A DNA stretch of 63,702 nucleotides, the filler included, from Reticulomyxa filosa (taxonomy: Eukaryota; Protista; Foraminifera): assembly GCA_000512085.1 (NCBI GenBank). It is 19 parts of 19 records of this genome, joined end to end, with 100 filler letters (N's around TTAATTAATTAA, not from the genome) between each part and the next. Parts side by side here need not be neighbours in the genome. Positions count along the whole stretch, not along the records: positions 28,408 to 29,816 come from ASPP01012774.1; 18 more parts are not named here. One strand, written 5' to 3'. Position numbers and translations under genes: made by a program. The notes below the pieces were generated by a model. That model was not told the origin of the DNA. It ran no database searches and saw only the letters and a program-made list of their open reading frames with translations. Positions 1-63,702 of the stretch are shown here, piece by piece; position 1 is the first letter of the stretch, and every line of letters begins with the position of its first letter.

Positions 1-1196
1 CATGGAGAAAATCGATTCTCTTTGTATAGTGCCATTTAGGTATTCAGTTTTTTTTGCAATCTACTGTACTTATGTTTCTGAAAAAATTACATAATAGACT
101 TATCACAGTCTGGACCAGGTATTGAAAGAAAACTCATCAGAGGATTGAAATCCGCAAATGAATTAACAAAGAAGATATTGGAAGTCCCTCCAAGTGGAAA
201 TGTGAGTGATAAAAATACGATGTTGCACATAGTGCATTCAATCTTTGGTGGATGCGTATTTTACGATTCGACAAAAAACATATCATTGTTAGATTCTTCG
301 AGCGCAATGAATGACATTGTCGCAGAAAAGCCGTTGGTGTTGCAGCTGGAGAATCTCGACGGGCTCGCCGAAAACAAGGATAATCGCGACGACGAAAAAA
401 CAAATGACATAGACAAAAAGAAGGAAGTTGAACAAATTAGCGAGATCAAAGCTGCTGTTCAATTAAACAAAACGCATCCTGTGTTGGAGACACTTCAGTT
501 TTTCACTTCTTTTTTTTTTTTTTTTTTGAAAAATTACACACAAAAAATATATTTAACATAAAAAAAAAAATAAAAAAAAATAGAGAAAAATTAGGCAGAG
601 TACACGATGTACCAAGGAGCGGATTAAAATTCTTGACACATTTTTGGGAACTGCTTGTTTCAAATACACGGTTATCGATTTGGAGCCAGATGAAATTAAC
701 AAACACGTAAATGATAGAACACAGCAAAAATTGGTGTCAGAGTTTCCAACATTTAAAGACTTGAAAGTCCATCACTTATTTTTAAGAGCCTCTTTCGACA
801 TATCCATGTTCGATGGCAGAGGCAATAAGGATTTCTCAAATAACAGTGCGATCTTTGAGGTCGGACCAGATGGACTTAAAAAAAAGTATCGACAACCTAC
901 GGGATGGACTCGGTACGGATTAAAAGTTTTAGACAAGTATGAAGACGACACATGGCTCCATCCTTTTAGGGTATGCTTTTTTTTTTTTTGGATTTGTTTT
1001 ACTGAAATCTTTTTCAAAATTACCAAGAAAAATCAATGCTGCTTTCGCAAGTCAAACAAACAAGAAAATAAACAAATAAAAAAAGGATCCTGGAAACTGG
1101 TGGAGAGCATATCATGGGACAAAACGTGCAAAGTGCGAAAATTTTACACCTCTTGATGCAGTGAGCAGTAAAAAAAGGCGTGCTGTTTGTTGCTAA
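1..1196 (+). pseudogene. NEURL4/Gig2-type ADP-ribosyltransferase-like gene, spliced, frameshifted and truncated (pseudogene or assembly errors)
   Basis: ORF 644-970 ends YRQPTGWTRYGLKVLDKYEDDTWLHPFR. A GT..AG intron (971-1085) joins it in frame to DPGNWWRAYHGT, giving the PxGWxRxxLxV...W..AYHGT signature. Apparent frameshifts near 144 and 612, and a stop about 25 codons after HGT. Confidence 0.6.
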
Positions 1197-2165
1197 GCAC
1201 AAATTCATAAACTGTTTCCATAGCGATTGTAGTATCGCAATAATTTTTCATCGTTTGAAAATCATTAACAAATATTTCTCAATCTCTAACCATTTCGTAT
1301 CGTTTGTAAACGTGAAGTATTACAAATCTTGAACTTTTTGAACCTCCTTCTACTAACTTTGTCACTACTTATCACAAACGGATATTGTACTCTCTCGTCA
1401 AGCTCAACTACTTTGCATATAAATTTTTCGTTTTAATTTGAATCAACTTTTTTATAGAAAAATGTTGCCAAATATAAAAATAAAGAATGTCACATCTTGC
1501 ATATTCAAAAAAAAAAACAATTTTGAAAAAAATCATTGAGTTGATGTATTTAAAACAGTCTTAATCCAATGAGTATAACTGTCATTAATGATCACATTAA
1601 GTTTGTGGTTTAATGTAAAATATTACTATAAAAACTAGATTTGAGATGAAGAATCTTGAAATCATGAACAAGAAATAAATTGCATACCCGGTGTCAGAGT
1701 AAATATTATTTTCAATGTCCCGAATGGATTTGTATCGATACAGCGTTTCTTTTGCAATGTCTTGTAATCTCTTGACTTGCTTTGATAGATTTTATATTAT
1801 CTTTTTTTGCAATAGCACTTTAATCTTTTGTTTGAACACAAGCGCGCGAAGCGTATTTTTTTTAATGCGGATGCAAATACACATTTTGTTCGTATCTATA
1901 TTGAAAAAATATAAGCATTGTCATATTTCAAGTAATGTTGCTTTGATGTATTTATTTACTGTGGTGAAAAAACTTAAGCGTTATTTCTTACACATTCCAA
2001 ACGTACATTACGTTTAGTTGCAGGAAAAAGTAAGTTAGATTCAAGTTTTTTTTTTACATAATTCGGAAGATTGAATAGATATGGAAAAGCAACCATTGTA
2101 AGTATGTTGTATCTTTTCTGTTTCTTATCTTTAATATTGCGTTCACTAAAATTTGACACGGGTAC

Positions 2166-2581
2166 ATGGGTATGTGCTATAGACTGTCAGAACAGCAGCA
2201 AGCAGAAAACGGTGGATTTGTGAAGATTGAGACATTGGATGAAAAAGCGGCAGAAGAAGAGGTATCGGAGTCGAGTTCCGCACCGCAAGCTGTGGTGAAA
2301 GAGAAATTGAAGGAAAAGCAAACGAGTAAAGTTCGAGAAGTCGGAAGTAATTCCTTGTCGGAATTGAAAGACACAGAAAAAGGATGTTCCATCCGATGGA
2401 CGGACATAACACTGAATGTACCCGACCCAGACACAAAAGGGGCAATGAAACCAATCCTGCGCGGGATGTCTGGTCAAGCACGTGCAGGAGAGTTTACAGG
2501 TATTGTTTCATGTCAGCATTGAAAGCATATACACAATAGTTATATGCATAATGCATAATGCATATGCATATGAGTGTTTTA

Positions 2582-2614
<33 letters not shown>

Positions 2615-4809
2615 GGATCATTGGTGCGAGTGGTGGTGGAAAGACAAGTTTATTGGCTATATTAAGTGGTCGAATAAAGGCATTAGAGTCTTTGTCGACA
2701 TCCAAATCACAAGTAAGAGATCTTTTTAAATTTGTATACACACATATGCATATATATATATATATATGTACATATATGTATATGTGTATATACATATACA
2801 TATATGTACATATATATGGTGGCGGTGGGGGGGATTAGTTGGGTGGATCAGTGGAACTGAAAGGGAGAGAAGTGCATGTGGAGGAGAGCTACGCTTTGGA
2901 ATATTTGCGAACGAATGTGGCATATGTGTTGCAAGAGGACCTGCTGTTTGGCACGGAGAAAGCGCGCGAGGCCATCGAAGTGAGTGCCCTGTTGCGTCTA
3001 CCGAGACAGCTGTCGACAGAGGAGAAGCTCGCAATGGCGCAAGACATTCTGGACCAACTCGACTTGAGCAACGTGGCCGAGAGTTACATTGGCAACCAGT
3101 CCATTCGAGGTTTGTCGGGCGGCGAAAGGAAGCGAGTGAGCATTGGCGTGGAATTGGTCACGAACCCCCCTGTCTTGTTTTTGGATGAGCCAACGTCAGG
3201 TCTTTTGTAAGCCCCCTTTTTATATATATATATATATATATGTACACATATATATATGTATATATAAAACTGGTTCATTTTTAATTGAAATTTTTTGATT
3301 ACAAAAAAAAAAAAAAAAATATATATATACATATATATATATGTATATGGTGTAACAAATCAGGTTTGGATAGTGCCATAGCGTTTCAGACAATGAAGTT
3401 GTTGAAGAACTTGGCGGACCAAGGTAAGACAGTGGTGGCGTCATTGCACCAGCCTTCCAGCGAGATCTTCAGCCTGCTGGACCGACTGATCATTTTAGCT
3501 CGAGGAGAGGTCGTGTACGACGGCAAAACGATCGAATTGACAAACTACTTGGATTCCATTGGTTATCGATGTCCTGTCTATTCCAACGTCGGAGATTATG
3601 TTTTGCAACAAGTTTTGAAATTTTTTTTTTTTTTTTTTTTTTAAAAATAAAAATTGCCAAAGGTGTGTGTATGTGTATGTGTGTGGGTCTAATAATGTCC
3701 CCTGGGGGGGGGGGGCACATTAGATTCATGATGATGTCGATACGTTTATCAACAAATGGAAACAATACTCGGACAGATCCAAGACGAAGAGTAGTGTCCC
3801 CGGCTTGGAGCGCCAACAGTCACTGCCGGTGACGCAGTCGATGGTAATGTCCGAGAAACGAGCAATGGCCAGCATCGTCACGCAGTTGTACGTGATATCG
3901 TTGCGAAGTCTTAAGATCTTCATTCGCGACCCTTTGCCCACGTACGTTCGGTTTGGACAAGTGCTGTTCACAGGGGTGTTGGAGGGGCTGCTCTGGCTTC
4001 AGTTGCAAGACTTGGACAGCATCACCAACTACAACACTGCCACTGTTAACGCTCAAAACCGATTTGGCGGCATCTTTTATGCGGTTGCTTTTGCTTGCAT
4101 GAACGCCATTATGACGGTATTGCATGTTGTGTGTGTGTGTGTGTGTTTTTTTTTGAAGTGCATGTTTGCACCATGCATGTTTTTGCATGCATGTTTTTTG
4201 AAGTGCATGTTTGTAGACCCCTTTTTTTTTAAAAAAAAAAAAAAGGCTAATTTGACATTCCCCAGCCAACGGTTGATATTCCAGAAAGAACGTGCTTCCA
4301 ACTGGTACTACACGTGGGTATGGGTGTTGTGCAAAGTGTTCATTGATACGCCCATGTCGTGCTTGGCAATGGTTCCTTTTGCGATACTAATCAAGTATAT
4401 GGTAAATTTCCGAGCCGACGTCGTGAATATCTACATTTCTTTGACACTTTGCGCAATTGTTGCGGATGCCTTGGGGTTTTTCTTAGGGACAATCGCAAAT
4501 CGACCGGAATTGGCAATTCAGATATCTCCGGTCACAATTATTCCGCTGATGCTGTTCAGCAATTTCTTTGTGGCCACCAACACCATCCCTGCATATTTGA
4601 GATGGATTAAATGGATTGACCCCTTTTTTTACGGTACGGAGATCTTTAGCATTGACGAATTCCAAGGAATAAGCACAGGAGAACAGTTGCTCAGCAACTA
4701 TGGCATCAAAAGTAGCGACAAATCGAGAGACATCTACTTGATGCTCGCTTTATTTTTTGGTTTAAGACTTGTTGGAATTGTGTCTTTGTTATGGAGAAAT
4801 GGATGGTAG
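2166..4809 (+). CDS. ABCG/White-family half transporter (multi-exon)
   Basis: Spliced Walker A GASGGGKTS, Q-loop YVLQED, signature LSGGERKRV, Walker B LFLDEPTSGLD, H-loop SLHQP, then an ABC2 membrane domain (FQKERASNWY, WIKWIDPFFYG). GT-AG introns at about 2500-2614, 2712-2838, 3200-3364, 3612-3724 and 4117-4245. Confidence 0.95.
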
Positions 4810-7443
4810 CACTTTGATAGAAAGGGGGGGAGAGGGGAAGGGGGAGGGATATCTATTTGTCTAATGTGGTGGCCTTTTTTTTTTGTTTATCAACGACCAA
4901 CCAAGCACGTCTACATCACAGGACGGAAATGTTCTGTGTTTTTTTTAAAAAAAAATTATGACAAACATCAAAAAAAAAACTCATCACTGTTCTTTATATA
5001 GTAAAAATCATTTTTTTGCTTACTTCCGTTTTTTACAACAACAAAAAGAACTATTAAAAAAGCACATTGCTTTCGTGGTCGAAACTATGTTCTTTGGGAT
5101 TGTTGGTTACGTGACTTGGAAATTAAGATGTTTTCGTTTTCCTTTGTTTTATTCTTCCTATAATAAGCAGAATTTTTTAAACATAAAACGGTACTTTTAT
5201 AGGATACTTAATTTTCTCAATAAAAAAAACATTTAACAAACTTTTTTTTATTTCAAAAAATGTGTACATATTGTTTTGACTTTAGTTTTTAGCTTTTTAT
5301 TCCATCTTTCAAAATTTTTCCATGTGCCATTATTTCATGAATTTTTTTAATTTCTAATTTCTTGAGAATGTTTTTTTATTTGTTGTACTAAAGCGAGTTA
5401 ATTTTTTGTGAGGACCACGACAAAAAAAAAGACTCATGTTTTCATTTTTGTTCGACTTTGCTAATACTATTAAGTAAGTATTTTCTTTGTTTCTTTCTTT
5501 GTGTGGAAGGAAAACCTGTTTGGAATGTAACAATTGATGCAAATTGAGTCGAACACATTTATACAGAAATTAACGTCGAACCAAGAAAAAAAAAAGGTTT
5601 TTTTGTGTCACTTTTGTTACTGACATACTAATTACTGTGAGGACCTTACATTAAAATATTTTAAAATATGCAATGTATTTCTTGGTAAAAAAAAAGATGT
5701 TTTTTTTAAGAGTTACGCATTGAGAAGTGATTTAAAAAATTTGGCAATTGAAAATAAGAAAAGCAAAAAGATTTTACAAAGAAAAAGCAAATGACTATAA
5801 ATGAAGTTTATCAATTTTTTGCAGATAAACTTGTTCCAATAACAGATCCAAAGCAATATTTACATCTAAATATATACTGGTCCAATATGTCCAAGTACAG
5901 TTTGGTTCGAACATTGATAGGTAATTCCACAGTACAGAGACGGCAGTTTCATGAGCATTTTCCAAACTTTGCTATCCAATGAGTATCTATTTCTTGCTCT
6001 TGGCAATATTTTAATTTCAGTTTGCATGTAACTTGCAAATCGTTTTAATCGGTCAATTAATCTTTTCCAAACAATCGATATCATTTCAAATTTCTCTTTC
6101 GGTAGTAAACTAATGTCGATTATTGGATTTGCCTGCATTGTCTTGGCTTAATAGGTCAACGCACAATCGTAACTTACCGAAAATTGCTTGTTAGCGAGGA
6201 TTCCACAGCGCTATCTCTTTCAATTGTTGCAAGCGCAATATTCTCCAATCACAGCCACTCCGATCAAATCATCACAAATGCAATGACAGTCATACTTCGA
6301 TTGTCACTTGCGGAAGTCTATACAGACTAGTTCGGAATTCAAATTTCTCGTGGAATTTGGATTCCAATGTGTTGGTCAGATAACACAAATGCTGAAAGAT
6401 TATCGACCTAATTTCACAAGTAAATACGAATCAGAAGAGTTATTGTTATCCGTCAACTAATTAAATGACATTCAATATGTACAATCGACATGAGTCAACT
6501 AGGTTTTGCGCCAAAGACTTTAAAAGGATTTTTTTCATTGACGCTTCTACAAACCTTTCAATTTACTGACTTACATGCTATGTTGTTCAGACACATTTAG
6601 TAAATGTTGATATCGGGTGCTGCCTTTTTTCAGTCACTTGACAAAATGCTTTCCACAATGCACGTTATGAAAAAGTCGTCAACGCAACAATTTGATCTTT
6701 TGGATCAACTTGGGATTTTTCAATAAAAATATGTTATGTTGTTCATATTCAATAAGTCACAATTACAATCGCGACTATCGGATTTTGCAGGAGCCAATGG
6801 CAAGTCATTGATCGGACGCTTTGTATGTCAATATTTTTCTTCATCAGTTGTTAGTCAGCAAACACAAATTTGGAGCAAGTCTTTCTTCGACTTCGATTTA
6901 TTCGTAAGTATTTCATTATGTTGGCATTGTCATTATTATTTCGATTCGCATGTGCATTAGTATTTGAATCTATGCAATCATCAACATTTACTTCTATGTT
7001 GATTTTGAGCTTGTTCTTTACAATTATCGGACTATCATTCAATTGTCTTTGCGTTTTATTTGGCTAAGCCTTTTATTATGGATCGTTCGTTGGATTATGT
7101 TCTTGCGAAAGAGGATGAAAGGAGGATATTTTCCCTATTGTCGTAGAGATTAAATATAAAAGAAAAAATATCCACAGAAGAGGAATACAAATGATAGAGC
7201 CTTTGTGCTACTATCATCTACAATACTTATCTTCTTTTGTATCTACCATGGATAGCACCTGCAACGACTGGCCTTCGCTTAGCTGGGGTGCATTTAGTCG
7301 TTTATTGGCTTGTAATTTCGCCAAGTGGCAAAGGTTTTCAGAGATATATCATTATGCCAAGTTCTTTCAAAATCACAATTGCATTTACTAAAGCAAATTG
7401 AGTATCTTACAGCAACATGTTTAGTTTCAATTTCTAAAAGGGA

Positions 7444-7947
7444 TTATTTTTTAAAAAAATACGATTTATTAAAAAACAACATGTATACATTGCGTTTAAT
7501 TTGATTTAGTTGTCCATTTTGTGCAGGTGGCTTATTTGTTAGGTCTTTGCCACTGGCGTTGCAATGTCTTTCTTTTTCTGTGCTTGTTGTAATCTTCATG
7601 CTCACTGGCGTAGACAGAATCGCTATCACTGCGTTGCTAAACGAAAATGCAGACTCATGGCTTATTTTTGTCGCTTGGGTAGCATTGACTTTCTTCTTAG
7701 TTGACATTTCAGATTCGCTTTCATTGCAACTGCTATCTCGAAATGCCACAAATTGCGTTGTTACTGATGTTGTTTTACTCTTTTTTATTACTTGAGACAA
7801 CGATGATGGCTTCGCTTTGCTTTCTGTCGTCGTTTTTTCTGGATTTTGCAATCTTTGTATTTGTGTCGACATTCTCGTCGCTTCGCATGTTCGCACGCAG
7901 AGACAACTTTCATCACTTGCTTCCTCTTTTGTTGGATGGTATGTCAT
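7444..7947 (-). CDS. Hypothetical Ser/Thr/Lys-rich protein (fragment, possibly degenerate)
   Basis: 167-aa ORF with coding-like composition; no recognisable motif. Confidence 0.3.
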   Translation of the reverse strand: MTYHPTKEEASDESCLCVRTCEATRMSTQIQRLQNPEKTTTESKAKPSSLSQVIKKSKTTSVTTQFVAFRDSSCNESESEMSTKKKVNATQATKISHESAFSFSNAVIAILSTPVSMKITTSTEKERHCNASGKDLTNKPPAQNGQLNQIKRNVYMLFFNKSYFFKK

Positions 7948-8502
7948 TGGAGTGTGAACGTGTTGCTCCGCTTACACTCATGCTCACGCTCAAGTCGATG
8001 CTCTTCGCTTGCTTTTATCACTGCGCAACTGCATCGCCTTTCTATCCACTTTCCGGCTTTTTCAATGAGGAAACCTTCGACATAGAACTCACAGAACGAG
8101 TTTTGGCACGTTTGTCTTTTTTTTACTGAGAGACCTGGGTGATTGCTCATAATGCACATACATATATAAAGGATATTATTTTTTGAGCATTTAAGCGAAA
8201 CTAGCTTGTCTTGAAAAGAAATATTTTTTTCCTATCTCAACGAACGCCTATCAATTCATTAGTTTTTAAAATAAGTCAATACTATATTTCATATTGTACC
8301 AATATTTATAAAAGAAAGGATTTATGAATAACAATGCAATTGTTTTAACATGAGTACAGCACTACAACGATTCAACTCATCACACTTACTATTTTTTTAA
8401 TATTTCATGTTTTGTAAGTGGAAAGAGAAAAAAATATAATTTTTAGTTAGTCCTAGATGTCAATGAATTAAAACAAATCCGTTCAAAAAAACCTTTATAG
8501 TG

Positions 8503-9745
8503 TTATCCCCAAAAACGAATTAAACCATTGCTTGAACCATAGCATAAATTAATACAATTATCACCATTTAATTGTCGTTCATTGTTATTTAAATTCTCTT
8601 TCAATTCTATAAACTTAAGACATAATATTTTTTCATTTACTTTCATTACGTACAATTGATTCTTATTTGATCGAATATCCCAAAAACGAATTGTTTTATC
8701 GATTGACCCAGAACATATCACATTTGAACTACCACTATTGTCCATTGTAAATGGTGAATACTCAACAGCAAATACTTGATCTGTATGTCCATTGAACACT
8801 TGAACTTGCCTATCTGATCGAATATCCCATAAACGGACACTATTATCTTCTGATCCAGATAATATCATGTTTACTAATTTATTTGATCCATATTTTACGC
8901 TCCTAACCCAATCTTCATGTCCTTTGAATACATTCAATTGTTTGGTCGTTTCAACGTCCCATATTCGAATGGTTTTATCCCATGACCCAGAACAAATTGT
9001 ATATCCATTACCACCAATCAAGCCAGTATTATTACTTTTATCACTATTGTTATTCTTGCTTTGAAATGGTGAAATATCAACACACAAAACCCAACCTTTA
9101 TGTCCATCAAAAACATGTAACGATTTGGAGGTTTCAACGTCCCATAAATGAATATTATTGTCATATGATCCAGAACACAAATATCTACCACCATTAAATG
9201 GTGAAAATTTAATACTACAAATACCAGTGTGTCCATTAAATATTTGTAATTGTTTATTATGTTTAATATTCCAAAATCGAATTGTTTTGTCCAATGACGA
9301 AGAACAAATGACATTTTGACGATGATTATAATAATGATAAGGTGAAAACTTCACACAATATACAAAAGCTGAATGTCCATTGAATGATTGACTTTTTTTA
9401 TTATCAACATTCCATATACGAACTGTTTTATCATCTGATCCAGAACAAATGAATTGGTCACCATTAAACGTTGAATAATCTATACTATTTACATAACTTG
9501 TATGTCCAGTGAATGTTTTAAGTAATTTTGATGATGAACGAAATGTATTAAGCATGAAGAAAGTAGTTGTCTATGTTAGATAAATATTTAAATATTTTTG
9601 ATTGACAAATCACCAAATGAAAGAAAAAAACAAATGAACTTACATAATTGACAACGATCTTGTCAAATTCGTGGATCCATCCTAATTTGATATTTAATAT
9701 TCGAATCCAATGCTGGATAATTACTTGAATATCTTCTTCTTTTAA
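8503..9745 (-). CDS. WD40-repeat protein (expanded foraminiferan-type family)
   Basis: Seven GH...WD/WN repeats in ORF 8503-9555, plus an upstream 102-nt exon (9644-9745) encoding LKEEDIQVIIQHWIRILNIKLGWIHEFDKIVVNY. First exon not located. Confidence 0.92.
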
Positions 9746-10949
9746 CTGTTTCAATCGTAAGTAAAAAACGATAAACAAACAATAAAGAACAAAAACCTAA
9801 AGACAAGTTGAACGCAACTTTCATTGATAAGTTTAAGTTCATTTTTTTGAATTTTTTTGAGATGATCTGGATGACGCAAGGTAAAAAAATGCTTGCTTTT
9901 TTAGAGATCAACAAAGGTTAGCGAAAAATTGAATCAATAAAAGAACAAGAAACTATTCAGTCTATTCATAAACATTTTGCATTAAAGGATTACATAGACA
10001 AAGTTGATCCATTTGCTTTTCTTTGTTCAAAGTAAAGACTTTTACCAATTCACAGATGAAAATAAGGTTTACTTTAAAGTTGATTATTTTCTGACTTTAT
10101 GATTATATACTTGTTGCAATAAAATAGCATTTAGCCGATTCTCACTTTATTTATTTTTTTTAAGACAGATAAAAATTGCTTTTCAAAATAACATGCTGCA
10201 AGCCGTATTGCAATATTTGGTTTTTTGAGAAACCATTTGTTTGCATGGGATTGAATTTAAAAGGTAATAAGAGAATTAACAAACACTTTTTTCTCATTTG
10301 CCTTTTTAAAACTGCAGTGAAATTTTTAAAAATGAAATGTTGAAGAAAATGAACAGTTTCATAAATTACAATTTGAAGCCATTGATAAGAAAATTGGAAA
10401 ATCTGAATGCATTTAGATTTTCAAAATGAAAACGTTTCAATCCTACTTCTGTTTGGAGAATGTGCAAGAATGGAAGCCAATTCAACCTTCAAATACAAAA
10501 TAAATAAAAAATGTTTTTATTTTGAATATCCTTTTTTAATTTTCAAATAAGACAGAAAATAATTGTGATTTGATAATATCTATCATTATCTCTAACAATA
10601 TATTGCTTTTAAGATTTAGAATTCACTCGAAATTGAATTTTGTTTGACGATAGTGCTGTTATTTGAGGAAACGGCTGTGATCAGTTTTAAACTTAATAAT
10701 TTTTTATATTATGTATTTGAAAACTTTTTGTTAACTTATCAGTTTATTTTCGTTGTTGGAAAAACAAACGAATGAAAAAAAATCAAAAAATGAAGTAGAG
10801 ACTGATATATATTATTTGTTTTGATTGTTAACCTTTATTTTATATAATTTGAAAATAATTAAGAAAAAATTAGTAAATTTCATGGTCATGAAATAAAACC
10901 AAAAACAAATCATATTTAACAAATATTTAATTGTGCTACTTTATCTAAT

Positions 10950-11044
10950 GTATTTTATAATAATCTTATTAAAATCGATCCATACTAATTTTATCTTTAA
11001 GTTCGAATCCAATATTCAATCATACATTGTATTTCATTTTTTGA
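10950..11044 (-). pseudogene. Orphan, frameshifted copy of the WD40-associated helical exon
   Basis: The minus strand reads KNEIQCMIEYWIRT/LKIKLVWID/FNKIIIKY after a CAG acceptor, matching the exon at 9644-9745. Confidence 0.65.
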
Positions 11045-11878
11045 CTGTTATTATTTGTAAATCATTTCAAATAATTAAATTCATCAAAATAAATAAATAA
11101 ACAAATCATTACCAACTCACATACTTACAAATTTTTCAATTTTGACTTGATATCTTTAATTTTTTGATTATTTTTACTTAAAGAGAAAATTATACTTCCA
11201 TAAAGATGTTTTTTCAAAGGGGCATATTTTCATCTATTTTAAAAAAATAAATTAAAACTGATTGCATTATATTACATCCAAAATATGGACAAGAAATGAT
11301 GCAAACGAATGAAAAACAAAAGCAAAGAAACAATGAAATGTTATTTTTTACGACACATGCGTGCATTTGATCGGATGAAGATTTGAATTGAATGAAAATG
11401 TAAAGATAAATCAGAATGAATGTATTGGTTAAAAAGAAAAAAGCTAGTATTGAGCATTCGTTGCAGTCATGAACGTTGTAAAAATTGCATTTTTATTTTG
11501 TAAAAAAGTGAATGGATGAACTTTGCTGAACAAAATTCAAAAAAAAATACACAAACTGAAACCAATAAAATGAAAGTAAATGATTATTGGAATTGTACAT
11601 TTGATTTAATAAAAAACAAAACTACAAAACAATAGATTGGATAAATAATAATTGCTAAAATGAAAAAAATTGACAAATGAAGATTTCGACAATGTGCTGA
11701 AACTTAACAAATAAAAAAAAAAACGTAATAATTAAAAAAAAATGTAATTTTATTAAATAAGCAACTTTTAAAAATAAAATTCAAATTAAAAAAAAAAGAA
11801 AAATAAAAATAAAATTTACACGATTTAACAACACATTAAAAAAAAATTCGTCAAAGCAAAAAACGCTTTAAAAAAAAA

Positions 11879-11978
11879 NNNNNNNNNNNNNNNNNNNNNN
11901 NNNNNNNNNNNNNNNNNNNNNNTTAATTAATTAANNNNNNNNNNNNNNNNNNNNNNNNNNNNNNNNNNNNNNNNNNNN
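11879..11978. other. Artificial contig-joining linker (first of 18 copies)
   Basis: 44 N + TTAATTAATTAA (stops in all six frames) + 44 N. Other copies start at 13567, 16375, 24762, 28308, 29817, 41690, 43233, 47286, 48437, 49981, 52299, 53778, 55036, 57651, 58962, 60536 and 61636. Confidence 0.98.
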
Positions 11979-12670
11979 GTGATAGAGTTATAATTAAAAG
12001 GTCAATATTTGGTAGTTTAACATTATGGTTTGGGCTTGCTTTGATGCAAAAGGTGTTGGACGTGCATGCAGATTGAATGTTGAGTTAATTTTGAAATGTA
12101 TACATAAATATAACTGATAAAATGCTAAATAGCATAAAGTATTGTTTACAAGATGAAAAGGATTGTTAGTTACAACAATATAATGCAACATGACACAAAA
12201 GTCAAACTATTATGGAACTGTTTGAAGAAAATTACGTAAATTTAATAAAATTTCTAACAAATTCTACTTATTTAAATCCAATTGAAAACTTGTGTTTGAT
12301 ATTGAAAATTAAACTTTACAAAGATGCAAAATTTCGCATAAAACAACAATTAGTGAAAATTCGAAACAGTTTGGGAAAAAAACATAAAAAGAGTTATGCA
12401 ACGACTTAATTGCCTCAATGCCAAGAAGGATCCAAGCAAAATTGTAACAAATAAAACTTTTAAATTTTTTTGCTAAAATTTACAAAAATCATGTGAAAAA
12501 ATGACATTTTTATCCACTTAAAAAAATGTTATTCAAAAATCAATTCAACATTTAAAAACAACATTTGATATTTTTTAAAAAATTAGTGTTAAGTGTCTGT
12601 TTTTCATGTAGAAAATCAAAATCTTCATAAGGTGGCATTTTAGGTGTTCAGTTTTTTATGAAACATACTG
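11979..12670 (+). mobile_element. Tc1/mariner DNA transposon remnant (3' part of a DD34E-type transposase plus right end)
   Basis: Degenerate translation IMVWACFDAKGVG...QQYNAT*HKSQ...STYLNPIENLCLILK...LIASMPRRIQA matches Tc1 motifs (VMVWGCF, QDNAPxH, SPDLNPIENLW, SMPRR). The element ends ...CATACTG followed by TA at 12671-12672, a CAGT-type TIR end with a TA target. Confidence 0.88.
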
Positions 12671-13075
12671 TATTTCAAACAGATTGAAAACATTGACTAC
12701 AATTTCAAATAGTTGTGTTAATCAATATATTTTGCGCGCTATGTCCTTTTGGATAAGATGAGCAAACTTAACTAAAAAAAAATCGTACAATCTGAAGATA
12801 ACTTTACCGTTCTCCAACTAATATTTTTGCTGATGATGTTTCAAAACTCTTTGCAATTCATTTGCATGTTTGAACTTCTGAAGGATTAATCAGAAAAATA
12901 GTCACAAAAAATTACTTACTTTCCTGTATCTAAAAATGACCTTTTCTACAATCAATCTTCTTTGAAGTGGAAAAAAATCCTCACCATCAAATCAATATAT
13001 CTAACCTAGAAAAGGTGAAACGCTTCAGAACTTAAAAAGACAGCACACCTTCAAAATGAATTGAAATAGCCATCG

Positions 13076-13521
13076 TCAGTTTTGTTCGCTGATAGAATTT
13101 ATACACTGCAAGCAATATCTCTCCCTTAGCTTTCCATTAGATGACAACACTCCGTACATAACTCCTTGCAGTGAAGATCTATAATTTATAATTTCACGTT
13201 TTTTTTTAAAGCTCAAAAATAGAGTAAGAACGTTATAAACCACACAACATACCCACACTGATTGCATGTGAAGCAGCGCAAATGAAAAACTTCTTTGTTT
13301 GGCGTCTGAATACCCTTACCAGCTATAATTTTCATGCACTTTGAGCATTGATTATGCATTTGAGACTCCGTTTGCATAATTTCAGGATTGCTGTCAGTGT
13401 CGTCTTGTTTTTCCTCTTCTATTTTTTTCATTTCTTCGTCATTATGTTTTTGAGTGCAAATTGCGCAATACAAAATCGTCGTTTTGTTTTGTTTTTTTAA
13501 TAAGCCATATTTCCCATTCAT
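13076..13521 (-). CDS. LIM-domain protein, 3' fragment
   Basis: CSKC...FHLRCFTCNQCG, an intron, then ...YCLQC, giving a C2HC5 LIM pattern. The end of a preceding LIM (YCAIC) is also visible. Confidence 0.85.
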
Positions 13522-13530
13522 TAATTCCTT

Positions 13531-13566
<36 letters not shown>

Positions 13567-13841
13567 NNNNNNNNNNNNNNNNNNNNNNNNNNNNNNNNNN
13601 NNNNNNNNNNTTAATTAATTAANNNNNNNNNNNNNNNNNNNNNNNNNNNNNNNNNNNNNNNNNNNNTTAGAAATAACAACGTCTGCGATTACTGTTGGCT
13701 GTGACGTCCCAGACAATACCTTGTTGAACTTGTGAGAAAAGTGTAAAACTTAGTGCAACAAGATCTCTCAAAAGGCTTTGAGCGAGAGTGGTAGTACTGT
13801 TGAATAAACCAAGCGCTCAATCTAAAACTTTTGAAATGAAA

Positions 13842-14200
13842 TTAATGATTAGAAAATAAAAAGTGTTGTAATATAGGAATTACTTTCAATCCACGAATAT
13901 CTGCAAAAAGAACATAAATCTGCTGTTCATTTGTGGCTTTCAAAATATCTTTTTGACGAAAACCAAAGATTGCTGCACTCAAAATTGATAAAAGTTCCAA
14001 TGAATCATAGCTTAAAATTCTATCACATAAATACAAAGTTTCATTAATCTGCAAATAGCCACTAAATGCAGTGAATATCCATGGGAACACGATAGATAAG
14101 GGATGCACTCCAATTTCGACACAATGATAAAAGGCTTTAGGACAACAATATTGTGCAAGAATTTCAAAAGATTTGCTCAAGTAGATAATGGAATCCAGTT
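13842..14200 (-). CDS. TBC1D19: TBC1D19-like Rab-GAP TBC domain, C-terminal fragment
   Basis: FYHCVEIGVHPLSIVFPWIFTAFSGYL...LCDRILSYDSLELLSILSAAIFGFR...KVIPILQHFLF parallels the TBC1D19 C-terminus. No upstream exons found, so it may be a relic. Confidence 0.75.
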
Positions 14201-14923
14201 TTTTTATGTAAATTGCAATTCTCTCTTGTTTCTTTTGCAAAAACTTCCCTTTTTCATCGAAGTAGACTATCATAACTTTTTTAATTTCAATAGTAGTGCA
14301 AACACTTTGATTAACATAAAATAGAAACAGTGTGTAATATAAAAATACTTAAAAAAAATTAGAAGTCTAAACTTTATTTTGTTAACAGGAGCTTCAAACA
14401 AAGCTACTTGAGCAGAGCACGACAAGTGTTGAAAAGTATACTCGAAAATGATTTTGTGAGTCCGTATTTTGTTTTATTTGTTAATTTTGTATTGTGCGAA
14501 TGACACAGCACGTTACTACCAGGCCATCTTTGCTATTCTTTGCGATTTTCTTTAGTAGACACTAGTATTGTTGATTCCAGTGCTTTTTTGTGGCTATCAG
14601 ACAAAAAAATTTCACGTTTTCTGTTATTGTATTCACGGTCGATCAATTCATGTTACTTTTTAAAAATGTGATATGTACAATTGCTCCTCTTTGGTCGTAT
14701 TCACAAACTCAAAAATGGGACATAATAACTGGGTATATAAATGAAGGACGCACTTTCAAAAGGACATAAAAAAGTTTCGAGGTTAAAGATCCACAAATCA
14801 CACCTTCTCTTTCAGAAACAATTTGTTTATAAAAATAGACATGTTAAAACAAAAACATAAGATTTCGTATCCAGTAAATAAGCAAACCAAGCAAATAATA
14901 ATAATAAAAAAGAATATAAGCGC

Positions 14924-16374
14924 TCATTGTTGTTTATGCGATTTCAAATAGGTTTTAATCCTTTCTTCGATAGCATGATTAGGAATTAGCCATAATTGTC
15001 CATCAATAAATAGCGATGAGTTATTGGGGAGTTGATGAGCACCAGAGACAATAGAGGTACGATCATAAGTGATTCCATTTCGAGCAATAACAGGTTGTTT
15101 CATAATACAATTGGATAATGGACATAAATATTCTTTTGGAGTGTTTTGTGTCTGTGTAGAATTGGGAGACGAGGAAGAAGAAGAGGACGAAGAGGAAGAA
15201 GAAAAAGAGTTACTTGGATATTGATTGCAAATGTGAGAAAAAGAATCAAAAAGAAGACAAGCATCCAAAAATATTTTCAATTCAAAAATATCCATCCAAT
15301 CTTTTTTGGACATTTTCAATAATGCTCTTGAATCAATGTTATTTTTTTTGAGAATATTATACAAATGAGCCATTGGATTTTTATTTAATTTTAAAGTGAA
15401 TCCAATGAAAATTGCAATTTCCAAAGGACCCCATTCAGACCATTTCATTTGTAAATCTTTCCAACGACTTTCCCTCCATTCTTCGTCTTTTGTTTTCAAT
15501 TGTTTTACATCTTCATTTAACTGTGCGCAATATTTTAATAGCTCAAAATTGCATTTTTTTATTCTATTGATTTTTGTCATTAACTGTTCACTTTGTAATT
15601 TCTCCACTTCTATTTGTGTCGCCTTCCCAAATATACTATTGAATGCCTCAATATTATTTGCATGTTTTTTCAATATTATCTGTAGCTCTTTCTTTGATGC
15701 GTCCTTTTCGCATCGCTTCTCATTCAACTCACATGCAATTTTTTCATACTGCTTCAAACTTTCTTCCAATTTTTGTGACGTCATCGATATTCCCGTCTAT
15801 GATAATAACATCAATAAGATATATTTGTTTATTTTATTTTATGGTTTAATTTCTAAAGCAAATCTGAATATGTATGTATATAATATAACATTGATAGTAC
15901 TTTCCAAAATCAATAAGCGGGCAATAATAGAAAATATTTTTTCCATTTTAAGTAAATGATCATTGACAACCTTTTGAAAAAGTCCATCACAACTCCAAAT
16001 GTCGATATCATCCCATTTCACATCATTACAATTCATGATCTTATCTTTTTGTAATTCTTTCAATTTAATTTGCATGTCTTGCATTTCATTCATCATATGC
16101 TTCCATTCTTTCGATGTGATTTTCGCTTTTTGATCGTGTTCCATGTCTTCCAATTCTTTTGGAAGAGCAAATGGCTGTTCCAATTTCATCTTCACGAGTT
16201 CAAATTTCAATGCTCGAATTTCCTCCGACTGTTCTTTGATCATTTGTAGCAATTCAGACTTTTCCAAAAACTCTTCCATTTTCACGGACAAATGGAATCT
16301 TTGTTCTTCGCCTTCTTTATTCAGCCCACCGAGAAGATGAATCATGTAATTATCCTGATGATTTAAAATGGCAA
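14924..16374 (-). CDS. Kelch-like tail + coiled coil + SAM + U-box protein (5' incomplete)
   Basis: Kelch-type end AILNHQDNYMIHLLGG, a long coiled coil, SAM-like WSEWGPLEIAIFI...NNIDSRALLKMSKKDW, and U-box PKEYLCPLSNCIMKQPVIARNGITYDRTSI...LIPNHAIEERI. The junction near 15800-15900 was not resolved. Confidence 0.8.
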
Positions 16375-16479
16375 NNNNNNNNNNNNNNNNNNNNNNNNNN
16401 NNNNNNNNNNNNNNNNNNTTAATTAATTAANNNNNNNNNNNNNNNNNNNNNNNNNNNNNNNNNNNNNNNNNNNNCATAT

Positions 16480-17170
16480 GTTAGAATCATTTTTTAACTT
16501 TGCGCAATTTGCACTTTCTTTAGATCATTTTTCAGCGTTTTTTGTTTAAATTGCTGATGATATGCTTTTTCAATTCATCATAATCCAAAGCAACTAGTAC
16601 AATTTTTATTTGACATGCAAAATTTCCTTCTAGTATGTGGTAAATGAGCAAATCTTTATGTCAAGATTTTTTGCAAGTATTCAGTAAAATCTCGTCCGCC
16701 AAGTTTAATCGCAAGACTACATTGCAAGCGATATATCTCGTAGATTGACATAGTTCAAAACAAAAAACGTATACTAACAATATTAAGCAATTTCGCATTT
16801 TTTAAAAAAAGTTCATGCACTCCAATTAACTTGTGAACGTATTGTGCTAAATTTTCTCAATATCATCACAATTTATCAAAATTCCTTGCTCAATAGGTTA
16901 ACTGATGAACAAAATAAATCGTTTGGCTTGGGCTTTATCACCAACATAAGCATCTTTTTAGCACATGCTGACAATCACACCTTCGTGTCTTGGTCATCCA
17001 ACAATGGATGTGAAGACAGCTCGTTGGGTATCATCTCCAGCAAATCCTGGATATTTTAATTTCAATACGTTTTAAATTTATTTTATTTTCACTATCATTT
17101 CATTAAAAAAAAGAAAATAAAGTGAGTGATTAGAGTACATTAATTTTTTTTTGCACATAATGCCAAATTT
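16480..17170 (-). pseudogene. ACT: Actin pseudogene
   Basis: The minus strand reads [41 protein letters not shown]...PIEQGILINCDDIEKI*HNTF, and later LRLNLA/RDFTEYLQKILT and VALDYDEL. Multiple stops, frameshifts and an internal deletion. Confidence 0.92.
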
Positions 17171-18715
17171 TCTTTGTAACCACAAATAGTCTCTTTAAAG
17201 TTATATCCAAATTTTTTCAGTCCTAGAAAAAAAGATTTGTAATTGTTTGTTGCACAAGAACAGTTTAAAGCATACTTAAAAAAAAGATGTCTTTGAATGT
17301 TCAAAAATTGGGTTTTCATTCGCAAATGAGCCTAGTGTTTGTCCTTGTTTGCGCCTTGTATAGTCTTGGTTGTTATATGTGGTTTGGTGTAACTTGTGGA
17401 CACTAACAAGAGCAAGAGTGGACAATGATCCTACTCAAGAAATTCAGCGTCCATACAAAAAAGTGCAATCAAAACGAGTGTAAGCGTAACCGCATCAGAA
17501 AAGGATATGAAGAGATCAGTAGCAATTGATAGTCGAATCAAATGAATTGTAGTTTTAGATATTTTTGTTTGCTGTTTTTTTTCAGATTTGTATCGTCCTC
17601 CCATCTTTTGTGCAACACTTAAGAAGCAAATTGCTTTCTAATGTTAACTGTACGTTACAATGCCCGACCAATTAACAATAAGTATATTTAAAACCAACGA
17701 AAAAGTAATTAAAGAACTAAAAGCAACAGCAAGAATTGAAACACAGATAAAACTCTACTCATTTCTCGTAGGTACAAACTATCGCAGAATAAACAGCTGC
17801 AATACCATTTGAACAAAGCATAAGCCCATAACAAGATGTCGATTTACAGTGAGGGCTTGTTCTTGACTGTTGGCGTGAATAGAATCTGCAAGTGTTGCTA
17901 ATGTTTTTGCCCCCTTTGAGCCGACTGTCGTCAGTACACTCTTGCCACCGTTCATTGCCAATTTTCTGTTCTTCAATACATTTCCAATCAAGTTGTTTTG
18001 CATCTCTTACGATACAATATGTTACCTTTTTGTTTTCTTGAAAATTCGACTGTTGAACCCAAGTTTTTTTGGAGTTACTCTTTTGTTACAGGCACAAAGA
18101 GTTTCTGGGACAACTGCCCCGCGAGTATTTACCTATTTTACACCTTACTTTGTTTATTTTTGATCAGAAAGCGTATGTTTTTGTAAAAGCGGTAACTAAT
18201 TTTTTAATTTTCAGGAGACAGAAAATTTTATGCCTGATTTGAGACAAGAGAATATATTCGTAATGAGAAGACCAATAACATTAGAACAAACAAAGGAAAT
18301 GCATAAAAGTAAAGTCAAACAACATCAGCGAACACCAACAAAATAACAAGTATTTGTGGGATCGACCGACATGTCAAAAAAAACAAGTTTTCATCAATGT
18401 TTTTAAATTTTTTTTTGCATGTATTTTTTTGTCATCTATTTTATTTTCATAATTTACTGATCACTAAAAAAAGCTGCGCTTTCGACATTAGCTTCAACAA
18501 GAACTGTGTTGTGAAAGCGTGATTCCAACACATTCACCAAAACAAAACCATAGCAATGAAAGCAAATACAAAAGTAGAGCAAACGTGACTTAATTCCTTT
18601 TTTTTCGTCTTTTTGCAGAAGAAAGAAAGAGAGATACAGTGGCAATAGGATTGAAAAGGCAAGGACAGAAAAAAAAAATCTTTGCGCAAGGAAAGATGTT
18701 GGAAGCAGACGTGGC

Positions 18716-20662
18716 TCAATCACTTTTGAAGTTATGGTAGTGCATGCGCGTGTGCCTGTTCAGGACACCTTTTTGACTGAACCGTTTTTTACAAACGTGG
18801 CACTCATATGGCCTTTCCCCGGTATGAATAAACAAATGAGAGTTAAGTTTGCTGAGACAACTGAAACCTTTTCCACAGTGTTGGCAACGTAGCGGATAAC
18901 TGCCACTGTGTTTAAATCGGTGGTCATTCAACAAATAGTGCTTTGTGCTGAAATGTTCGCCACATACTTTACATTGGTACCGTAACTTACCATCAACAAC
19001 GACACCATTGATTATGGTCGACTCTTCATTATCCTCCAGCGACGACTCGTCCAGCTCTTCGTCCCTGTCCTTGAATAAAGAGTCGGATTTGCCAAGGTCG
19101 AGGTACGAGTTTTCCATACCCAAGGGAGCACCACTCGCTTTTGCACTGGGAAATTTCTTTTGTGTTGCTGCCAATGGGTTTACATTTTCTTGCGTCGAGC
19201 CAGCATTCGAACTGGAGTGTTCGTTTTTGATGGTCGCATTATCCGCCGTTTGCGTACATTTTGTGTAGGATGTCACTGCGGGATCGTTTGCATGCAATAA
19301 AAAGGGAAAATGTTGAGTGGAAAGAACAAAACCACAGCTAGTGATGTTATTGTGTTGGTACGTATTATTGCTGCTATTGTTATAAAACATTGGCATCTTG
19401 ATGGTTTGAGGATTTCCACCCAAATCGGTTAATTGAAATAACGGAGTCCCAGCATTGTTGAGAAGCGGAGCATTGACATGATAAAACGAGCCATCACCAA
19501 TTTCGCTCCCTATCGGAGCGAGGTGCATGGTATCGTTCAAACGTGCACTTCTACATGTATTCAAAAGCTGCATTACGTCCATTTCTAAGTTATGAATGGA
19601 TGCAGTGCTATTATTATTGTCCTTCGAATGAAGCGGTTGCAGGTTATTCATTGTTGGCGCATTATTGTTGGGGTACGTATCCATCGGCTCGGATTTGATT
19701 GTCGTCTTTGTCGCTGTTGCGGCGGTAGCAGTGTTTTTGTCGGCTGAACCATTGGCAGAAAAAATTGCGACCACATTTTTTTTGAGGTTCAAGTCATACT
19801 GAATTTTTAATCCATTCATTTGTGAACGTACGTCGCAAATATCGGTCAGGTATTTTAAGTCCATTTTTAAACATTTTTGAGCCAAGTTGCAGCTCCATTC
19901 CTCAAAATTGTGTGTAATTTCTTTTTTCAACGTAGATACGTATTCTTCGGACAACAGAGTTTTTGAGTTTTCTAATGATTTTTTTTTTAACCGAATTGTT
20001 TCCAGCATCTTCTCGTATGATAATAATTGATTACATTTCATCGCCAAATCTTCACTGCCTTCTTTTTTTTCTTTTCCTTTTTCTGGCTTTACTCCTTTCT
20101 GTTCCTCGCAACTCATTTGCTGTGTGTCTGGGAGAGCCGTCGCTGTCTCTTTTGCATTCACCATCGTCCCTGTTGTGTTCTCTTTTGTCGTCCCCATTTT
20201 TGTTCCTTCTATGTTTTTATCAACCGGCATGTTATCTAATTTGCGTGCTGCATGATCATTGTCGGCACTGGTTATTTCCATCTCATCTTTTTTTTTGCAA
20301 GTCTCGTACGTATCACTTTTTGAACCACTGTCACCGTCACCAGAAATTGCACATGTTTGTTTCATTGTCCCTAATGTCTGGCATTTCTTCAAGTAAAGTA
20401 TGTTTTCTTCTTCACTTTGTAATTGCAACAGCTGTTCATCAGTTTCCAAAACACGAATGGAATGTTCCTTAAACAATAAACTCCGTTTGACAAAAAATTG
20501 CTTCATGCGTGACAGCACATCATTTTGCGAACTGTGTGCTTCTTTGCGATAACCCGTCACGATACCTTTTAATCGTGTGTCTAATTCATCCCATTGATGC
20601 TTCAACTGCTCTTCACTCACTCCTGAGTTTTTTGTTGAATCGACTTCCATTTTGTTTCTCAT
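18716..20662 (-). CDS. C2H2 zinc-finger transcription factor (648 aa, single ORF)
   Basis: Three C-terminal C2H2 fingers (CKVC..HRFKH, CQHC..HLFIH, CHVC..HTRMH) with a TGERPY linker; N-terminal coiled-coil and low-complexity region. Confidence 0.92.
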   Translation of the reverse strand: MRNKMEVDSTKNSGVSEEQLKHQWDELDTRLKGIVTGYRKEAHSSQNDVLSRMKQFFVKRSLLFKEHSIRVLETDEQLLQLQSEEENILYLKKCQTLGTMKQTCAISGDGDSGSKSDTYETCKKKDEMEITSADNDHAARKLDNMPVDKNIEGTKMGTTKENTTGTMVNAKETATALPDTQQMSCEEQKGVKPEKGKEKKEGSEDLAMKCNQLLSYEKMLETIRLKKKSLENSKTLLSEEYVSTLKKEITHNFEEWSCNLAQKCLKMDLKYLTDICDVRSQMNGLKIQYDLNLKKNVVAIFSANGSADKNTATAATATKTTIKSEPMDTYPNNNAPTMNNLQPLHSKDNNNSTASIHNLEMDVMQLLNTCRSARLNDTMHLAPIGSEIGDGSFYHVNAPLLNNAGTPLFQLTDLGGNPQTIKMPMFYNNSSNNTYQHNNITSCGFVLSTQHFPFLLHANDPAVTSYTKCTQTADNATIKNEHSSSNAGSTQENVNPLAATQKKFPSAKASGAPLGMENSYLDLGKSDSLFKDRDEELDESSLEDNEESTIINGVVVDGKLRYQCKVCGEHFSTKHYLLNDHRFKHSGSYPLRCQHCGKGFSCLSKLNSHLFIHTGERPYECHVCKKRFSQKGVLNRHTRMHYHNFKSD

Positions 20663-21149
20663 CCAGAATTAACAATGCTTTTCTTGCTGTTCTGTCAGTA
20701 GAGTCTGCTGGAAAATGAGATTTCTCAAGTGAAATGTATTGTGGTCAAAAGAAGAGGAGGAAAAATAAAAGAAGAAAAGGTCCTGTGCAGCAAAAGAACA
20801 TTACTGCTTGCACACTTCTTTTTTGCCATATTTTGTTAAGACATGTTTTTAAAACTTTGGTGCGAGAGGTATAACGGAATGTCATACTTAAGATTTGATA
20901 GTTGTCTGAAAAAATAAATAACAAGAAAAGCGTGGAGTTAACAAAATTTGAGGGTCTTGCTTGCAAATAATTAGTTTTTTTAATTTATGGATTTACTTTT
21001 AGCTGTAATGACATTTGCAAAAAGAGCGATACGCATTTTGAAAAAAATGAATATTGGCATGGTGGAAGAAAACAACACGAGAGGTCATTGTATTTTTGTT
21101 TTAGCACAATAAGTAACGCAAATTTGCTTGCAACTATAAAAACTTTAAC

Positions 21150-24100
21150 TCAACTGGACTGGAGTGCCATTTTTGCTCTACTTTGAAACGCTTGAGCACA
21201 TTCATTAAAAGCAGCACCAGCATGGATCAAAAGTAAATCTGCTGGCCATTGTCTTACTAATTCTGCTAACTGATCGTCACTCATCGCTTCACCTAAAAAG
21301 TCGGACAGCGAGGTCGTTAATGCTTGATCAAATGGTTGAGTGCTCAAAGTCGTTGCCAGGAATTTCTTCCATTCCAGTAACAACTGCCACAGACTTTCGG
21401 TTGAGCATGTGGCAGCAAATTGTTGTAAATTGGACTGAATTTTATCTGGCAGTTGCACTCTGTACGTACATGCAAACGTTATTTTTTTTTTTTTTTTGTT
21501 TGTTAAAAAAAAAAAAATTAAAAAATTATTACCTGTACATATCCAAGAGGCCATGTGGAATTTTATGCCACTCATTTTCCTCTACCAAATATGTTCGATT
21601 GAGAAATTCCCAAAGAGACTTGGCGTGCTTCAAACACAATTCCTCTGTTCTAACAAACGAATCAAACTCAGAACGATGCAAATGCAAAATGTCTTTCATG
21701 TACAGACCAATTTGATTGGCACCTTCAGGAATCGTTTTCTGTCTTCGCAGTGCAATAAGTACTTGTTCGACCGCCCCCTTTGCAGTTTTGAAAGCGTTAA
21801 CTCGATTGATGTCAATGACGGCCGCACCTTTTTCATCAGACACGTTTTCCAAATTCATAAAGTCATAAGATGGAGCATTTTGTATGATTCTGTTTTTCAA
21901 ACGCGTCAATACGTTCATGTCGACTGCGTCAAAATATTTTTTCTTGTGAGTGGTTTCCTCAAATTTTTTACTGATCAAACTGATGACCTCTTGGATATCA
22001 TGTTGTCCAGATAATTCGAATAGCAACTCGGACAAATCAAAGTGCAGAAATTTCCGGCCTAAAATGAAGTTCTCTTTTAGTCGTGTTTCTAGCAATTCTA
22101 AATTGATATCTAAAGATACTTTCTCTCCATATTTCAGCTGCTGTCTAGAGCATTGTTGAATCATCCTATGATGTATCATTCAAATCATTTTAGCATTTTT
22201 TTTTTTTTTTTTGTAGAGCCTCGCATTCTCTTTTTGTAATTGCAAACAAAACAGAAAAGTTAAATACAGCGGGCTCAACTGTAGCAAGATCTCTTCATCA
22301 ATGCCCACAACGTCTTTTTCATTGGAAATGTGCGTCAAAGTGATCTGTCCAATCGTAGAGGTTGGTACTTCTTTGCTGTCTTCGTCGAGTGGTGGCAAGC
22401 TATACGTGCATATGCAATGCATATACACAAAATTAATAATATGTATATACGCATATTATATTCAGATATTCGTAAAAATAAAAAATAAAAAAATAAAAAT
22501 TCAAAACTTATGACAATTATTCAATAAAGCGTTGTTAATGGTGACCAAATGATCCAAGAGCAAACGCAGCATTTTGCTCGTTTCCAAGGGACCACTGACA
22601 CCACAGTCCAAAGCCCAGAGCAACGGGACGTCCTTGGGTGCGACTTGGCCATTTGGACCAGAGACTTTGAAGCATTGAAAGGGGAGGTTTTCGCAAGGAT
22701 TCAATTGATCGGTCAGAACCAAGTACCTACGAATGACTCCAACAGCCTGTTCGGGCTCTTTTTTGTCTTGCTGTTCCAACTCGATATTGGGCAGGTTGAT
22801 TTTGGGTACGTTTGCATTCGCAGACACATCTGCGGTGTGGTGAATTCGAATGGTGCTTCCGCGTTTGGACTTATCCGTGGTCAATCGACTGACGACGTGA
22901 TTCCATCCATCAGCAAAGCCCTTCCAAGCGCGCTCCCATTGGGCAACATCCCCCCAATTTTCTTGCTTGCACTTGTTCACAGCAAATCGAGCATTGAACT
23001 TGTCGAGTTGGAATTCGACCTCTTGTCGCGTCAAACGTCCATTGAATCGGGAGTGGATGAGTCGAACCCAATTGATAATTTCTGGCAAATACTGCAATGC
23101 GAACACGGAGTAGCCACTCAAGCTCTGCATGGTCTTGAGAATGCCGTGGATGACAGGATAGCGTTCGGCGTTATGCGTTTGCGTTTTCAACACAAAGTTG
23201 CGAAACTCGGAAAACGTGACGATGCGAAATGGCAAGAAATTATGGACGTAATAATTTTGCAGGAAATGTCTGCCCTCGTTCGTGTTAAGGTCCATGCCCT
23301 CTTCGACACGACAGCTCCAATAAGCGCACACAGGGTCGGCGGTAGTTTGCGTGCGTATTTCGCGAATGAACTGTTCGTGCTGCTTAATGATAGGATCGAT
23401 GCACTGTTGAATCAAATAGGTTTCGAAAGACTGACGTCCGGTCGTGGATAAGTCTGCAAAGCCATTGGGAAAGGCTTGTTCATACGTCAAGTACAATTGA
23501 TGCACGATGCGATGCATCAACAACAGACAGTGTTCGACTGACAAATGACCAATGATTTGTCCAATCTTTTGCAGATACATGTCCACAATGACCAGCAAGC
23601 GTTCGACGACGTCTTCAGGCTTCTTTGCTAGGTTGGTAAAATCCCGAGCATCACTGCGGTCGAAGCAGCAGCCATGTACCAACAGCAGCAAATTCACAAA
23701 CACACGAGCAATGCGCACAGACACTTCATTGAATTTGCGACATGCGTCATCAGCTCCTCCTTCGATTATCACGTAACCCTGTGGCGCGAGCTTCGTGCTG
23801 TCATACTCGGCCGTGCCCTCGGTCGCACCCAGATTATCCGGAACGATATGTCCGTTCTCGTCGATCGTACCCAAGCGACGATTGCCTTTGGCCGCCGTGT
23901 GTGACAGCCAATTGCTTCGATTGCCAATGTCCGCCCCGCACGTCGAGCACTTGCCTGTTCCTTTGGTCCGCGTGCACTCGCCGACAAAGTACAGATGGTT
24001 GTTTGGACAAAGCCATGCTGCATGTCCACTCATCGCTTTCAACAATGATGCGCTTTGATCTTCTGGCATTGCCAATAGGTACTGCTGCTGGTATGACTTG

Positions 24101-24694
24101 GGACTATGGAATAATATACTCAATGGCGACTGCGGCAGCGATAACACCACGCCCACTAAATGCCACGCCAAACGGAGCACCAACACGTGGTCCTTCCTTA
24201 TTCGCGGCTGGTCCGGTGCTCCACTGTTCTTGAATCCCTTAAAGTCCGAATCGCAACAGGCCAGATGACACAGCAAATACTTGAGTCGCTCATGCGCGCG
24301 TGCAAACTCGGTTCGCTCCGACAAATGATTTTGCATCGATCTCAACATGACAAGCATGAACGACGAAATCACGTCGTAATGCTTGGTGTTACCCAACACA
24401 TACAACTCGTTGAACACGCCCGATACCAAATACACAAACTCCTTCTGTCGAAAATTCGGCCACGCCAGTCGGTTCGTCATCTTCGCTTCCTGGAATATCG
24501 TCTGCGCGTACGTATACTTCTTGCTTGCGTCTTCGTCGCCGTTGCAATATCTCAACAATTGGAATATGTTGTCCGTCGGTGCATTGCTAGGGCGAGTGCT
24601 CTCCCCATTCGAGTTTTCTTGACGTAGTGAAAATTTGAACAATGCTTCAAACTTTTTGCCTTGCAGATGAATCGCTGCTTGCGATCCTTGTCGT
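21150..24694 (-). CDS. RNF213: RNF213 (mysterin)-like E3 ubiquitin ligase, C-terminal part with RZ finger (5' incomplete, 4 exons)
   Basis: RZ finger WLCPNNHLYFVGECTRTKGTGKCSTCGADIG...H. Downstream blocks LQYLPEII, LLDHLVTINNALL, YGEKVSLDINLELLETRLKENFILGRKFL and LCLKHAKSLWEFL follow the order of the RNF213 E3 core/CTD. Confidence 0.85.
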
Positions 24695-24861
24695 CTGTAT
24701 GTATGCACATAATTTTAATTAGATCATTTCTTTATCAAAGACAGACATTTTTTTTTTTTTTNNNNNNNNNNNNNNNNNNNNNNNNNNNNNNNNNNNNNNN
24801 NNNNNTTAATTAATTAANNNNNNNNNNNNNNNNNNNNNNNNNNNNNNNNNNNNNNNNNNNN

Positions 24862-24967
24862 AATAATAATAATAATAATAACTAATAATAACAATAACAA
24901 TAACAATAACAACAATAGCAACAACAACAATAGCAACAACAACAACAATAGCAATAACAATAGCAAT
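24862..24967 (+). repeat. AAT/AAC/AGC trinucleotide repeat (poly-Asn)
   Basis: Direct reading of the sequence. Confidence 0.9.
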
Positions 24968-26521
24968 ATGCTTTTGCTATCGAAATCGCAGAGTAATCCT
25001 TCGACTTCCACCGACAACTCCGAGGCTTCGGAGCGCCTGGAAAAGTGGGACATGTCCTTGGATCGGTACACGTTCATGGACCGAAGCGGTCGAGTTGCCA
25101 GTCTTCGTCGCAATTTGCGAGTGCCGTTGGCATCCATTGTCAGCAAGGAACAAATGGACGAGTTGAAATGCTATACCATTGCGCCCATCTTTCAACCGTT
25201 GGAAGTTGGAACGGACTTTTATCCCATTCCAATGCTACAAGCCGATATCGATATTATCAATCGCACTCCTTGCGTTACTGCTGATGCTGAACTTATTTAC
25301 ATTTGCACTGAAGTGGTTCGATATATATATATATACATATATGTTTATATTTATATTTATATTTATTGTATGTATATTTATTTAATTGCTTGTCTTTAGT
25401 TGTCACTGCTAGATGGAGGCTATCAAATCCGCATTGGCGATACAAAACTGACCAAATTGATGCTTGAAGAATGTGGGATCACAGATTTGACGCAGCAACA
25501 CCAAATTTGGAAGACGTTATTTGAGGCGCATTTGAATCAGCCTTTGACCGCAAATGTGTGGGAAAATAGTTTGAAAGGGAAGCTGAAACAAGAGTTCCAA
25601 TTGTCAGCGAGCAAGCTGAAAAAGTTGGCCAAGTTTGTATATCACAATACTGCGTTTTCCTCGTCGAATATTGCCAATATCAAATCCCTGTTTGGAAAGC
25701 AACATAAAAATACCAATGTCAATGTTCGTGAAACTTCCATTTCCAATGCACACTCGATTTGTGATCGGCTGCAACAGATCAGTGAACATTTGCAGCTGTG
25801 GAATGTCCCGCAACAATGTCTGTTCTTTGATTTCACCATTTACTTGGACGACTTTTACGATGGCTTGGTATTTCGCGCTTTGTTTCAAAAGACACCCCAT
25901 ACCATTCCTCAATGGGTGGCCAGTGGCGGACGTTATGATAAGCTGTACAATCAATTTGCTCGATTTCACCAACGCAATTCGACCGCAAGCCCATCTACTA
26001 CCAAAACTCAGCCCAAACTGTTAAGCACCAAAGAAGACCCTATCCACGCCATTGGATTAAGCATTGATATGGAAAGCATCATTGAGTGGAGGTATGATGC
26101 TGAAAATACGGAGTCGTATCATCCCACCGTTAAATTGAAGCAACTCCCTTGGGTCAATCAAGCATTAAGCCGGTCGGCCTATGTGTTTGTTTGCACTCAA
26201 GGTGACTCGGTTCATTTGATGAAAGCAAGAGTGCAGCTCATCGGATTGCTCTGGAAAATTCAAGTGCCATGCGAATGCTTGTATACTGAAAATCCGGCGC
26301 TGCCTCTACAATTGGAAAGAGCCAACAAAAAGTATGCACTCTGGATTGCTGTCATCTATGAAAAATATTTGGTTAAACCTCAAACCACCACTGACACCGA
26401 CTCCAATGACACTACTGCTCAATGGACTTTGGAAAAAATCAAACTCAAAAATGTTCGTCAAAAACAAGAAATTGACTTAAAATGGGACGACATCCCGAAA
26501 TTCTTTGCCAAACCCAAATAA
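24862..26521 (+). CDS. GCN2: GCN2/eIF2-alpha kinase, HisRS-like and anticodon-binding C-terminal region (5' incomplete)
   Basis: FMDRSGRVASLRRNLRVPLA, QADIDII, ADAELI, FYDGLVF, VASGGRYDKL, AIGLSI, LIGLLW form a degenerate HisRS-like fold typical of GCN2. Intron about 25315-25399; Asn-rich insert at the contig start. Confidence 0.8.
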
Positions 26522-26977
26522 TAACATATCTCATTCGTTTTTTTATTTTTGTTTTGTTTTTTGTTTGTGTGGAACGTGATTAAATGCTTGTGTTCTTCTG
26601 TCAACAAAGAAACAATAACTTTTTTTAGTCTATCTTCTGTCTCATGGTTTTTTCAAAAAAAAAACAAGAAAAATTGTGGCGAGTTATTATTTTTGTTGTT
26701 AATCTCTGTGTTAACTTTTCGATGAACCAAAACGAATAAGGTTTTTTCTGTTTTATTGACAATTCGTATTTTTTATAAACGAAACCATCAAGAAAAAGGG
26801 AAAGCAAACAAATGATCACATAAAATTATCAGACTATACCGTCTCACTAATAAAAAATGAGCAAACAAGGTAAAAAATAATGTCCGAACATCAATAACCG
26901 AGCCGAGAAAAGAAACGTTGTGTGTTTCGTTTCTCAGAAAAAGAGAGAGGAATAATACAAAAAAAGATACGAAAAAT

Positions 26978-28200
26978 TCACGTTTTCTCAACGTTTTTTG
27001 TATCTCCAGCAATGTTGGTGCTATCATTTTCAATGACGGGAAAATTGAGCATATCAAGAACAGCACCATCTGTTGTTTCTTTTTCAGGTTCCATCTTCTT
27101 GAATAACTCCGAATCGCTATTTGAGTTTCGTTTGTTGACCGAATTTGGGATGTTATTGACGCTTTCTACAATTTTACTTTGCGTTGGTTGGGTCCCAGTA
27201 TTTCCTTCTTGATCCGTATCCTATTATCCGATTTCCCCCCCCCTCTTTTTTTTTCTCCCTCTTCCGTAAAGCGTTTGTATTATCAAAAAAAAAAAAGTAA
27301 CGTGACAACTTAACTGTTTCATGCCCACCTTCTTGTTGAGTAGTATCGTGTGGGGCGTCAGCACTCGCGATCGCCATAAGTTGGACTAGATTGGCATCGG
27401 CGGGTCTGTTTTGGTTTTGTGTCATTAATGCCTTAATGGTTAGCTTTGTACGACAATAAAAACCAGCAAATGCAATGCATCCAATTAATATGACTACCGC
27501 TAGAACGATAATAACATAAAACAGCGCTGAGTTATTACCTGATTTACTTTTCGACGTCTCTTTATTGGGTGACGTTGCTTCATTCCGCCATTGTAACGTG
27601 TAACCAACAAACACACAGCCAATCAAACACAGTGAACAAACAGATATTATTTACAACTTACAAGGACTCGAGATAATGGTTGAATCGGACGAAGGTGCAG
27701 AGGTTGGTTGAGTTGGGCTTTGAGTTGTTTCAATTATATCATATTAGCAACAACAATAGTAATAATAATCATTATTAGTTTTCTTTTTCACAGATATTGA
27801 TATTATACATAAACATCACAAAACACAAAAGTCGGTAATGGGTTTGGCCTTGCAGTCGATGGTTCTACGTTGCAAAAATGACCACAGCATATTCATTTGT
27901 ACGTATACATAAAAAAAAAAAAAAAAAAATTTAAATTGTGTAGTAGCATATATATATATGTATATATATATACATTTATACAGACATAGATATATAAACC
28001 AAACGATTAGAAGGCGCATTGGTTCTTGTTGGTTGGCTGGTAATATATTATATGTGTATGCACATGTATTGTATATATGGGTGTATATACTAAATATTGT
28101 TACTGCACCCAGTGGCACACGTATAAGCAAAAATGTTTGCAACACAAGGGTCGGTATACGTCGCGACAACAACAACAATGTATATTTTGATACAACTAGT
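26978..28200 (-). CDS. Single-pass membrane protein (multi-exon, structure uncertain)
   Basis: TM segment ALFYVIIVLAVVILIGCIAFAGFYC. Last exon ends NIAGDTKNVEKT*; upstream Cys- and Thr/Pro-rich small exons. Confidence 0.5.
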
Positions 28201-28407
28201 CACAAAATAGTGCGTAAACAATGAGACTATTTGAAGCGCAACTATGCCGTTTTTAACTTGTACAAAAGTTGTTCATTAGCTCTCTCTCTCTCCCCTCCTC
28301 TTTTTTTNNNNNNNNNNNNNNNNNNNNNNNNNNNNNNNNNNNNNNNNNNNNTTAATTAATTAANNNNNNNNNNNNNNNNNNNNNNNNNNNNNNNNNNNNN
28401 NNNNNNN

Positions 28408-28548
28408 CCCATTCTGGAAAGCAACCGCCACCTGCGCGACGTGCTGACGGCGGCCGGGGCGCAGGTGCAGTACGCCGAGTTTGCCGCCGGCCATGATCGC
28501 CTGCACTGGCTGGCCACGCTGCCGTACGGGGTACTGGCTTTGCAGTAG
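28408..28548 (+). CDS. Bacterial enterochelin-esterase-like alpha/beta hydrolase, C-terminal fragment
   Basis: PILESNRHLRDVLTAAGAQVQYAEFAAGHDRLHWLATLPYGVLALQ* matches the Fes-like C-terminus, including the catalytic-His motif (xGHD...W). Not in the ORF track because it has no start codon. Confidence 0.75.
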   Translation, partial: PILESNRHLRDVLTAAGAQVQYAEFAAGHDRLHWLATLPYGVLALQ

Positions 28549-28648
28549 ACGTTTTTGTCCGATTACGGTCACCTGCTTGTGCCCGGTGCCAGCTGCAGTA
28601 GCATGCTGCTGCCGGGCGCGCTGCCTTTCAGGCCATTTTCCAGGCAAA

Positions 28649-28667
28649 ATTAGACTAAATGTCTAAT
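28649..28667. promoter_or_regulatory. Perfect palindrome, candidate operator 1
   Basis: ATTAGAC-TAAAT-GTCTAAT (7-bp arms, GAC-N5-GTC core). Confidence 0.55.
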
Positions 28668-28711
28668 AATTGGCTTTGGACAGCTTTTTGCAACACAGTA
28701 TTGGCCTATTT

Positions 28712-28752
28712 TGACGGCAATGTTTGACAGATTGTCGTCAGATTTGTATCGT
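28712..28752 (+). promoter_or_regulatory. sigma70 promoter of leuA, with an inverted repeat (candidate operator 2) around the -35 box
   Basis: TTGACA (28724-28729), 17-bp spacer, TATCGT (28747-28752). Arms TGACGGCAAT (28712-28721) and ATTGTCGTCA (28731-28740) are 9/10 complementary. A nested GAC-N5-GTC lies at 28726-28736. Confidence 0.7.
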
Positions 28753-28780
28753 GAACCCATAACAAGACAGGAGCAGCAGC

Positions 28781-29816
28781 ATGCAATTGGACATCGAACG
28801 TCTAATCGAGGATTTTGGTGGCCCCGGTACGCTCGCGGAAGCGTTGACGGTGGCCTTTCCCGATGAGCCGGTGTCCCGTGCTGCCATCTACAAATGGCGC
28901 GAGCGCGGCACTTTGCCGCTGGCACAGCTGAACAAGCTGGCCAAACTCGCCGCCGATCAGGGCAAGCGTTTCGATTTCAACGACTATCTGGCCGGGGCAC
29001 AACCCGCGGCACAATGGAGATCACCAGACATGGGCGACCGTCTTTACATTTTCGATACCACCCTGCGTGACGGCGAGCAATCGCCGGGCGCGGCCATGAC
29101 CAAAGAAGAAAAAGTACGTATCGCCCGCCAGCTGGAGCGCCTGGGTGTAGACGTGATCGAGGCCGGTTTTGCTGCCGCCAGCCCGGGCGACGCCGACGCC
29201 ATCCGCGCCATCGCCGAGGTGATCAAGGATTCCACTGTCTGTAGCCTGGCGCGTGCCAACGAGCGCGACATTCGCGCCGCCGGCGAAGCCATCGCCCCGG
29301 CCCCGAAAAAACGCATTCACACCTTCATCGCCACCAGCCCGATCCACATGGAGAAAAAGCTGCGCATGACGCCGGATGAAGTGGTGGAAGCCGCTGTGAA
29401 GGCCGTCAAACTGGCGCGCGAATACACCGACGACGTGGAATTCTCTGCCGAAGACGCGCTGCGCTCCGATATCGATTTCCTGGCCCGCATTTTCGGTGAA
29501 GTGATCAAGGCTGGCGCCAGCACGCTGAACGTGCCGGATACCGTCGGCTACGCCGTCCCGCGCGTCACCGAAGCCTTCTTCCGCGAGCTGATCGCCAAGA
29601 CGCCGGGCGGCGACAAGGTGATCTGGTCTGCCCACTGCCATAACGACCTGGGCATGGCGGTGGCCAACAGCCTGGCCGCCGTACTGGGCGGTGCCCGTCA
29701 GGTAGAGTGCACCATCAACGGCCTGGGCGAACGCGCCGGCAACGCCGCGATGGAAGAAATCGTGATGGCGGTGAAAACCCGCAAGGACGTGTTCGGCGTG
29801 GAAACCGGCGTCGATG
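28781..29816 (+). CDS. leuA: 2-isopropylmalate synthase with an N-terminal Cro-like HTH extension (bacterial, 3' truncated by the contig end)
   Basis: [21 protein letters not shown] and GLGERAGNA motifs. The first ~70 aa ([18 protein letters not shown]...[16 protein letters not shown]) are Cro/YdaS-like. SD AGGAG at 28769-28773; second SD GGAGA at 29016-29020 before an in-frame ATG at 29030. GC-rich, intronless. Confidence 0.95.
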
Positions 29817-30220
29817 NNNNNNNNNNNNNNNNNNNNNNNNNNNNNNNNNNNNNNNNNNNNTTAATTAATTAANNNNNNNNNNNNNNNNNNNNNNNNNNNN
29901 NNNNNNNNNNNNNNNNAAAAAAAAAAGGTACAACGAAGAAAAAAGAAACGAGCAAAAAACATACAACAAAAACAACTAGGAAACCAAAGAAATTTGTGCT
30001 GTGAGTGAACGAAAATAAATTATCGATCAAACTTTGATCCTGGCCTTTTCGAAAATTGAGAAACAAGGGATTGTGCAATTGCAATTGTGTGAATTTTTAA
30101 ATTTTCGCGGAGATTTTAGTTTGTGTAAAATTGAGATTGTTCTCGAGTGCAATTGTGACATCAATTTTATAATTTGAGAAAGTATCATAATAATCAAAAA
30201 AAAAAAAAAAAAAAGCGAGT

Positions 30221-32415
30221 ATGCAAACGCCAATGAACCACAATAGTAATACTAATAATAACAATAACAAAGAAAACTTGAAAATAAAAGACGTGGCGCC
30301 AGCGACCGAAGAAAAGAAAGAAAGTGGCGTGTCCACCGCCGATGAGATATATAGCCCCACTTTCGATTCGCCAAAGGGAGGTTTGGCTAGTGGACAGCAC
30401 GTGTACGGAATTGTGTTGCATGGATTCTTGAAAACGAGATACGTCGACACGAGCACCCAAGACAAAAAGTCCATTTTCACATTCAAGTCCTCTTGGAAGC
30501 TAAGGTACAAAACACGTATACTATCATCTTGCATTTTGTGTATGATATCTATTTGTACTGTTTTTGTGTTTTCATGTTTTTTTTTTTTTTAATTTTTTTT
30601 TTAGCTTTTTAACATTCTTTCATTCACAGTGATGTGGTATTTTGAATAAGGTACTGGAGATTGTCGCTGACTGATGATGGGCTTATTTTTGAAAGTTACT
30701 TTTTTCATATGCGCCTGCTCTTCTCTTTTTTTCTTTTTTTTTTTTGGTTCCCACCCCCTTCCCTCCCCCCATCCCCTGCTACTGCCAACCTCTTTTTATC
30801 AATAAGCACATTGAAACATACATTAGAGAGCCGTCGTGCAGACACAAGCCCATATAAAGGCATCCTCTTGCCATTTGGAAAAACTTCGGTTTGGGAAAAC
30901 TGGGGCAAACGTGGAGATAGCAAATATTGCTTTGGGTATATATACGAATATGTTTTTTCTTCTTCTATCTCCCCTTTTTTTTTTTTTAAAAATAAAGTTT
31001 TCAACCTTTTTTTTTTAACCAAAAAAAAAAAAAAACAAGATTTACCCTGCGTGTATCATCTGCCAAGTTGCAAATGGAAGCAGCAGTAGATTCCGAAGCG
31101 TGCCGTCGTCGATGGTTAAATGTCCTCCAAATTGCATTTTCCAGCAATGTTCAGGTCACACAGCACAGACAGTTTTTTTTTTATGTGTTGACGTATACTT
31201 ACAATGACAACAACTAAAAATTAAGAGTTTTTTTTTCTTTTTTTGTGTTTTGTTATTTTTCGGAAGAAAAAAAATTAAAAGATGATTTAAAGGTTTTTTT
31301 TTTTTTTTTTTTTTTTGGGAAAAAAAAAAAAAAAAACAGGATACTAAAGAATTGGTAAAATATCTAGCGCAAAAAGCTAGCGACCATCTATCGAATATGA
31401 CGGATGCGGGTGACAAGCATTGTTCAAAGTCGCGATCGTTGATGAACTTGCAGGTAGGGGACAGATATTTGTCCGGGAGCGAGAATAGCGCATCGTGGAA
31501 TGAACTGAAGCCGACAGCACAGCAGTTGATGTCGAACGTGAATGCCAACCGCTTGAACTCGAACCACGCGACGGATACCATAAGTATTCGTGCGCACACA
31601 CACACGCGCACGGACACAGACAAGACACGGCGCAGTCACAGTGTGGAAGATGACTACGATTGGAAGTCAGTGGAAGAGATTGCTCGCGATGATAATACCA
31701 TTCCGAGAAGATACAATGCAGATTTGTACGATCATGACGGGTTCATCAATGATCGCTTGGACAAAACGTACTCGCTTCGTGGTGTCAATGGCTTGCCTGA
31801 TGCGATTGACGAAGTGGAGGGTGAAGAAGAAGAAGCCAGTGTGGGCAGTGATAAAAACAAAGTGACAAAGGGGAAAAGTCGACCCAGTGCTCATGGTGTG
31901 TTGGGTCTTTCCAGCGGTAGCAAGGAAGTTTTGGCTCAACAACAATCTTCTTTCCAAAAGGACACCGGCCAAATGGCGACCTCGGATCATAACAATGCTC
32001 GGCAGACGTCATCACAGATTACTCTTAATATCAGCAGTGGACGAGATGATGCAACCAACTCCTATGCTGCTCCGGGCAATGATAATCAGAGTGTACATAG
32101 CAATGAGGACGGTTATCTTTCTCAGCAAACCTCACTTCATTCCTGTCATACTGTTTTGGATATTTTGAATGAAACAAACTCGAGTCTCCTCATTGTCGAT
32201 GATAAACAACAGGTAAGTATTCTTCTATATATCTTTTGACAAAAATCCGTTCAAACATTAAACTTTGCACACAATAACATACACACATGCACGGGCGTGT
32301 ACATTGTCATGCATTGGCCTTGTTGGGATTACTCGTACAATTTTCCTAGCTTCCCTTTTCTACTCCTCAGGATGTTGACGACAACATCAGCAACAAGGAT
32401 AACCAGAATACATAA
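30221..32415 (+). CDS. PH-domain protein with a disordered C-terminus (multi-exon)
   Basis: Spliced VLHGFLKTR...SWKLR|YWRLSLTDDGLIF|...YKGILL...|FTLRVSSAKLQMEAAVDSEACRRRWLNVLQIAF shows PH strands and the C-terminal Trp helix. Long exon 31340-32211; last exon 32371-32415. Confidence 0.78.
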
Positions 32416-32850
32416 AATCTCTGTGCTATCAGCACAAAATTCCAAGCAATAAGCGTGCTGTTTTAAATTTTTTTTGTTGGCTTTTTATTTTTGCTGCTAC
32501 TACTTTGTTCAAATTCTTTCTTTTTTTTTTTTTTGTACAATTTTCTCATCTTCTGAGCCCAAATATCAAGGAGATGCGCCCAATTGTCACAAAAAAAAAA
32601 TTGAACCAAATCTCTTTATCTTATTGTAGAGTAAATGAAATAGCGAATAACGAAGTAGGTGGTCATTAAAAAAGAGAAATAGTGTGTCCATTGTAAAAAA
32701 CTTTATTTGTTAGGATATTAGGTTTCATTTCGTAGAGGCTTGACAAAAATAACAAAAAACAAAAAGCTGTACATCAATAAAATATAAAAATTCAGAGAAT
32801 TTAGCGTTGCTTTTTAAAAAATCGAACTCTATAGTTGTGTTTATTACAAA

Positions 32851-35061
32851 TCACAACCTTACCCAAAGGTGAATTGGTTTATCCCAAGAAGATAACAAAA
32901 TTGTGTGACCATCTGGTGAAACGTCCAGCCCAGTTATCCAGTCGGCATGTACATCTAATTTCTGGATTTCTACACCTAATTTTATATCCCACAACCGAAT
33001 GGTTTTATCAGTTGAACAAGATACAATAGTTTGACAGTCTGGAAAAAATCTGATATCTTTTACCGGTTTTGAATGTCCTTCAAATTTTTGTAATTCTTTT
33101 CCTGATGTAACATCCCATAATCGAATAGTATTATCATCAGAAGAAGAAACAATAAAATGATTATTTGAAGAAAAGAAAGCTTTTGTCACAGAATCAGAAT
33201 GTCCTTTTAATAATTGAAATAAATTACCAGATTGTAAATCCCAAATACCAATAGTATTATCATTAGATGATGATACAATATATTTATTATTTGATGAAAA
33301 TTGAACATTATTTATCCATAATGAATGTCCTTCTAATTTTTTAATTTCTTTTCCGGAATATACATTCCATATTCGAATTGTTGTATCATAAGAACAAGAA
33401 ACAATCATATTACAGTCTAACGAAAATGTAGCACAAGTTACATAATCAGAATGTCCTTGTAATTTTTTAATTTCATTTCCTTCTGATCTAATATCCCATA
33501 ATCGAATAGTTCCATCTTCTGAACATGAAACAATCATATTACCATCTGATGAAAACTCTACATTATAAACAGAATGTGTATGCCCTTTTAATGTTTTAAT
33601 TACTTTTCCTGACGTTATGTCCCATATTTCAATTATTTTTTCAGCTGAAGATGAAACAATTTTAGTACCATCAGGTGAAAATTTTGCATTATTTATATAT
33701 ACAGAATATTCTTGAAAATATTTTAAAGGTTTAAAATATTTTTGCTATTTATTTATCAGTTTTTTTTTTTAAAAATAAACAAATAAATAAACTATAATTA
33801 CATACCAAAATATATCGGAATATGATAATTGTAATATCATTGACCCATCTTTTGATAGATAATAAATGTATCCAATATCTCATTATTATTGTAATTTCTT
33901 TTGTTTTCTTTTTTTAGTGTATATATTATGATTGTCAAAAGATTAATTAACAAATAATTTTTTTTTAACTTTTAATTTTTTAATGTCAAATCCTTCTGTC
34001 AGATCTTTTTGAATATCTTCATCTTCTTTTCTTTCTTCTTCTTCTTCAAACCATTTTTTTTCCATTTGTGTCATATCTTTTTTCCATTCTTTTACATTTG
34101 TAATTATGTTTGTTGATAATTCTTTCATTTTAACAGATCCTCCAAGAATAAATATAAACTTATTATCTTCACTCAATATTGCAGTAGAATATGCTAATAT
34201 ATATGGTAAAGTTTGTTCATATTTTATCCATTTATCTTTTTGAATTGAATAACTATAAATATCTTTTGATATATTAATCCCCGATATATCATTTCCACCA
34301 AAAAACAAGATAATATCATCAACATAAAGATATGAATATGAATACAATGACCTAATAGCTGTGCAAATTCGTATATCAGTAAATTGAAAAATATTTTGTT
34401 CTTCATTATATTTAATCTTTAAACCGTTTTTACTATGAAATAAATACATTTCTTTTTCTTTATTTGATATGAAACAATGAAATCTTATCGATGTAGTAAT
34501 TGGTAATATATCACGTTTAATATATTTATACGTATTTAAATCGAGTATATCAATATTTTGTGGATAATAAGTAATAAATAACAAATTATTTTTATTTCCA
34601 CCAACTATTGCACGTGCTCCCATATAACTATCTTTTTCGCTTCTAATATAAATGCTGCTATTATTATCATCAGTTAAAGATGTCCACTCATTTTTGACTT
34701 CTTCATTATTCTCCCAAACACTTTTATATTTCATTACTAATGTAAGTGTATTTGTAAAATCAAATCCTCCAAAAGATAATAAAGTAATATCATTTAAATT
34801 TTCTTTATTCAAAAGTTTTACTACACAATGTCCATATAATGACATTTTCTTTGGATAACAACAAATGTATTTATATTTTTTTGTTGGAATGTGATAAGAA
34901 TAACATTTACTATTATTATCACCTCCACATATAAGAATTTCTTGTTTATGTGCAACACATGCAGGAGTTTTAAGTGGGTATGGTAAAGGAGGCAGAGTTT
35001 GAAAAAGAAGTTTTGTGGAGAGATGTCCAATTTCTTCTACTTTCATGTCAGTTGAAGTCAT
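32851..35061 (-). CDS. Kelch-like propeller + helical linker + WD40 propeller fusion protein
   Basis: Exon 1 has Kelch-type repeats (ILICGG, LLSFGG, ILFFGG, IFILGG). A 102-nt exon (33806-33907) encodes KTKEITIIMRYWIHLLSIKRWVNDITIIIFRYIL. The final exon carries seven WD40 repeats. Splice sites are phase 0 and in frame. Confidence 0.82.
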
Positions 35062-36573
35062 TCTCTTTTTTGCCAAAACAAAAAAACTCGAATCACAAAT
35101 TGTGATATATTTAGTTTGACGCCTTAAGAATTTTTTAATAAAAGTGAAACCCTGTCACGAAAACTGTGACTTATCAGTTTGAATAGTTGTAGTGATTGTT
35201 ATAAGCAGTTTTTAAATTAATTATATTTCCAGAAAAAATGAAAAATCAACGGAAAATAAAGGTTCTCTCTAACTGGATGGCATCCCTTTGTTCAAATCAA
35301 AGCAAATTATTTGTCTTGTTTGTAATTACTGTGAATGATAATCAGAATAATTGTTTACTTGTAAAGTTTTCAATGCTTGTTGATATACAAAAGAAAACTG
35401 ATAATACCCTTTAAGTTAATTAAAATGGTTGCTCGCCACTATAAGAAGCTGGAACACAACAAAGTGCCTTTTTACTTCAAACGTACAACTGCGTCGAAAA
35501 TTAATTTGTTGGACAAATCCCTACAATATATGGCGAAACTTTCAACAAATGACACTTCCTCTTTTCTTGTTTTCTTTTTTTTTTGTATTTTGTGAATTAA
35601 CTCTATTTAATTCAGTTCATTTTACTGAAATTTGTTTTTGGAACAATTTCCTTCACATTACATTTAGTTGCGATCACTGTTTCCAAATTCTGCTGTTTTC
35701 ATATTCCAGATATGGCGTATCAGTGATTGATTAAGTGATATTTAGCTGTTTCATATAGCGATGTTTAGAAAAGACAATCAAATGAATAGATTATATCATA
35801 TTCGTTCAAAATGAATTTGAGTTGCTTGTAATTTATATTGAATTCGGTACTTTTGCCATATCAATTTGCAACAATTGATATTGTCCTGTTGCAATTACTG
35901 CATAAAAAAATACTTACTTCTTGATTTGATTCATTTGCAATTCTTTAATTGATTTCAGAGAGTTATGTTCAATCATTTTATTGATTCGTTAATATTTTTG
36001 TTTAGTTGCCTTCATCTGCTATTTCATTCTATAATATATTTGTAATGACAATCTACACTATCCAATAGTGTGCAACTCTGTTTTCCACGACGTAAACACA
36101 GAAATTTCTGTGGCATAACTTTTGCTCTTTTTACGTAGAAATTTAAGCAAAAAGTTCTTTTCGTTTATCTTATCCGTTCCTCTAATGTCGGAGGCACTTT
36201 GATTAATTCGATGTTTTCTGTTTATCAATAATTATCTTGTGAAACGAACCGTTCCTCTAATAAGATGACGGACTTAATTTGATGATGTCCTGTTTTTGTT
36301 TACTTAAATGAGTTATTTAAAAAAGATTTAACAATAACAGCAATTCTGTAAAATGAGCAAATAATTTGGGCTTGCACGCAATGAAAAAAAAAAAAACATT
36401 GTTCGGACTGCGAATGCATGATATATAATGTGAAAATAGTAATAGATTAGAGCCAATGAATAACAAAGAAAGTTGTCGATAATCAGACCCACACGAAAAG
36501 AATGTTTCATGTTTTCTTTATAAATGAAAAAGAAAACAATTATTTTGTTTTGTTTTGTTTAATGCGCTATATT

Positions 36574-37746
36574 TCATCCCCAGAGCCGAATTGTCTTGTC
36601 ATGTGAAAAGGAAACAATTTTGCTACCATCTGGAGAAATGCTTAATCCTGCTACACATTCTGTATGTCCTTCCAAGATTTGCAATGTTTCACCAGATTTG
36701 ATGTCCCACAATCGAATAGTTTTATCCCATGAACAAGAAGCAATAGTTTGATCATCCGGTAAAAATGTCACATCATTTATCCAATGGGAATGCCCTTCCA
36801 ATTTTTTGATCTCTTTTCCAGTCTTTACATTCCACAATCGAATTGTTTTATCACATGAACATGACACAAGCAAAAGACCATCTTCAGAAATGTGTACACT
36901 TAATACATCGGCACAATGCCCCGTAAGTGTATGCAGTCTTTTGCCTGTTTGTACTTCCCATACTCCAATTGTGCTGTCATGGCATGACGACACAATCAAT
37001 TGTCCATCAATTGAAAATTGTACATCATTTACCGAATGAGAATGTCCTTCCATTTTTTTTAATCTCTTGTCCAGATTTCACATCCCATATTCGAATTGTT
37101 TTATCCCATGATCCAGACACTATGATGCTCCCATTCGATGAAAAATTGAACTTTGTCACCGGACCTAAATGTCCATCCAAGTTTCTGATTTCTTTTTGAG
37201 ATGTTGCATTCCACAACCGAATCTTGTCATTCAATGCACAAGTTGCAATTAGATTTCCATTTGGTGAAAATTGTATTTTGTTAACCCAACTTAGATATTG
37301 ATCCAATATTTGGATTGCGTTTCCTGTTGCTAAATCCCATATTCGAATTGTTGTGTCATACGATGACGAAATAATCTTAGTGCCATCTGGTGAAAATGCT
37401 ACACTTGTTAACCAATCTGAATGTCCACGAAACACTTTCAATAATTTGAAATATTTCGCCTATTGAAAGGTTACTATGTTTGCGAAATTGTAAAACTTGC
37501 AAACTCAAAAAAAAAAGACAAATAACAGAACAAACATATTTTGTAATTATCGTATTGAATTCATCAATCCATCCAAAAATTATCAATAATGACCGAAGCC
37601 AAAATTCCAAAATTTGCTTTGTCTTCTTTGTGGTCTGCGTTTGTATTTTTTTTTTTTTTTTTTCAAATTTTTTTTTTTGTTTTGAAAAATAGGTGTTACC
37701 AAAATGGTTTTATTGACCTTTTGGGCTCGTCATCCTCTAGATTCAT
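36574..37746 (-). CDS. WD40-repeat protein (frameshifts in homopolymers; possibly a pseudogene)
   Basis: Seven WD repeats over ORFs 37025-37441 and 36574-37053, which join as QEIKK/MEGHS if one base of the A run is removed. The exon at 37536-37634 encodes the family helical motif ([26 protein letters not shown]). Confidence 0.85.
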
Positions 37747-39366
37747 CCCTCCACAAATTTTACATTTCTCAAAAAAATATTCAAAATTTCTTTCGTTCGA
37801 TTTGTTATTATTTTGAAGGAAATCTTCAAGACGATTATGTGTCTCATTTTTCGTCTTTCCGACACTGTACCAGAGACCGGAATTCTTTCGCTCGTTCTGT
37901 TTTTCTTTGGAAAAATGCATCCACTATAATTTTTTGTTGTTAAATGCAAAGCTAATCCACTTACCTGACATTGTCAACGATTTATGGAAAAATTGAAGTA
38001 TTTTTTTTTTGTTAAAACCAAAAAAAAGAAGACTTTATAATTTTCAATGATTTCATTTAAATTATTTTTGGCCGTTTGGCTAATTGTTTCAGCAAGAAAA
38101 CACAATTTTTTAGTTGAGAACATCTTCAAAAGTCAAAAAATGACATATTTTTAAGATTTCCAATCGCACTTTACAAAGAGAATAAAGAAATTTTCAATTG
38201 CACACAAAAAGCTGAACATAAGACTTGTGCTAAAATGGCTTCTAAAAGAAAAAGAATAATACAGTTTTTCCGCTCAAAAGGGGTAGACCTACTGACGTGT
38301 TCTCAAAATGAACCTCTATTTTGTTGAATGATGAATTTTAATAATTTATTTAATGAAGGAACATTATGTGCTCACATTTAAAGAAATTTTTTTTGTCAAA
38401 ATTGAGTCTGTAGTGGTTCAAATTTTTTTGTTTGTGTGCACGTTTCCCGTCCACGTGCCTAACTACACAACTATCAGTTTGCTCCTTTGGGAAAATTTCA
38501 CCAATTTTGAATGTTTGCAACTCTTATTCCATACTCCAGACTTAACCTTATGTTATTGATTATTTTTGATTGTAAATGTACGGATGGCTTATATTTTGAA
38601 GAAATTTAATGTACAAACTGTTAAGTGTCAGCTGAAAACGAAATTGTAAAACTTTTTTTTTTGCAAACAAGCTAAATGCATGCCTTAGAACAATTTCTCC
38701 AAAGATCATGTCAATAAAAAATGTAACTTTCGCTTGATAAAGTGCGTTTGAAGCGCTTTTGACAAGTACTCATTTTTGTGCTCGAAAAACCATTTTGCAA
38801 ATTGGTGGGCTGTTGCAATTGTTTAGCTGCAAAATTTGCTAAGAAATCCTTGTCCGAAAAGTGATGTTATTTAATATTTCTTCAAAGCAAAAAATATCTA
38901 ATATGTTGTACGCCTTTATTCAAAATATTAGAGTGACAACTTTGCAAGAAGGTCATTTGCCTCGTTGACAAGCCGCAAAAAAACAAAACAAATTTTTAAT
39001 GAATAATCATAGTGTTCATTATCTTAGAGTAGTTGGTAACTTACTGAAAAACGTTTTTGTTCACTAATGAAAGCGTTTGAGGCGTGACAAGTTTTTTTTC
39101 TGCCGTTCTTCCCTGCTTGGCTTTACCAACTTCCTTTTTTTTTTCTTATTTCCGCCAACCATTCGTGAAGTTATCCAATCCACATCATCTCTCCTCTCTG
39201 TGTTGTTTTTTCCTTCAAAATAATATATCAATCCTACCGTTGACGTACTGTTTTCACAAGTACTCACAAAAGAATTTCGAGTTTTCCAAAAGAAAAAAGC
39301 ACACAACAAACAGAATTGTTTTTTGACTTTTCACTCAAATAGCACATTTGAAGTCCTGACCAGAAA

Positions 39367-40187
<821 letters not shown>

Positions 40188-41101
40188 AGGGAGAAAGGAT
40201 AGCAAAAAAAAAAGCCTTGATAATACAATCGTTCCCCCCCATGTTTGTTTTGGTATTTGTTCTGAGTTGGTTTTTTAGTTGAAAACTTTGCGAGAAAAAA
40301 AAAAGTGTTTCTTTTCAAGGCAAACATTGTTTGGTGAAAAGGAAAAAAGAAAATTTTGAGTGGTATCCGAAAGAGATAATTTGGAGTTTTCTCCATTTTA
40401 CATATTACAATCTCGTATACTAAAAGAATTTTTTTTGAAAACAAAACGAAACTTTTTCTGACCTAAAAATTGCTACTTCATTTTTTTTGATGAGGATATT
40501 TTTGAATGTTAACAAGCATAACGAACTGGAGTGAGCTGGAGATGCAAGTTACAATCTTGTATCCCATCTTACTTTGTATTCCTGATTAAAATTTTTGGTT
40601 TTGTGTTATTATGAATGGCGTTCGAGATTTAATTGGTTTAAATTTACTACTACAACACAAGCATTCCAATCCGACTAATGATGAAACTTATTCTGAATAA
40701 TGGCTCAAATTTGGAGAAAGTTCAAAAACAGAGTAGAAATTTGGAGTGCAAATTTTAGACTTAGTCAGAAATAAAAGGATGCAACATTTCACTCAAATAA
40801 AAGTATACATTATCGTATCGATATGATCACTAAATTTTTTTCAAATAATTATGTTAAACGATTGTGTTGTTATTTTTATCAAGGGTTGACGGAGTAATCA
40901 TAAAGGTAGTATCTATGTCCGTCTTTTAAAGCAAAGATAGCTGGAAATTTTTGAAATTAAAAAGTAATTTAACTTCGGTGTCCAAATTGGACGCTAGAAC
41001 AAATAACAACAATAAAAATGATAACTCCCAAAAAACTGTAAGCTTAAATTTTTCTTTAAAACGTTTCTCTTTGCCCCCATACAAGTCAATTATCGTAAAA
41101 C

Positions 41102-41600
41102 ATGGATTCTCTATTGCCTTCCGACATATATTCCACAAAAACATTGGAGAAAGAATTGACCAAACTCGCGAGATTGAATCGAACAATAGGCGAATATTTC
41201 AAAAAACTTGGCACTCCCAAAGACACAACAAAACTGAGACATGAAGTATTGAGACCTTGTGTAGTGGAATGGGGATTCTTGTTTTTTTCAAAAAGGTGGA
41301 GAGAGAGAGAGAAAGGGGGGGGAGGCGAAGGGTTGTCAAACTAAACAAAGCAACAAATAAACCTTAAAAAAAAATGTGAGCAGATAAAAGAGTCAGTCCA
41401 TGAAGCAATAACGCTTAGTCAACGCGTGAACGCCAACTTGAGTGACATGATGATAGACGACAACAGCCTTGCAGCAGAAAAACTGAAAAAAAGTTTTGGC
41501 GAAGAAGTGCTCAAATTACAAAAAATCGTCGAACAAATCCAAATTAAAGAGCAGCAATTTCAGCCGCAAGTAGTTGCTGACACGCCTTACAATGACAGTT
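41102..41600 (+). CDS. Syntaxin-7/Pep12/Vam3-like Qa-SNARE, N-terminal Habc region (3' incomplete)
   Basis: LGTPKDTTKLRHE motif, an intron, then helices ending EKLKKSFGEEVLKLQKIVEQIQIKE. Confidence 0.7.
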
Positions 41601-41839
41601 ACAACTTTTTTCATGTGAAACAAAATAAGCAAATAAATGAATGATGATAACAATAATAATAAATATATACATATATAAATATATATATANNNNNNNNNNN
41701 NNNNNNNNNNNNNNNNNNNNNNNNNNNNNNNNNTTAATTAATTAANNNNNNNNNNNNNNNNNNNNNNNNNNNNNNNNNNNNNNNNNNNNAGACACTGTAT
41801 AATATATACATATGTATAAATATGTAGTATGTGTATGTA

Positions 41840-42806
41840 TGTAAAAAGAATGTTTTCTCAAGTAATTAACTTCGGTTGAGACGAATTCAAGAACAAAGCA
41901 CCTTGAACATCTCGGAATGAAATGCAGACAGAAGTAGAGCTTGGGTGGATGGATTTTGATCAATTGCAGCACTTGGACCCTGGTGTAGACACAGGTGGGA
42001 TTGCTGTTGAACACGGTCAAAAAGCAAGTCTTGTCATTGTGTGTATACATACAACGGTCATGGATACAGCCATTGACGGAGTGGAAACGAGGACAAAATG
42101 AGGGACGACCTGTCCCCTGACTTGATCTAAACATATGGGTTTTCGTCATCATCTGATTTCCTGTTTGTATTCGTGGTTGGGCAAGAGTTTGAAGTCGGTT
42201 TTCCATTGCTGCCAATCTCCCTCGGTGGTTGGTTATCGTTGGCATTGTCTGCACATGCATCATTGGACCTGTCTGTAATCCGACGTGCTGACCTTGGTGT
42301 TGAAATGAGCGTATGTGATTATTACCACGATGGTGATGACCACGATGGTGATGGTCACGATGCTGATGATCACGATGCTGATGATCACGATGATAATGAC
42401 CACGATGGTGACCATGGTGATGATAACCACGATGATGTCCGCGTCCATGTTCATTTTCATTTCCACTTACATTTAGATTCTCATGTATGCTCCCATTTAC
42501 ATTTGCATGCACATCTGCATGCATGTGATTATGTGCATATGCACGCCCACGTCCTCGTCCCCTGCCCCGGCCCCGCTGAAATGTATTCGACGTTCGCATA
42601 GGTTTTACGTCTCCTCGATTACTTCGGTCACTCTGGTCCCGGTCGTCATGATCCTTGCCACGGCCTCGACCACGGCCTCGACCACGACCACGACCTCGAC
42701 CACGACCTCGACCACGACCTTGTCCACGGCCTTGGCTAACACTGCTTTCGAGTGCGTCAAACAGATTTTTCATTGTAAGTAGAGTGGATTTGTCCAATAG
42801 TGACAT
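41840..42806 (-). CDS. RG-repeat, His-rich, CCCH zinc-finger protein (fragment)
   Basis: Two (RG)n tracts, an HH(R/Q)(G/D)H repeat block, and CPRFHSVNGCIHDRCMYTH (C-x8-C-x4-C-x3-H). Confidence 0.65.
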
Positions 42807-43350
42807 TTTTAGCTTTTCTTCGCCAATAAGTGGAAAAAAGACACAAGATTGAAATTTTCCAAAAAAAAACTACGGAAACTTTGACGGTGTTCCTTACCTA
42901 AATACTGCTGCAGTTACACGATGTTTTTTGTTTGTTCAATAGTTGAAAAGGTTATATTCACTTCTTTCATGCATGTTCTTAATTGTTCTGTTTGTACTTT
43001 TTTAGACTAATTTTAACAAGGATGGTTACAACAAGATTAATGTCTTGTCTCAGTTCCTTTGCATTTGTTAAACTTTTATTTGTCTATTGGTTTACTTGAA
43101 AGTAATTTTTAATTCCAATTTTTTGAAGAATTGAAAAAAAATTGCTGATACCAAAGATGTAGTTCTTGCAAAAATACTCGACAGAACACGACCACAGGTT
43201 ACCCTCAAAAAAAAACTTAAATGGGAAAAGGANNNNNNNNNNNNNNNNNNNNNNNNNNNNNNNNNNNNNNNNNNNNTTAATTAATTAANNNNNNNNNNNN
43301 NNNNNNNNNNNNNNNNNNNNNNNNNNNNNNNNTTCAAAATACAACTTTTT

Positions 43351-46300
43351 TTCAAAAGTTTATCTCGATGATTAAGGATTTTTTTTTTGACTATCACTCC
43401 ACCATGGCTTGTCGCCTTTCCAAATTGTTTTGATACCAATTGTTGCTTCTCCAGCTTCAACAACACATTTGGTCCAAGATTCGACTGCTTTGTCCAAAGA
43501 ATCTTGATCTCTCGATACAATTGGATCAATAGATTTCATCCAATTGTCAATGTTTCTTTTCAATCTCAATCTAAATTTTCTCATTTATTACTTCTCAGAT
43601 TCCAAGTCTCAATCTTTTGTCGTTCAATTCGTGGTGATGACCACGTGGTTTTGATATTGAACGTAATTGGTAGATGATCTGAATGCACATCCAATTCAAC
43701 ATCATCTGTCCCCAATTGCTAACAAATTGAAGAATAGATGATGAACATAATGTGATATCAATACTTGATGTCGCATTGTCTTTCATGAATGTGCTGTCAA
43801 ATGGCAATGTAGTTATAATATGTAATCCATTGGATACAATAAAATCAAGAATACATTCACCCACATCATCAATGTTATGATCCAACCATGCAGGATGATG
43901 TGCATTCCAATCTCCTCCAATGATAATGTATTCAGTCATTTTCATAGCAGATTGTAATTCTTGTTCGAACTTGAATATTTAATGTTTTGCAAATTTCGAT
44001 AGAAACTGCAGAACAATAATGGTATCTTTTGATTAGGACATGAAATTTCCATCCAACACGATTCATAACCAAATAAATTGAATATATCATGCATGTTATT
44101 GAATGATCGTTATACTGAGTGTAAATCTCTTTGATATAACACTCCAGATCTTCCTGTCTCATCCAGTGATGAAAATACAGATACTGGAAATTATAATCGA
44201 TGTCCTTCTTCTTTGATCTAAATCCTTCTTGCATAAACAGATATGGGGCTTCTTCTGATGCAAATTTTGTTCTAATGTTTGAGCCTTGGAATAAAATCCG
44301 CTGATGTTGTTCTGGAACGCCAATAGACTACCGGTCATTGACCTGCTTGCACATTGGTATTCGCAATGTTTATTTTATCTCTTGATCGATTTCCAATCCC
44401 CATCTGAATCAACATCGGGTTAATTAATTGCAATAAGTATTGTAATTGCTGACTTAATTTCTGCTAATTCACGTCTTAGCAATGAGAATTCATCAGAATC
44501 AGATTCCTTGTTCTGCAGCCTTTGATCTTTGTTATTCTTTTTTCTATTTGTTCTCTTTTTCGGCTTCTGAGATCCATTCTTGCTTTCATTTCCATTTGAC
44601 ACTTGTTGTGCTTTGGCAGCATCAGTATAATAATAATTCTTTGGTTGTCGCTGCACATTTGATTTAATTGGAATATGTTTATATGTCTTCTTCTTCATGA
44701 ATGCATCTTCCTTCCTTGTCAATTAAATACCAAGCTTTTCTTTTGCTTTGCGAATCACATCACTTGGATGCTGCTTTCGGCATAACACACATTTTATGTT
44801 TACTTAGGTCATTTTTGTATCGACATTTTGCCATACTTTGTGCTTCTTTGGGCATTCATGAAAATATGATTCAATCTGTAGCATTTCCTGCATTACTTGA
44901 AATGCGATTTTGGCCTTGATTTGTTTTTGTCGAATGTTTTATTTTCACCACTGAATATCCAATTTGAATATCATTGTCTTTTAATATCTTGACAACATCT
45001 TTAGTCTTGGATAGAAGCATTTTGGCAATTGGCATCTTATGAAATCGTTTTACTTCCAATGCCTCCTTGATTTCACCATCGCTTTCGCGATTTAATACTC
45101 CTCGAAGCAGGACATATCTATTCACTTCAGGATTAATCACTGCTTCTTCACCTTTTCTTTTGTTCAGCAGCAAATGTCTTACGATAAGTATCACATCTTG
45201 GCTGCCTTACAATTCTTTGTTTACCATCTTGATTTTCTTTTTGTTCCATTTGTCCATCCTTCACATCATTGAAGTTATGAGCTAGTTGAGTTAGTTGTTG
45301 CTCATTAATATCAACTGCAAAATGAACAAATAATGTCCGGAAATTTCCGGAAAATGTGTGCGCTAATATTTTTCTGGACAACGCATTCTTGTTTGTTAAT
45401 CCAATGAACTTAATCACCGATGTTGCTGATTTAAGTTCTTTGGACTTAGTTGGAGTGACGATAATCTTACACAAGAATTGTCGTCAACTTTGCATATTTT
45501 TTTTCCACACATTTTCAAATGTGACTTTATCAATTTTTTTTTCTTCGTTTTGTTGCATATTTGAGCTTTGTAAAAACTCGAAACGTCGAAGATTGATGCT
45601 TTGCTTTCTTCGCAATGTCATCCATTAGTCCATCATCTGGCCTCTTTCGTTTTATGGCTATTCGCCTTGTGTCATTTGTGTCGACGTTCATATTATAATT
45701 CGACGTCATTTTGGATTGTCGTTGTTTGTTTATAGTATCAAGCATATCAATACCATACCCAATTCCATTTACAATACCATTATATTAGATTCTTGATCCA
45801 ATTTCATGTGGGTCATTTTATCCCAACATAGCTTGCAGTATAGCTGATTATTGTAAAAACACCTTGCCTCAGCCGTCCTTATCGTCTTCACAAGCCTTGT
45901 TATCAGCAAGTGAATTTCGGTTTTGCCCGAGGTTCAGTAGAAATTACCCGACACTCTGAGTTCTGCCAAACACAAAGACTGGTATTTGCCTCAAAAATGC
46001 TAATTTCGAACACTCTTTAGGCTAAACAATGATCGATACCATTTCAGTTACCAGGAATTTGCACCTCGTTACACTTAAAGTAACTGATGACAAGATATGC
46101 TGAAGTTTAAAATCACTTCCACCTATTACAATCACACCATACTAGACGCTGAACCGACACAATCCTCAAAAATGAATTGTAACAAAAGACGTTGCCAAAG
46201 ATGACAAAATAGTTTAAAGTCACACTCCAGCCACAATATCACAAAATCGAACTATTATAAAAAAATTTTTACTGTTAAAAATTTTATAGTAGAATTTTCT

Positions 46301-46391
46301 TCTTGGACTAGACGACGTTTGAAATACTTTATAATCTCATTCAAAACTTAAGAGATGCCGAAGTATCTTGACACTTCCAACCGCAATCTCT
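43351..46391 (-). mobile_element. Degenerate non-LTR retrotransposon (gag-like ORF1 + APE endonuclease, no RT), flanked by an 18-bp direct repeat
   Basis: APE motifs FQNNISGF, QEGF, IIIGGDWNAHHPAW, SSIDITLCS and SDHLPI, then the KPWWSD linker. ORF1 remnants include a degraded Cys/His knuckle near 44760-44900. TTCAAAATACAACTTTTT occurs at 43333-43350 and 46392-46409. Confidence 0.88.
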
Positions 46392-47564
46392 TTCAAAATA
46401 CAACTTTTTAAGAAAAGTTAATATTAATGACAAATGTGGTAAATTTTTTTTAAAAAAATCATATTTACAGATTTTAAATGATGTTTATGTATTTGCAATA
46501 TCAAAAAGTTTATTTTGAGATAATATAAACATTTTATTTTACATTTGTATATTCTTTGCAATTCTTTGATTGTAATTTTTAAATGAAAATTATCAAAAAA
46601 TATATTGATTATCATGTTTATATTTGTTTGCTTGCAAAAATAGCTAGATTTAATTAAATTCAGTGAAATGATAAAATTGTCTTTTTTTTGCATATATTAG
46701 ATTTTGTGTTTTGAAAAAACTATAAAAAGATCGGAGAAGATGGATGAAAAAGCCATTGAAACATTTTTAAGATTTGAACCAAGTGGACAAAACACAAAAC
46801 AGACAATAAACACATATCGCGCATGGTCGATTGTACGGTGGGATGGGAGGTGGTTTGCAGAAATGAAGAAATTGGGACCGTATTTATGACATTATAGTCA
46901 GGAGTACCTTGCAAGCCATCATATGGAATCGCAGGATTCGAAATGAGGGGTGTATATTGAGCTTCAGTATGTGTTGATTGATACGACTACGACAAAAATA
47001 TACATATACATATGCATATACATATATGTACATATACGTAATAAGGAAATATAAAAAAGTAATACCTACAGGAATTCTGGGTGAGTGTTGAGAATGCATG
47101 GCTACATTTCCAAAGAGTTACGAGGTGATAGGACCGGTCTGAAATAGTGAATTGGAAAAGGGGGATCTTAAAAAACATGCCACCGCCTTGAGAGTGTTGA
47201 AGCATGGGAATTGTAAAAGGAAACTGTGACTGTGTTTGTGCTTGTTGTGCTTGTGCTTGTGCTTTTGCTTGTACTTGTGCTTGTANNNNNNNNNNNNNNN
47301 NNNNNNNNNNNNNNNNNNNNNNNNNNNNNTTAATTAATTAANNNNNNNNNNNNNNNNNNNNNNNNNNNNNNNNNNNNNNNNNNNNTTTTTATTTTTTGAA
47401 ATTATTTTAACTTTAAATTATAATTTATGTTTCCACGTACACACACTTTTGTTGCTTTGACGAACTTTTTTCTCCCCCTTCATGTTTGTTGCATGAGAAG
47501 CTTTTCTCTTATCAATAAAGAAGTTGAGCTATTTGCATAACGTACTAACACTTTACTCGCTTGC

Positions 47565-47945
47565 ATGCTTACCTTGTTGTTTATCCAGCTAACGTGGTCT
47601 GACAACCTGTCAGTGCCAGTGCTCTGTCTCTTGTATTATGGGCTCTTGGTGCCCAGTGTGGTGCTTTTTCTTAAGACACTTTTGATACACGAGTATCAAA
47701 TCTTCGAAAATGAGGAGTTCAATGGAGATACTCATCCCAATAACATCATGCCCATGCCCAATGAACGTCTTTGGCCTATTGACTACGGCCAGTTGAACCA
47801 CCTTTCCAAGGAACAACTTGCTCACTTGGGTAAACTGGTTATTGCAATGGCCGATTACAACTCAAAAGTATTGTTAAAAAGGTGGATGAAATGGAATTTC
47901 AATCCCCAAACGTATGGACCATTCATTACTTCAGCAAAGTCATGA
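47565..47945 (+). CDS. Hypothetical protein fragment
   Basis: 126-aa ORF with coding-like composition; no motif recognised; the downstream continuation appears broken. Confidence 0.3.
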   Translation: MLTLLFIQLTWSDNLSVPVLCLLYYGLLVPSVVLFLKTLLIHEYQIFENEEFNGDTHPNNIMPMPNERLWPIDYGQLNHLSKEQLAHLGKLVIAMADYNSKVLLKRWMKWNFNPQTYGPFITSAKS

Positions 47946-48536
47946 CTACTATTGAAGTTGGTCGCTTGGATAATGAGATTCGAAAAGATGTCGAGAATTA
48001 AAGTTTGGGAAATTTTTTCTTGACTTGAAGAACATTCTTTCTCTTGCAAAGCTTGTCTTAGTCTAATTAGATTTATTAAAAAAATAACATCAAATGGCAG
48101 TTGTACTGGAATGCGTGAGATAATGGCAAATGCATTTACAAGAGATTGGGGTTGTACAGGTATCATTTTTTGGAGAGATGTCTTATCTTGTTTACTTATC
48201 TACAACCAATTAATTTTTTTCAGATAATCTTTTCTCACCCAATCAAAAAAAAGTGTAAAACGATTGCAATATACACAAACACATACACAGATATAAATAT
48301 AATCATATTAAAGATGGAGGAATAGTAAGTGAGCATTTTTGCATACCTGGCAATTGTTATATTTACTGTAGCCTCTTTTTCCATTTAACTTTAAAAAAAA
48401 ATTGGAGATCATGCTTTTTTTTAGTCTATAACACATNNNNNNNNNNNNNNNNNNNNNNNNNNNNNNNNNNNNNNNNNNNNTTAATTAATTAANNNNNNNN
48501 NNNNNNNNNNNNNNNNNNNNNNNNNNNNNNNNNNNN

Positions 48537-48570
<34 letters not shown>

Positions 48571-48970
48571 ATTTAAAAAATTAAAAAATTAAAAAAATGG
48601 GAAAAAAAGAAAATAATATCACATACATGTGTTCAAATTTTTTTTTAGTATCATTTAAATTTTATTGTATGTTTAATCTAAAATACTTTTATGTATGATA
48701 ATTTTTTTTTCCTGCAAGAGAGGAATGCTGTTGTTGTGTTGTGTAAGTCCTCCTCGCCCCCTTTTTTATGACAAAAAGAGAGAAACATGAGAGAAAAAAA
48801 AATGTATTTTTGTTAATGTTATAAAAAAAAAAAGGGTACTGTTTCGTTGCGAAGTTGGTTTTTATTATTATTATTATTATTATTGTTATTATTGTTTATT
48901 GTTTATAATAACAAACAAAACAATAATAACAAAAAAAGAAAAAAAAACGCAACCAATCCGCGAGAAATAT

Positions 48971-49750
48971 TTACGATGCAAACGGAGGCATGGATTTGGA
49001 GGTGTGTCGACTGACAATTTCATCCCAAATGCTCGGCGATATTAGGTCGTCGAAATTGATATGAGAAATACTTGGAGGAAGATATTTGTTACGTAAGTCT
49101 GTCCATGATTGTAATTCTACCTATACACGTGCAATTCCAAGAATGCACGAATACGTTTCAAACTCGGCCAACGAACAAAAAAAAAAAAAAAAAAAGAATA
49201 ATACTATTAACCCATGCAGCGCCAGCTAACAACAAGTCCATCGAGTCGAGACATCGCTGCTTTTTTTTGGGAAATGCGCGGCATAGTTTGGGTATAAATA
49301 CACAAAATTCTTGGCTTTGGAATCACTATCGCTCCCGCTGTTGCAGCCGGTCCAGCACACAGAAGAGGATTGCCATCGCAGACTGTGACCGTTCGTTGCG
49401 TGAGAGACATTGTTGGCACTGTTCGCATTGTTGTGATTGATACTGCTTGGGTTACCACTATTATTATTGGCACTATTGTTATTATTGCCATTATTGTTAC
49501 TATTGCTGTTATTATTATTATTATTGTAATTGTTATTGTTACTGATGTTACCATTGCGATTGCCATTGCCATTGCTATTGTTACTTCCATGGATAGTATT
49601 GCCATTGCGACTGTTTACAACAAATTGAAAATTTCCGGAAGCTGCATTATTTGTACATGGATATTTCCCACCATTTCGTTCCTGACCCGGTGGCAAGCAT
49701 GGGATTGCCAGCATGGACAAGTCCAATCCAATATTTCTTGAACATTCCAA
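48971..49750 (-). CDS. Hypothetical Asn-rich protein, 3' fragment
   Basis: Poly-Asn ORF plus a terminal exon VELQSWTDLRNKYLPPS...MPPFAS*. The frame across the A run near 49262 is uncertain. Confidence 0.4.
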
Positions 49751-50099
49751 CTTTTTTCCCCTCCCTTTTCCTATTTTTTTTTTTTTTTTGGGTACTTATT
49801 GGAATTGTTATTGTAAGCAAGATTTAATCAGGCAAAAACAACCACAAAAAAAAAAAAAAAAAAAAGCAAGCAGTCTATGACAAAAAAAAAAGAAATATAC
49901 GCATATACACCTCATGCATGACTCACTAAGCAGAAAGGGGGGGGGGAGGAAGAGAGGGCAAAAAAAAAAAGGGGAGGGAGNNNNNNNNNNNNNNNNNNNN
50001 NNNNNNNNNNNNNNNNNNNNNNNNTTAATTAATTAANNNNNNNNNNNNNNNNNNNNNNNNNNNNNNNNNNNNNNNNNNNNTACTTGTTTTTCTATTTTC

Positions 50100-50133
50100 C
50101 TAAATTGATTCTTTTCTATCTTCTTTTTCTTCG

Positions 50134-50195
<62 letters not shown>

Positions 50196-50783
50196 GTTGT
50201 TATGCTTCTCTTCCACTATCACTTTGTTGATTGGTTGCTCTTGTTCAGTCTGCTGCAATTGTGATTTGATTGGGTGATGATCGACTTCAGTGCCTTTTTT
50301 TTTCGCTTGTGACGATAACGGCTTTTGTTTGCCAGATACATTTTTGTTTGTGTTGCTCTGACTGGGAGTGACTGTTAATGCGTTCTTTTTGGATGGCAGA
50401 CTATGTTTGAAATGCCTCACTACTCGTGATGGCAATATACGTCCATTTTCTTCCGGCAATTCCCATGCCGTTTTGTACACCCAACACGCTGTGCTCAATG
50501 ATATCCCGTGCTTAATGCGATGGTTTTTTCCAAAGGTATTGAAGATATGCACGGCGTCTTCGCAGTGCAATACACTTGGACTTTTCTCTTGATTCAATGA
50601 TACATCACGTGTTATCTGCAACGTACTGTGTGTGTCTCGTTGGGGTGTCACGCTTTCCATCCCCTCTATACAAATTCCAAGATTTGATATATTTCCCGAA
50701 GGAGAAGAAGGTTCACCGTCTGTACTATGAGTAAAACTTTCGTTAACTGCAATGGGACCTCCCACAGTTAAGTTCTGTAACAT
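50100..50783 (-). CDS. Hypothetical protein with a poly-Asn tract (likely 3' incomplete)
   Basis: 227-aa ORF starting at ATG; (AAT)n tract at about 50133-50202. Confidence 0.55.
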
Positions 50784-51402
50784 TTTTTTTGGCCCCTTTT
50801 ATTTAGGAGCCGCTCAAAAACTAACTCTTTTTTTAATTCGTTTTAAAAAAGAGCAATAATATCCCTATCATAGATTGTAACCATTTTTCTTTTTGCAGAA
50901 AACTTGCTCGCTGAATCTTTTATTCATTTGTTGTCCTCCTGTTAAAGATAAAAGTCTCACAGAGACAAATGCTTTCAGTTATATAGTGCATTTAACCAGC
51001 TCGAACAGGCCCAAGTTTTTTAATTTCCAATTTTTGTTGTTGCACGTGCGGCAGGTTTCTAGAAGAATTATAATATATCTCTTCAAGGTGGGTACATTTT
51101 ATTCTAAAAAATTTCATGTATTGGCTAGTGGTTGATTTATGATCCATTGTTGTTTGTGACAATCTTTCGTGTATTATTTTTTGGTGATTTTAATTGCAAT
51201 TAATAAATGTTGGGCACTTTTTGGTAAATAGCAGAATGTGGCTTTCAAAACTTTCCTATAGTAATGTTTGTAATAATTTTTTTAAAGAGTTTATTTGGGG
51301 GTGGACAACACTTAGCAAAATCTTAGTTTGTCTTTGAAATTCCGGAAAATTTTTGGAATAGATAATTTTATTTATTATTTTTGAGTGAAGAAAGCAAGAA
51401 TC

Positions 51403-52275
51403 ATGGATTTTAGAGTAGTTCATGGGTCTCATACAAATATCAAAGACCGTTTCAAACGTAAAGTCCGCAAACTGCTAGAATCGGCGTTCTTGCACGACAA
51501 AGTTTCTTTTGAAGAGTTCCAAGAAACAAAAAAATTGTCAGACGACGAATTTTTGGACAAAACAACAGGATTTTTTGAAAGTGAAGAAACCCAATGGATA
51601 TTGTTGTTAATCGACCAAGTTTAGTGTCCAAAAAAAAAAAAAAAACTAAACAAGAAAAAAATTTCTTCCCCATGGCACGAAAACATTTTATATTCTCAAA
51701 CATAACTTTTTTGTTTGAGAAGGGGGGGGGGGGGGGCAGAATAAAAAAAAAAAAAAAAAGAAAAAGGAATACAATGTGTCTATGTTTTTTGTTATCAGGA
51801 ATTGGTGAGTGTGGCAACATTTGTTGTGATGTCGAAAGACATATTTTTATTCAATGTTTGCACACATCCCTCTTATCGTCATCGTGGCTACGCAAAGTAT
51901 TTGTTATTCGAAATACAAAAATTTGCAATTGAGAAACACGGCATCACTGTGATTAAAGGCAATGCCGACATAAAAAACAGCATTGCAATCGATTTTTACC
52001 AAAAATTAGGTGCAAAGATCGACACAAATTTCAGTGCTGCTGGAGGAGGTGGTGAAAAAAATGTCAAATCATTGCGCTTGTACTATGAATGGGACAAGAA
52101 ATCGAACTCCAGTTTGCCTGTTGAAATCAGCAACAAACAACTTGCCATTGTACAAAAGCAAGAGCAAGACATTGGAGAGAGACTTTATATTCACTTTGGC
52201 TTGACTCTTGTTTTTGCTTTGGCTATTGGTTTGGTAACTTATCGAAACTTACGAAAAAATAATCAATTTGGTTGA
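51403..52275 (+). CDS. GNAT-family acetyltransferase with a C-terminal transmembrane anchor (2 exons)
   Basis: Motif A NVCTHPSYRHRGYAKYLL, AIDFYQKLG, terminal hydrophobic helix LYIHFGLTLVFALAIGLVTY + RNLRK. Intron 51619-51798. Confidence 0.85.
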
Positions 52276-52398
52276 TTTTTTTTTTTTTGTTGTTGCTGNN
52301 NNNNNNNNNNNNNNNNNNNNNNNNNNNNNNNNNNNNNNNNNNTTAATTAATTAANNNNNNNNNNNNNNNNNNNNNNNNNNNNNNNNNNNNNNNNNNNN

Positions 52399-52945
52399 TT
52401 CTTCTTCTTCGCAACAGCAAAATCATCACGCTAAATCTGTTGATCCCATTAAACAAAACGCTTATGACTTGCTCGACAATTTGAGAAAGATATCGTTCAT
52501 CGAATCCTCGTTCCATCCTTTGTATCCCTTGGGACGTATTTATTGGTTAATTCCAAGGGTTTGTGTGGACAGCCAGAAAAGTCCCATTGAACGAAACAAC
52601 TACTTGATTCAGTCCAAACACAAGTTGCATGAGGGGTCTCCTTTCCTTCCTGTCACTGCCCAAATTTCAGAGTTTTTCCACATCAAACCTCGTGCCAACA
52701 CTCTCCCACCTCACGACTCTGCTACTCCGCCTTCACTTTGGAGAAATGATGACTACGTCTTGTGCGAAGCCTCCAAGGCCAGGCCTTTGTTTCAAGAGCT
52801 GCTTTTGGAGTATCACGACTCGTGGGCTTTGCATTTACCCAATTACTATTTGCAAGTCTTAGGAATTCATCTGATTGATAACAAGCCCAACGTAACAAAT
52901 CCTGAAATACAATCACAACTACGACCCTCCGATAAAACCTCTTAA
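52399..52945 (+). CDS. Hypothetical protein, C-terminal fragment
   Basis: Open frame of at least 158 aa with coding-like composition near the contig start. Confidence 0.45.
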
Positions 52946-53257
52946 AATATCAAGGTTTCGCATTGAAACAATAAAATCTCTTTTTAGCTTTCTGAAACTT
53001 ACTTGTTTTGAGATTCACTTGTCTATTTCTGCTACATTTTTATGCATCACCTAAAGTAGAATATCTCTCATTCCTTTCGACTAAGTTAGCTTTTATTAGG
53101 AACTTTAAAACGGAGATAATGAATTGTCGACAATAAAAAAAAAAATCTAACATTTTGTTGTCCCCAACAAAAACTGTGCGTATTCGAATTTGTTTGACAA
53201 AAAAGGGGGAAAAAGAAAAGAAAAACTATCGACAAATTAAATAAAATAAAAATAATA

Positions 53258-53669
53258 ATGCCCGCTTCAAAAGAACGCAAAGAATGTGAATTGGGTCTAT
53301 TAGTGCAAATATCCATTTATTTGGGTTATGCAGTATTCACAGTAATGGGTTACTTGCGAGACTTTATTGACTGGTGGTTGGGGAACTTTGACAAGCCACC
53401 ACAAGTTGAGGCGAAAGACATAAAAAGACGCACACTGACATAAATATACATGTGTGTCCACGTATATAATTTTGTGTGAAAAATGCGTAATGCACACATG
53501 CGCACACATACAAAAAAAAAAAGGGATATGCACCATTGTCCCGTGATTTTGAAAATTTTTTCCGTCGACGAATGTACTCGCGAATGGAGGACTGTTTCTG
53601 TCGTCCAGTGACAGGCCCAGCAGGTGGAAAGATAACCGTTTTGGACCGAGACCGCCGCAACAACCTAAA
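53258..53669 (+). CDS. SPTLC2: Serine palmitoyltransferase subunit LCB2, N-terminal fragment
   Basis: YLGYAVFTVMGYLRDF...|GYAPLSRDFENFFRRRMYSRMEDCFCRPVTGPAGGKITVLDR matches the conserved LCB2 N-terminus. Confidence 0.88.
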
Positions 53670-54107
53670 GTTTTTTTTCAGTTGGTGGGAGGAGGGGTGC
53701 AAACTAATAAGGGAGGGGGAAGGTAGATTCGAAAAAAAGGGAAAGGTACAAAAAAAAAAAAAAAAAAAAAAAATTGGNNNNNNNNNNNNNNNNNNNNNNN
53801 NNNNNNNNNNNNNNNNNNNNNTTAATTAATTAANNNNNNNNNNNNNNNNNNNNNNNNNNNNNNNNNNNNNNNNNNNNCTGTTTTTATTTTTCAAAAATTG
53901 TTTCAAAAGACAAGTTTTTGAGTGTAAACATATTTCATAAATATTGTTAAAAATTTTTCCAACCAATAAATTAAGGACTTATGATTAAATTGTTCAGCTT
54001 ATTTGTAAAAAAAACAGGTGGAACACAATCAAAGGGAAACTTCAAATGAAAACTTTATATTGCAATCAATAAACAAAAAAGAGAGTAGAAAGCAGAAAAT
54101 AGCAACA

Positions 54108-54600
54108 TGAGCCAAGCCGAGAATGAAAAGAGCAGAGAAGAAAGCGGGACAAAAGTGACCCCAATTTCTCTTGACGACAAAGACTGAATTTTAAAACCAA
54201 ATCAAGACGAGGAAATCAGCAACTTGATTTGTTTAATCTGTGGAAATGTGGCAAATAATCCAGTCGAAATTACTTGTCCTCAACATGTGGACAAAGAAAG
54301 GCCATTGATTGTTGGAGAGTATTGTTTGCAACAATATTTAAACAATAATGAAAACGCTTGTCCTGTACAACGTCATGCTAACTGTCACTACCCCAAAAAT
54401 CAACTATTGCAATGTCTAATTAATGAATTGGAAGTGGTCTATCCACAAAATTTTCAACAAGAAGAGCAAAACCTCCAAGCTGGTCATATGCGATTTCAAA
54501 GGAAGCATAAGGGACATGAATGATCACTTGAGCAAGTTGTTGGTTCAAAGAATTTGGATACAATCAGTTGAGATGCATATTTAGAAGAATCCATGCCACC
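54108..54600 (+). pseudogene. TRAF-type RING zinc-finger gene relic
   Basis: ICLICGNVANNPVEITCPQH...IVGEYCLQQYL...CPVQRH. An in-frame TGA lies upstream (about 54185) and frameshifts lie downstream. Confidence 0.65.
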
Positions 54601-55707
54601 ATTTCACAACAATATCCCTAATTTTGTCAAAGATGAAACTACGCCCCCCTTTTTTATTTTCTTCCACCAAATTTTAATTTGAGAGAAACAAAATTGTTGT
54701 GCTCACAAGAGAAGGAACCTTGGATACAACAACATTTGACAAAATCAATAATTTTTTTGTTGTCGTTGTTGAGAAATTCTCATCCCTTTCTTTGCAATAT
54801 TTGAAAATCATTATGTTTCCGGTGCTGCTTTATCAATTGCTTGCTTAGAAAATTTTTTCTTTACTTGTTCCTGTTGCTCTTAGAGAGGCTTTTTTAATGG
54901 AAAAAAAAGTCAGAATAAGACGACAGGAAAAAAAAGGGAAGGACAAGGAAACGAGGATGAATATCAACATACATTTGTTTGTAGCAATTCCCATTTAATA
55001 AGCTTCAATATTCATTTATTCTCGAGAAGGTATTTNNNNNNNNNNNNNNNNNNNNNNNNNNNNNNNNNNNNNNNNNNNNTTAATTAATTAANNNNNNNNN
55101 NNNNNNNNNNNNNNNNNNNNNNNNNNNNNNNNNNNACATCATTGAGTCCATAGAATTCAATCATCAAGAAACATCAAGTAAAAAATAAAAACAAATATAA
55201 ACTGTTATTTGTGATTTTATTAATGAAAACATAAATGCATTAAGTTATTTACAATTTCAGTTGTCATATGAAAATGTATGTTTATTGAACAATCAACTTT
55301 TGTGTTTTTCAATGTAATTTTGATATTTCAAATATTGGTTATTTCCCTTAACAAATTAAGATTCAAGTGCTTTGAAAAGAATGTTGGTGTTGAATTTTTC
55401 TTTATGATAAGAGAACGATTTAATTTTTTTACTATTTTCGAAATTTTTATTTTTTTAGTGATGGTGCCGCCTTCAAATTTATGTGGCTGATTTGTTGAAA
55501 GCTTCCCGAAATGAATATTGACATTTTTCAAACGACAAAAAGGGCGATCCATAAAAGTATCACTAACGAATAAAGTTTTTTTTTTTTTTGCCGCATTAAT
55601 TCTCTCAAATCAACCAAAATACAAAACAAACATCCCTGGATCAAACGGACAATGCCCTCGCCCCCTCTCTACTCTCCTTGAATTCCCTTTGTTCTCCCAG
55701 CAGTTTT

Positions 55708-57560
55708 TTATTTCTTTGCTAAATCAAATAAATTGACGACAGATCGGTTTCCTGCTGGTAGATCTTCATCCGATTGCCGTTTATACACAGGACATACATC
55801 GCCAGAGCTTCCACATTGCCAGTTTCCTTCTTTTGTTTTGGGTTTCATGCAAACAAAGCAAAATGCGGCAGTGCATCGACACGTCATATGTTTGCAAGCT
55901 TCAGTGTGATTCACCATTTGACCACAAGCTATCAATGGGTGTTTTATTTATGTTGACTTTTGTAAGGATCGGTCTTTGTTCGTTAAGTGCGCATAGTAAA
56001 AATAAAAAATTGTAACTGGGACAGCCTCGAATTTCTGGTACTTCTCCAACTTGCCCAATTGTTTTGGTTGGACAAGAAGCCAAAAGATCGATAATATCGG
56101 CACGAGTTTGAGTCAGACACTGGGCGTTTCCACAAGAGCTGTCAGATGTACCTTCCCAGCCATTTCCACACGACCAACAAAAATAATGGACATTTGCTTC
56201 ATTGATCAATGTTGTTTTTTCCTCTTCCTTTTTTTCTTCCGTCTTTGATGGCGAGATTGGGCTTGTGGTCGTCGTTGCCGTTGCTGTTGCCGTTGCCGTT
56301 GCCGTTGCCGTTACCGTCGTCGTTGTTGCTGTAGTAATCGTTGGCGACTCTTGTCTCACATCAGAAGTATCCACTTTGGCTTCCGTGTTTTGCAAAGTGC
56401 TCGTAGCAGTGTCACTCGTAGTTACGTCTGTGGTGGCTGCTGTCTTCGAAGTGCCTGTCTTGTCCATAGCGTCCGTGGTGCAGAACATGCGATCAAATAC
56501 ACTTGCTTTGCGCTTGGTCTTGGACTTGCCGCCATTGGCTTCTTCTTTGTCAAAGGTGCAGAGTGGACACACTGACTTGAATTTGATATATGCCGACTTG
56601 TCAGCTTTCAATTCACGATACAATATGCTTTCGCACTTGTCGCACCTATTGCAGTCCATTGTACCAACACATATGGTTTTATAAAAATATAACATAAAAA
56701 TTTTTTGTTAACATACCGTGCATATATATATATATATATATATAATTAAATAAAAATAAAAAGTCAACTTTTGGACGTCATAGGCATCATGCAAGCGATT
56801 TTCACTGAAGCAAACCTCCAAGGCAAATATTTTCTCCAAAGCTTCTTCCGTCGCTTTGGACTTTGTATTTTTTTTGTTCAAGTGATGGGACAAGATTTTC
56901 TTGAGAGCAGCGTACGGGAGGGGCTTGGCACAAGGTGTTGGTCCCTGTTGGTTGTTCGGTTCTGCTTCGTTCATTGGGGACATCGAATGGCCACTCTTTT
57001 TTGCTTTCAAACAGCTCCACAAATAGCCGTACAACGAGTCGCCCGTCATGCCATGTCCGCATCCCGGCAAGGAATAGCAATCGTCACACACCTCCAGTAG
57101 TATTGGGTCTTTGTCTTTGATCAACTTCACTTCAAACTTTTCATAGTCTTTGAGGGCCTGTTCCTTGGGCGACAATGTCACCAATACACTCGTATCCGTA
57201 CTTGTGACTGTACTCGTTATCAAAGCCTTTGTTGTTTCTTCGACTTTCTTCTCTTCGACTTTTTTCTCTTCGACTTTCTTCTCTTCTGTTACTACGGTTG
57301 CACTACTTGACGTCGCTACCAATGGCTGTGCGTAGCCTTCCTTCACCGCCACCACGATATGCGGGTCGAACAACGAGTCTCTCTCTTGATCCAATACGTA
57401 CCATGACAACAGGTCTGTATCATTCTGCAACTCGTCTCCTGCGTACAACAGTTTCAATTCGCAGTTGTGGTCGATTTCCAATTCGTTTCTTATCTGCTCT
57501 TTCAATGCCCCCACTGTACTCTCTTCCTTCTTTTCTTTCAATGCAAATTTTATTGTCATC
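55708..57560 (-). CDS. Ubiquitin-like domain + RBR (RING1-IBR-RING2) E3 ligase
   Basis: UBL (TVGALKEQI...LKLLYAGDELQND); degenerate RING1 (PGCGHGM...CAKPL); IBR (RCDKC...CPLC...FCWSC...CGNAQC); Rcat (RGCPS|CGQMVNHTEACKHMTCRCTAAFCFVC). Confidence 0.82.
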
Positions 57561-58030
57561 ACTCCTGTCTTTCGTGTTCCTCTGCCTTTTTTTTTATTCT
57601 TTTTTTTTTTTTTTTTACCCCCCCCCAATTCACCACCACAATGAAATTTCNNNNNNNNNNNNNNNNNNNNNNNNNNNNNNNNNNNNNNNNNNNNTTAATT
57701 AATTAANNNNNNNNNNNNNNNNNNNNNNNNNNNNNNNNNNNNNNNNNNNNGCGGGCTTGCCCTTTTGTCATGGCTGGAGTGTATGATGTTGGCTTGTAGG
57801 TTGGTGCTGAGCATAGAGCGGAGAAGATGAAGCACTATCTGTGGGGCTGCTTCATTGCACGAGTCACCTCGCTGTTTTTACACTGCAACTTCTTCTATGC
57901 GTTGTGTGTGTGGATGAGTAGGCGGGGCGTGAGTAGGCACAGTATTTATACCTTTATGAAGCGTAGGAAAAGCTAAAGCCGTAGCAATTTAGCTAAGGTC
58001 ATTTAAAAAACTAAATTTATTGGAGTTATT

Positions 58031-58961
58031 ATGTCGGGTGCTGTTATTGAGAATGGACCGAATGAAAGTAATGTGATCATCGAGGGGCGAGATGGTCCAG
58101 CATCTATAAGTATGCAATTGTATCAAGATTTATATAATCAGATAACTGGAAAATCTGAGGAGATTAAGCAATTTTCTAAGAAATCAATTAAAGTTAAACT
58201 AGAAGATGTTAGGCAGTTTGATATAAAAATAAAGCAAATTTTAGAACAGTATAAGATTGTTTCCTTTAATTCATCTTTTTCTGTTATTTACGATAAAAAT
58301 CAAAAAGAGACACATAGCTCTATAGAAAAATTCATGAGTCTAAATAATGCAATTTCTAATTGTACTGAGAGTGTTTTTATAAAATATAATTTTGCTATTA
58401 TACTTCCGCAAACATCAAGAGCTCAGAGTTACACTATAGCAGTCAAGCTTAGTAATAGAATTACTAGTCAAAAGAAGCTAGTTGAGGAATTGCCTAATGG
58501 AATTCCTGCTGCAGTTGTTAACATGTTTACCTCTAAAACCTGTGAAATAACCATCTCTTATGTTGATTATGTTGTTGCAAGAACAGTAATTTCAGTTTTT
58601 GATGAGTGGGTTGATTCGCTGGATGAGTCAAGAGAGAGTGGCTTATTAAATTTTGCGAGAAAAAATTCACATTTTATACCGCCTATATTTAAATACACCA
58701 CTCTGTTGATTAGTGTTTGTGTACTTGCAAATCTTATGCCGACATTAGTCAGCAATAGTCCTAATGGCCCACAGTTTTTTCAGTTTGGGGTTTATTTGTT
58801 TGTTTTTATATTTATTTTATATAAGTTAGCTGCTGCAATTGGGCGTTTTGTAGAGAGATCAATAGATGCATCTAGTGAAATTTCTTATCTTGACATAACT
58901 AATGGTGATAAAAAATTAATTAATGAAGCGGAAGCATCAAATAAAATGGCGATAGTCAAGA
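58031..58961 (+). CDS. Probable bacterial hypothetical membrane protein (soluble domain + at least 2 TM; 3' truncated)
   Basis: 310 intronless codons, SD GGAG at 58022-58025 just upstream of the ATG, no homopolymer introns, two hydrophobic helices near the C-terminus. Confidence 0.7.
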
Positions 58962-60101
58962 NNNNNNNNNNNNNNNNNNNNNNNNNNNNNNNNNNNNNNN
59001 NNNNNTTAATTAATTAANNNNNNNNNNNNNNNNNNNNNNNNNNNNNNNNNNNNNNNNNNNNTTAACATTGTGAGATTGGATCTGTTTCATCAATTTCTCT
59101 CCAGGAGATTTTTTTCATTTTTTGGATGCTCTTTTGTGCAAATTTTTTCCACTCCAAAAATTAGGAGTGATAACTTGTCAGCTTTTCTATTATTATCTTC
59201 AAGAGGCAGTCACAATGATCCCATGACAATAAATAAACATTTTAAATTGTGTTAGCAAAGCAATGAAAAACTGAAAAATAGATTATTTGAAGAACATAAT
59301 CGTTATCATTCAAAATTTTTTAAGTTTTTGTCTTCTTAACAAATTCTCGTCGCAATATATGAAAAGAAATTGAGGCGCAAATATAAATATATCAATACCG
59401 AAAATTCAGCAAATTTGTCAATCTATCATTTGGCAGCTTTTTTCTTTTCCAAGCAACTTTTATATAATCGTTGTACAAGCTGAAAACGACATTATCTGTC
59501 AGAAATTAAACTAATTTGAATCTGTTCATCACAAAATTTGAAGCTGTCTTGTTTGTAGCATAACAAACAAATATGTTTTTTTGATTGAAATTGTTATATA
59601 ATTTTTTTGTTTAACAAAGAATTTCATTGTTTATTATTTTCATGCAAAAAATATTATTACAAAAACTAGAAATGTTTGTTTAAATGTACCTTTGGCTTCT
59701 TTTCAAAAATTGAAGGTACTAATTTAGAGAGTAGTAACACACACTAACATAACACCACTTTGCAGTCATACCCATAATAACAGATAAAATGTTGAATCTG
59801 TTTTACAGTTATTTTTTTTGTCGTCCTTTCAAAAAAAGAAAACTGACACCAAACTTTAATGTAGCAATCCGGCCAAGTCTATGCTTAATCCACTGGGCTG
59901 TTCAATCGACTTCTATAAAATGTCATACGATCTTCTGTCAGAGTGTTAAAATAAAACGCTTAGATGAGTGCGTTTGTTTTTTCCAAAGCTAGAAAGGAGA
60001 CCAAGAAACAAAAACATCCTATTTCTTCATCCACTTCCCATTTTTGCCTAAAACGTTTTGGGTGGAATATTTTATTATATCCCAAAAATAGACAACAAAT
60101 A

Positions 60102-60478
60102 ATGGCAAATACAGAAGAAGATTCACAGGTATTCCTTTATGGCCGACGTTTGACCAAGGAGAGCAGAAACAAAAAAGACGACGAAAAAATAAACAACCCA
60201 AAACCAATAGATACGCAAGGAATGGAGAACAAGCTCACGAGTGCAAATATACTCCAATTCGAAGCGGAAATGGTTTGAGGGAGAAGTAGCACAAATATTT
60301 CATGACGCCGAAGGAGAGTGGCTTGAAGTTGAGACGTATACTTTGCCTCCCCTTTTTTTTTTTTTTTTTTTTAATAATGAAATATTACAATCACAAACAC
60401 ATATCACATAAAAAGATAAGATATGATAAATCAATGTCCAAGCAAGTGCAACGATTCAGTACGGATATCAAACCAACA
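60102..60478 (+). CDS. Hypothetical protein, 5' exons
   Basis: MANTEEDSQVFLYGRRL...FEAEM | IRYDKSMSKQVQRFSTDIKPT with GT-AG boundaries. Confidence 0.35.
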
Positions 60479-60635
60479 GTTTGTTTTTTGTTTGTTTGTT
60501 TGTATTGTGATGGCAATAATTGGCACTATGAAAAANNNNNNNNNNNNNNNNNNNNNNNNNNNNNNNNNNNNNNNNNNNNTTAATTAATTAANNNNNNNNN
60601 NNNNNNNNNNNNNNNNNNNNNNNNNNNNNNNNNNN

Positions 60636-61635
60636 TGTTGTTATTGTTGTTATTATTACTGTTATTATTGTTATTATTGTTGTTATTGTTGTCGTTGTCA
60701 TTGTCTTCGTCACTCCACGTGGTGTCGTTTTGAGTGAAGAGCACATTGACTGACGGCGGATTCCAAAGGGTTTCGTCGACTTGTTTGCGAACGCCGACGG
60801 TGGATAGCGGAGTTTGCGGAGACAACGCGGCGTTGTAATCGGACTTGTTATGGTTGTTGGACGAGCCGAGCGTTCCGACGGTGTCGAGCGCAATCACGTG
60901 GGAGTGCAAAGGATGGCCAAGAGGCGTCGTCGCGATCAGGTGGTTTTGACTTTGGCTTTGAGGAGTCATTGCGTAGCTTGGAGGAGTCCCGACAGAGGAT
61001 AGATCATCCAGCTCCTCCACAGCGTCGTGAGGCGAGTTGCCATTACCATTTGCATTTGTATTTGCATTTACATTTGCATTTGCATTCCAATAGTATCCCT
61101 GCCATTGACTATCGACAATGGGTTGGATATTGGTTTGCACAAAGTTTTGAATGTCTTGGTGATAAATCACGCGCTGCTGCTTTTGGTCGCACTTGTTGGC
61201 GACTACGATCACCGGAATGAATGGTGGATCACTGCCATTCAGCAAAGGTTCGCTAGCAACGGAAGATGTCCGACGTTTACGTATCAACGGCATTTTGCTT
61301 AAAAAGTCTTGGTATCTGGTGACATTATAAACATATCCACATATATTCATATATAAATATATGAATATATGAATATATGAATATACGAAGATATGAATAT
61401 GTATGAAATGTTTGTTCAAAACTTAAATAGCAAATATTCCAACGAAGACGTATCCGTGACATCGCAGACCAAGACAAGCGCATCGACTTTTTCAAAGAAC
61501 GTGTCGTCACCGATGGCGTGGAATCCCAAGTCGATGATATGCAAATTCACGTTCAGATCCATTTTCGATACGCGAATGTGTTTCTTTTGACTGCCGATGG
61601 GGTCCTTGGTCAATTGCGATTGCGGAATGGCCTCG
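60636..61635 (-). CDS. Atypical Ras-superfamily small-GTPase-like protein (fragment)
   Basis: VNLHIIDLG (G3 region), DALVLVCDVTDTSSL, PVIVVANKCD (G4) and RVI. One intron at about 61317-61421; long low-complexity inserts. Confidence 0.72.
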
Positions 61636-61735
61636 NNNNNNNNNNNNNNNNNNNNNNNNNNNNNNNNNNNNNNNNNNNNTTAATTAATTAANNNNNNNNN
61701 NNNNNNNNNNNNNNNNNNNNNNNNNNNNNNNNNNN

Positions 61736-62341
61736 AAAGATACCGACCATAATGTTGATATCCGCTCGTATCAGACAATGCATGTATCAGATGGATTTTT
61801 TATATGTCTGTTAAGCGTCGCCCTTGGTATGGACGTGTGGCGCAATTATTTGGCCATTTCGATTCGCTTCCGAAGTGTGATAGTGGTGAACACTATCTAT
61901 TTGTTTTCCGGACTGTTGTATTTCTTTGCCTTTGCTACGTTCAGTGACGATGTTGCCACCAACAACACGCGTGCCGTCGCAGCTGGGTTCTTCTTTGTTT
62001 TGCTTGGAGGTGGCCTGTTGTATGCCTTGGAGTTTATCGATATTTGCTGCAAATGGTTGGGTGAAATCCAGTTGTATGCAATGAAAGCACGCTTGAAAAT
62101 CCTTATCATTCTCAGCATTGCCTTGTATCTCTTTGGTACCTTCCTCGTGGACTGTGGCTTGTGGGGCATTGTTGACAAGTCGAACGCCACTTCAAAAACC
62201 AATGCCGTGGTTGTTGGGATGTCCTTTTTGTTCTCTTTCGTTGCTATTTTTGTCGCCTTGGACATTGTCTTAGGAGACTTTTTCACTTCCCTTTTCCGAA
62301 AAAAAGAGCAATCTCAGCATACTCAAGGGCTATTGCACTAA
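61736..62341 (+). CDS. Multi-pass membrane protein, C-terminal fragment
   Basis: About five hydrophobic helices in 187 aa. Confidence 0.65.
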   Translation, partial: KDTDHNVDIRSYQTMHVSDGFFICLLSVALGMDVWRNYLAISIRFRSVIVVNTIYLFSGLLYFFAFATFSDDVATNNTRAVAAGFFFVLLGGGLLYALEFIDICCKWLGEIQLYAMKARLKILIILSIALYLFGTFLVDCGLWGIVDKSNATSKTNAVVVGMSFLFSFVAIFVALDIVLGDFFTSLFRKKEQSQHTQGLLH

Positions 62342-63702
62342 ATTGTGATTTTTTTTTTTTTTTTCTTCTTGCATGATATTCTTTTTTTTGAATAATTTTC
62401 AAAATTGGCTTGTATGCTAAATGATTTGGTCCAAATAATTGTCCTGACTTACATTTAAAAAATTTTGCTTTTTTTCAATCACAAACACGGATTGACGAAA
62501 GATGACGACCTCTTTTAGTAACCAAATACACTTTTTTGTATTTTTGTGGACATAGCAACTTGCACATGGGAATTCCTAATTTTACTTCCTTTTTTAAAAA
62601 AACAGAGACATTACGTCATATGTACGACGCACTAACGTACATTATTACACAAATGATATCATAAGTTTCTATTCAGCTGTAATTGACTTGTAAAACAAAA
62701 ATGTTAGTCTCTTGTTCAGGTTAGAGCCAAAAATAAACCTTTTTTCAAAATCTTGTTTAAAAATATCTGCGAATTTTCAAGTGTTTCAAAACATATTTAA
62801 TTTTTTAAAAATTTTTTGCAATTTCAAACATTTTATCATTTTCTATAGAATCGATATTTTACTTACTAATTTTTGTAATTCTTTTTGTTTTTTTTGAAGG
62901 TTTAGTTTTTATTTTCACTACTTGTTTTATCCTTTTGTTGTTAGAATGTCTAAGTTTATCATGATAACTTTGCTATGCTTTGTTTTTTAATATTATTAAC
63001 ATTTTGACTTGTGATGATTTTTGACAATTATATTTTGTGTTAATACATGTTTTAATTTATGTGCTTTGTCAATATCATTTTTTATTTTTTATTACTTTTA
63101 TATTTTAGAGTTTTATAGGCTTTTTGAAAAACATCAAGCTTCAAAGAGATCCAATTTAAAAAAAATAGAAAAGCCACAGTCACGTCATTAAGCTCAAACT
63201 CAAATGAGTGGTCAAGTGAGAGTTGATATAAAGTTGGAGGTAGGACTTAATCACAAATACATGGACATGCTGAACATGTACGGAATCTTGACGTCTGGGA
63301 AAAAAAAGAAACACTTAATGGCCGCCCGCAGGGCTTATTAATAAAAAAAAATAAAACACTTTACACATATTGTATTATCTTTTTTTGGTTAATTTAAATT
63401 AATTTTTTATTTTTCGAATTTTTATTAAAGTTTTCATGCATTAGAAAGGCAAAAGGATGTAAATGCTAGACCAAAGCATGATGAAGCGATGCATACACTT
63501 CATATCATATCACAGATTGTGGCACTCACAATGATTATGTATATATTGAATTCTTTTTTAAGTTTTTGTTAAATAATTATTGTTTATCTTAATCTATTAA
63601 AGTGTTTGCTATGATAAGTGTAAGACAATGTATTTGAAATATGCCATATGGCACTGCATGTTTCCCTTTTTTAAAAAAAACAAACAAAGAGTCTTTTTTG
63701 GA

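Follow-up and report, generated by a model that had tools for sequence, protein, structure and literature searches.

A Cro-like helix-turn-helix domain encoded in frame with 2-isopropylmalate synthase (LeuA) in Neisseriales, with candidate operators at its own promoter

The window analysed here is a stretch of DNA of 63,702 nucleotides, and the piece under study spans positions 28408-29816. This piece harbours the 3′ end of an upstream gene with its stop at 28548, followed by an intergenic region of 232 nt and one long ORF (Table 1). Vogesella fluminis and V. aquatica show 98% protein-level identity to the piece. From aa 88 on, the ORF product is a normal LeuA catalytic domain, for which LeuA equivalogs were the top NCBIfam matches (aa 88-345), and the motifs DTTLRDGEQ and HCHND are present in the translation. 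The full-length LeuA equivalog of NCBIfam scored 479 bits, below its cutoff of 729 bits, because the piece ends at aa 345. Orthologues with 98-99% identity are 596 aa long and possess PF00682, PF22617 and the LeuA allosteric domain PF08502. The upstream gene, of which 28408-28548 are present on the same strand, is not pssA, unlike in Chitinibacteraceae, and the flanks 5′ of the site O1 differ between the window, V. fluminis and V. aquatica. A GC-rich imperfect inverted repeat at 28581-28617, 3′ of the upstream gene, has 13-nt arms with 77% complementarity and no T-run, and may be a weak terminator.

Table 1. Positions of the features of the HTH-leuA locus, counted along the window
Feature	Position	Strand	Remarks
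O1, perfect 17-bp palindrome TTRGAC-N5-GTCYAA (candidate operator)	28650..28666	.	131 nt before the ATG
O2, TTGGAC half-site	28676..28681	+	at -105
O3, operator-like site	28723..28739	.	left half is the -35 box; right half GTC in the spacer
Sigma-70-type promoter TTGACA-17-TATCGT (predicted)	28724..28752	+	10/12 consensus positions; sole such site in the piece
Shine-Dalgarno AGGAG of the long (HTH-LeuA) form	28769..28773	+	7 nt 5′ of ATG 28781; GGAG near-invariant across genera
HTH-leuA ORF	28781..29816	+	ATG 28781 to piece edge; 345 aa readable; full-length orthologues 594-610 aa
Possible O4, two perfect half-sites 7 nt apart	28787..28805	.	inside codons 3-9; TTGGAC then GTCTAA
carph-isopro (Cro-like HTH) domain	28793..28975	+	aa 5-65; NF046037 match; Cro/XRE fold (model); pN/pS about 0.34
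Linker	28976..29029	+	aa 66-83; variable length and sequence
Internal Shine-Dalgarno GGAG and ATG (Met84), canonical LeuA start	29016..29032	+	ATG at 29030
LeuA catalytic (HMGL-like) domain	29042..29815	+	aa 88-345; Pfam PF00682 at 4e-95

For the 83-aa N-terminal extension of this ORF, the initial annotation had proposed a Cro/YdaS-like helix-turn-helix (HTH) pattern, to be checked by structure prediction, and both the profile search and the predicted structure bore this out. NCBIfam NF046037 ('carph-isopro') matched aa 5-65 with 70.2 bits (cutoff 38), covering the whole 54-position profile. The window domain is thus a clear member of the family whose label the initial annotation had named for some Neisseriales, and the fusion is already catalogued; the entry is a domain label only, and no function, operator or publication was found attached to it. 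The Pfam view of the extension was weak, with P22_Cro at E 0.008 (16.3 bits against a gathering threshold of 30.2) and YdaS at E 0.02 (15.1 bits against 30). Kinship to P22_Cro and YdaS is drawn only from the fold and from the protein-language-model neighbours, which were small viral proteins and YdaS/P22_Cro clusters.

The AlphaFold2 model of aa 1-70, built from an alignment of 20 sequences, has five helices (pLDDT 88.5). The best eight Foldseek matches in the PDB were all-alpha Cro proteins, including Xfaso 1 and N15, with probabilities of 0.77-0.97 and with E-values that were non-significant, as is usual for so small a domain. Xfaso 1 Cro fitted the model with a TM-score of 0.61 and an rmsd of 1.5-1.6 Å over 55-56 alignment columns. 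Independently of Foldseek, VIA-align returned Cro/XRE HTH domains for nearly all of its top 50 matches, at Z 4.4-6.3, values that are modest for a helical domain this small. Conservation within the domain is highest at the presumed recognition helix and the motif just after it. According to the model, the extension is a Cro/XRE-type HTH fold.

The five-helix fold and the position of the recognition helix are common to the extension, the all-alpha phage Cro proteins (Xfaso 1, 3BD1; N15, 2HIN/6ON0; P22, 1RZS) and the YdaS/P22_Cro families. Further likenesses to phage Cro are the proposed 17-bp palindromic operators and the free-standing relatives in cro position, both described below. The extension differs from phage Cro in being sub-threshold in Pfam (16 bits against 30), fused to an enzyme and without predicted self-dimerisation; the homodimer prediction for the isolated HTH domain scored 0.01, on which the tool gives no verdict, neither for nor against.

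When 1.84 billion representatives were searched exhaustively by profile, only 208 matched at E up to 0.001. Apart from LeuA fragments, the matches were free-standing proteins of 64-110 aa, and all 40 of those tested match NF046037, as does the window domain. Free-standing relatives with context lie opposite a CI-like HTH_3 repressor, by an integrase or among phage early genes, which is the cro position. Sixteen further copies of the domain were present in IMG/VR viral contigs, and tblastn of the domain against GenBank phages gave no match. As the free-standing relatives occupy the prophage cro position, the fusion looks like a captured phage Cro. The longer profile matches were LeuA fragments or unrelated multi-HTH proteins, with no CarA or CarB among them, and none of the relatives examined showed the 'carph' (carbamoyl-phosphate synthase) context.

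Among the best fold matches were also the HTH-like domains of the enzymes MPnS (6b9s, Z 6.3) and HEPD (6b9r, Z 5.4), which are not known to bind DNA. Since these match equally well, the fold by itself is no proof of DNA binding, and the extension could have a structural or protein-contact role, as is said of the XRE-like domains of HEPD and MPnS. Such a role would suit the construct of N. meningitidis LeuA in PDB 3RMJ, which starts at the canonical LeuA start, so that a folded enzyme exists without the HTH. We regard it as quite improbable, given that the closest sequence relatives are prophage proteins in cro position, that conservation is highest at the presumed recognition helix and that a variable linker, flexible by prediction, joins it to the enzyme. 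Palindromes co-inherited with the domain (see below) would also be left unexplained.

The extension is stop-free and in frame with LeuA in 12 genera of Neisseriales, through a linker that varies in length and sequence; with the indels in the linker, the internal Met lies at residue 81-90 across these genera. In the full-length AlphaFold2 model the pLDDT falls below 50 over residues 73-91. This model was poor overall (mean pLDDT 60.7), and we rejected the domain packing that it gives, noting the low-confidence linker alone. A scored search with only the extension returned 111 clusters of proteins some 595 aa long, all with LeuA domains and all annotated as 2-isopropylmalate synthase, and none of the more than 100 clusters has a stop between the HTH and the LeuA parts. 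Sequences from Neisseria, including one with the label N. gonorrhoeae, have the same in-frame arrangement. The entry 3RMJ, which has an orthologous catalytic domain, aligns to aa 86-345 only (E 1e-136) and lacks the HTH domain, although Neisseria genes encode it in frame. Short matches from a word-based search that seemed free-standing were rejected as fragments or frameshifted pieces of the fusion, and the candidate free-standing protein P0150 was also rejected, as it sits in a frameshift-ridden contig.

In the HTH region, non-synonymous differences amounted to 0.09-0.33 per site and synonymous differences were saturated (0.5-0.9), with a median pN/pS of 0.34. This low ratio at saturated synonymous sites indicates that the region evolves as a translated, constrained domain. 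Metatranscriptome contigs from four runs in two studies cover the locus from 28771 onward, one of them unbroken over 28771-29160, and no RNA-library contig of the same set was found on 28455-28736. This pattern fits a transcript start just 3′ of the predicted promoter, although contigs cannot prove a start, and it argues against plain DNA carry-over. The in-frame fusion described in the initial annotation is kept in 12 genera and 111 clusters, under purifying selection and with continuous RNA contigs. As predicted from the gene and these contigs, an enzyme and a DNA-binding-type domain are encoded as one polypeptide. Summed contig depth in freshwater metatranscriptomes peaks over 28831-28924, in the HTH-coding part, and such depth cannot rank gene parts.

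The linker also contains a second possible start (Table 1). In 13 out of 15 genera, GGAG stands 6-10 nt 5′ of the internal ATG; it occurs in each of the three codon phases and encodes different residues, which suggests that it is conserved as DNA or RNA; the chance occurrence of such a GGAG was estimated at about 9% of comparable stretches. Met84 is conserved to at least 90%. The simplest explanation would be that the internal GGAG is the ancestral ribosome-binding site of leuA and continues to be used. One mRNA would then probably give two predicted products, HTH-LeuA and plain LeuA, and because the internal ribosome-binding site and ATG are conserved, the fusion is likely one of two isoforms.

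These internal signals, together with the canonical start of 3RMJ and the classical annotation of N. meningitidis LeuA at 517 aa, would also suit initiation essentially only at the internal ATG, with an upstream ORF that is little used or cis-acting, for example in translational coupling. We consider this very improbable. The upstream ATG has its own conserved AGGAG, the amino-acid sequence of the HTH is under purifying selection at saturated synonymous sites, and the two parts are never separated by a stop in the clusters examined.

The initial annotation had placed a near-consensus sigma70 promoter 28 nt before the ATG, leaving no room for a Leu-rich leader or attenuator, and neither statement needed revision. 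A consensus scan of the piece found one site, against 0.4 in shuffles, and its -35 box is conserved across all genera aligned. The -10 box lies 28 nt from ATG 28781, and the 5′ UTR, reckoned from the promoter position, has about 21 nt. The 5′ region gave no Rfam match at E up to 1, and its folding was no better than that of shuffles (z -0.25). Together with the short distance to the ATG, this indicates that there is no attenuator. Feedback on leucine synthesis at the leuA promoter region would be the aim in common with the enteric leu leader; unlike the latter, leuA here has neither a leader peptide nor a terminator between the promoter and the gene.

Other repeats were noted around the promoter. 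A 10-nt inverted repeat around the -35 box (28712-28740) was taken for chance, since it is not conserved even within Vogesella (V. fluminis). In the loci of a MAG and of Chitinivorax (L105:1455-1500 and L106:1455-1500), the 5′ UTR carries a perfect inverted repeat, CTATCCTG...CAGGATAG. Its 3′ arm includes the ribosome-binding site that serves the long form, and the repeat may control translation of the HTH isoform in a lineage-specific manner. Two other loci (L104:1405-1435 and L107:1395-1430) have a GC-rich hairpin followed by a T-run between O1 and O3, probably the pssA terminator. O1 lies 5′ of this terminator, at the pssA stop codon, and could therefore also act on ilv-pssA read-through.

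Candidate operators over the gene's own promoter had also been proposed. Palindromes were found and are conserved, which upholds the proposal in part; in the window, the site overlapping the promoter, O3, is the weakest copy with 8/12 positions, and the best is O1, 131 nt upstream. O3 scores 9-11/12 in most other genera. Within the window alone the palindromes have no significance, as 27 of 100 shuffles reached as many matches at up to 3 mismatches, and their significance comes from conservation across genera. An alignment of 13 upstream sequences has two conserved islands, O1 and O3, in otherwise unalignable DNA, and the GTC of O3 in the promoter spacer is invariant in it. Every HTH-bearing locus examined has these sites, O1 between -112 and -140 and O3, in 16 out of 17 loci, at -56 to -62. 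Both sites were defined on 12 loci and then found in four loci fetched later (Chitinimonas BJYL2, a MAG, Chitinivorax and Formivibrio), with O1 at 11-12/12 and O3 at -57 to -59. Exact matches to the palindrome numbered five in 107 loci, all of them O1. The density of half-sites is 22.6 per kb between -160 and +40 and 0.68 per kb in the remainder of the same loci.

Further half-sites accompany O1 and O3. One is present in the window at 28710-28715, and an O2-type half-site at -102 to -106 was found in Vogesella, Aquitalea, Crenobacter, Chromobacterium and Craterilacuibacter. In the possible O4, a CTA codon at a Leu position (28800-28805) completes a perfect GTCTAA 7 nt after TTGGAC, and the codons CGT CTA form this right half in 8 of 19 loci; CTA is expected to be a rare Leu codon in GC-rich genomes. 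The evidence for O4, which the half-site scan counted too, is weak, because its left half is fixed by conserved Leu-Asp codons. Neisseria-like loci and Formivibrio have a TTGGAC half-site 6-17 nt 5′ of the ATG, where it overlaps or adjoins the ribosome-binding site used for the long form (L086:5985-6000, L087:1206-1215, L012:5645-5652 and L107:1495-1500).

The distance between O1 and O3 is 71-75 bp in 11 out of 16 loci, Aquitalea being excluded because the scan mis-placed its O3. The exceptions, at 53, 61, 61, 65 and 83 bp, correspond to 5.0, 5.8, 5.8, 6.2 and 7.9 helical turns. In these few independent cases, the geometry suggests binding on the same face of the DNA, possibly with looping. 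The half-sites are spaced by 5 nt in O1 and most O3 copies, by 8 in the Aquitalea O3 and by 7 in the possible O4; we speculate that variable spacing would suit two separately tethered HTH domains better than a rigid Cro dimer.

If a cluster is defined as at least three half-sites within 100 nt, 16 of the 18 loci with an HTH have one at the leuA promoter. In 68 HTH-less loci no cluster was found before leuA, and two clusters occur elsewhere in those 746 kb. Among the leuA genes examined, the palindromes, at the level of clusters, thus occur only before those with the HTH, the pattern for which the initial annotation had suggested looking. The single other cluster in the HTH-bearing loci, in L087, was rejected as an inverted-duplication assembly artefact repeating the same leuA region; in this assembly chimera the leuA start region (L087:1-560 and L087:1000-1544) is duplicated in inverted orientation and joined to a peptidase M13 gene. 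In most Chitinibacteraceae, pssA is the gene upstream and O1 is located at its stop codon. Between Vogesella species, similarity begins exactly at O1 and the upstream gene differs from pssA, which indicates that the operator module travels with leuA.

Within Chitinimonas, strain BJYL2 possesses the HTH, O1 and O3, and C. taiwanensis has neither the HTH nor the motif. By sequence similarity the upstream gene is the same in both, and the two are sisters in the LeuA tree (support 100/96). On this tree the HTH state must have changed at least twice, and with each change the operators went the same way as the HTH. Such co-loss is supportive only, since the HTH and the operators are adjacent and one deletion could take both.

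Before the free-standing relatives of the domain, at 16 viral loci and at prophage loci, the leuA-type operator was absent, and these have their own, different palindromes; one leuA-type match 119 nt before P0153 in L084 is given little weight. Repeated palindromes, such as CCTACA-N3-TGTAGG and TGTCGG-N5-CCGACA, lie between the CI-like and the cro-like genes (L109:4815-5005, L110:4790-5005 and L081:1595-1848), which fits putative operator arrays of different specificity.

As the main alternative, the palindromes before leuA could be the sites of a separate regulator, for example a leucine-responsive protein of the Lrp/AsnC family, with the HTH doing something else. By eye, the half-site fits the E. 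coli Lrp consensus (YAGHAWATTWTDCTR-type) at four of five positions when R is A, and because of this resemblance another regulator could own the sites. The motif ends are YAG...CTR-like and the centre is AT-rich, as in that consensus, and Lrp typically has several phased sites in front of a gene for branched-chain amino acids. Nevertheless, we judge an Lrp-type owner unlikely. The sites occur only with the HTH, including in the Chitinimonas sister pair, and a second cluster is missing from the 176 kb of Neisseriales sequence surrounding leuA, even though L106 extends to the end of ilvC. Furthermore, the invariant C/G third from the centre clashes with the Lrp consensus, and roughly every second site carries a G where an A is favoured by Lrp.

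We lean slightly towards a gene for a bifunctional protein, LeuA and autorepressor in one, whose long form would bind O3 and O1. An N-terminal domain derived from a phage Cro-type repressor would be tethered to the dimeric enzyme by a flexible linker of about 18 aa, and the two HTH domains of one dimer would bind the 17-bp TTRGAC-N5-GTCYAA palindromes. Bound at O3, on the -35 box and spacer, the protein would keep RNA polymerase out, and O1, about 73 bp upstream and mostly near whole helical turns away, would assist, perhaps through a loop. The 5′ UTR would be very short and without attenuator, and the internal ribosome-binding site would probably also give plain LeuA. DNA binding and repression by HTH-LeuA are what we infer from comparing sequences, and leucine may plausibly exert control through the allosteric domain that the orthologues have at their C-terminus. 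A fuller account is more doubtful, if still possible: a phage Cro would have been domesticated as the N-terminus of LeuA in an ancestor of the Neisseriales, with two isoforms, and the promoter would be closed by long-form dimers on O3 and O1, the leucine-bound allosteric state setting their affinity for DNA; this feedback device, complete in itself, would have replaced attenuation, also in N. gonorrhoeae and N. meningitidis.

Similar to the trigger enzymes PutA, BirA and NadR, HTH-LeuA combines an enzyme and a DNA-binding-type domain in one chain, has candidate operators at its own promoter and also possesses a ligand-binding allosteric domain. It differs from them in the enzyme and in the fold, which is Cro-like and not ribbon-helix-helix or winged helix, and bears no sequence relation to them; a second, HTH-less isoform is likely, and the proposed role as a regulator comes from sequence comparison. 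Already known are the domain label (NCBIfam), the long proteins (RefSeq) and, as a general kind, enzymes with fused DNA-binding domains. Searches of the literature returned nothing on the HTH-LeuA fusion or its function, in line with the earlier statement that no functional characterisation was known. Apparently new are the operator module and how strictly it is linked to the HTH, the origin of the domain in prophages, and the internal start.

For leuA, a candidate operator sequence, a predicted promoter and two putative start sites are now defined. If the proposed role is true, an amino-acid biosynthetic enzyme would join the few enzymes that double as transcription factors. A phage repressor would have been recruited into core metabolism and kept across the whole order Neisseriales, and the LeuA of pathogenic Neisseria would have been studied so far minus part of its protein.
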